The translations under genes were made by a program, and so were the position numbers. Below, piece by piece: positions 1 through 38,812 of a stretch of 38,812 nucleotides of DNA. The notes beneath the pieces were generated by a model. That model was given only the letters and a program-made list of their open reading frames with translations, searched no databases and was not told where the DNA came from. Source of the stretch: Promethearchaeota archaeon (GTDB lineage: Archaea > Asgardarchaeota > Lokiarchaeia > Sigyniarchaeales > SOKP01); assembly GCA_048939015.1 (NCBI GenBank), contig JBHLPW010000029.1, positions 21,233 to 60,044 of the forward strand, written 5' to 3'. Positions within the stretch are counted from its first letter, which is position 1. Every line of letters begins with the position of its first letter.

Positions 1-262
1 TATTTATTTCTTCAATACCTTTACGGAACATCATTGGGTTAAACGCCGGGTTATTCCCAAGTGCAATATGGGTATCTGAAATTAAGACTATACGTTTGCT
101 TATTTCTTTATTAATTCCTGCCCAATCTGAATAAACTTTTTTTACCCGAGGGTGACCAAGTGATTCAGAATATTTTATTAACGCTTCCGCGAGAGGCACA
201 TTAGTACCTTTAGCTACTACTCGAACATTCTCATAGTCCCAAAAAATGGCAACTTCATCCAT
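1..262 (-). CDS. Partial CDS (runs off window): NYN/PIN-like N-terminal segment joined to the start of a calcineurin-like metallophosphoesterase
   Basis: Manual translation from ATG at 262: MDEVAIFWDYENV...KKVYSDW (NYN-type motifs), then KRIVLISDTH (metallophosphoesterase DxH motif I). GAGG RBS-like sequence upstream. Confidence 0.65.
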   Translation of the reverse strand, partial: MDEVAIFWDYENVRVVAKGTNVPLAEALIKYSESLGHPRVKKVYSDWAGINKEISKRIVLISDTHIALGNNPAFNPMMFRKGIEEIN

Positions 263-581
263 AAATAAAACCTCAACTAAAGATAAAATATTGAATTCTT
301 TTTATTTCCTATTAAAATGAAGATGGATTGGATTTTTATATTTAATTAAAATTTTAATTCAAATTGTATGAGTAAAAATAATAAAAATTTTTTTACTATC
401 TCTTATAAACCATAAAATAAGGCTAATATTTAAGAAAATTCAGAATATCAAAAGTCCCACTTAAATTTAAGAAAAAATAATTATGGATTCTGTGAGTATA
501 TATTGACTGAACTCTTAACTATAGCAATTCAACCAAAATAAATATTTAAATTTTTAATCAACTAGAACAAATCTGTTAATC

Positions 582-791
582 ATGAGAGAAATTGAAAGAA
601 TAGATAGGATATGTAATCTTTTAAAAGAAAAATGGAAAAAAGCTCCTGATGAGAGATTAGGGCAATTTTTAATAAATCACATTTACGGACCAGATATTCA
701 TAAGGATATTCGTATATATTACATTGAAGATGACAAAGTAGAATTTAATTTAAAAAATTTATTTTCAGATGTAAAAACTGAACCCAAATAA
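582..791 (+). CDS. Small DUF1040/YihD-like protein
   Basis: 69 aa; pattern RIDRICNLLKEKWKKAPDERLGQFL...IEDD resembles the YihD/DUF1040 family and small phage proteins. Confidence 0.5.
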   Translation: MREIERIDRICNLLKEKWKKAPDERLGQFLINHIYGPDIHKDIRIYYIEDDKVEFNLKNLFSDVKTEPK

Positions 792-984
792 ACTTATTTT
801 ACTTTTTTATGAAGCAATGATAAGTAAAAATAGCCTTTGCCATTTTTCGTTAATAGTAAAATTATAAATCATATTTTAAGCTTTATCCTTGTTTCTTTAA
901 AACATAAATAATTTTCAAAGCTCGTTTATTAAATTTTTGTGATAAATCTAAACCGAGGACTTTATTAAAGAAATTAGGGAATCA

Positions 985-2514
985 TTGATAAAAAGTAAAA
1001 TCATTCAAATGAAAGAAGAGAGCACTTCCCAAATCAATGACTATAATAATAGTAAGCTAAATTTAATCCGGTTAGATTTAAAGGGTTATATTTATGAACA
1101 GGATAAAATTCGAAGGAATTATGGTAACAAGCTTATCTATACTAAGTTATTAAAGTACTCGAAAAAGATTATTGAAGATTATGTAATAAAAAATAGTTTG
1201 ATAACCAATAGCGATACAAAAAAAAGAAATGAGAATCAATTAATTTTCGAAAAAGATGGAACTCTCCGAAAAGCAGAATATCTTATAAAAGGAGATGGTA
1301 ATTTCGATAAAATCTTGAATTCAAGAAAAAAATATGGATATGAGGCTATTGTGTACAAATTAAAATCAAAATTAACCCCTTGGAAAAATAAAGTGTATTT
1401 TGGTTTTTCTAAGCATAATGTCAGGAAAAGAATGTATAAGCATATAATGGCTACAATTGGGCCTCATGGTTATTGCCCTGAATGTGAATATGTTAATTAT
1501 GTAAAACTACATGAGGCAATACTCAATGCGCTGAACTTTGAAAAAATAAATATCCGGTTTGAATATAGATGGCTGAAATCTAAAATGGGAACCCTAGAGT
1601 ACAAAGAAAGAATGGATTTCCTATTACGAATTTTAAAAAGATATTTTGAGATTGAAACAGTCGAGCTCCATAGAAAAAAGGAAACCGCAAAAAGGAATGA
1701 AAAATGGCATACAAAAAATTATGTCAATGATGACGGAACAGTAGGTACAGTTGAAAACGGATTAAATGAAATATGTGGAGGAAGTGATGGCCAGTATATT
1801 CAGCTTCCATTAATAGATATTGCCGCAATGCTTTCCATTGGCATAAAACCAAAAAGAATTCATCGATTAATAGTAAAACTCTATTCCATAGATGTTGCAT
1901 ATGAGACTGTTTCAGAACGTATCCGTGATATCTGGGAGGGTTATTCAGACGCTCTTGAATTATTTTTAAAACCTGTGGTAGAAGCTTTAATAATGGATGA
2001 TAGTGATTTCCAATTCAATGAAATATGTACTGCAATTAATAGAGATAGAAGCAATGCCAGGATGTACCTTAAATATTGGTATAATGGTCGTACTTTCTTA
2101 ATTTTAAAAACATTGAAGAAAAAAGGTGTGTTAGATTGGTCTAACTTGCCATTCTATAATGAGGAAGAACGACCGGAACTAAGAGGGATCTCTCTGAAAA
2201 CTTGGAAGAAATGGTCAATCGAAGGTGTAACTTGTAAAAAAATTGGAGAAAAATTAGGTTTAAATGAAGAAACAATACGGCAGACATATAAAGATATTCC
2301 AGAATTAGGATCCCCTCAGAAATGTAGAGATACTCTCCGAAAAAAAATTATTCGAAAACTTCTAGCAGAGAATTGGGATCCAAAAAAGATTATGGAAGAT
2401 AAATTTAAAATGACTCCTAGAGATAATTATTGCATTAAAATCTTCTATGAGAGACTGTTTCACGGCTTAAAGTTTGAGGAAATTGTTGTTAAAGGGAAAA
2501 AATACCAATTGTAA
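985..2514 (+). CDS. GIY-YIG endonuclease with C-terminal HTH-like repeats
   Basis: AIVYKL...KVYFGFS...RKRMYKH (GIY/YIG/Arg helix), later RNEKWH (catalytic Glu) and GLNEICGG (Asn motif). C-terminal HTH-like segments such as GVTCKKIGEKLGLNEETIRQ. True start may be the ATG at 1009. Confidence 0.7.
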   Translation: MIKSKIIQMKEESTSQINDYNNSKLNLIRLDLKGYIYEQDKIRRNYGNKLIYTKLLKYSKKIIEDYVIKNSLITNSDTKKRNENQLIFEKDGTLRKAEYLIKGDGNFDKILNSRKKYGYEAIVYKLKSKLTPWKNKVYFGFSKHNVRKRMYKHIMATIGPHGYCPECEYVNYVKLHEAILNALNFEKINIRFEYRWLKSKMGTLEYKERMDFLLRILKRYFEIETVELHRKKETAKRNEKWHTKNYVNDDGTVGTVENGLNEICGGSDGQYIQLPLIDIAAMLSIGIKPKRIHRLIVKLYSIDVAYETVSERIRDIWEGYSDALELFLKPVVEALIMDDSDFQFNEICTAINRDRSNARMYLKYWYNGRTFLILKTLKKKGVLDWSNLPFYNEEERPELRGISLKTWKKWSIEGVTCKKIGEKLGLNEETIRQTYKDIPELGSPQKCRDTLRKKIIRKLLAENWDPKKIMEDKFKMTPRDNYCIKIFYERLFHGLKFEEIVVKGKKYQL

Positions 2515-2531
2515 AACATTTAAATTAATTC

Positions 2532-2548
2532 TGATTTTTACCTACCTA
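2532..2548 (+). repeat. Dispersed direct repeat TGATTTTTACCTACCTA, copy 1
   Basis: Identical (17/17) to 5177-5193. Confidence 0.85.
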
Positions 2549-2642
2549 AGCCCAATGGGATTCGATGATGATGGGCACATGAAAAATTTATAACTATTCC
2601 CTAAAGGCAATTCTAGATAAAATAGAAAGTATTGATAAAAGA

Positions 2643-2659
2643 TTATTTTTGCCTACCTA
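2643..2659 (+). repeat. Dispersed direct repeat, copy 2 (TTATTTTTGCCTACCTA)
   Basis: 15/17 match to copy 1; supplies the TAG stop of the minus-strand 759-aa ORF. Confidence 0.7.
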
Positions 2660-4936
2660 TGTGGCAAGTGTGGGGATTTGGGGTCGAATTTCTGAATCAA
2701 TTTTTTTATATTCTGTTTTATCTTTTAGAAATTCATATCCAAATAAATTTGTTATAGAAATATCCCAATTATTAATATCTTTTATATTTCTAACCACATT
2801 TGCTTTTCGAGTGTAAAATCGTTTTAAACAAGGAAAGAAAAAGTATACTTGAGCATTATGATAATTGTGTTTTTTTGAATAATTAACAAAGGTATTAACA
2901 AAAATAAACACAACACCAGATTCATGTATTTTAATATTCGAATCAGCATGATATTTCCCCCATTGATGGGCTTCATAAAGGGTTAATGTATTTGTGTTTT
3001 TATCATATGAAGGTTTGAATGTGGAGGGGTATACTTTTCTAAAATCCTCCAGATTTTTTTCTTCATATTCAATATTTAGGTTTTTAATTAATAAAAGCTC
3101 TGAAGTGCTTGATAAATAATGATTAATTGCGGTTTTTAGTATATTACAATCATGATAATATTTTTCTAAACGTGTTTTGAATTCATTGAATTCTGAATAA
3201 AATTCTTGCATGATATTAGGGTTATCTTGTTTAATTTCATCGCAAAGAGCCTTCATTTTTTGTAAAACATCCGCCAAATTTTTTGTATTTCCTGTCCGGT
3301 TGTAGTAATAATAATGTCTTCTTTGATACCGAATGTCTCTGTCATTAATAAAATAGATCTCTTTCCAATAGGTAGTATGGTAGATAGATATCACAATTTT
3401 TTTATAAATTCCAAAATCAAGGTCAAAAAGAGGTAATGCAGGAAGAATTAATTTAGCATCACGAATGAGAGAGCGTTCAAGAATATTAAATTCTACAATT
3501 GTATTTTGATTTAATTTATCTATTTTATCAATCAAATCTTCGAATGCACTATAACTAGAGAACTCATATATTGTATAATAAGATTTATTCTGAATTACCT
3601 TGAAGTGGTTTTCAAGTAAAATTTTATGAGCTCTTTCGAAATTAATGAATTTATCATCTATTTTAAGAAATCTCCTATTAGCGTACCAAATTCGAGACCA
3701 ATCAATAAACTTTAGTAGATTATCTGCTTGTTCACAGTTCTTATTCATCAATGCTTCAATTACAGGTAAACGTATTTTTTTCTTATAATTAGTAATAATT
3801 CTATCAATGATTTTATATCCTCTCTCAAAAAAATGATTTATAAGAAGAACAGCTGCTTGAGTTTTATAAACAAAATAACCACCTGATAGTGTGACCTTTA
3901 GAAAATTAAAGGACTCTTCACTTGAAGTAATAAAGACTGGTAAATGTTTTAAGCAAGAAAATGACTCCCTATTTGAGGGCTCTAAAATCAAATTTATTGT
4001 GGATTTGTCTAAAATTTCTTCAATTTGAGATTGATCTAATCCTTTTAGAAAGCGCTTTTTAATGATATATATTATATCATTAATTCTCTTTTCTTTAACA
4101 CTTTCCATTATCTTATCTTTAATAATTTTAGGGGCTTGAGTATTGCCCATTTGAGTTAAATAGCGCAATAGAGGAAAGCAATCTTGAATTCTTTGATTTA
4201 TTGTTTGTGTAATATCAATATTATTAAAAAGTTCTGATAATTCTTCAGAAGAGAAATAGTTAAAAAATCTTCTGTAATAATAAAATCTTCTCCTACGCAC
4301 AAGAAGGTAAATATCTTTAGCGATACCCTTATCAAATCTATATTTGATTTGATTCCTTATTAAAGCTTTACTGCTAGAATATCCAAGTTTCTCAATTTGT
4401 TGGAGAATTTGGAAAACTAGATCAATTTTTTGGTCTTTAAATGATCCCATGTCAAGGTCTTCCATCAAAGTGTTAATTTCTTCCTTATTCAATGATTTCA
4501 AGTATCCTTGATTTAGAAGATAAAGCATCACTGTAATATGACCGCTTGAAAATCTAGATGCTATCTCATCTTTATACACCCGTTTCGCTTTAATATCTCC
4601 TACTTCAGATAGCTTTCTTAATAAAGGGAATGCGATATTTCTATGGAGTATGCATGTGTTATAATCATTTTCTGCCCATGCTTGGATGTTAGAACAGTGT
4701 GCGACAAATTCAGTCTCTGCAGATATTTGATTGTAACTATTGCCATGCCACCTATGACTTAGAGTTTCAGCAGCTTCATCAATAGAATTAATCTCATTAT
4801 ATTGCTCGACTTTAGAAACCGGTATATTCAAAAGTAAGTACATACACTGATTAAACCGTTCTCCATTTACATAAATATTAGTTCGACCATTTTCTAGTCG
4901 TAATGATAGAAATTCATTAATAGTATAAGTAAGCAT
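2657..4936 (-). CDS. Lokiarchaeota-type expanded-family protein with three internal helical repeats
   Basis: N-terminal INEFLSLRLENGRTNIYVNG...SIDEAAE...EFVAHCSNIQAW...LHRNIAFPLL matches a domain I recall from Loki (often LRR-linked) proteins. Repeats begin FPLLRKL / FQILQQI / FPLLRYL. Confidence 0.7.
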   Translation of the reverse strand: MLTYTINEFLSLRLENGRTNIYVNGERFNQCMYLLLNIPVSKVEQYNEINSIDEAAETLSHRWHGNSYNQISAETEFVAHCSNIQAWAENDYNTCILHRNIAFPLLRKLSEVGDIKAKRVYKDEIASRFSSGHITVMLYLLNQGYLKSLNKEEINTLMEDLDMGSFKDQKIDLVFQILQQIEKLGYSSSKALIRNQIKYRFDKGIAKDIYLLVRRRRFYYYRRFFNYFSSEELSELFNNIDITQTINQRIQDCFPLLRYLTQMGNTQAPKIIKDKIMESVKEKRINDIIYIIKKRFLKGLDQSQIEEILDKSTINLILEPSNRESFSCLKHLPVFITSSEESFNFLKVTLSGGYFVYKTQAAVLLINHFFERGYKIIDRIITNYKKKIRLPVIEALMNKNCEQADNLLKFIDWSRIWYANRRFLKIDDKFINFERAHKILLENHFKVIQNKSYYTIYEFSSYSAFEDLIDKIDKLNQNTIVEFNILERSLIRDAKLILPALPLFDLDFGIYKKIVISIYHTTYWKEIYFINDRDIRYQRRHYYYYNRTGNTKNLADVLQKMKALCDEIKQDNPNIMQEFYSEFNEFKTRLEKYYHDCNILKTAINHYLSSTSELLLIKNLNIEYEEKNLEDFRKVYPSTFKPSYDKNTNTLTLYEAHQWGKYHADSNIKIHESGVVFIFVNTFVNYSKKHNYHNAQVYFFFPCLKRFYTRKANVVRNIKDINNWDISITNLFGYEFLKDKTEYKKIDSEIRPQIPTLAT

Positions 4937-5033
4937 TCCTGGAAAATGAAAATTTTTTTGTTCTTAATTGGGTGTATAATCTAATTCTAGGTTAATTTAT
5001 AAAAACTAACAGCAAGATAATTTTTCAAAAAGA

Positions 5034-5050
5034 TGATTTTTACCTACCCA
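5034..5050 (+). repeat. Dispersed direct repeat, copy 3 (TGATTTTTACCTACCCA)
   Basis: 16/17 match to copy 1; shares upstream AAAAGAT with copy 2. Confidence 0.85.
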
Positions 5051-5176
5051 TTAACTTCTATGGTCCTATGTCCCACTTTGATTTAGTTTTAGATAAAACA
5101 ATAAAATCAACTCTCAAAATGATGTTTTAAATTTTGTCAATATCTTTTTGATTAAGATTTAATCATTAGATTTGCA

Positions 5177-5193
5177 TGATTTTTACCTACCTA
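5177..5193 (+). repeat. Dispersed direct repeat, copy 4
   Basis: Identical to copy 1. Confidence 0.85.
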
Positions 5194-5318
5194 GCGCACA
5201 TTGGCCCCCCAAAGTTGCATGTTAGAAAAAAATTTTTTCTTTATATATAAAAGATCCTATTTTATTCTTACAATTAATAATTATTCTATCTTCAGTAATT
5301 TGAAAATCATTCAACACA

Positions 5319-5867
5319 ATGAGCAAAGTATTAGAAAGTATAACTCAAAAAGTAAATTACTATAGTAGACCTAGGACAATCTCAATTAATTCTTTTAAGA
5401 TTCTATTTTATCTAACTAAGAGAAAAGGTACAGCATATTTTAGTGAAATCAAATCATTTTTGAATCGAAGTAGTAGCCAAGTTTCTCAAATTATGAGAAG
5501 ATTAAGACTCAAAAAATATGTTATAATAAAAAGTAATCGTCCATTGAAATATGCAATAACAGAATTGGGAAGAAAAGTAAATAAACGAACTATTAATGAT
5601 TTCTTGAGGTATAAAGATGAAAACTGTAATGATAGTAAAAGCCTTAAAATCCTAGACTCTTCAGTCTCTCGCAAGAATACTGAATTTCAAGATGAATGGT
5701 TAAAATATGAGGAATTAGAGGAATATTATAAGAGTATCCTTATCAGGTTTTTCATGGAATTACCCGAGATATTAGTAGATTTGGATATTGATTTCACACC
5801 CGATAAATATTCTAAATTTGTTGAAGAAACCAAAGCGTGCCTTTTTAAATATAACTTTTTACCTTGA
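5319..5867 (+). CDS. MarR-like winged-helix transcription regulator
   Basis: ILFYL...AYFSEIKSFLNRSSSQVSQIMRRLRLKKYV...YAITELGR wHTH signature. Confidence 0.75.
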   Translation: MSKVLESITQKVNYYSRPRTISINSFKILFYLTKRKGTAYFSEIKSFLNRSSSQVSQIMRRLRLKKYVIIKSNRPLKYAITELGRKVNKRTINDFLRYKDENCNDSKSLKILDSSVSRKNTEFQDEWLKYEELEEYYKSILIRFFMELPEILVDLDIDFTPDKYSKFVEETKACLFKYNFLP

Positions 5868-5892
5868 ATTAATGAAATTCTGATTTAGATGA

Positions 5893-6618
5893 TTAAGGAT
5901 TCTCAATAAAATCTCTTATTCTTCTCTCAATTGAATTTATTGGTTTTCGAGGTAATTTTGGTCTCCATGTTATGTCGAAATTATTATTTAATCTATTCAA
6001 TGCGATTATCAAAAGGTTAAGACTATTCGATACTGTGTTATGTGTTATTGTTTCTGTCTTAATGAACATTTTTGCAGCCATATTCGTTTTATAGGCCCCT
6101 TTCGCCATTATATTATTCAATAGGTTTATTGCTTGTTTGATCTGAAGTGTCTCAATACTTTCTCGGCTTGTACTTGGAAGTTTTAATAAAGGTTCTAAAT
6201 GAACTGAATCTTCTTCAATCTGCACCGAATCGGTAATTGTAATATTCATCATCAATTTTTTGATTTGTTGAGAGGTATTTTCTCCATATTTTAATAATAG
6301 AGAATCTTTTTCATTTTTCAGTACTAATAACATTATCAAATTTAAATCTTCTATTTGAGAGAGAATAATATTTTGCTCGGAGGTAGTGAGAATTATTGTA
6401 TGATGGACTTCATTTGAGATTAAATCGATGATTCTGTCTATAGAAAGTAATAGAGAGACTGTAAGGGGGCCTACTTCTTCCTCCCGATATAGATGTCCTT
6501 TAGAACATTCAACTGGAAGGCCATCGAAATCAAAAATAAAAAGCGAAATAAAATTAGTATGAAAAAAATCTTTGATTTCCTGGATAAAAACTTTTAGTTT
6601 TTCTTCAAAAAATGTCAT
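5893..6618 (-). CDS. Roadblock/LC7 (MglB-like) domain protein with C-terminal extension
   Basis: SLFIFDFDGLPVE strand-DG motif, then a helix, then HTIILTTSEQNIILSQI...LIMLLVL strands typical of the Roadblock fold. Confidence 0.65.
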   Translation of the reverse strand: MTFFEEKLKVFIQEIKDFFHTNFISLFIFDFDGLPVECSKGHLYREEEVGPLTVSLLLSIDRIIDLISNEVHHTIILTTSEQNIILSQIEDLNLIMLLVLKNEKDSLLLKYGENTSQQIKKLMMNITITDSVQIEEDSVHLEPLLKLPSTSRESIETLQIKQAINLLNNIMAKGAYKTNMAAKMFIKTETITHNTVSNSLNLLIIALNRLNNNFDITWRPKLPRKPINSIERRIRDFIENP

Positions 6619-7206
6619 TTACTAATCATTTATAATATAAGTTTTTAAAGGACTTCATTATCCATGAAGGAAATAAAGGTTACAATTCAAATCATAGAAC
6701 AATACAAATTTCTTTTGTAAAATTAAAGCATGCCATCATTCTTTATCTTCTTCTAGATATCACCTGGATATTACTAAGGTATTTTAGAAATTCTTTTCTG
6801 AGGTATGTTATTTATAATAATCCATTTTAATAGATGCACGATAGAATGGGAGAAGATAAAAATTTAATAAAGAATAACGAACTGGTTGAGGAGATAAAAA
6901 AAGAAATAATTCAATGTATTGAAAAATACATTGATAGGAAATTAAAACCAGTATTAAATTACTTCCAAAAAAAAAAAGATTTCTATGAAATGAGTTATAT
7001 TTGATAGCATCAAAAATATTATTAAAACTATTACAGTTTTTAAAAAAAAATATTAAGAAATTTACATTTTGGGTTAACAAAATGAAGTACATAAATAAAT
7101 AAAAGAGTTCAATAATAAATTAGATTTCTTTTTCTCTGATCCTTATTAAATACTATGGCTCACCCTGGAGTTTTTCAAAGTAAATCAAGAAAAGGAACAC
7201 CTTGAA

Positions 7207-7443
7207 TTAAAGCTTTTTCTCAAATAATTTCTTCTTCTCTTTATCAGTAAATCCATCAAGAAACCCTCCCATTTCCTGACGAGACAATATATACTCATCA
7301 TCGATCGTACCAAGCAACTCTTTCTCAAAATCTCTTGTGCATTTAGGACAATGAATATAATTAGCAAATTCTACGATATTTTCATTTTTACATCGTGGAC
7401 AATGATATTTCTTTTTGTTACTCATTTCCATTATTTTTCGCAA
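7207..7443 (-). CDS. Small Zn-ribbon protein
   Basis: CPRC and CPKC pairs in a 78-aa ORF. Confidence 0.7.
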   Translation of the reverse strand: MRKIMEMSNKKKYHCPRCKNENIVEFANYIHCPKCTRDFEKELLGTIDDEYILSRQEMGGFLDGFTDKEKKKLFEKKL

Positions 7444-7637
7444 TAATCCCTTTTAAAGTTATTAATATAAAAGCTTTTAAAGATCATGATTTTCTTATAT
7501 ACATCGATTTTAAAATCAAAAATGAATTGGAATTTGGTATTTTTCCTATCTTAGTATTGTCTATTGTATTTTATTCATTTTATACAAATTTAAGGATATT
7601 GTCCTAGTATATGTCCTAATACATTAATTTTAAATTA

Positions 7638-9350
7638 TTGAAAATCCGTTTTAAAACTATGGCAAAAATTAATATTATCCCTCAGAAAATCCCAAAACAA
7701 TTTTGGGAAAAAGACCAGTATGAAGATGTCATTCTCTATGCATTAACTGTTTTTGGTCCCTTGAAACGTGAGGAATTTCTAAATAATAAAGATAAAGGGA
7801 TAAACAACAGAATGAATAAAAACACTTTTCACAAATGGGCTAAAAAATTAAAAATTAAGAATTATATACAAGTTTCTCGCGAAGGTAAGTACAGCCTTTA
7901 TAAAATCACTAATTCAGGAACTAAAGAATTATTAAAAAGATTGAAATCCTGTAATCTAGATATGAAGACTATTCTAAATTTAGAGCGTAAATCAATGTCC
8001 AAATTCTTTAATTTAGATATTCAGTTTTTGAAAAATTATGAAATCGAAAATGAAGATATTATAATCGATTTTCTCAAACTTAAAAATGAAATGCCGAGGG
8101 ATAAAATAAATAGATTTTCTGAAGAAAAAGTAAATAGAGTTGTCCTATATCTAACTCTAAACCATCCAAAATTCTATGACTTCTATAGCATGTTTAATAT
8201 TTCAATTGATGATTTTATTGATAAATATGGTAATGGTATTTTATCTCGAGATGAATTAAAAGATTTTCTTCATAAGCTTAGTATAAAAAAAATTTCAGGG
8301 ATTTCATTCTACAAATTGAAGTTACCGAAAAATGGGATCAATTTATATTTTAGATCAAGTGAAGAATTTGGGAGCATTTTTGAAATAATAATTCAGTCAG
8401 TACTCCGAGATTATTATTACTTACAATGCATGCATAATAACAAATTCCCAGAAATTATTCTTAATGAAATTTGTGATAAAGTCTTAACTATCCTTAGGGA
8501 GAAATGTAACTTGTTCCATGAAGATCTTGAGATTGCTTTATATGATACAATAAAATACTATTTATTAACACTTATAAAGGAACTTAAAGTAGAAGTATTA
8601 AATCAGAGTTTTGAATTATATGAAATTCCGACTCTAATAAAAACATCAAAAATTTTTAATTTTGAAACATTGGAATATTTGCAAAAAAGATCGTTATTTC
8701 ATCTTGAGGAAGCATATAATTCTCAGTTAGATTTTGAATACTGGGAAAATATTAAATATGCCAGTGATTTTATAAGAAAGGCAATAGGTTTTGATAGAAG
8801 TAATGCGTATAATTTTGCCCTAAAAGCACAAATCTTACATTTTTTAGGACAGTATGATGAAGCATTACAAACAATATATAAAGCAATAGAATTAGATCCC
8901 CAAGAAGCAAGTTTTTATTCCGATTTAGCATTTTTTCTTAATCGGCAAAGTAAATATGAGGAAGCTTTAAATGCAATAAAACAGGCTATTGAACTAGATC
9001 CTTATAACGCAGAGCATTATTCGTATTTGTCAACTATCTACTGGTCTTTAAATCAAAATGAAAAAGCATTAGAGGCTTTAAATCAAGCTATAGAAAAAGC
9101 CCCTCAGAATATTAGAAATTATATAAGAAAAGCTAACTGCTTAGCGCATGATTTACAAAAATATAATTCTGCATTAAAAATAATAGATAAAGCATTCAAA
9201 CTAAAGATGAAAAAAATAGAGCTTTTTGAACTCTATGATGTAAAAGCAGGGATTTTACTATGCATGAAGAATCGTGGAGCTGCTGTCAATATTATTAAAA
9301 AAGCTAGACAGTTATACCCCAATAAGGAGATTTACCCAAATATTGGATAA
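7638..9350 (+). CDS. Winged-helix plus tetratricopeptide-repeat protein
   Basis: N-terminal wHTH (KNTFHKWAKKL...YKITNSG); C-terminal TPRs (GQYDEALQTIYKAIELDP, KYEEALNAIKQAIELDP, NEKALEALNQAIEKAP). Confidence 0.85.
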   Translation: MKIRFKTMAKINIIPQKIPKQFWEKDQYEDVILYALTVFGPLKREEFLNNKDKGINNRMNKNTFHKWAKKLKIKNYIQVSREGKYSLYKITNSGTKELLKRLKSCNLDMKTILNLERKSMSKFFNLDIQFLKNYEIENEDIIIDFLKLKNEMPRDKINRFSEEKVNRVVLYLTLNHPKFYDFYSMFNISIDDFIDKYGNGILSRDELKDFLHKLSIKKISGISFYKLKLPKNGINLYFRSSEEFGSIFEIIIQSVLRDYYYLQCMHNNKFPEIILNEICDKVLTILREKCNLFHEDLEIALYDTIKYYLLTLIKELKVEVLNQSFELYEIPTLIKTSKIFNFETLEYLQKRSLFHLEEAYNSQLDFEYWENIKYASDFIRKAIGFDRSNAYNFALKAQILHFLGQYDEALQTIYKAIELDPQEASFYSDLAFFLNRQSKYEEALNAIKQAIELDPYNAEHYSYLSTIYWSLNQNEKALEALNQAIEKAPQNIRNYIRKANCLAHDLQKYNSALKIIDKAFKLKMKKIELFELYDVKAGILLCMKNRGAAVNIIKKARQLYPNKEIYPNIG

Positions 9351-9568
9351 ATTTTAATATAAAATGGAGAGTACATCATTTTAATTGTAGTTTAAATATA
9401 TGTTGGTCAAAGAAAATGTAAGAAAATCATAATACAATATTATAATAATCGCCTTTTTCATCATGTCTCTTTTTCTTAATCCTAATGTATTATGATTTCT
9501 TTTACTTTCTTACGAGTATTAGAATGAAAACTTTTTAAGCGTAGGATTTTTAATTTTTAAAAATAGAA

Positions 9569-9592
9569 TTCGTGAAACGTGCGTTTCACGAA
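9569..9592. promoter_or_regulatory. Perfect 11-bp inverted repeat, probable operator
   Basis: TTCGTGAAACG-TG-CGTTTCACGAA in the intergenic region upstream of 9805. Confidence 0.55.
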
Positions 9593-9804
9593 ATAACCCC
9601 GTACAAGAAAGTATTTAAAAAAACAGAAATTTATTGCCTCCGATTGTCTAGAGGTTTTTGTCGTCCAAGTTTATAAAGAAAAAATTCACTTTTTGTTAAA
9701 ACCTGCACTCTCTTTAATGTTTATAATTATTGAGGGAATTATAGAAATGCAAAATTATTTTAAGGCAAATTTTTAGAGTCAAAGTATTTAAAATCACCAG
9801 GTTC

Positions 9805-10563
9805 ATGAAAGCTTACAATAATGGGTATTACCATACCGACGCTTTAGATGAGAAAATATATGATATCGCATATGTCTCATATAATTTTAATAAAATACCT
9901 CCAATAATAGGAATTATCACTGCTGATAAATTTGGAAATACTCTTATGGTTTTTGAATATGATAGCATTAATAGTGGGAAATATGGACCTATTAAATCTT
10001 ATTTATCTGAGAATGATAAGAATTTGTTGGAGATAGATTTAATTTCGATGTATTTTAGCTCATTTAAATCTTTTGCAGGGCAAACTAATATTCAAAATTT
10101 ATCAAACCTTGAAATCCATGGATCAAATATAAAAATTCAGATATATTTTCTATTAGATAAATTCATGGTGATTCTTTTTCTTAATTCCAAGGTAGATTTA
10201 AATTTAAAAGGAAAGACACAAATAATTAGGTATTTTGAGAATATATTACTTACATATGAATATGAATTTGAACATTTTAATGCTTCAAATTCAAGAGATG
10301 TAATTAGATCTTTAGTGGATAGAGGTAAAGTGTGGCTAAAGAAACTAAACAATTCTTATATACATACTTTCCAAAATTCTTTTATGAAGAAACATGAAAT
10401 TCTTGAAATGGTTATGAATGAGATAGCTTCGATAATTGAAACCGAATTAAGTGAATATTTAGAATGGATTCCAGAAGATATTAAATACGATATGGCCAAG
10501 GAGTTAAGAAATAAAATTCAGGATAAAATCAGTGAATTTAATTTAGATTTAAATAAAACTTGA
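9805..10563 (+). CDS. Roadblock/longin-like fold protein with helical C-terminus
   Basis: IIGIITADKFGNTLMVFEY, then helix LISMYFSSFKSFA, then beta strands ending FMVILFLN. Confidence 0.55.
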   Translation: MKAYNNGYYHTDALDEKIYDIAYVSYNFNKIPPIIGIITADKFGNTLMVFEYDSINSGKYGPIKSYLSENDKNLLEIDLISMYFSSFKSFAGQTNIQNLSNLEIHGSNIKIQIYFLLDKFMVILFLNSKVDLNLKGKTQIIRYFENILLTYEYEFEHFNASNSRDVIRSLVDRGKVWLKKLNNSYIHTFQNSFMKKHEILEMVMNEIASIIETELSEYLEWIPEDIKYDMAKELRNKIQDKISEFNLDLNKT

Positions 10564-10820
10564 GAAGTTTGGAAGATCAGGATAACACACGGTTTTTTAA
10601 ATAAAAGGTTTTGTGAAAATCACAAGAACTAATAGGAAAAAATATTAATCTTTCAATGGTCTATTTCCAAATAGTACAAGCGAAAATTACTGATATATTT
10701 GACAATCGTCTCAATTCTATAGGAGTTAATCCTTATTACTTTCGTCTTTTTTTAAGAAAATGGCGTCAGATAAATCAGTTAACAAAATCTGATTAAAACC
10801 TGATATCCTTAAAATATTTA

Positions 10821-11042
10821 CTAATAAAGACTGGAAAGAGGATTTTTGAACTTAATTTTATCCTTTTTATAACATACTTCGCATAAAAACGCTAAACAAT
10901 TAACTTTTTTACTTTGAAAAACAATCCACTTTATCTTTTCGGCATCCTCAAGTTTACCGCAATTTACACAAGGGATAAAATCGGAAGCCATTAGATCATT
11001 TAGGAATTTTAATTTTTTCTTTTTAGTATCCAATAATTTCAT
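10821..11042 (-). CDS. Small Zn-finger protein
   Basis: CVNC and CEVC pairs. Confidence 0.55.
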   Translation of the reverse strand: MKLLDTKKKKLKFLNDLMASDFIPCVNCGKLEDAEKIKWIVFQSKKVNCLAFLCEVCYKKDKIKFKNPLSSLY

Positions 11043-11213
11043 TTTTCAATCATTAGAATTCTTGAATTAATATAGAATTATAGAGTTAAAGGCAAATGTA
11101 AAATTAATTATTAAAAATCCACTTTTTTTGGAAAACTGAAACTTAAAATAAAAATCAGAGTTTTTATAGTTTTTTTTAGAGTAGTAACAGACTTAATATT
11201 TAACATAAGTAAG

Positions 11214-11822
11214 TTGTCAAATATGATAATTGATCACAGTGAAAAAACAATAAGTCTAAAGATAGTATATTTTGGACCTGCGATGTCCGGTAAGACCACC
11301 TCAATAAGATCTTTATTTTCTGAATTTGGTAAGAATGAATCTTTACAAAGTATTGAAAGTACGGTCCGAAGAACTCTATTTTTTGATTATGGTACAGTTA
11401 CTTTTCAAAATAAAGAATGGAATCTTAAAACTCATATTTATACTACAACTGGGCAAGATTTCTATTTAGTTACACGTCCTATTACCCTAAGAGGTGTAGA
11501 TGGAGTAATTTTTGTAATTGACTCACAACAAGATGCATATGAACGGAATTTAATTTCTTGGAATGAAATAATTTCTTATTTTGGTGAATCTATTGAAGAT
11601 CTTCCAACTATTATTGCTTTTAATAAGCAAGATTTACCAGATAAACTTAATTCTATACAATTCTTAAAAGATATTAGAAGTTATAATTTAAAAAATATCG
11701 ATTCTCGATATACAATAGCAATAACAGGAGAAGGAATTCTTGATTGCTTTGAAGACATTCTAGGATTAGTTCTGAAAAAGTACAGTGATTTTGAGTCGAT
11801 TTCTACGATAAATTATAACTAA
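11214..11822 (+). CDS. Small GTPase, MglA/Arf-like
   Basis: G1 KIVYFGPAMSGKTT; MglA-type G2 RTLFFDY; G3 TTTGQ; G4 NKQD; G5 AITGEGI. Confidence 0.9.
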   Translation: MSNMIIDHSEKTISLKIVYFGPAMSGKTTSIRSLFSEFGKNESLQSIESTVRRTLFFDYGTVTFQNKEWNLKTHIYTTTGQDFYLVTRPITLRGVDGVIFVIDSQQDAYERNLISWNEIISYFGESIEDLPTIIAFNKQDLPDKLNSIQFLKDIRSYNLKNIDSRYTIAITGEGILDCFEDILGLVLKKYSDFESISTINYN

Positions 11823-11851
11823 TGTTTTCAGTTGTTTTTATCAGAAACTCT

Positions 11852-12964
11852 TTAGATACTATCACTTGCGGAGGCTTTCCACATGCTATCGATCTTTTCA
11901 CCAATGCTTACCCATCGCCAAACAATACCTGAACCAAAATAAGCTCGAACGATATCGGATAAGTAATAAAGATAACCCTTTTTAATTTTTTTAACTGAAA
12001 GAGCATCTGATAAATGTTTAATAACATCTCTTGGAGTCATAGGTTCTGAATTATCATTTCTTTCAAAAAAGTTATAAATTTGTCTCGATAGTATATAAAT
12101 ACCTTCAAGTTTTTCCTTTACATCATCAATGGAGGAATTATAGTTATTATAGAAAGATCTCACTATTTCTCTTTCGTATTTGAGATGATTCATTTCTATT
12201 AGTCGATGAGTATCATTTATTACTTGCTTTTTATTCATTATGGTATATTCTTCAAAAAATTCCCGTTTCTTTTTATACTGAGATTTTGTTTTAATCATAA
12301 TATCTCCGGTAAATGAATTTTGAAAGATATAATCAATGAAATTATTCAGTAAAGGAATCAGATAACTTAAATTCTTTTCAACAAGAATCAAAATTCTCTT
12401 TCTGAAGAAAAAAGAGTGAAGAATGTAAATTAGAATTTCTGGTTTAATATTAATTTTCAATGTAAGGATATCTTCTTTTTGAGGTTTTCCTACTGAAGGT
12501 AAAGCTAATCGAGATTCATATCTATCTAATATTTCTAAAAAATCTTTTTTAAATTTACTTGACCATAGATCAGTTAATTTTTTCCGGTATTCACGTTTTT
12601 CATAGAGAATTTTTGGCAATTCTTTTAGATTTTTTAATTCATGAGCATATTCTTTCAGAATAGTAGTTTTAAACTTTAATGAACGCAAGTTCTCTGTGGA
12701 AGGTTCATTAATAACATAAGTAATTAAAAATTCTTCGTTTTTACCCCTAGCAAATTTTGAAGGAATACAAAATCTGTAGTTCATAATTTGAAATCTCTCA
12801 AAAGCAATAGGAAGTGGATTTTCTTTATCACATGAGATTAGAATTAATTCTAATAAATTATTGGTGAGAGGTTTAAATTTTATCTTGCTGTAAAAAATTT
12901 TTGGACCCTCAACTTGATCAAAATATGACAAGATAAGAATTCTGGAACCAATGTTTTTATTCAT
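11852..12964 (-). CDS. Longin/uDENN-like N-terminal domain protein (putative GTPase regulator)
   Basis: ILILSYFDQVEGPKIFY...FARGKNEEFLITYV resembles uDENN/longin N-termini; a central KRILILV segment follows. Confidence 0.55.
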   Translation of the reverse strand: MNKNIGSRILILSYFDQVEGPKIFYSKIKFKPLTNNLLELILISCDKENPLPIAFERFQIMNYRFCIPSKFARGKNEEFLITYVINEPSTENLRSLKFKTTILKEYAHELKNLKELPKILYEKREYRKKLTDLWSSKFKKDFLEILDRYESRLALPSVGKPQKEDILTLKINIKPEILIYILHSFFFRKRILILVEKNLSYLIPLLNNFIDYIFQNSFTGDIMIKTKSQYKKKREFFEEYTIMNKKQVINDTHRLIEMNHLKYEREIVRSFYNNYNSSIDDVKEKLEGIYILSRQIYNFFERNDNSEPMTPRDVIKHLSDALSVKKIKKGYLYYLSDIVRAYFGSGIVWRWVSIGEKIDSMWKASASDSI

Positions 12965-13243
12965 TTCTAAATCTTTTATATATAGATTTATTCAGATATT
13001 TTAAAAGACAACAAATTATTTTTTCAGCAGTTGCTTGAAATTTTATAAAAAGTTATAAAATCTTATAAATAACCTATAGTCTTAACTCCGTTTGGAGATA
13101 AATTAGTTTTTATACCTCTTGATTTAAGGCTTAAGGGTAAGAAATAACGATATAAGAGAAAAAAGCTTTGATTTAGACAATTAAGTCTATTTGTAGACTC
13201 TTAATATATTTCACTAAAAAATTATTGTAATTTTCTCGCAATC

Positions 13244-13852
13244 TCACCTTCTAGGTACTTTATTGGAGAGATTTGAAATTATATCAATTGCATCAATCAT
13301 TTCAATAATCTTATTTGAAACTTCAGGTTGAAGCATATTTATTTTGTCTTTTAATTTATTAATTTTGAGCTCTAATTGATGGTACTCAATGGGTCTCTGC
13401 TCTAGTAATTGGAATTTCCTCATCTCTCTAAACCTTTTTACTTTGTCGTTAGGCTTTTTTACTAAATAACAAAAATCTCGGTGATCAAACATTATTATTT
13501 CTAAAAGGAGTTTCTTTAACTCTCCTTCCTGTACTCTTGATATTTTATTATCCTTTTGAAAATCTTCAAATAATACATTATATAGTAAATTCGCGATGCC
13601 TATGAGGCTTTTAGTTTCAGATCCACGAATCCCAAAGTTTTCTTCTAGTCTTAATAAACAATAGTCCCGTTGCTCAACTGAATGAAATATTGCTTTTTGA
13701 TCATTGATCCAACCCTCATCATGGCACACAACGTCTACTATTTGCTCATAAAATGAGTCAAAATTGAATTGTTCTAAATCAATTTCAAACATTTCATAAT
13801 ATTCATCAAAAATTTCTTTTATTTTTTGATTTTTTTCTTTTTTAAGAACCAT
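13244..13852 (-). CDS. Hypothetical protein
   Basis: 202-aa ORF with plausible composition; co-oriented with the wHTH gene upstream. Confidence 0.65.
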   Translation of the reverse strand: MVLKKEKNQKIKEIFDEYYEMFEIDLEQFNFDSFYEQIVDVVCHDEGWINDQKAIFHSVEQRDYCLLRLEENFGIRGSETKSLIGIANLLYNVLFEDFQKDNKISRVQEGELKKLLLEIIMFDHRDFCYLVKKPNDKVKRFREMRKFQLLEQRPIEYHQLELKINKLKDKINMLQPEVSNKIIEMIDAIDIISNLSNKVPRR

Positions 13853-13897
13853 TATATCAATCTTTAAAAGGATTATTTTCTATATATTTAAATTATA

Positions 13898-14152
13898 CTA
13901 GGCTCTCAATTTCCAGAAAACTAGTGGACGTCCTCTTTTTCCATCAGTCCTGGAAAATTTTTCAATCAATTTTCTTTTTTGAAGCTTTATTAGGTTGTCA
14001 TATATTGTAGTCCTAGGAGATTCAAGTCTTTTGACTAAATCTCGTCTTGTTAATGGCCCTACTTCTTTTAAAGTTTTAATTAAATTATATTGAATTGGTG
14101 ATAAAAATGATTGTGGACTGAGATACTTTTTTAATATTTCACTTTTTGCCAT
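13898..14152 (-). CDS. Stand-alone TrmB-like winged-helix protein
   Basis: GPLTRRDLVKRLESPRTTIYDNLIKLQKRKLI...GRP. Confidence 0.85.
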   Translation of the reverse strand: MAKSEILKKYLSPQSFLSPIQYNLIKTLKEVGPLTRRDLVKRLESPRTTIYDNLIKLQKRKLIEKFSRTDGKRGRPLVFWKLRA

Positions 14153-14282
14153 TTTAATTTCCCGTAAAATTTTATTATATTATTAAAGAAAATCTATATA
14201 AACTACGACAAATTGGTAATTTCCATGAAATTCCTTAATTTATACTGATCGATAAACTTTCTTTTTCGAGATTACTCTTATT

Positions 14283-14585
14283 TTAAGGATTCAAAATTAA
14301 TTGATAAATAACTAGAATTGTAAGCATAGATCCAATTACGATATTCAAGACTGTTGCAAAATAAAAAATATAATTAAAAATACTAATATATTGCATTCCA
14401 GTATCAACTATAAATTGTCTTAATTCTTCAAGGAAACAGTAAAAAGAAAGTAATAAGATTATATAGACCATGGAACCAAGTATAGAGACTAATAAATTTC
14501 CAGAGAGCCAAACATAAATAAACAGAATAATAATTAATATTAAAATAAAAGAAATTGGAACTAATAAAAAGGACAGATAATTCAT
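14283..14585 (-). CDS. Small membrane protein (about 3 TM)
   Basis: Three long hydrophobic segments; 9 bp downstream of the secretion ATPase gene. Confidence 0.55.
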   Translation of the reverse strand: MNYLSFLLVPISFILILIIILFIYVWLSGNLLVSILGSMVYIILLLSFYCFLEELRQFIVDTGMQYISIFNYIFYFATVLNIVIGSMLTILVIYQLILNP

Positions 14586-14594
14586 TTTTTATAT

Positions 14595-16796
14595 TCATCC
14601 CTCTTTTCTTAAATTATAATGTTGGCTCTTCCATTTCTCCCAAAAATTTTGAGCTTCTAAATGTGATATAATTGAATAATGAGCTAATTCATGAAATAAA
14701 TCTACCAATTTATTATTCTGAATTTTCTCGTGATTTAAGAGATAACTAAAGATTTCTTCGTAAAGAATCATAAAGTCATTGAAAATTTTTTTATTTAAAT
14801 TCTCAAATTTCTTTAAATTAGTCACAATCTTAGTTTCATAAAGATCTTTGATTAAATTCCACTTCATGGCCTCAGGATCATAAAGGAAAATTTCTCTATA
14901 GTAATCACCTGAATGATAATTAGTTAAATCAATTTCAGAAATAGAAACTATCCTTCTTTTATTAAGTTCACGATTCATTAAAACTAATATATCTAAATCA
15001 TCTAATTGTTCAAAATTAATACCAAATGTATGAATTAGTCGATTTATTAAAGAATCAATGTTTTGAGAATGAATTGTTTGAAAGCCTTTTAATCCAGCAG
15101 CTAAACAATGAAACATAGCCTCAGCTTCTTCTTTCTCTAAAATCTCGCCTAAATAAATAATATCAGGAGTGCGATGAAGTAATGTTTTTATATGATTACT
15201 TTTAGTATACCTCTCTTTACTATCAGAATCTAAGGAATCTGCTTGATATTTAACTTGGTGTTTATTAAAACTTAGTTGTTCCAACGATTCTGTAACATTT
15301 TCTACATAAATTTTACGAAAATATTCAGGAGATATCAGATCAAACGCATTAATTAAGGTAGTTTTACCTGTATCAGTTTTACCTGTCACAGTGATGTTTA
15401 CTCCCCTTATTACACAAAAAAAAAGAAATGCTGCCATTTTAGGATTAAAAGTATTTGTCTTCATTAAATCTTGAAGTGTTAATATGTTTTTATTTAATTT
15501 CCTGATATCTAAAGAAAAATTATTGATATTAATTGGTTTAACGTCGATGGCAAATCTACAATAAAAATATTTATTTTTAATAACATATTTGAGAGTTGGA
15601 TTTGAATAATCTAGTCTTTGTTCACTATATAACCTTAATAATGTAATAATTCGTTCTATGTCCTTAACTGATAAATTGATATTTGTACGACACCGTCCAT
15701 ATTTTTGATGATCTATATAAATATAGCTTTTTGGAGAGTCTAAAAATATTTCTTCAATATAATTGTCAACTAAAAAGGGAAATAATTTATTTAATTGAAG
15801 AAATTTCAGAGCCGCATAGAAAGCAACTTTCTTCTTACTATTAGCAGGCATCTTATAATTGAGCTCAATAATTCGTAGAGCTTCCCTCTTATACAATGAA
15901 ATTAAATTTTCTAACGGAACTGTTTCATCAAATCTCAAAATATCCATATACAAAAGGATATTTTCAACTAATTTCTCAAAATATGCTTTTTCTGATTCAG
16001 ATTCATGAAACAATTGGTAATGATATATTTTTTCTGTCTTATTTGCTATTCTATATATTTGAATTTGATACAATCCTTTAGCAACTTGATATGAATGGAG
16101 TAATCCTTCTCTATTTATTTCACCAAATTTGATATTAGAACGACTTGATTTATCATCGACCTCATCTATCGAGTGAGATTTTGTTATTAGAAATTCATAA
16201 AAGTAAAAAGGATCAGCAAATAAGGAACTCTTCTGTTGGAGGGTCTTATACTTTCTTATTAACTCTGAATTTAAATGTAATAATAATTGGTCTACAATTT
16301 CACTACATTTTCTTAAGCACTCAGAACATATGGGATCTGGAGAGCTGATACTTACAACTTGTTTTGAAATGTGCTCTATTTTCAAATATAAAGATATCGG
16401 ATCAATAGGTTCTTGTTCGTTTAAAGCGAAAAAAGATTTAAAATCTTCAAAAATTTTACATTTAAAACTATCCTTAAATACACAAGATTCTCTTAATTTT
16501 AATAAATTAGAATAATATTTTTTAGTTTTTTCAGTATTTTTTATACATTCAACAATCAATTTCGTTGTTTTTTGATCTATTGAGATATCTAAAGCTTGGA
16601 TGTATATTTTGGCAAAACTTCTGTCTTTAGTATTTTTTACATTATCAAAAAGACAATGATAGCATTTCTTATTCTTCCAAAACTGTTTAGAATAATCTGA
16701 GCAGGCGATACATTCAATATTTAAGACTTTTTCTCTTTTTCCTTCAAGATTATCTTTTCTCTGAATATTTGGTTTAATGTTATTTTGATGAATCAT
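14595..16796 (-). CDS. Type II/IV secretion (VirB11/TadA/FlaI-family) pilus assembly ATPase with Cys-rich N-terminal domain
   Basis: DNYIEEIFLD; Walker A GKTDTGKTT; LLHRTPDIIYLGEI (Walker B); His box QTIHS; RRIVSISEI. Confidence 0.9.
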   Translation of the reverse strand: MIHQNNIKPNIQRKDNLEGKREKVLNIECIACSDYSKQFWKNKKCYHCLFDNVKNTKDRSFAKIYIQALDISIDQKTTKLIVECIKNTEKTKKYYSNLLKLRESCVFKDSFKCKIFEDFKSFFALNEQEPIDPISLYLKIEHISKQVVSISSPDPICSECLRKCSEIVDQLLLHLNSELIRKYKTLQQKSSLFADPFYFYEFLITKSHSIDEVDDKSSRSNIKFGEINREGLLHSYQVAKGLYQIQIYRIANKTEKIYHYQLFHESESEKAYFEKLVENILLYMDILRFDETVPLENLISLYKREALRIIELNYKMPANSKKKVAFYAALKFLQLNKLFPFLVDNYIEEIFLDSPKSYIYIDHQKYGRCRTNINLSVKDIERIITLLRLYSEQRLDYSNPTLKYVIKNKYFYCRFAIDVKPININNFSLDIRKLNKNILTLQDLMKTNTFNPKMAAFLFFCVIRGVNITVTGKTDTGKTTLINAFDLISPEYFRKIYVENVTESLEQLSFNKHQVKYQADSLDSDSKERYTKSNHIKTLLHRTPDIIYLGEILEKEEAEAMFHCLAAGLKGFQTIHSQNIDSLINRLIHTFGINFEQLDDLDILVLMNRELNKRRIVSISEIDLTNYHSGDYYREIFLYDPEAMKWNLIKDLYETKIVTNLKKFENLNKKIFNDFMILYEEIFSYLLNHEKIQNNKLVDLFHELAHYSIISHLEAQNFWEKWKSQHYNLRKEG

Positions 16797-16815
16797 TTTT
16801 TCCTAATCATATTTA

Positions 16816-17202
16816 TTAATTTTTTACCGTGATTTTAATTATAGTTGAAATAAAATTATTTAAAGGATCATAAGCTCTAACTTCCAGCCAATATTTCCCT
16901 ACATTAAGAATGGTTCTATTTACGATTAGACCTATGAATTCATTTTCATTATAAATAAAAAAGTTAGATGTATCATTGATCCAATAATGATTAATTCCAG
17001 AAATATCAAATGCTTTTACACGATAACCAAAATCTTCTCCATATACTATGGTTTGATCTTCAGGAATCTGGTCCCAGATTGGAGGATCATTATCATTTCT
17101 ATACTCATTAATTTTCATGAAATTGGGTATGATCCAAAACAGAAATGAAGATAAAATTACCACACCTGCTACAATTAATAATACTTTTTCAAGAGATTCC
17201 AT
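16816..17202 (-). CDS. Putative minor pilin / membrane-anchored Ig-like domain protein
   Basis: MESLEK plus a hydrophobic helix (Glu at position 5), then DPPIWDQIPEDQTI...VRAYDP...ITV, a cadherin/Ig-like beta domain. Confidence 0.6.
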   Translation of the reverse strand: MESLEKVLLIVAGVVILSSFLFWIIPNFMKINEYRNDNDPPIWDQIPEDQTIVYGEDFGYRVKAFDISGINHYWINDTSNFFIYNENEFIGLIVNRTILNVGKYWLEVRAYDPLNNFISTIIKITVKN

Positions 17203-17289
17203 ACTATTATCTTAGGGGAAAACAATAAAAACTCCCATAATTTCAAATTTAGAATCATTTAGATAGATTTCATTTTTAAAATAATTATC

Positions 17290-17982
17290 TCATAGGTAAG
17301 ATTCACGGTTGGTAGTACTAACATTCACTTGTCCTAGATTTTGCAAATCTTTTGAAAAGGCATTCTGAGCAAGTAAAATCAATAACATTTCTTTTAGAAA
17401 TTCATCCTCTTTATCTTTAGACGACAATTTATCTTTAATTGCCTTTTCTAAGTTATCAAGAGCCTTCTTCTGAGCATCATTAAATTCTTTCATAGAATTT
17501 TTCATTGATTGTTGTAAATTATCGAACCACTTCTTTTGCTTATCCTTTAAACTTTCTTTTGAATCCTCTTCTTTTTTTTCTTTTTCTGCCTTATTGCTTT
17601 TTATATGTTTTTTTTTCAAAAGTTTATTAAAAATATTATCGACTAACATATTATGAGAAGTATCATCCCAATTTTTTGCTTGCATGCTTTTTTGAGCTTT
17701 TTCTTGATTCTTTGTTCCTTTCATCATACTTTCTGATTGTAAAGGGCGAGAAGCTTTATTATATTCTTGGATAACCGTTTTGCTTTTATTTGGATATTCT
17801 TCATATGAGATTTTTATTTTTTTTATGGGTTTAACATTTTTTTTGCCACTAGATTTTGCCTCTTTACTTTTCTTTTTTTCAATAATTTTCTTAGTTGTCA
17901 TCTTTCCAAAACTCTTATTCTTATTAAGTGTAGATGAACTTCTGCTTGTTCTACTTGGTGTTTTGCTTATATTTTTAGCCAT
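17290..17982 (-). CDS. Lys/Ser-rich, largely disordered and coiled-coil protein
   Basis: 230 aa; very basic low-complexity N-terminus, heptad-like C-terminal helices. Confidence 0.65.
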   Translation of the reverse strand: MAKNISKTPSRTSRSSSTLNKNKSFGKMTTKKIIEKKKSKEAKSSGKKNVKPIKKIKISYEEYPNKSKTVIQEYNKASRPLQSESMMKGTKNQEKAQKSMQAKNWDDTSHNMLVDNIFNKLLKKKHIKSNKAEKEKKEEDSKESLKDKQKKWFDNLQQSMKNSMKEFNDAQKKALDNLEKAIKDKLSSKDKEDEFLKEMLLILLAQNAFSKDLQNLGQVNVSTTNRESYL

Positions 17983-18077
17983 TTATTAAATCACATATTT
18001 AAAGTTTTATATAATATTGAAAACTACTAAATTTTTTCATACAAATAATAAAAACTAAACAGAAAACTAGGTAGACT

Positions 18078-20798
18078 TTATTTATTTAAGATTAAATGAT
18101 AATTACAATAAGGACAAGTTTGGTGTGTAATATCAATAATTTTTTCACAACTTGGGCATAACACCTTTGAAACCATAGCTATTTCTTTATTATAAAATTT
18201 TACAGGAATGTAATCTGCTGTCTTAAAAGAAAAAAACTCACCAGTTGCTCCAAGGTCTAATACACAATACCGGTTGGTCAATCTTATAATAGTTTCAATT
18301 TTTTGTGGATCTTTTGTAAAGCATTCTACACTGGCTAGACTTTGATGCATTAAAAATTTTAGTGAAGGTAAAGAAATTGCACTATCATCTAATATATCTG
18401 CTCGTTGATCGGCAATAAAAAATGAAATTCCACGATCTCTAAATTCAGAAAACATAATTTCAAAAATTTTGATGATTTGTTCACACGCTATATAATCATC
18501 ACTCTTATGCTTACCAGGTGATGTCAACTTTTTAAAAATTCTATGAGCTTCGTCAATTTCTATTAGATGTTTTAACCCCTTAACTCCCAAATCTGGTGTA
18601 AGTGTTCTTATGGTCTGTAAAATAAGAATAGAAATTAATCTTTGTTCCCATTCATTGCAAGAGTATAGATCTATTTGTACAATTTTACCATTTAACCAAT
18701 CTTCATACCAATTTCCGACATTATTGAACGGGTTTAATGTATTCACTAGGATAGGATTTGATAATTGTGTATTTATCCTTGTATTAAGTGCAGAAGTAAT
18801 TTTTGCTTGATATTTATCATCATATTCATGTCCTTCTTCATAAAAATAATTACGTACCAATTCTAATAGTTCAGTAATAGATTCGGGAGGTCCTCCATTA
18901 TTGAGTATATAATTTTGAAGTGCATATTTACATGCATAGACACCTTCTTCTTCAAATCCAATTGATCCCATAACAGCCTGACTAACTTGAACAATTTGTT
19001 TTTCCATTTTATCTGTTGTAAGAGGTAAAATGTAAGGTAAGTTGAAATCTTCACCAAATTTATATACTTTTTCAGCAGAATATATATTTTCCTCTAATTC
19101 TCGTTTATAGTTAAGTATTAAAATTCCCACGTCTGGTCTAACTTGAGAAATCGAAAAATTAATAAAACCCAGCAAGAAACTCTTTCCTGTACCCATTCCT
19201 CCAATAAGATTTGCTCCTTGTACTAAATCATCAACCTTGATGTATAACAAATTTTCTCTTAATCGACCATATTCATCTATCCATTTCCCAACTGAAAAAT
19301 TAGTATTGTTTTTTGAATGTTTAGACCAATCTATAACTTGCTTTTTTAAACCTACAGGCGCAAGAAAAGGCATTTTATCATTAAAGGTAAAATCAAGAGA
19401 TATAGGTGTTAAATATCGACCATTATATAAAATTCCCCGAAGAAAATCTGCTCTAGCCCCACACAAAACTCTTTTAATTTTAGCGCTCTTCTCCTCATTT
19501 TTAATAGCACTCTCTAAAATTCTGATTCTACCTTGCATAGCATGAAATTCTGGACTTCTCACTCCCAAATCTTTTTCGGTAACTTCGTAACTTATATAAA
19601 TTTTTACATGATATAGTTCATCTCGCCACATTTTGAGGTATGTATTTTTTTCAACCGAGTCTTTATATTTTAAGGCAACTATTTTGGCTCTCTGTTCAAG
19701 AAGTTTTCTTGGAAACGCTTTTCTCCAGATAATTTGAAGTGTGATCTTATAGTGATCTTCTCCAAAAAGAGTAATTAATCTATTAATCAAGTCAATTCGC
19801 TTTCTATAAGGTGCTTTTGGAAATCTAATCTCCCACAATCTTTCTTTTTTATATAGAAACTTATTATTAACTTCAAAATGTTCTAATTTTCCATCTAATC
19901 CTTTATAAGTAGATTTTAACTCAATAAATAATTGATTTCCTTTTCTTATTCCTTCAATCTTAGTGCGAGTCTTAATCAAAAAAGAGAATTCGAACTGATC
20001 TTTATTAAGCATAATTTGAACTCGGTTTGACTTCCTATGCCTGAAAAAATCCTGTAACCATGTCTGAAGCTTTTTCTTTTCAAGTCTATCTTCTTTTCCA
20101 ATTTGCGTTATTATAACTTTTGTCATCCAAAATAACGTTCTTTCTGTTCTTCTCTTTACCAAAATTTTGCTTTTTCCAAATAGGGAGAAATTAGTAATTG
20201 TACGCATTGTATGATAAAGTGTTATCAATCTTCCCGTAATTGGTCTATAGCCTAAACTAACAATAACAATTATAATTAAGAGAGCATATAATCCAAACAC
20301 TAATTCATTCAAAACCAAGTATAAAATATAAAAGTACCAACCAAGTCCAAACATAATATATAATTGTCGTCGATATTCATTCATCTTTGAAATAGATATA
20401 AAAATTATAACTCCAACAAAAACTATGATTATAGTACCAGAAATAAATGACATAAATAATCCTGAGATAATTATATGTGCAAAAATCAGCACAATTGCAG
20501 AATAAATATAAAAGGTTTTACCTTCTGAACGTTTATATATAATATAATAAATCCATGTGTATAAAAGAAGAATTAAAAACATTTCTAACGTGAATATTGA
20601 AATTATAAAAAGATCCACTACTTTAATTATATTTTCAATTAATATAAACAAAGATATAAAAAAGATAATTGAACACAAATAAAATCCAATAACATTGATA
20701 AATTCATATTTTTGCTTTTTGTAGCAGTAAATTGTTGCAAAAATCATTATAATTATCGATGCTATGAAAATAGGATAGAAGGAATTCGCAAAAAACAT
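18078..20798 (-). CDS. Polytopic membrane-anchored HerA/VirB4/VirD4-like P-loop ATPase with C-terminal Zn ribbon
   Basis: About six N-terminal TM helices; Walker A ANLIGGMGTGKS; Walker B LIEIDEAH; EFRDRG...IADQ (Arg-finger/Gln motif of the FtsK-HerA clade); CPSC...CPYC at the C-terminus. Confidence 0.85.
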   Translation of the reverse strand: MFFANSFYPIFIASIIIMIFATIYCYKKQKYEFINVIGFYLCSIIFFISLFILIENIIKVVDLFIISIFTLEMFLILLLYTWIYYIIYKRSEGKTFYIYSAIVLIFAHIIISGLFMSFISGTIIIVFVGVIIFISISKMNEYRRQLYIMFGLGWYFYILYLVLNELVFGLYALLIIIVIVSLGYRPITGRLITLYHTMRTITNFSLFGKSKILVKRRTERTLFWMTKVIITQIGKEDRLEKKKLQTWLQDFFRHRKSNRVQIMLNKDQFEFSFLIKTRTKIEGIRKGNQLFIELKSTYKGLDGKLEHFEVNNKFLYKKERLWEIRFPKAPYRKRIDLINRLITLFGEDHYKITLQIIWRKAFPRKLLEQRAKIVALKYKDSVEKNTYLKMWRDELYHVKIYISYEVTEKDLGVRSPEFHAMQGRIRILESAIKNEEKSAKIKRVLCGARADFLRGILYNGRYLTPISLDFTFNDKMPFLAPVGLKKQVIDWSKHSKNNTNFSVGKWIDEYGRLRENLLYIKVDDLVQGANLIGGMGTGKSFLLGFINFSISQVRPDVGILILNYKRELEENIYSAEKVYKFGEDFNLPYILPLTTDKMEKQIVQVSQAVMGSIGFEEEGVYACKYALQNYILNNGGPPESITELLELVRNYFYEEGHEYDDKYQAKITSALNTRINTQLSNPILVNTLNPFNNVGNWYEDWLNGKIVQIDLYSCNEWEQRLISILILQTIRTLTPDLGVKGLKHLIEIDEAHRIFKKLTSPGKHKSDDYIACEQIIKIFEIMFSEFRDRGISFFIADQRADILDDSAISLPSLKFLMHQSLASVECFTKDPQKIETIIRLTNRYCVLDLGATGEFFSFKTADYIPVKFYNKEIAMVSKVLCPSCEKIIDITHQTCPYCNYHLILNK

Positions 20799-20921
20799 AT
20801 TTTATTACTGATTTTTATCTAAAACTTTAAAAATACTAATAAAAACATAGTGATTTTTCTAACTTTAAATAATTAAATTATAATAATTTGTCAAGAAATT
20901 ATTTCAAACAATCGAATTTTC

Positions 20922-22049
20922 TTGAAAGACAATTCTAAAATTAAAAAAAAAAAAGGAAAGTACAAACTTTTATCTTATTTTATTGAAAATGACCTAATCA
21001 TTTATGGTGGTCTAAATAATTTAAATGAATTAATTGCTTTTGGAATTATAGAGATGCAAGATATTTCAAAATTGGATCAAATTTTAAACGAATTCCTAAA
21101 AAAAACTTGCTTAAATTCGTATACAATTCAGATTGGTGTAAATCCCTCTAGTAATTATATTATTCTTAAATTTATAAGTATAGAGAAAAAAGAAATTGTC
21201 CAGGATTACTTCAAATTATTTGAATTCTTGAAAAAAACAGAGATTCAACATTCTTTTTTAAAAGACAAATTTTTAGAAATAGAATTTCTTAGACTTTTAT
21301 GCAATGGAAACGCTTCAAAATTGACTGAAATGAGAGTTAAAATTACCAAAAAGGGATTATCCATTACTAATAATAACCTGTTTTTAAGCTACATTTTTTA
21401 TAGCATTAAACTTGATTTGATTACAGATGATATCTATTTTCTTCAACATTTGATAAAATTTTTAGAGGAACGGGAAATAAAAGGTTATTTATTCCTATAT
21501 AATACAATTGATACAATAGGAGATTTAAAAGGAACAGCGTATTTTGTAGAGATGCGGAAAAGTGAAAATAATATAATTGATCTTAACGAGATATTAAATG
21601 AATTTTTTAAAAAAGAACTCTTGGTCTGGCAAAAACCCAAGATCGATCTTATTTCCCAATATTTATGGCGTATACCTATAACCAACAATTTATCAAGAAT
21701 TGACGATCTAAATATTAAAGATCAAAAAAAGGTGCCTACTACTAGAAATGAAATTCTAAATTCAATAAAAAAAAATCTGTCAGAAAACAATATTAAATAT
21801 GAGATAATAAAAGATTTTCAAGTTTTAATTAACCAGAAGTATTTATTTTGCATCTTTTCGAATATAAACTTAGAAAACCTTTCAAAAATTATTAGAGATC
21901 ACATCAATCAATATCATGTATATATATTGATTACAAATAAAAATGATTATTTAAAATTAGGAAACTATGAAAATATTACTGAAATTAGCAATCTTAATAT
22001 TTTAAGTATTGAAGAATTCCTATACTTTGATTATAACCTCTTTAATTAA
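20922..22049 (+). CDS. Hypothetical cytoplasmic protein within the pilus locus
   Basis: 375-aa ORF divergent from the HerA-like ATPase gene; no recognised motif. Confidence 0.65.
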   Translation: MKDNSKIKKKKGKYKLLSYFIENDLIIYGGLNNLNELIAFGIIEMQDISKLDQILNEFLKKTCLNSYTIQIGVNPSSNYIILKFISIEKKEIVQDYFKLFEFLKKTEIQHSFLKDKFLEIEFLRLLCNGNASKLTEMRVKITKKGLSITNNNLFLSYIFYSIKLDLITDDIYFLQHLIKFLEEREIKGYLFLYNTIDTIGDLKGTAYFVEMRKSENNIIDLNEILNEFFKKELLVWQKPKIDLISQYLWRIPITNNLSRIDDLNIKDQKKVPTTRNEILNSIKKNLSENNIKYEIIKDFQVLINQKYLFCIFSNINLENLSKIIRDHINQYHVYILITNKNDYLKLGNYENITEISNLNILSIEEFLYFDYNLFN

Positions 22050-22055
22050 AGGAAT

Positions 22056-23621
22056 TTATGAAAAAGTAGCGCTAAACATTATACTTTGTGAAAAAGCTAG
22101 TATGAATATAAAGATAGATATGGTCATAACTAAATAAATTCTCTTATGGCGTACAATCTTTAAAAAATAATAACATGTTATGAGATTACAGATTAATAAA
22201 ATTGAAAAAATCATTAACACGTCAAATATATCAACTAATTCATAAAAAGAAGTTACTTCTTGTATATTTTCAGAAAAATTCATATTTTTCACAATTGCCA
22301 TTACTAAGGGCAGTATACCTCCTATTGCACCTAGAATTCCTGGAAACATGAATACAAAAACCTTCACAAGAAATTTTTTTCCCGATATGATTAATTTAAA
22401 CTTTTCTTCAAGTCTTCTATGTCGTTCAATAATATTAAGAATATCCTTGATCTTTCTAGAAGAATAATATGCACTTTTTTTTAACATATCATAAATTAAA
22501 TCTAATAAAATTTTGTATCGTGGAGATTCTAAGGCCAACTTCAAATGTTTTATTAAATCTTCAAATGTATATTGAAAGCTGATAAGATATGAAATTTGTT
22601 CATAAAAAAGTTCATTCAATAAGCGAAGTTGAGCCTTACTTTTAGAATATGCTTTAATAAAAGCAGTTTCAGGGCTATAATTATTTTCTAAGATTAATGC
22701 CAAAACTTCGAGAAATAATAAGAATTCACTAAATTTTTTTTCTTTTAATCCAGAATATTCATCTAACACTCCAATTAATCCGATATTAATTCGCACCATT
22801 TTTTTAAACATCCAATACATTAAGAACAATAAAAAAGGGGCTATAAAAAGAGCGAATAATATTTTTACTTGTTGAAATAAAATGAATGATGATAAAACAA
22901 GAGGAAAAAAGAAACCTGTAAAAAAAATTATGCCTATTTTTGATTGAATAGATTTCAATAACACTCGAAATTTTTTTTCAGCAGAATTCTCGTCATAAAG
23001 GTCAATATCAGAATCATAACCAAAATTTTTAATCATAAGTTCTGATACATATGAGTTAAAATCCTTTGAAGAAGTTTTGATCATTAAAAGTTCCTCTTCA
23101 GGAGCATATCCCAAATGAATCTTCCCAAAAATATGTTTAAATAACTCTGAAATTGGCAATTTATAATCCTTAATTAATTTAACAAATGAAAGACACAAAT
23201 CAGATTTTTGATCTTTAACAGTTTTCATTAAAGAAAAATTAATTTTAATAAGAGACAACAGCGTGTCTATTACTTTTTCATCTTTTTTAATTTGCTTATA
23301 AATAGTAATATTGAAGTTAAATGCAATTACTCCTGCAAATATTAAAGCTAATATCAGCGAATAGAAAATGTTAAAAAATAATACTCCAACGTTTATGAAA
23401 AAAATAAACAGAAGTAATGTTGATATAAAAGTAATAATAAAGAAGAAAAAAGTTGCTTTGCATACATCTTCTTCATTAATGTGATATTTAATGATATATT
23501 GATTTTTATATTCTTCAGGAATATGCTTAAAACGAAGAATAGGAGAATTATGTTTTTGAAAATATTTACAAAAAGAAACATATTTCTTTAAATTATTATA
23601 TTCAATTTCATTTAACATCAA
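22056..23621 (-). CDS. Type II secretion system F / TadB-TadC-like pilus platform protein (two-domain)
   Basis: Alternating TM pairs and two cytoplasmic domains (LGYAPEEEL; LILENNYSPETAFIKAY); lies directly downstream of the pilin. Confidence 0.8.
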   Translation of the reverse strand: MMLNEIEYNNLKKYVSFCKYFQKHNSPILRFKHIPEEYKNQYIIKYHINEEDVCKATFFFFIITFISTLLLFIFFINVGVLFFNIFYSLILALIFAGVIAFNFNITIYKQIKKDEKVIDTLLSLIKINFSLMKTVKDQKSDLCLSFVKLIKDYKLPISELFKHIFGKIHLGYAPEEELLMIKTSSKDFNSYVSELMIKNFGYDSDIDLYDENSAEKKFRVLLKSIQSKIGIIFFTGFFFPLVLSSFILFQQVKILFALFIAPFLLFLMYWMFKKMVRINIGLIGVLDEYSGLKEKKFSEFLLFLEVLALILENNYSPETAFIKAYSKSKAQLRLLNELFYEQISYLISFQYTFEDLIKHLKLALESPRYKILLDLIYDMLKKSAYYSSRKIKDILNIIERHRRLEEKFKLIISGKKFLVKVFVFMFPGILGAIGGILPLVMAIVKNMNFSENIQEVTSFYELVDIFDVLMIFSILLICNLITCYYFLKIVRHKRIYLVMTISIFIFILAFSQSIMFSATFS

Positions 23622-23646
23622 AGATACAATACATCCGCCTTTAATT

Positions 23647-23892
23647 TCATGGAATTAAAAAAGAACAATTATGAATCATCTTGGTTAGCATCACTGGCCA
23701 TTTAAACAAATCTGTAACCCCCTGTTTAATATCTCCTATTAGTGATATTGCCCAGAGTAAAAGGGCTGCAATTATAATTATTGTTACGACTATAACAAGG
23801 ATATTATTTAATACGTCCCCGCCACGCTCGTCTTCTTTAAATTTTTTATACTTTCTTTTAATTTTTTTTAATTTTTTTGCCATATTTGACAT
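23647..23892 (-). CDS. Short Flp-like type IV pilin with class III signal peptide
   Basis: Basic leader ending KKFKEDERG, then G-DVLNNILVIVVTIIIIAALLLWAI hydrophobic helix. Confidence 0.85.
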   Translation of the reverse strand: MSNMAKKLKKIKRKYKKFKEDERGGDVLNNILVIVVTIIIIAALLLWAISLIGDIKQGVTDLFKWPVMLTKMIHNCSFLIP

Positions 23893-24027
23893 GTCAGTTT
23901 TAATTAATTATGAAATGATTTAAAGAGAACCAATTTTAAAACAGTCTACTAAGAATTTTGAATTGTTATAGAGTTTATTTTAAGAATTTGGTGAGGTTTT
24001 TTAAGACTTACAATAAATAGATTTTAT

Positions 24028-24573
24028 ATGATAAATTCTGTTTTTTTAAATTCTAATAAACACGTGCTTTTTCTTTTTCTGACCATTATTCCTATTTGTC
24101 TTTATTTCTTTTGGAAAATAGGATATAATATTCGAATAACAAAGATCCCAATCCTCATTTCGATTACTTGTGCTTTTTATATTTTCTTAACTTCAAATAA
24201 TTACATAATTAGCTTTGAGGATCCTTTAGATCTCATAATTGAAAAACTACTATATCTAAATTTATTATTCTTTTCTATAACATTTACAATAATTATTGTT
24301 ATAATTCCATCAAATCAAAATATTAATATAAAATCCCCTTCGACAATTATCCAAGAAGATATAGCCTCATTTGCTCCAAATTTAGAATGGAATGCTATTA
24401 AAGATTATAATAACATAACACAACTTGAAAATAAGCATTATGAAGAAGAACTCATTAGGGATGATTTAAAAAGGATTTCTGAAAGAACAGAACCTGAAAA
24501 TTCGGAAGTTAAGTTTCAAAAATTGATAAATGATATATTTAAAATTCAAAATAAAAAATTAAATGAATCTTAA
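24028..24573 (+). CDS. Membrane protein (3 TM) with charged C-terminal tail
   Basis: Three hydrophobic segments in the first ~95 aa. Confidence 0.65.
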   Translation: MINSVFLNSNKHVLFLFLTIIPICLYFFWKIGYNIRITKIPILISITCAFYIFLTSNNYIISFEDPLDLIIEKLLYLNLLFFSITFTIIIVIIPSNQNINIKSPSTIIQEDIASFAPNLEWNAIKDYNNITQLENKHYEEELIRDDLKRISERTEPENSEVKFQKLINDIFKIQNKKLNES

Positions 24574-24589
24574 GTCTTAATATAATAAT

Positions 24590-25195
24590 CTAAATTCTAA
24601 AAGTAATGAATCTTAGCATTAAAGGTAGTCCTAAAAAAATTGATAAAGCTAAAAATCCAATAGTAAATAAGGGCCATTTTGATTTTTTATTATGTTTTAT
24701 TCTTTTAAAAATGGAGTTATAGAGCCCGACTATGAATAAACAGAATGATGTGAATGAAGCAATTGCTACTGATATTATTATAAATTGTTGCACCGAAGAG
24801 AGGGAATCAAAATATTCTAAAGTTATATTAATAAATTGAAAAGTGCTTTCACCACTAAAATAACTGAGTCTTGAGTCAAGATAACTAAGAAGGGAAAGAA
24901 ATGGTGATAATGGGAGAATATTAAAACACAAGTTAAGAAGACTTTGAAATATGCAAAATAATGACGTAATAGATAAAGCTCCTAAAATAAATACACCATA
25001 TCTAGTCTTAAATTCTACCGTTTTAGATCTGATTTTTATATTATCAGTTTTTATTTCTAATTTTTTAGAGAAGCCAATTATTTTATTTGCTAAAACAAAA
25101 AACATCGTGGATAATATTATATTTGACCATGCAAATATTGTAGAAAATATTTCAGTAAAAATCTCTAATAATGGTTCATAAATTTGACCAAACAT
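24590..25195 (-). CDS. Polytopic membrane protein (about 4 TM)
   Basis: Four hydrophobic segments separated by basic loops. Confidence 0.7.
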   Translation of the reverse strand: MFGQIYEPLLEIFTEIFSTIFAWSNIILSTMFFVLANKIIGFSKKLEIKTDNIKIRSKTVEFKTRYGVFILGALSITSLFCIFQSLLNLCFNILPLSPFLSLLSYLDSRLSYFSGESTFQFINITLEYFDSLSSVQQFIIISVAIASFTSFCLFIVGLYNSIFKRIKHNKKSKWPLFTIGFLALSIFLGLPLMLRFITFRI

Positions 25196-25362
25196 TCTAA
25201 TTAGAATTTTAAAAGGAACTATTTAAAATCAAACTTTAAATATTTCTTGTATAAATAAGATAAGTTAAAGGATCTGTTACTCTAAAGGAAATGCACAACT
25301 TTGTAGTTTTTATAGACTAATATAAATATTAAAATATCAAAATTAAAAAATATCTGCTATAT

Positions 25363-26613
25363 TTGAATCAAAAGAATTTTTTACTATTCGGATTCAGCTT
25401 ATTTATAATTGTAATAAGCGTGTTCCCGCTTTTTTTCAATAATAACACACTCAATTTAAATGAGAATTCATCTGGAGATTTGGACCTTTACGAACCCATT
25501 TGCAGTGGATTTGAACCAAATAATTCTATTCTAAATGCTACACTAATAAATGAAGGAGATTATGATAATATCTTTATTGATGGGGAAGACTGGTTTAAGA
25601 TTAGTATAAAGTCAAATCAGTCTATCATTCTAATAGTAAGAGTATGGCCACAATATAACGATCTTGATATTGAATTTTATGATAGTAATCAATCACTACT
25701 TATTGGGGCTTATGAAATGACATATGACAAGGAAAGCCTTTGTTATTATATTAAAAATTCAGGAACCTATTTTATTCGTATTTTCAACATTGGGGAGATA
25801 ATTGATTTCAAAGGGGCTGGTTATGATATGGTTCTCAAAATAAAAAACGGTAATAATACTTGTACACAACGAGAAGGATTAACCGTGAAGAAAGGGATGG
25901 AATTTCTCTATAAGGTGGATTGTTTAGAAAGTAGTGCTCTTAGGACTAAATTTGGTGAGAATTGGTCTGATAACCCTCTCTTCCCAAAGGGTGCTAATAA
26001 GATAAATGCTAAATCTAAAATTAGAATTACTAACACAAAAGAAATCATAAATAACTCCATACCTTTATATGAAATAGAATATGATCTCTGGAGTTGGGTC
26101 TTAGATAATAGGGTTTTTGGTTCCACACCAAATATGACTAATCTTAAATGTTGGAGTTATAAATATCCTGAGGATTTCAATGTAATTTTTCCTTATGGTC
26201 CGAATAAAGCATTTCCATTTATACCTAAGTCAGATGGAGGTTTCTTGAAAGGAATAATTGTTGGAGAAGGATGGAATGTAGGAAAATATTACTGGCATTA
26301 TCCTGAAGGATCATTAGTTCTTCTATTACCACGATGTTTATCGTTTACTAGTGGTAATTACTCATTTCATTGGTCATATAATGATTATGGGTGGTTAAGA
26401 GAATTTTGCATTGTGGATGGAGAAGAAACGTGGATTAAGAACTGTGATGAAAGGTGGGCGACCCCGATTTATCGTTATACCGTTGAATTATTAAAAGTCG
26501 AGGACATTAAGGACACTCCAAGTCAGCAATTAGATATGGAAGTCTTTCAGTTTATTGGTTTTCTACTCATTCCAATAATAGGATTAATTTTTTATACAAC
26601 TAAGAAGCGATAG
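25363..26613 (+). CDS. Cell-surface protein with PPC-like beta domain and C-terminal membrane anchor
   Basis: N-terminal hydrophobic signal; FEPNN...DWFKI...DLDIEFYD...SGTYFIRI (PPC-like); C-terminal TM helix plus KKR tail. Confidence 0.75.
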   Translation: MNQKNFLLFGFSLFIIVISVFPLFFNNNTLNLNENSSGDLDLYEPICSGFEPNNSILNATLINEGDYDNIFIDGEDWFKISIKSNQSIILIVRVWPQYNDLDIEFYDSNQSLLIGAYEMTYDKESLCYYIKNSGTYFIRIFNIGEIIDFKGAGYDMVLKIKNGNNTCTQREGLTVKKGMEFLYKVDCLESSALRTKFGENWSDNPLFPKGANKINAKSKIRITNTKEIINNSIPLYEIEYDLWSWVLDNRVFGSTPNMTNLKCWSYKYPEDFNVIFPYGPNKAFPFIPKSDGGFLKGIIVGEGWNVGKYYWHYPEGSLVLLLPRCLSFTSGNYSFHWSYNDYGWLREFCIVDGEETWIKNCDERWATPIYRYTVELLKVEDIKDTPSQQLDMEVFQFIGFLLIPIIGLIFYTTKKR

Positions 26614-26715
26614 TAGAAATAAGATTTATTCTACATCATTTTATTGTTTAATTTTTATAATTCAAATTATATTATTCCTATTGAATCATAATTCTCTTAA
26701 AAGTTTAAAAAAATT

Positions 26716-27279
26716 TTAAATTAATAACCATATAATCATTGCTATATAGGAGAAAAAGATAGGCACTACAAGGGGAAACAATTTTGTTTTTCTTATCTCT
26801 CTCAAATCCTTACTCTCAGGATTTACTTTAAAATTATGCTGTAATATAGAATACATTATTTTAGTGAATATTTCATTTTTATCACTTGTTTTTTTTTTAA
26901 TTTTAACAATATAATTGAAAATTAAAATGATTATTAGAAAAAGCCCAAATACTAAGAAATAATATTGTAAAAAATAAAAAATATATATGAAAGGTAGTGA
27001 ATGAAATAAAAGGATCAAAATTTTTCCATCTCCTCCTCCAATCAATTTGAGAGTAAATAAAGTAAAAACTAGTATAAAAATAAATAGTAATAATAAAATT
27101 CTTATGAAGATATACCAAAATATGAAATCTAAATAAATCCAAACCTCAAATGGAATTAAAATAAAGGAAATTAGAAAATATAATTTTAGAAATTTATTAG
27201 AGATAGTGCGATCTTTTAGATCAAAATAAACACATACTGATAAGAATAAGAAAATTAAGAATAAATTCACGAAATACAT
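26716..27279 (-). CDS. Prepilin peptidase (A24 family)
   Basis: YFDLKDRTISN (first Asp) and IGGGDGK (GxGD motif) in a polytopic protein. Confidence 0.9.
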   Translation of the reverse strand: MYFVNLFLIFLFLSVCVYFDLKDRTISNKFLKLYFLISFILIPFEVWIYLDFIFWYIFIRILLLLFIFILVFTLFTLKLIGGGDGKILILLFHSLPFIYIFYFLQYYFLVFGLFLIIILIFNYIVKIKKKTSDKNEIFTKIMYSILQHNFKVNPESKDLREIRKTKLFPLVVPIFFSYIAMIIWLLI

Positions 27280-27378
27280 TGATTTTAGTGGAGTTTTATT
27301 TTTCTATTTTTCCTTATGAAGTAGATTTAACATTTTGCTATTTAAAATCCTAGATTCTATAACGACAAAAAGAAACCA

Positions 27379-28359
27379 TTACAAATGATTTCTTTCCTGA
27401 TAACTTAAACATTGAAATATTTTATCTCTTAATGTTCTACAAGTTTGACGTAGGGCTCCTTCAGTTATATCTGCAACGGAAGATATATATTTTTGACTAC
27501 GCCTCTCATTATTTGCTAAACAAACGTAATATAAAACAGCAGAAGCTACACATGAAGGCCTCTTTCCACTGAAATTTACTAGCTTTTCTAGTGCATCCAA
27601 AGTAATGATTGTATTGGTTTCTGTTCTTCCTGAAATCGATAGTTCTTTACAATAAAAATAAATTAATTCTTGAGGTTTAATTGGAGATAAATTAAGGTTT
27701 AGTTCTCTTTGAATCAATTTGAGATATTTAGAGATTTTTTTATATCTCAAGCTTATAATATCATTGAATAATTGAATAGAAGCAAATTTCTTCCCATTTC
27801 TTAAAATAGCATAAATTATTGTTTTAATCAATGTGTCAATCGATTGCCCTTTAAAGGGTCTTTTCTGGGCTATTTTTCTGTAGTAATAAGCTATTTCTTC
27901 CTTTGTATTTGGTGTTAAATTCAATTGTGAACTTAAAATATTTAAAATATTCATAGCGATCATTAAATTTCTATCTATAGTTTTTGATACTTTAGTTCTT
28001 TCATGCCATTTTCTCAGTCTCTTAATTTCTGAACGCTTTATTGGAGTTAGATTAGTACCAAAAGCATCCTTATTTCCCTTTCCGATGATAGTAGTTAAAC
28101 CTTTATCATACATAGATAATTTCAGTTTAGGACCTGTACGAGTTCGATTATTATATTGTTCATTATTAAAAGTTCGCCATTCGGCTTTAGAATCGATACA
28201 TTTTTGTTTTAGAACTACACCACATTTATTACAGGTAATTTGTCCTCTTAAATTGGTAATTAAAACGTCATTTCTACATTCTGGGCAAACCTTTATCTCA
28301 GAGGTCGTCATATTCAAGTAAATCGAAGTAAGTAATTTTTGATTTAAGGAAGATTTCAA
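27379..28359 (-). CDS. tfb: Transcription initiation factor IIB (TFB) paralogue
   Basis: Zn ribbon CPEC...CNKC; B-reader IDSKAEWRTF...RTRTG; DKGLTTII; RLRKWH; two cyclin repeats. Likely start is the ATG at 28311. Confidence 0.9.
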   Translation of the reverse strand: MKSSLNQKLLTSIYLNMTTSEIKVCPECRNDVLITNLRGQITCNKCGVVLKQKCIDSKAEWRTFNNEQYNNRTRTGPKLKLSMYDKGLTTIIGKGNKDAFGTNLTPIKRSEIKRLRKWHERTKVSKTIDRNLMIAMNILNILSSQLNLTPNTKEEIAYYYRKIAQKRPFKGQSIDTLIKTIIYAILRNGKKFASIQLFNDIISLRYKKISKYLKLIQRELNLNLSPIKPQELIYFYCKELSISGRTETNTIITLDALEKLVNFSGKRPSCVASAVLYYVCLANNERRSQKYISSVADITEGALRQTCRTLRDKIFQCLSYQERNHL

Positions 28360-28733
28360 ATATACACTTAAAAACTCGTTGTTTATTTATTTTTTAAAAA
28401 ACTGCTATACTTTTCATTTATTAAAAAGAAAATAGAAAGAGAATTTGGAAATGAAGAAAAATAATAAAAATCTAAAAACGAGACTAAATATTTTGAGAAT
28501 TATTTATGATTTATGTTTAAAATGTAAATCTCGAGAAGAAAAATATCTCATCAAAATTGGATGCCATGATTATCTCTTGTAATAATGGTATGAGACATAC
28601 ATTATAGTATTAAATAAATTTAGAGGAGTTATTAAACAACTTGATACAATATACATCAAGGCTCTTAGTCTTTTAACGTGAGATCCTTCATCCTTTATGG
28701 TTTATAATTTCAGGAGGGATTAATCTTAATAAG

Positions 28734-29024
28734 ATGTGTATGTATCGGAATTATCTTTTAGAAAAGGGGTTTTGGCCAAAGAAAAAAACAAATTCTCAGA
28801 TATTTCTAAAGCATGATCCAAATATTGGAGGTATCTATGCTGAAATTCAGAAAGATGGATTTAATAAAGGGATTAAAATCATTATTAGAGAAAAAGAGTA
28901 TTTTTTCACCAATTTCGATAATTTAGATACCTTTTTTGATCAATTGCAAACATGCCATACAAAATTTAAGCACATTTTAAATAAAAAATTAACTGGAAAC
29001 AAATGGAAAAAATTAGAGTTATAA
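28734..29024 (+). CDS. Hypothetical protein
   Basis: 96-aa ORF with a GGAGG RBS-like sequence upstream. Confidence 0.5.
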   Translation: MCMYRNYLLEKGFWPKKKTNSQIFLKHDPNIGGIYAEIQKDGFNKGIKIIIREKEYFFTNFDNLDTFFDQLQTCHTKFKHILNKKLTGNKWKKLEL

Positions 29025-29283
29025 GATTTCTAATAAAGGGATGAAGAAAATTCGATTTCTCTCATTTTAATAAAGTATTAGAACTCGAAATTTGTTAATC
29101 CTTCTCTTTTATTACTTCTAAGTATATGAATAGAGTAAATTTACTTTTATTCATCCTTCTTTCTCTAGTGATTAATATTACGTTAAAATAGATTACTATT
29201 TCGCTTGAAAGCACTGTTGATGCAAAATATTCAGATAAAATAAGGGCAATTTTTAAATCTTAATTCTAAAAATAGGTAGAAAA

Positions 29284-30300
29284 ATGGTAACTGATAAAAA
29301 TCATATGATTAATCTAGATAGTTGTCCTGAATGCGGAGGAGAGATTGTCGAAAATAGTTTTGAAAAGATCTGTAAGGGATGTGGATTAGTAATCGAACAA
29401 AATTATAGGGAATCAGCATTTCTCTTTAGTGATTTAAAGGATAAAAATAAATTGAGCAAACAATACGTTGCACTAGGAGAACGTACAGATTTCATTGGAG
29501 GACTAGGGTCATTTATTGATTTTGAAAAATCTAAATACTTAAGAGATAAACGGGGAAAGCTACTACCTCCAAATGAGCAGAAATTATTTAGAAGATTAAA
29601 AAAAAATTATGATAAATTTTTGCGAATTAAGAATCATGAAACAGAATATAGAATATTTAATATATTAAACAAAATTTCATTGTATCTCAACCTCAGTAAA
29701 AACATTCGAAATCACGCAGCATATTGTTATAAGAGGATAATTAAAGCAGAAGAAAAAGTAATTAACAACATTTCACTTATAGCATTCTGTATTTTCTTTG
29801 CCGCAAGGAAGGAGAATCATAATGCTCCCATTACTATTAACGAAATTTCTAATGCATTTCAAAATTTTGGTCATCGTGTAAACCCTCGACTAATTTTAAG
29901 AGATGGGGTAAAATATAAACGTCATTTGAATAATGATTCATCGCCTCATAAGAGTGAGGACTATCTTATAAGACTTATAGATGAAGTTATAAGCCATAAA
30001 GACTTAAAACAGAGATTATTGGTTAAAGGAGTGACATGGTCAGTTAACGAATTTCAAAATAAATTAATAATGAAATGTCGTGATGTTTTAAAGGAATTAC
30101 CATTATGGAATAGAGGCGGGAGAAATCCTTTCATTTTAATGGGAGCAATTATCTATCTCGCCGACAAATTATTGAGTAAGGATTATTCTCAAAAACCAAT
30201 ATTAACTCAAAAAATCATTTCTGAGGCAACAAATATTGCAGAATATTCTATCAGAGACCATTATGTAAATTTATTAAAACCGCTTTTTAATAAAAAATAG
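29284..30300 (+). CDS. tfb: Divergent TFB-like protein
   Basis: CPECGG...CKGCGLV Zn ribbon; cyclin folds (GRNPFILMGAIIYLA); C-terminal HTH TQKIISEATNIAEYSIRDHY; lacks the EWRxF B-reader motif. Confidence 0.85.
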   Translation: MVTDKNHMINLDSCPECGGEIVENSFEKICKGCGLVIEQNYRESAFLFSDLKDKNKLSKQYVALGERTDFIGGLGSFIDFEKSKYLRDKRGKLLPPNEQKLFRRLKKNYDKFLRIKNHETEYRIFNILNKISLYLNLSKNIRNHAAYCYKRIIKAEEKVINNISLIAFCIFFAARKENHNAPITINEISNAFQNFGHRVNPRLILRDGVKYKRHLNNDSSPHKSEDYLIRLIDEVISHKDLKQRLLVKGVTWSVNEFQNKLIMKCRDVLKELPLWNRGGRNPFILMGAIIYLADKLLSKDYSQKPILTQKIISEATNIAEYSIRDHYVNLLKPLFNKK

Positions 30301-30333
30301 TGATCTCAGAATAATGTTGGAGTAATTTAGGGT

Positions 30334-30460
30334 GGTTATCAAAATTACTTAAAATGTTAAGAAACATTAACAAATTTTATTCAGAATTATTCATACGAGG
30401 TTTGGACCCGTTGCCTTTATCGCACAGACTGAAACCAGTAGCCTTCATTGAATAAAATTT
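30334..30460 (-). mobile_element. Degenerate IS200/IS605- or IS607-type tnpB 3'-end/right-end remnant (copy A)
   Basis: Aligns without gaps to 31796-31922 (offset 1462), e.g. TCGCACAGACTGAAACCAG vs TCGCACAGGCTGAAACCAG. Confidence 0.7.
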
Positions 30461-30526
30461 AATTATCAATAGTGGACTTTTTAAGCATTAACCTTGAAAA
30501 TAATTAAAAGACTTAATTGAAAAAAA

Positions 30527-30781
30527 ATGGTGGAATATAGGTTTAGGTTAACAGGAGTTCCTCCTGATCAAGCTATTAAACTGGTTGAGTTAGATCCGGA
30601 ACAGCCAATTATGGATATCAAGAAGACTGTAAAGAGTGAATATAAATTAAATCCGATTTTAGCGATCCAGTTTATTTTCAAAGGAAAAGTCTTACCGGAT
30701 AGTTTATCGTTTAACAAAGTAGGCATCCATCCTAAGAAAGATGTTATTACTGTTATGGCTACACAGGCTGGCGGATTTTAG
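30527..30781 (+). CDS. Ubiquitin-like (beta-grasp) protein ending GG-F
   Basis: 84 aa; IMDIKKTV helix; QFIFKGKVLPD (compare ubiquitin RLIFAGKQLED); C-terminal QAGGF. Confidence 0.85.
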   Translation: MVEYRFRLTGVPPDQAIKLVELDPEQPIMDIKKTVKSEYKLNPILAIQFIFKGKVLPDSLSFNKVGIHPKKDVITVMATQAGGF

Positions 30782-30830
30782 AAGATTCTCCTAAAAATAA
30801 CTTATATAAATTTGTATATTTTGATGGTTA

Positions 30831-30867
30831 TAATGTCCTAATGTATGACCTCTTTATTAGGACATTA
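30831..30867. repeat. 12-bp perfect inverted repeat (hairpin/operator) downstream of the Ubl gene
   Basis: TAATGTCCTAAT-N13-ATTAGGACATTA. Confidence 0.6.
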
Positions 30868-31225
30868 ATAAGTAAAGAAGGAAGTTTATATACAAATTTT
30901 ACTTTATATATATTGAAAAAAGGGCAAAATATTGCGAGAATAAAGAATTTTAAGAGCTGTTTCTTAAAACAGTTAGTTTGATCACTATTAAAATATATTT
31001 TAAAATTCTTTATCGAATCGATATTTTCCCTATAATTTTACAATTATTTAAAGGAATGTATTACATGGATTTCATCTTGGATCATCTTCTATAATTTGAT
31101 TAAGAACGATATTATAAGCTTGCTTTTGTATTTAAAAATAGTATAAGTCTAACCAAATCCCTTTAAAATTATTGATGTTTTTAACCTCTATTTTGAATTA
31201 GATATTAAAAAGAATACAATAAAAA

Positions 31226-31579
31226 ATGCAAGTAAAAAAATATATTGATAAATCAAGTTTAGATAATAGGGCAAAAGAAATATTTATCCAGAAGATTCTC
31301 AATCAATCAAAAAAAGCAGGAATTAATATCTCTGAAGATTTGATAAAAGAAATTGCTGCAAATAAATGGGATGATAAAAATTCTGAAAAGCTTCATAATG
31401 GACTTGTATCAATCATCAGCAAAGAAATTGGAATAAAGGAGCAAAAAATTGAAGAAAAGCTGAAAAAGTATTCTACAGAGAAGAATATTCCTATTACAGA
31501 TTGGAGATTATTTCAACTTTATGTTCATCTAAGAGACGATAAAATGTTAAATGACAAGATAACGAACCTTTATTCTTGA
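31226..31579 (+). CDS. Hypothetical helical protein
   Basis: 117-aa ORF; no recognised motif. Confidence 0.55.
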   Translation: MQVKKYIDKSSLDNRAKEIFIQKILNQSKKAGINISEDLIKEIAANKWDDKNSEKLHNGLVSIISKEIGIKEQKIEEKLKKYSTEKNIPITDWRLFQLYVHLRDDKMLNDKITNLYS

Positions 31580-31795
31580 GAGTTTAATAATGTTAGAGAT
31601 TCAAAAAAATGTTTATAATTTGTTTGAATGAAAGGTTCTGAGAGTTTAATTAATTAAAACTAGAGTAAAAATCTGTATGTCTTTTGTTGGAAAATCGATA
31701 GAAATAACGAAAACAAGGTTTAAAAATATAAATATTCAAATTTGATATATATGAAATCTATCCAGAATTTGTAACCATTTTATTAGAGGAAGTCA

Positions 31796-32030
31796 GGTTA
31801 TCAATATTATTAAAAATTTCAAGAAAATCTAACAGATTTTAATAAAAATTGTTTATGTGAAGTTTGGATCATTTCCCTTATTCGCACAGGCTGAAACCAG
31901 CAACCTTTATCGGATAGATTTTGAATAAAACCATCTCCGACTACTTTCCGGAGGGTATTCAGTACCGCATTAACATCTGCATTAAGAATGTAATTCAACC
32001 CTCTAAATAATCCTCGTTTTACCCGTTTAA
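31796..32030 (-). pseudogene. tnpB: TnpB C-terminal remnant with element right end (copy B)
   Basis: ORF 31819-32064 contains KRVKRGLF...ILNADVNAVLNTLRK...GCWFQPVRI, the RuvC-III end of TnpB. The rest of tnpB is missing. Confidence 0.8.
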
Positions 32031-32329
32031 CAATATACATTTTTTGGTTCTGGATAGATTTCATTACATATTTTATAAATAAAAGATTATTTTATAAGAG
32101 ACGGAGTAGGAAAAATCTAATACACTGATTAGCTTTTTAGCTAAATAAAGTACCATATTTCTTTAACCCTTATTGAATACTGACAGAAATCTTCTAAAAT
32201 TAGTGAAAAATTCAAGTTATAATTATGTTAATTTAGTCGAAAAATCGACAGAAACAACGAAAACAAGAGGTTTAAATCGGAATTTTATTAATAATTGATA
32301 TCAACTTTACTCATAATTGGAGAAGTCAT

Positions 32330-33559
32330 ATGAAATTAAGAACTAAATCAGGATTATTATTTTTCATTGTGACTTTTTCTTTAGGGTTTTGTTTTTTGAA
32401 TTCCGCTGTAGCTTGTGAAATCAATACTCATGAAACCAATTACGCAGAATGGAAATTCTCTAACGGTCAACCTTACTTGTATGTCGAGGCAGACAATTAT
32501 TATACTCTCGGTTATCTCGAAGGTCAGAATTTAGCCTTTCAATCTGCTTGGATGAAGCTTATGATTATGCTCCAAGCTCAAGAATTAGGGCTTTCTTATG
32601 ATGTTGCAGTATATTATGCCTTAGATTATCTTGACTACTTTCCGCAAGAATATCTACTTGAAATGAATGGTTTTGCTGACGCAATTGACTATGTATTAAT
32701 ACCTTTTATGGGAGTTGTTTATAATATTACAATTGATTTCTTGGATGTTTTAGCCCAAAATTGTTTCTGGGATATATATTATGGCAAAATAATTCCAATG
32801 TTTTCAGGTTATCCACAACCACCTTTAATTGTGGGAGGGTGTACTGCTATTGGTTCAAGAACGGGGCTTAGAACTGTTTTAGGGCAAAATATAGACATTT
32901 CGCTCCTAATGCAACCTACGACTGCTTGGGTTTATACCAAAATTGAAGGAAAAAAAGTATTTTCTTTTAGAATGGGGAGCATGTTAGCCATGGGGGGTGT
33001 TAATAAATACGGCTTATCAATGTCCGTCAATTTACTCGAAGTTCTAAATGTAGGGGGTGTAGGAAAACCTATTTCAGTAGTCTATCGAAGTACATTAGAA
33101 ACTTCTAAAAATGTCAGACAAGCAAAGAGTCTTATAATTGATAATAATTTTACACTTGGTTGGAATTATATCATAAGAGATAAGTATCGCATCATAGCTA
33201 TTGAAACTATTTCTAATTCTTATTCACTTGAAAGAGTTAGGTGGCGAGGTTATACTTTTGACGCAAATATTTATGAGAATCCATATTTCAAAGCTTTTAT
33301 GATTTATCCTACGAAATATCTGGAAAGATATAACAGAGTTTCAGAATTATGTCAAGTTCATAGGCAAGATGGCAAATTAGACATCAAAGATTTATTTGAA
33401 ATTTTTGATGATCCTCTGATATCTCGAAGATTTACAACTGCAGATCCTTTAAATGTTGGGACTGTAGCTTCATTCTTTGTCGATACTAAGAATAATGTGT
33501 ATTTTTGTTTAGGAAATCCTTTAGATTCTGTATTAGGTATAATTTCAAGATTTAAATAA
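32330..33559 (+). CDS. Secreted C45-family Ntn-hydrolase (acyltransferase/peptidase)
   Basis: Signal peptide; YTLGYLEG; EMNGFAD; autocleavage site GG|CTAIG; LGQNID; GVNKYGLSMSVN. Confidence 0.85.
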   Translation: MKLRTKSGLLFFIVTFSLGFCFLNSAVACEINTHETNYAEWKFSNGQPYLYVEADNYYTLGYLEGQNLAFQSAWMKLMIMLQAQELGLSYDVAVYYALDYLDYFPQEYLLEMNGFADAIDYVLIPFMGVVYNITIDFLDVLAQNCFWDIYYGKIIPMFSGYPQPPLIVGGCTAIGSRTGLRTVLGQNIDISLLMQPTTAWVYTKIEGKKVFSFRMGSMLAMGGVNKYGLSMSVNLLEVLNVGGVGKPISVVYRSTLETSKNVRQAKSLIIDNNFTLGWNYIIRDKYRIIAIETISNSYSLERVRWRGYTFDANIYENPYFKAFMIYPTKYLERYNRVSELCQVHRQDGKLDIKDLFEIFDDPLISRRFTTADPLNVGTVASFFVDTKNNVYFCLGNPLDSVLGIISRFK

Positions 33560-33633
33560 AAAACAAAATGACTTAGAAAAAGTTCACATAGCCAAAATTC
33601 TTTTTTTTTTCATAATTAATAATACCTAAAAAA

Positions 33634-34347
33634 TTATAAGATTTTCTTCAATTCTTTTATGAATGCGTTGGGAGTGTATCCGAAGAGAAGCGCTAAATGT
33701 AATGACTTTTCATTAAGTTCTATCATTTTCGAAAAATCCTTTTCTTTTTCCAGGTTTTTGAAAAGATTGTCTATTATTTGCTTAAGAGAATCTGTTTTAA
33801 AGTCTATCTTATTAAAGAAACCTCCATATTTTTTAAATAATGCTATCATGGTCAATTTTTCTCCTACTGAGAATTTTAAATTGCAATTTTCGCAAATATT
33901 ACCTTTAACAGATTTGTAGTTCTCGTCATTAAAATCTCCCCTAATTGATTTATGACAAATTTCACAACTTGGTTGATTTAATAGTTCCTTGGAGTATTGA
34001 AAGTTTGTCGCAAAAAAATTATTTAATTTAAGACGATAGATTTGAGCCCTGAGTAATATTTTCTGGAAAAGAGACTGCTCAGAAAAGCTTTCTTTTTTGT
34101 GTATTTTTAAATCACTTTGTATATCGTAAAGTACATCTTTCACAATTATAATATTGTTCTCTGTTACATCAAAGATTCCTCTTACGGTATTAAATGTGTG
34201 AATAATAATCTCCCTTTGTTCAGGTGAAAACACTTGGCTACAATTCTCGCATACCTCCCCGATACTAAAATTAGATTTATAAGTTTTTGAGGAATTTGTT
34301 ATTTGTTCAAAACATATAGAACATTCATTATATCTTTTTATTAACAT
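33634..34347 (-). CDS. Tandemly duplicated Zn-finger-plus-helical domain protein
   Basis: CSIC..CENC..F..GIF and CEIC..CENC..F..GGFF repeated at about 120-aa spacing. Confidence 0.75.
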   Translation of the reverse strand: MLIKRYNECSICFEQITNSSKTYKSNFSIGEVCENCSQVFSPEQREIIIHTFNTVRGIFDVTENNIIIVKDVLYDIQSDLKIHKKESFSEQSLFQKILLRAQIYRLKLNNFFATNFQYSKELLNQPSCEICHKSIRGDFNDENYKSVKGNICENCNLKFSVGEKLTMIALFKKYGGFFNKIDFKTDSLKQIIDNLFKNLEKEKDFSKMIELNEKSLHLALLFGYTPNAFIKELKKIL

Positions 34348-34723
34348 TATAATTGAATAACATGACAGTTATTTATAAACAAAAAATGATTAAGAAAATT
34401 GGGTTTCTTTTTAATGTATCAAAAAAATATAACTTCATTGAATCAATAACTCAGATAAAGTTTAACTTCAATTTCTAAGGAGATATTTACCTTTTATTTT
34501 TGCATTGTATTACTTTTATATGTATTAAATAGATCTAACAAAAAATAAATTATGAATGATGTATTTTTCTTACAAATCTTTATTTTAATTTTTGGATCCT
34601 TTGATAAATATTCTGTATTTAAATCAGAAAATAAATTAGTCTTTAATAAGTGTTAACATAAAAATTAAATAAATCCATCCCCCGTCATAAATTATATATA
34701 AAAGTAAAAGAAATGAATATATA

Positions 34724-35254
34724 ATGCTAGACCGAAAGTTATATAATGTTATTGAACAAGCATTGGGTGAAGATTTCATAACTGCATATCCAATTAGTTT
34801 TTCGAAAAGGATCATCGTGCAAAAAGCATTATATCTATTAACTCATGGGAAATCTAATTTAAAAGTAACTCTGCCATATCAATGGAGTTTTTATTTACAT
34901 GGGCCTTATTCATCAGAAATTGCACATATGATATATCATATTAATGATTTTTTACATGAGCTAGATAAATCATATAAATTAGACGAGAATGAAAAATCTG
35001 TAATTCAAAATTTTAAAAAGTTTAAGGAAGATATTGATCAAAAAAGACAACGTATTCGAGATTTTCAAAGAATAAGCGAAGAACAGTTATATGAAATTAT
35101 TGCTACTCTGATTTACGCTTCAAAACAATTGGGAGCAATCAGAAATGAACTAATCAGACAATTTTATAATTTCAAACCTGAATTGAAAGGAAGTGTACCT
35201 GAATCTATGCTTAATAGTATTTGTAGCATTTTATCTCAGTATAATTATCTCTGA
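34724..35254 (+). CDS. YwgA/SocA/Panacea (DUF4065)-like protein
   Basis: RIIVQKALYLL...YQWSFYLHGPYSSEI...LYEIIATLIY. Confidence 0.7.
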   Translation: MLDRKLYNVIEQALGEDFITAYPISFSKRIIVQKALYLLTHGKSNLKVTLPYQWSFYLHGPYSSEIAHMIYHINDFLHELDKSYKLDENEKSVIQNFKKFKEDIDQKRQRIRDFQRISEEQLYEIIATLIYASKQLGAIRNELIRQFYNFKPELKGSVPESMLNSICSILSQYNYL

Positions 35255-35310
35255 ATTTTCTTCTTCTTCCTATTCAATCTCTCAGCAAAAGAACATTACG
35301 TTGGTAAATA

Positions 35311-36708
35311 ATGAAAACATTTACGGGGTTACTTGCCAAAAGACATATATTAGATCCGATCCATGGTCCTATTCCCATAACTCATTTAGAAAATGAAGTA
35401 ATTTCAACTCCAGTATTTCAAAGATTAAGAAATATAACCCAACTGAGTCTGACATCATTGATTTTTCCAGGTGCTACTCATAACCGGTTTCAGCATTCAA
35501 TTGGGACTCTATTTGTTATGGATAAGTTACTGTATAACTTAAAAGTAGCAGAAAAATTGCCTTACTCTTTAGAAAAGTTGCAAAAAATAATACAAATAAT
35601 GAGGTTATGCGCATTATTACATGACTGCGGTCATTTACCATTTTCCCATACTTTTGAGAATAGAATTGGGGAAAAGAAGCATGAATTTTTCGGTAAGTGT
35701 ATTATCGAAAGGAGTAATATTAGGGAAATTTTAAGTAATAATGGTTATGATCCAGAAACCATTGGAGCCATGGTAAATGAGGAGATTAATCTAAAAGATC
35801 CTTATTCACGTGAATTGTTGGAATTATCGCCGTTATTACACTCAGATGCTGATGCGGATAGGATGGATTATTTATTACGAGACGCCTATTTTACTGGAGT
35901 ACCCTATGGGAAATTTGATATAAATCGTATATGTAATTTTGTAAATTTAGAAAGCAATAAAATTTGTTTTTTTGAAAAGGCTCAAGAAGCTTTGGAAGAT
36001 TTTCTCTTTTCACGTTTTCAAATGTATAAAATAGTCTATATTCATAAGACAGCAATAGGTTATGAACTTTTATTGCATAAATTGTATAAATACATTGAAA
36101 AATATTCTTCGGATAATGAAATAACCTTTTTTCTTCCTAAAACTAAAGATTTTAAAGAAGGAACTCAAGAATGGTTCAATGAAACGTTATATAATTTAAG
36201 TGAAGCAGAATTTTTTCGTACAATCAGATTTTTAATTAATTCTGATATGATCCAAGATAAAGATAAGGATGAGATCTCAAAACTATATACGTGTATTACT
36301 AATCGAATACCAATAAAGAATTGTTATCGAAAAGATGATCTGGTGGAAATATCAAAAACAGAATATTGTGAAAAAGAGGCTTCCTTTTTTGCCGAATTAG
36401 AAAAAAATTATTCATCAATAATCAATCATTGGTCTTTTTTACGCCATGATCCAAGCAATCCTTTGAGGATTACGAGTCCAATTGATAAAGACTTTGATGA
36501 TCTCCAAGATCCAAGCCAGATTAGAATTTTAAAGAAGAAATCCTCAGGAATTTATGAGATAAAACTACTTCAAAATTTAACAAACTCCGTAATTAAATCT
36601 TTAGCAAGACATCACCGAGTTTTAATTTGTTATTATCATGGTGATAAAGAATCACAAGAAACTATTGCCAAGTTAGCTAATACTCTTATTGGAACATCAT
36701 CAGTTTAA
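35311..36708 (+). CDS. HD-domain phosphohydrolase, SAMHD1/YwfO-like dNTP triphosphohydrolase family
   Basis: DPIHG; FQRLRNITQL; PGATHNRFQHSIG; ALLHDCGHLPFSH; DADRMDYLLRD; RFQMYKIVYIHK. Confidence 0.9.
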   Translation: MKTFTGLLAKRHILDPIHGPIPITHLENEVISTPVFQRLRNITQLSLTSLIFPGATHNRFQHSIGTLFVMDKLLYNLKVAEKLPYSLEKLQKIIQIMRLCALLHDCGHLPFSHTFENRIGEKKHEFFGKCIIERSNIREILSNNGYDPETIGAMVNEEINLKDPYSRELLELSPLLHSDADADRMDYLLRDAYFTGVPYGKFDINRICNFVNLESNKICFFEKAQEALEDFLFSRFQMYKIVYIHKTAIGYELLLHKLYKYIEKYSSDNEITFFLPKTKDFKEGTQEWFNETLYNLSEAEFFRTIRFLINSDMIQDKDKDEISKLYTCITNRIPIKNCYRKDDLVEISKTEYCEKEASFFAELEKNYSSIINHWSFLRHDPSNPLRITSPIDKDFDDLQDPSQIRILKKKSSGIYEIKLLQNLTNSVIKSLARHHRVLICYYHGDKESQETIAKLANTLIGTSSV

Positions 36709-36867
36709 ATTCTATCTTTACTCTTCTTTAAGATCTAATAGAGTTAAAATTTTTTTATTTAAATTTGTTCTATATTCTAAATTCATTAGAAAAATTGGGA
36801 AGTAGAAAGATTTAATAATTCAAAATCCAACTTGCATTCATGAAGACTTATTAGAATTAATTGCAAT

Positions 36868-36987
36868 GACTCCTGCCTACACTCTGGATTTTTGTCTTTT
36901 GGTAGTGTAGATTTCTACACTCAGATTTCGCCCTCCTCCCCCTATATCTTTTTTCAGACGCGGTTTTGCGTCTCGTTGGCGGGGGTC
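36868..36987 (+). other. GC-rich structured intergenic element (possible ncRNA or mobile-element end)
   Basis: Closing stem GACTCCTGCC/GGCGGGGGTC (2 G-U pairs); internal AGTGTAGA-TT-TCTACACT and AGACGC-GGTTTT-GCGTCT hairpins. Confidence 0.45.
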
Positions 36988-37216
36988 TCCTTTTAATTTA
37001 AAATTTCAGAAAATCTTCTAATGTCCTTTATAGATTTATCCTCGTCAGAATTTTATTAAAATGATTTATGTTTAAGCTTTCAACAAATATTTAAAATATA
37101 TGATTTAAAATTTGTATTAATATTAATGAGAAAAAATTTTATAATAGTTAAATATAAAATAGTGAAATTTATATTGTTCATAGACCGTATCAAAAATATA
37201 TTTCATGGGATAAAAA

Positions 37217-37429
37217 ATGACTGAAGAAGAAATTCTACTTACAAACTATTTAAAGAAGAAATTTAACGAGAAATTTTTGGAAAAGAATCAAGGTAAATGG
37301 GTAATAGTGTTAATAGATGGCGAATTTTATGTAGATAATTCACTAGAGGTTTTACTAAAGCAATATAAAGATAAGAAGATAAAAGAGACTTTTAAAATCC
37401 CATCAAAAGATATGGTGATGTTAATTTAA
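37217..37429 (+). CDS. DUF5678-like small protein
   Basis: FLEKNQGKWVIVLIDGEFYVDNSLEVLLKQ pattern. Confidence 0.6.
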   Translation: MTEEEILLTNYLKKKFNEKFLEKNQGKWVIVLIDGEFYVDNSLEVLLKQYKDKKIKETFKIPSKDMVMLI

Positions 37430-37826
37430 CGGAGCTAAACCTAAATTTATTAAAATTAAGTGTCGAAATTCACATTTTTTCATTCCATTAGCTATTACAA
37501 TAAATAATGAATATAGACATTTTTCGAGGTTCTGGTATCTTGATACTGGAGCCTCAAACTGTATGATACCTGAAAGTTTAAATACAGAATTATTCAAGTT
37601 TAAAATTGTCGGTACTGATATTGTAAGAACTGGAAGCCATGATAAAAATCTTGAATATGTAGAATTACCAGAATTATCATTTTTTTACTCTAAAGGTAAT
37701 AAAACCAAATTTAAGGGAAAAAAGAAAGTGAAAGCTTGGCTAGGAAATGATTTTATTGTAGGAATGAATTTTCTAACTTCATTTGAGTTTTGTATCAAGA
37801 AAAAGAATTTGGAAATTAAAATTTGA
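37425..37826 (+). CDS. Retropepsin-like (clan AA) aspartic protease, open frame lacking a canonical start before the catalytic motif
   Basis: Frame is open from 37425: FNGAKPKFIKIKCRNSHFFIPLAITINNEYRHFSRFWYL-DTGASNC-MIPESL...FIVGMNFL. The first ATG (37563) lies after the DTG motif. Confidence 0.7.
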   Translation, partial: FNGAKPKFIKIKCRNSHFFIPLAITINNEYRHFSRFWYLDTGASNCMIPESLNTELFKFKIVGTDIVRTGSHDKNLEYVELPELSFFYSKGNKTKFKGKKKVKAWLGNDFIVGMNFLTSFEFCIKKKNLEIKI

Positions 37827-37928
37827 ATGCCTTTCACTTTTTAAAGAAAAGTAATAAGCATTAAATACATAATAATATTTATAGAATCCAAATATTTATC
37901 TTAAATTTAAAAGTAAGGAGATCCAATC

Positions 37929-38243
37929 ATGGTAGAATTGATATTTGAATTAATCACTTTTCTAATATATGGGTGGTTTTTCGGTTTTTTAACCGGTATA
38001 TTTATGACAAGACCAAAAAATATGAAACCTGAAGAAGTTAGGTATAGATTTAGATTTCTAGGGATAATCATTGCTGATGGGATCGCTGCTTTGTTACCTA
38101 TTATTTTCTCAATTGTTGGGATTTTTGGTTATAGTATAGGATTAGTAATAGGGTTATTTACAGGGATATATTTCAGGATTTGGGATAATAAAAAGGATAA
38201 TCCTATTCTTTTAAGGCACCAATTACAAAGAAAGAGTTCATGA
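37929..38243 (+). CDS. Small membrane protein (about 3 TM)
   Basis: Gly-rich hydrophobic helices; AAGGAG RBS upstream. Confidence 0.7.
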   Translation: MVELIFELITFLIYGWFFGFLTGIFMTRPKNMKPEEVRYRFRFLGIIIADGIAALLPIIFSIVGIFGYSIGLVIGLFTGIYFRIWDNKKDNPILLRHQLQRKSS

Positions 38244-38277
38244 GCATTCCTTAAAATATAAATTATTAAATTTTTTT

Positions 38278-38812
38278 TTTATACCGTATTTCGGATTATT
38301 TAGAGCCCTTTCGCACTTTAAAAATATGGAGGATGCTTTAGGAACTGGAAAGAATTATATTTATTGTGTAGAAACAGGATTAAGTGCCAATCCTTTAATG
38401 GTCAGAAGAATTTCAGATTTAAATAGAGTTTCTTTAATATCTAATTCTGATAGCCATTCTCCATATTATCATAGAATTGGAAGAGAGGCAACAGTATTTA
38501 ATATTAATAAATTAAATTACCAAAATGTAATCAATTCAATTAGAAAAAATAAAATTATTAAGACATATGAATTCAAGCCATCACAAGGTAAATATTATTA
38601 TAATGGCCATAGACCAGAACGTCACAATGGAAACCAGGATTATTTTTGCAGTCCAAAGCTTAATATCGATTATTGTCCTTACTGTAAAAAAAAACTAACT
38701 ACTGGTGTATTAGCTCGTGTTCAAGAATTAAGTGATCAAGAAAACCCATTTCAATTAAAGTTCCAATATATTGTGCCATTATTACACCTAATTTCAATAG
38801 TTTTAGGAGGAT
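38278..38812 (+). pseudogene. 5'-truncated endonuclease Q (PHP-domain) family gene, runs off window
   Basis: Manual translation: IPYFGLF...VETGLSANP...ISNSDSHS...RIGREA...GKYYYNGHR...CPYCKKKLTTGVLARVQELSD. In-frame stop at 38212, and the N-terminal PHP HxH motif is absent. Confidence 0.75.

Follow-up and report, generated by a model that had tools for sequence, protein, structure and literature searches.

Ectopic CRISPR repeats form a recently recognised layer of CRISPR biology, which includes CreTA addiction modules, Cas-regulating RNAs and RNA anti-CRISPRs. The cases so far come almost entirely from haloarchaea, bacteria and their viruses, and to our knowledge none has been described in Asgard archaea. 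Ectopic repeats are typically degenerate (PMC9458426). The CreA RNA of the CreTA toxin-antitoxin system contains two degenerate repeat copies, psi-R1 and psi-R2, the latter of which has dropped the eight 3'-terminal Cas5-binding nucleotides and is moderately conserved over the remainder of the repeat (PMC9458426). Solitary repeat units are able to act as RNA anti-CRISPRs by binding Cas6 (PMC10651486), and a wrap-around mode is used by the Cas6 enzymes that process unstructured archaeal repeats (PMC5965381).

Here we describe a set of repeat units, each composed of a 17-bp box and a GC-rich tail, that bracket the gene for a 759-aa protein in a genome (G000) of Promethearchaeota, from a Loki-type Asgard archaeon. 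The window referred to throughout is the whole 38,812-nt stretch of DNA that was analysed. As in CreTA, the units appear to be degenerate repeat-derived sequences outside arrays and are often paired, and their conservation resembles that of psi-R2, which lacks its 3'-terminal 8 nt, the 5'-handle part. CreTA lies in or beside a cas operon, however, and its spacer-like part matches the toxin promoter, whereas for the units of this genome neither cas genes nor a target match were found; the variable GC-rich part of these five copies follows the conserved box instead of preceding it. The Racr elements (PMC10651486) are likewise single repeat-like units in intergenic positions within accessory or mobile regions, away from cas, and they titrate Cas proteins through Cas6. 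They differ in that they mimic a whole repeat in both sequence and structure and match the subtype of their host, whereas the units keep just the 5' half of a repeat, one that matches an array in another genus.

Repeat units in and beside the window

The box occurs four times in the window, on the forward strand throughout, with 0, 2, 1 and 0 mismatches in units c1, c2, c3 and c4 respectively, and with box spacings of 111, 2391 and 143 bp (Table 1). Four matches were reached in none of 100 dinucleotide-preserving shuffles. The GC fractions of the 32-nt tails are 0.50, 0.50, 0.38 and 0.56. A sequence-only reading of this DNA had reported the positions and shared orientation of the four repeats, the 111- and 143-bp spacings and the tail compositions, all of which were reproduced. 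Its count of four copies is correct for the window but not as a full tally, as a fifth co-oriented copy, c5 (G000:C116:19320, equivalent to window position -1912), lies 1.9 kb before the window, after the helicase gene of the locus. This copy is solitary, has core substitutions in its box and carries a tail with 56% GC. In a position-weight scan of the 4.86-Mb genome, a search that the same reading had proposed, the five units score at least 20.4 bits and have GC-rich tails, and everything else scores no more than 18.8 bits and is followed by AT-rich sequence; no further copy of the box was found in that genome.

The units are single or paired at 111-154 bp, are co-oriented within each locus, and lie in intergenic positions of an accessory island. 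Unit c1 starts 17 nt past the stop codon of the 509-aa ORF. The c2 box ends in three bases complementary to the TAG stop of the 759-aa gene, so that this copy supplies the stop codon, as had been noticed from the sequence. Unit c3, which faces away from the 759-aa gene, lies 98 nt upstream of its start, and c4 is directly upstream of a conserved TATA-like box of the winged-helix gene.

Table 1. Repeat units and neighbouring genes, in window coordinates.
Feature	Coordinates	Strand	Description
509-aa ORF	985..2514	+	upstream of the c1/c2 pair and co-oriented with it
Unit c1	2532..2581	+	box 2532-2548, GC-rich tail of ~33 nt, then A/T run
Unit c2	2643..2711	+	box 2643-2659, G-rich tail of ~27 nt, then seven T at 2705-2711
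759-aa gene	2657..4936	-	accessory gene, bracketed by units
Unit c3	5034..5076	+	box 5034-5050, tail of ~26 nt
Unit c4	5177..5230	+	box 5177-5193, C-rich tail of ~30 nt, then A7T6 run
182-aa winged-helix protein	5319..5867	+	candidate DNA binder

Genes at the locus

The neighbours at the locus in G000 are the 509-aa ORF, the 759-aa gene, the winged-helix gene, and NYN and helicase genes. The 759-aa protein is composed of an N-terminal domain of ~160 aa, which belongs to a hugely expanded paralogue family, helical repeats, and a C-terminal domain of ~300 aa that is also found as a stand-alone protein. It has no family match in Pfam, NCBIfam or PADLOC. The full-length structure model is poor (pLDDT 53), and the model of the C-terminal domain (pLDDT 77) has no Foldseek match and gives weak RWD/UBC-like VIA matches with Z of at most 6.9, below the trust level. 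Identification of the protein as a nuclease, a Cas protein or a recombinase was rejected, as there are no family hits and neither such a fold nor a nuclease motif. The gene was not found on viral contigs. The same architecture was also considered for seven G000 paralogues of the N-terminal domain and rejected, as their flanks have no motif in common.

The winged-helix gene is divergent to the 759-aa gene and adjoins it, and the best hits of its product, all weak, are to the wHTH domains of Csa3/CasR-type regulators and MntR. The 509-aa ORF had been labelled a GIY-YIG nuclease in the sequence-only reading; this label could not be reproduced, with weak HTH hits being all that Pfam, NCBIfam and PADLOC returned. 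The suggested co-occurrence of the repeats with the GIY-YIG family fared no better, as the ORF is not conserved beside the locus in other assemblies and lies outside the conserved module.

Conservation of the box in related genomes

The units compared number 14 and come from the G000, G017 and G011 assemblies together with the metagenome contig L049; the orthologues P0003, P0005, P0006, P0008 and P0009 of the 759-aa gene were left out of the comparison of contexts. Boxes with GC-rich tails flank the 759-aa orthologues in G017 (59% amino-acid identity) and L049 (70%), and in G011, where a gene remnant of the orthologue is found, box and GC-rich tail are both present, the box with core substitutions. 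The CCTACC core is unchanged in all ten of the units that lie beside an intact 759-aa gene or winged-helix neighbour, and the tails have diverged. Since the box is near-invariant beside intact genes while the neighbouring protein is 59-70% identical and the adjacent sequence has diverged, selection is indicated. As judged from this comparison, purifying selection maintains the box in G000 while its tail is free to drift, and what would be the 3' repeat end has decayed to A/T-rich sequence. Box-like hits elsewhere in 41 related genomes have no GC-rich tails, except beside the 759-aa gene family.

Most units are positioned just downstream of co-oriented genes that are unrelated to one another, some of them with defence-type domains. 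Units a and b of G017 follow a Schlafen/AlbA_2 gene, units p and q of L049 follow a 336-aa ORF, and the y1/y2 pair of G017 follows a metallo-beta-lactamase-fold gene. The spacing within this last pair, 113 bp, is close to the 111 bp between c1 and c2.

Relation of the box to a CRISPR repeat

A pair-pattern scan of 400 Asgard genomes matched only G000, G017, one stray site and an array in G090, a member of a sister genus. The G090 array, on contig G090:C29, is a genuine cas1-cas2-linked array of 10 repeats; its 30-nt repeat (L062:1560-1589) is of the archaeal type ending in ATTGAAAC, and the box corresponds to nucleotides 1-16 of this repeat with one indel. When the first 16 nt of the G090 repeat were used as a query, allowing at most one edit, three hits were obtained in G000, all of them units, with shuffled 16-mers giving a mean of 0.9. 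The units share with the array a common orientation and variable segments that are GC-rich and approximately spacer-sized, 7 of the 10 G090 spacers having 43-63% GC in an AT-rich genome. They differ in having no full-length repeat, the shared sequence being a box of 15-17 nt, and no 66-67-bp repeat-spacer period, in that neither a leader nor cas genes were found with them, and in that their variable segment interrupts the repeat and is vertically inherited.

Unit y1 (L099:1543, minus strand), a paralogous copy in the sister genome G017, retains both repeat ends around an insert: the box is followed by 33 nt at 70% GC and by a 10-mer agreeing at nine positions with the 3'-terminal 10 nt of the G090 repeat; alignment of the whole repeat to y1 gives p ~0.02 against shuffles. 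The 3' half of the repeat is statistically undetectable in the units around the 759-aa gene.

The G090-type repeat is present in 1 of 135 genomes of the family. G017 has CRISPR-Cas, and its cas1-adjacent array is built on another repeat, of 37 nt. The Cas1, Cas2, RAMP, DevR and Cas6_C profiles gave no match in G000 (94.9% complete) or G011, the Cas6_C model being insensitive here in that it also missed G090, and a k-mer array finder detected no CRISPR array in the whole G000 genome; none was found in G011 either. An unassembled cas locus is possible in G000.

The explanation that we favour, and to which we give about an even chance, is that the 17-bp repeats are ectopic, degenerate CRISPR-repeat derivatives, which now perhaps serve as decoy or regulatory RNA or as a reused box. 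The units would be transcribed on the forward strand, yielding either short RNAs or 3' extensions on the transcripts of upstream genes, and these RNAs would present the half of the repeat that is bound by Cas6-type nucleases, as for an unstructured archaeal repeat, and may serve as decoys for, or regulators of, a CRISPR-Cas system. The partner system could be missing from the 95%-complete assembly, could be encountered once the island has moved horizontally, or could have been lost, in which event the box would survive as a reused binding site. Counting against this explanation are the negative searches for cas genes and arrays, the different G017 repeat, the 3' half that goes undetected around the 759-aa gene, the rarity of the G090-type repeat, and a T5 run in the box with the potential to end archaeal transcription, albeit one shared by each repeat of the G090 array. 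The locus would then present a half-repeat under selection, in several copies, on an accessory island of a genome in which no cas genes were detected. Should the units be transcribed and bound by Cas6, repeat mimicry would extend to Asgard archaea and would include a new architecture; should a locus-encoded protein bind instead, a CRISPR repeat would have been reused as a regulatory DNA box.

A more ambitious form of this explanation, which we consider unlikely, assigns the units to an undescribed split-repeat class, in which a solitary repeat is interrupted mid-way by a spacer-sized foreign segment (5' half, ~30 nt, 3' end). Such units could have originated by aberrant Cas1-Cas2 integration into an ectopic repeat and have then been domesticated, with the 5' half acting as a Cas6-binding sponge or handle on RNAs from accessory or defence islands in Asgard archaea, including lineages that no longer possess CRISPR-Cas. 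We know of no established mechanism for a split-repeat arrangement, which also counts against the favoured explanation.

Possible operator and transcript-end functions

Alternatively, a regulator encoded at the locus, the winged-helix or the 759-aa protein, could use the box as a DNA operator to control the 759-aa and regulator genes, with the likeness to a CRISPR repeat being irrelevant or only historical. The layout in G000 is consistent with this, with the two genes divergent and side by side, c4 upstream of the TATA-like box and c3 upstream of the 759-aa promoter. In G017, too, a unit (d) is found upstream of the regulator orthologue, even though it is there 8.3 kb from the 759-aa gene. 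The orientation of the box relative to the gene differs between genomes, the L049 units pointing towards the 759-aa gene and the G000 and G017 units away from it, which fits a protein site, and the box decays in G011, where the gene is dead. However, the G023 orthologue of the winged-helix protein (58% identity) has no box within 1.5 kb upstream of its gene, no winged-helix regulator is present on the 13-kb contig L049, and 7 of the 14 units (c1, c2, c5, a, b, y1 and y2) are in gene-end regions where no promoter is expected, y1 and y2 being 80 kb from both the 759-aa and the winged-helix genes. The box, moreover, is not a dyad, and an operator would leave unexplained why the tails are GC-rich and why both ends of the CRISPR repeat are matched. 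We view an operator as rather unlikely.

The frequency of units at gene ends raises the question of whether they are 3'-end or terminator-insulator modules reused from repeat-derived DNA, in which a T5 run, the GC-rich segment and a second A/T run would block read-through. Nine of the 14 units are 17-420 nt downstream of a co-oriented gene, and runs of T10, T7 and A7T6 come after units q, c2 and c4, respectively. General terminators would be expected genome-wide, however, whereas the box is confined to these loci, and no co-oriented gene precedes four of the units (c3, c4, c and d). A hairpin signal no greater than base composition gives and an invariant CCTACC core that termination does not explain make this function quite unlikely.

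Several other classes of element were considered and rejected. Folding of 80-90-nt units gave z of -0.6 to +1.2 in eight of nine units, which does not support a structured RNA, and box-tail duplex energies were no better than those with shuffled tails (sum p 0.62). The window has no Rfam hit at the gathering score, and hits at E up to 10 over the 7.5-kb locus are at chance level. C/D-box sRNAs were dismissed for want of consistent boxes by eye, as were tRNA halves or a tRNA-gene-type promoter, since ARAGORN reports no tRNA in the window and the regions upstream of the tRNA genes of this genome look different. Micro-ORFs starting in the box were discarded too, with a start codon at a shared position in 4 of 12 units and tail indels that are not multiples of three. 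The flanks of the units are AT-rich, which makes TATA-like matches in them uninformative.

Array relic and recombination sites as unlikely alternatives

The copies are co-oriented in each locus, as in an array, the tails have a spacer-like GC content and cas genes were not found, all of which would suit a functionless relic of an old CRISPR array that was split by inserted genes and whose leftover spacers are the tails. Such a relic is very unlikely, as a near-invariant box amid diverged adjacent sequence requires selection, spacings of 111-154 bp misfit the period of the G090 array, and the tail lies inside the repeat and not after it.

The sequence-only reading had also offered directional recombination sites bounding gene cassettes in the manner of an integron, and a related proposal is that the units mark the termini of a mobile element to which the 759-aa gene belongs. 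The weak echo of a cassette system in these data is that the units resemble integron attC sites in being short, directional and placed on the 3' side of genes that are unrelated and exchangeable. They are co-oriented, the gene content between them varies among genomes (an 8.2-kb block separating c from d in G017 distinguishes it from G000), and the orientation of the 759-aa gene relative to the units is reversed in L049. The breakpoints of the 8.2-kb block, however, fall between the units, ~80-100 nt after c and ~60-70 nt before d, and not at the box. Scans of neighbouring ORFs showed no domain of an integrase or transposase, the units have neither a conserved imperfect palindrome nor a conserved, attC-like fold, and the 759-aa protein has no recognisable recombinase fold. 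A role as recombination sites or element ends is highly improbable.

Inheritance of the tails

The tails had been described as mutually unrelated, which holds within G000; they are not free-standing unique sequences, however, as they have relatives at matching positions in other genomes. Of the 66 tail pairs compared, 11 are related at p<0.05, several of them at p<=0.005. The c2 tail matches that of unit x of G011 (p 0.005), with a weaker match to unit b of G017 (p 0.06), and the c4 tail matches unit d of G017 (p 0.0025), which in turn matches unit p of L049 (p 0.005). At c3, the flanks are ~81% identical to G017, and within the tail the first 21 nt are not conserved and the end is. Because the tails drift yet match between genomes, they are inherited and not newly acquired as spacers.

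These observations bear on the proposal that the units have a repeat-plus-spacer architecture. The repeat part of the proposal survives, in that the box agrees with the 5' end of a repeat from a genuine CRISPR array. The guide part is not supported as it was put, because the GC-rich tail lies within the repeat, behind its 5' half, whereas a spacer would follow the 3' end; in addition the tails are inherited, and neither targets nor an array or cas genes were found in G000. The tails have no match in the G000 genome, and the suggested search for viral targets yielded no exact 25-mer match in IMG/VR. Tails and inter-unit segments together gave genome matches at chance level only, and no second site was found in G017 for the segment between y1 and y2. 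That the units encode active guide RNAs, in which the box would be the handle and the tail the guide, and that the 759-aa protein is their novel RNA-guided effector, is extremely improbable, since, although box and tail flank the gene in three assemblies and tail lengths of 25-33 nt are guide-like, the tails drift like ordinary inherited sequence and lack targets in these searches, y1 and y2 are beside an unrelated gene, and the protein, with its helical repeats and an alpha/beta domain of weakly RWD/UBC-like fold (Z <7), has no nuclease motif.

Fainter relationships among the tails extend to the split-repeat copy of G017. The end of the c1 tail aligns weakly (p 0.08) with the end of the y1 tail, and the y1 tail is related to that of unit a in the same genome (p 0.026).

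Repeat units in the Promethearchaeota genome

The sequence-only reading had claimed four co-oriented copies of a 17-bp repeat (the box, core CCTACC), each followed by a GC-rich tail. All four are present at window positions 2532, 2643, 5034 and 5177 (units c1 to c4) and lie on the + strand; each has 0-2 mismatches, and a count of four was never attained in 100 dinucleotide-preserving shuffles (0/100). Recomputation agrees with the claimed spacings and tail GC values, and c2 does overlap the TAG stop codon of the 759-aa ORF (2657-4936, - strand). A fifth co-oriented copy (c5), with 2 substitutions and a tail of 56% GC, lies at C116:19320, 1.9 kb before the window, which spans C116:21233-60044. 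When the 4.86-Mb genome (G000) was scanned with a position-weight matrix made from all known units, these five copies scored 20.4-28.1 bits, compared with 18.8 bits for the next best site, which has an AT-rich tail. No others are singled out, so the element is real and local; the genome-wide motif that had been named as the case against it was not seen. A 55-codon ORF that has a TTG start within c2 and overlaps the 759-aa gene in antisense at its 3' end is probably spurious.

The host is a Loki-type Asgard archaeon of ~30% GC; among the window's products are TFIIB-like proteins and Roc/Arf/Ras-type GTPases, and orthologues are labelled Promethearchaeota. The region holding the units is accessory. 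Most units stand two by two, 111-154 bp apart, and nine of the 14 have a co-oriented gene 17-420 nt upstream. The genes preceding these nine are mutually unrelated, comprising the 509-aa ORF, a helicase, a Schlafen/AlbA_2 protein, a metallo-beta-lactamase-fold protein and a 336-aa unknown. The 509-aa ORF (window 985-2514) had been called a GIY-YIG nuclease from motifs read by eye, a call that finds no GIY-YIG match in Pfam, NCBIfam or PADLOC; its only matches, all weak, are to a sigma-70 region 4-like HTH.

Coordinates of features in the window and in related genomes
Feature	Location	Strand	Description
N-terminal domain	window 4450-4936	-	residues 1-160 of the 759-aa protein; very large paralogue family
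C-terminal domain	window 2660-3736	-	C-terminal 359 residues of the 759-aa protein
55-codon ORF	window 2649-2816	+	probably spurious
8.2-kb block	L035:1060-9350 (G017:C69)		~nine ORFs between units c and d
y1/y2 pair	L099:1430-1559 (G017:C69, ~103,050-103,180)	-	second unit pair; adjoins the metallo-beta-lactamase-fold gene
Leader-proximal repeat	L062:1494-1525 (G090:C29)		variant carrying one additional C within the box region
CRISPR repeat (example)	L062:1560-1589 (G090)		30 nt

Units in related genomes

For the last 560 residues of the 759-aa protein, few relatives were recovered. Among 53 further genomes of the genus, G017 alone has full-length orthologues and G011, G020 and G021 keep short remnants of the gene; the rest are a handful of metagenome proteins. 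The G017 orthologue (59% identity) has units a and b, 154 bp apart, 3' of the gene, and unit c 100 nt upstream and pointing away; the winged-helix orthologue, itself 8.3 kb from the 759-aa orthologue, has unit d 245 nt upstream. An 8.2-kb block separates c and d, and the matching G000 units are 143 bp apart. In G011 the last ~40-60 codons of the gene are left, adjoining a unit whose core carries a substitution; another unit, now decayed, lies 146 bp from it. The orthologue on metagenome contig L049 (70% identity) is preceded by two units, p and q, that face the gene, the opposite orientation to that in G000 and G017.

The CCTACC core is unaltered in all ten units beside an intact 759-aa gene or an intact winged-helix neighbor. 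The tails have diverged between genomes, yet position-matched tails can still be aligned (p<0.05 in 11 of 66 pairs; c4-d, d-p and, more weakly, d-q, b-x with x from G011, c2-x, and c5 with c of G017), so the tails are inherited and drifting rather than newly acquired. The constancy of the core while the tails diverge shows that the box is under purifying selection. The proposal that boxes are integron-like recombination sites defining cassettes is not supported by the 8.2-kb block, whose breakpoints fall ~80-100 nt after c and ~60-70 nt before d, placing the junction away from the box. A structured RNA is disfavored by the lack of a consistent fold, by box-tail pairing no better than composition and by the absence of an Rfam match.

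Probable relationship to a CRISPR repeat

Pairs of boxes separated by 130-160 bp were sought in 400 Asgard genomes. Besides G000, G017 and a single stray site, the scan picked out eight overlapping matches in a sister-genus genome (G090). The latter constitute a genuine CRISPR array, in which cas1, cas2 and a ~470-nt leader are followed by ten 30-nt repeats ending in the usual ATTGAAAC, with mostly GC-rich spacers of 35-37 nt. The box corresponds to nucleotides 1-16 of this repeat save for one inserted base, with the match starting at the repeat's nucleotide 1. Allowing at most one edit, the 16-mer has exactly three matches in G000, all of them units (c1, c2 and c4); ten shuffled 16-mers gave a mean of 0.9 matches in the same 9.7 Mb. 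At that background rate, an estimated ~0.003 chance matches to any CRISPR repeat are expected, assuming ~1000 distinct repeats in the 400 genomes, a number guessed rather than counted. The array extends up to the contig end, and its leader-proximal repeat is a variant; G090 contains three cas1-cas2 modules together with genes of the type III RAMP kind, and gave no match to a DevR-type Cas7.

The second pair of units in G017, y1/y2, lies directly after the metallo-beta-lactamase-fold gene, 80 kb from the 759-aa gene. In y1 the box is followed by 33 nt at 70% GC and then by a 10-mer in which 9 positions agree with the 3'-terminal 10 nt of the G090 repeat; the whole repeat aligns to y1 with p ~0.02 relative to shuffled tails. 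The tails of y1 and unit a are related (p 0.026), the y1 tail end weakly resembles the c1 tail end (p 0.08), and y1 and y2 are 113 bp apart, nearly the 111 bp of c1/c2; together these place y1/y2 in the same element family. By keeping both repeat ends, y1 lends independent support to the CRISPR link. Units flanking the 759-aa gene no longer show a detectable repeat 3' end. One speculation is that the split of the repeat by a spacer-sized insert arose when a spacer was aberrantly integrated into a solitary repeat. An extra ATTGAAAC is present ~60 nt upstream of y1/y2, inside the end of the metallo-beta-lactamase-fold gene.

From these similarities, the 17-bp repeats probably derive from a CRISPR repeat. 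The earlier CRISPR-like proposal thus stands as regards the repeat, through the 16-nt match, and is not supported as regards a repeat-plus-spacer guide, the tails being without partners in G000 or, as exact 25-mers, in IMG/VR.

Possible role of the units

Units occur at no more than a few accessory loci of a single genus, with the 5' box conserved and the remainder decaying, and we class them as ectopic degenerate CRISPR repeats. The Cas6 of P. furiosus reportedly holds the repeat by its 5' part. A wrap-around mode is that of Cas6 enzymes handling unstructured archaeal repeats (PMC5965381), and solitary repeat units can serve as RNA anti-CRISPRs by occupying Cas6 (PMC10651486). Degeneracy is a known trait of ectopic repeats: psi-R2, the second degenerate repeat copy in the CreA RNA of CreTA, lacks the 3'-terminal eight nt and is otherwise moderately conserved (PMC9458426). 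The most economical reading is that the units are, or formerly were, transcribed, and that the RNA would display a Cas6-binding half-repeat and act as a decoy or regulatory RNA. This reading is chiefly hindered by searches that found no cas genes or CRISPR arrays in G000 and G011, and by the cas1-adjacent array of G017, whose repeat differs from the unit type. The partner CRISPR-Cas system may be present but unassembled, or may be encountered only after island transfer; alternatively, it may have been lost and the box retained for another use, such as binding a locus-encoded protein. Confidence in any specific present-day function is low.

Proteins beside the units

The 759-aa protein consists of an N-terminal domain of ~160 aa, helical repeats and a C-terminal domain of ~300 aa. 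The N-terminal domain matched no Pfam family; G000 has eight copies of it and single genomes of the genus reach 21, the copies being fused to different C-terminal parts. The seven other G000 genes with this domain have no shared flanking motif, arguing against a site common to the paralogue family. The C-terminal domain also occurs in other lineages as stand-alone proteins of 350-430 aa, of which one has the label Hodarchaeota. The model of the domain (pLDDT 77) had no Foldseek match and only weak RWD/UBC/UEV-like likeness (Z <=6.9). Neither domain make-up nor model searches gave any sign of a nuclease, recombinase or Cas protein.

A strict operator for the winged-helix gene is not favored, as no box was found in the 1.5 kb preceding the G023 orthologue (58% identity), even though this gene's TATA-like promoter box can be aligned with its G000 and G017 counterparts. 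The best matches of the winged-helix protein, although sub-threshold, are to the wHTH of Csa3/CasR regulators.
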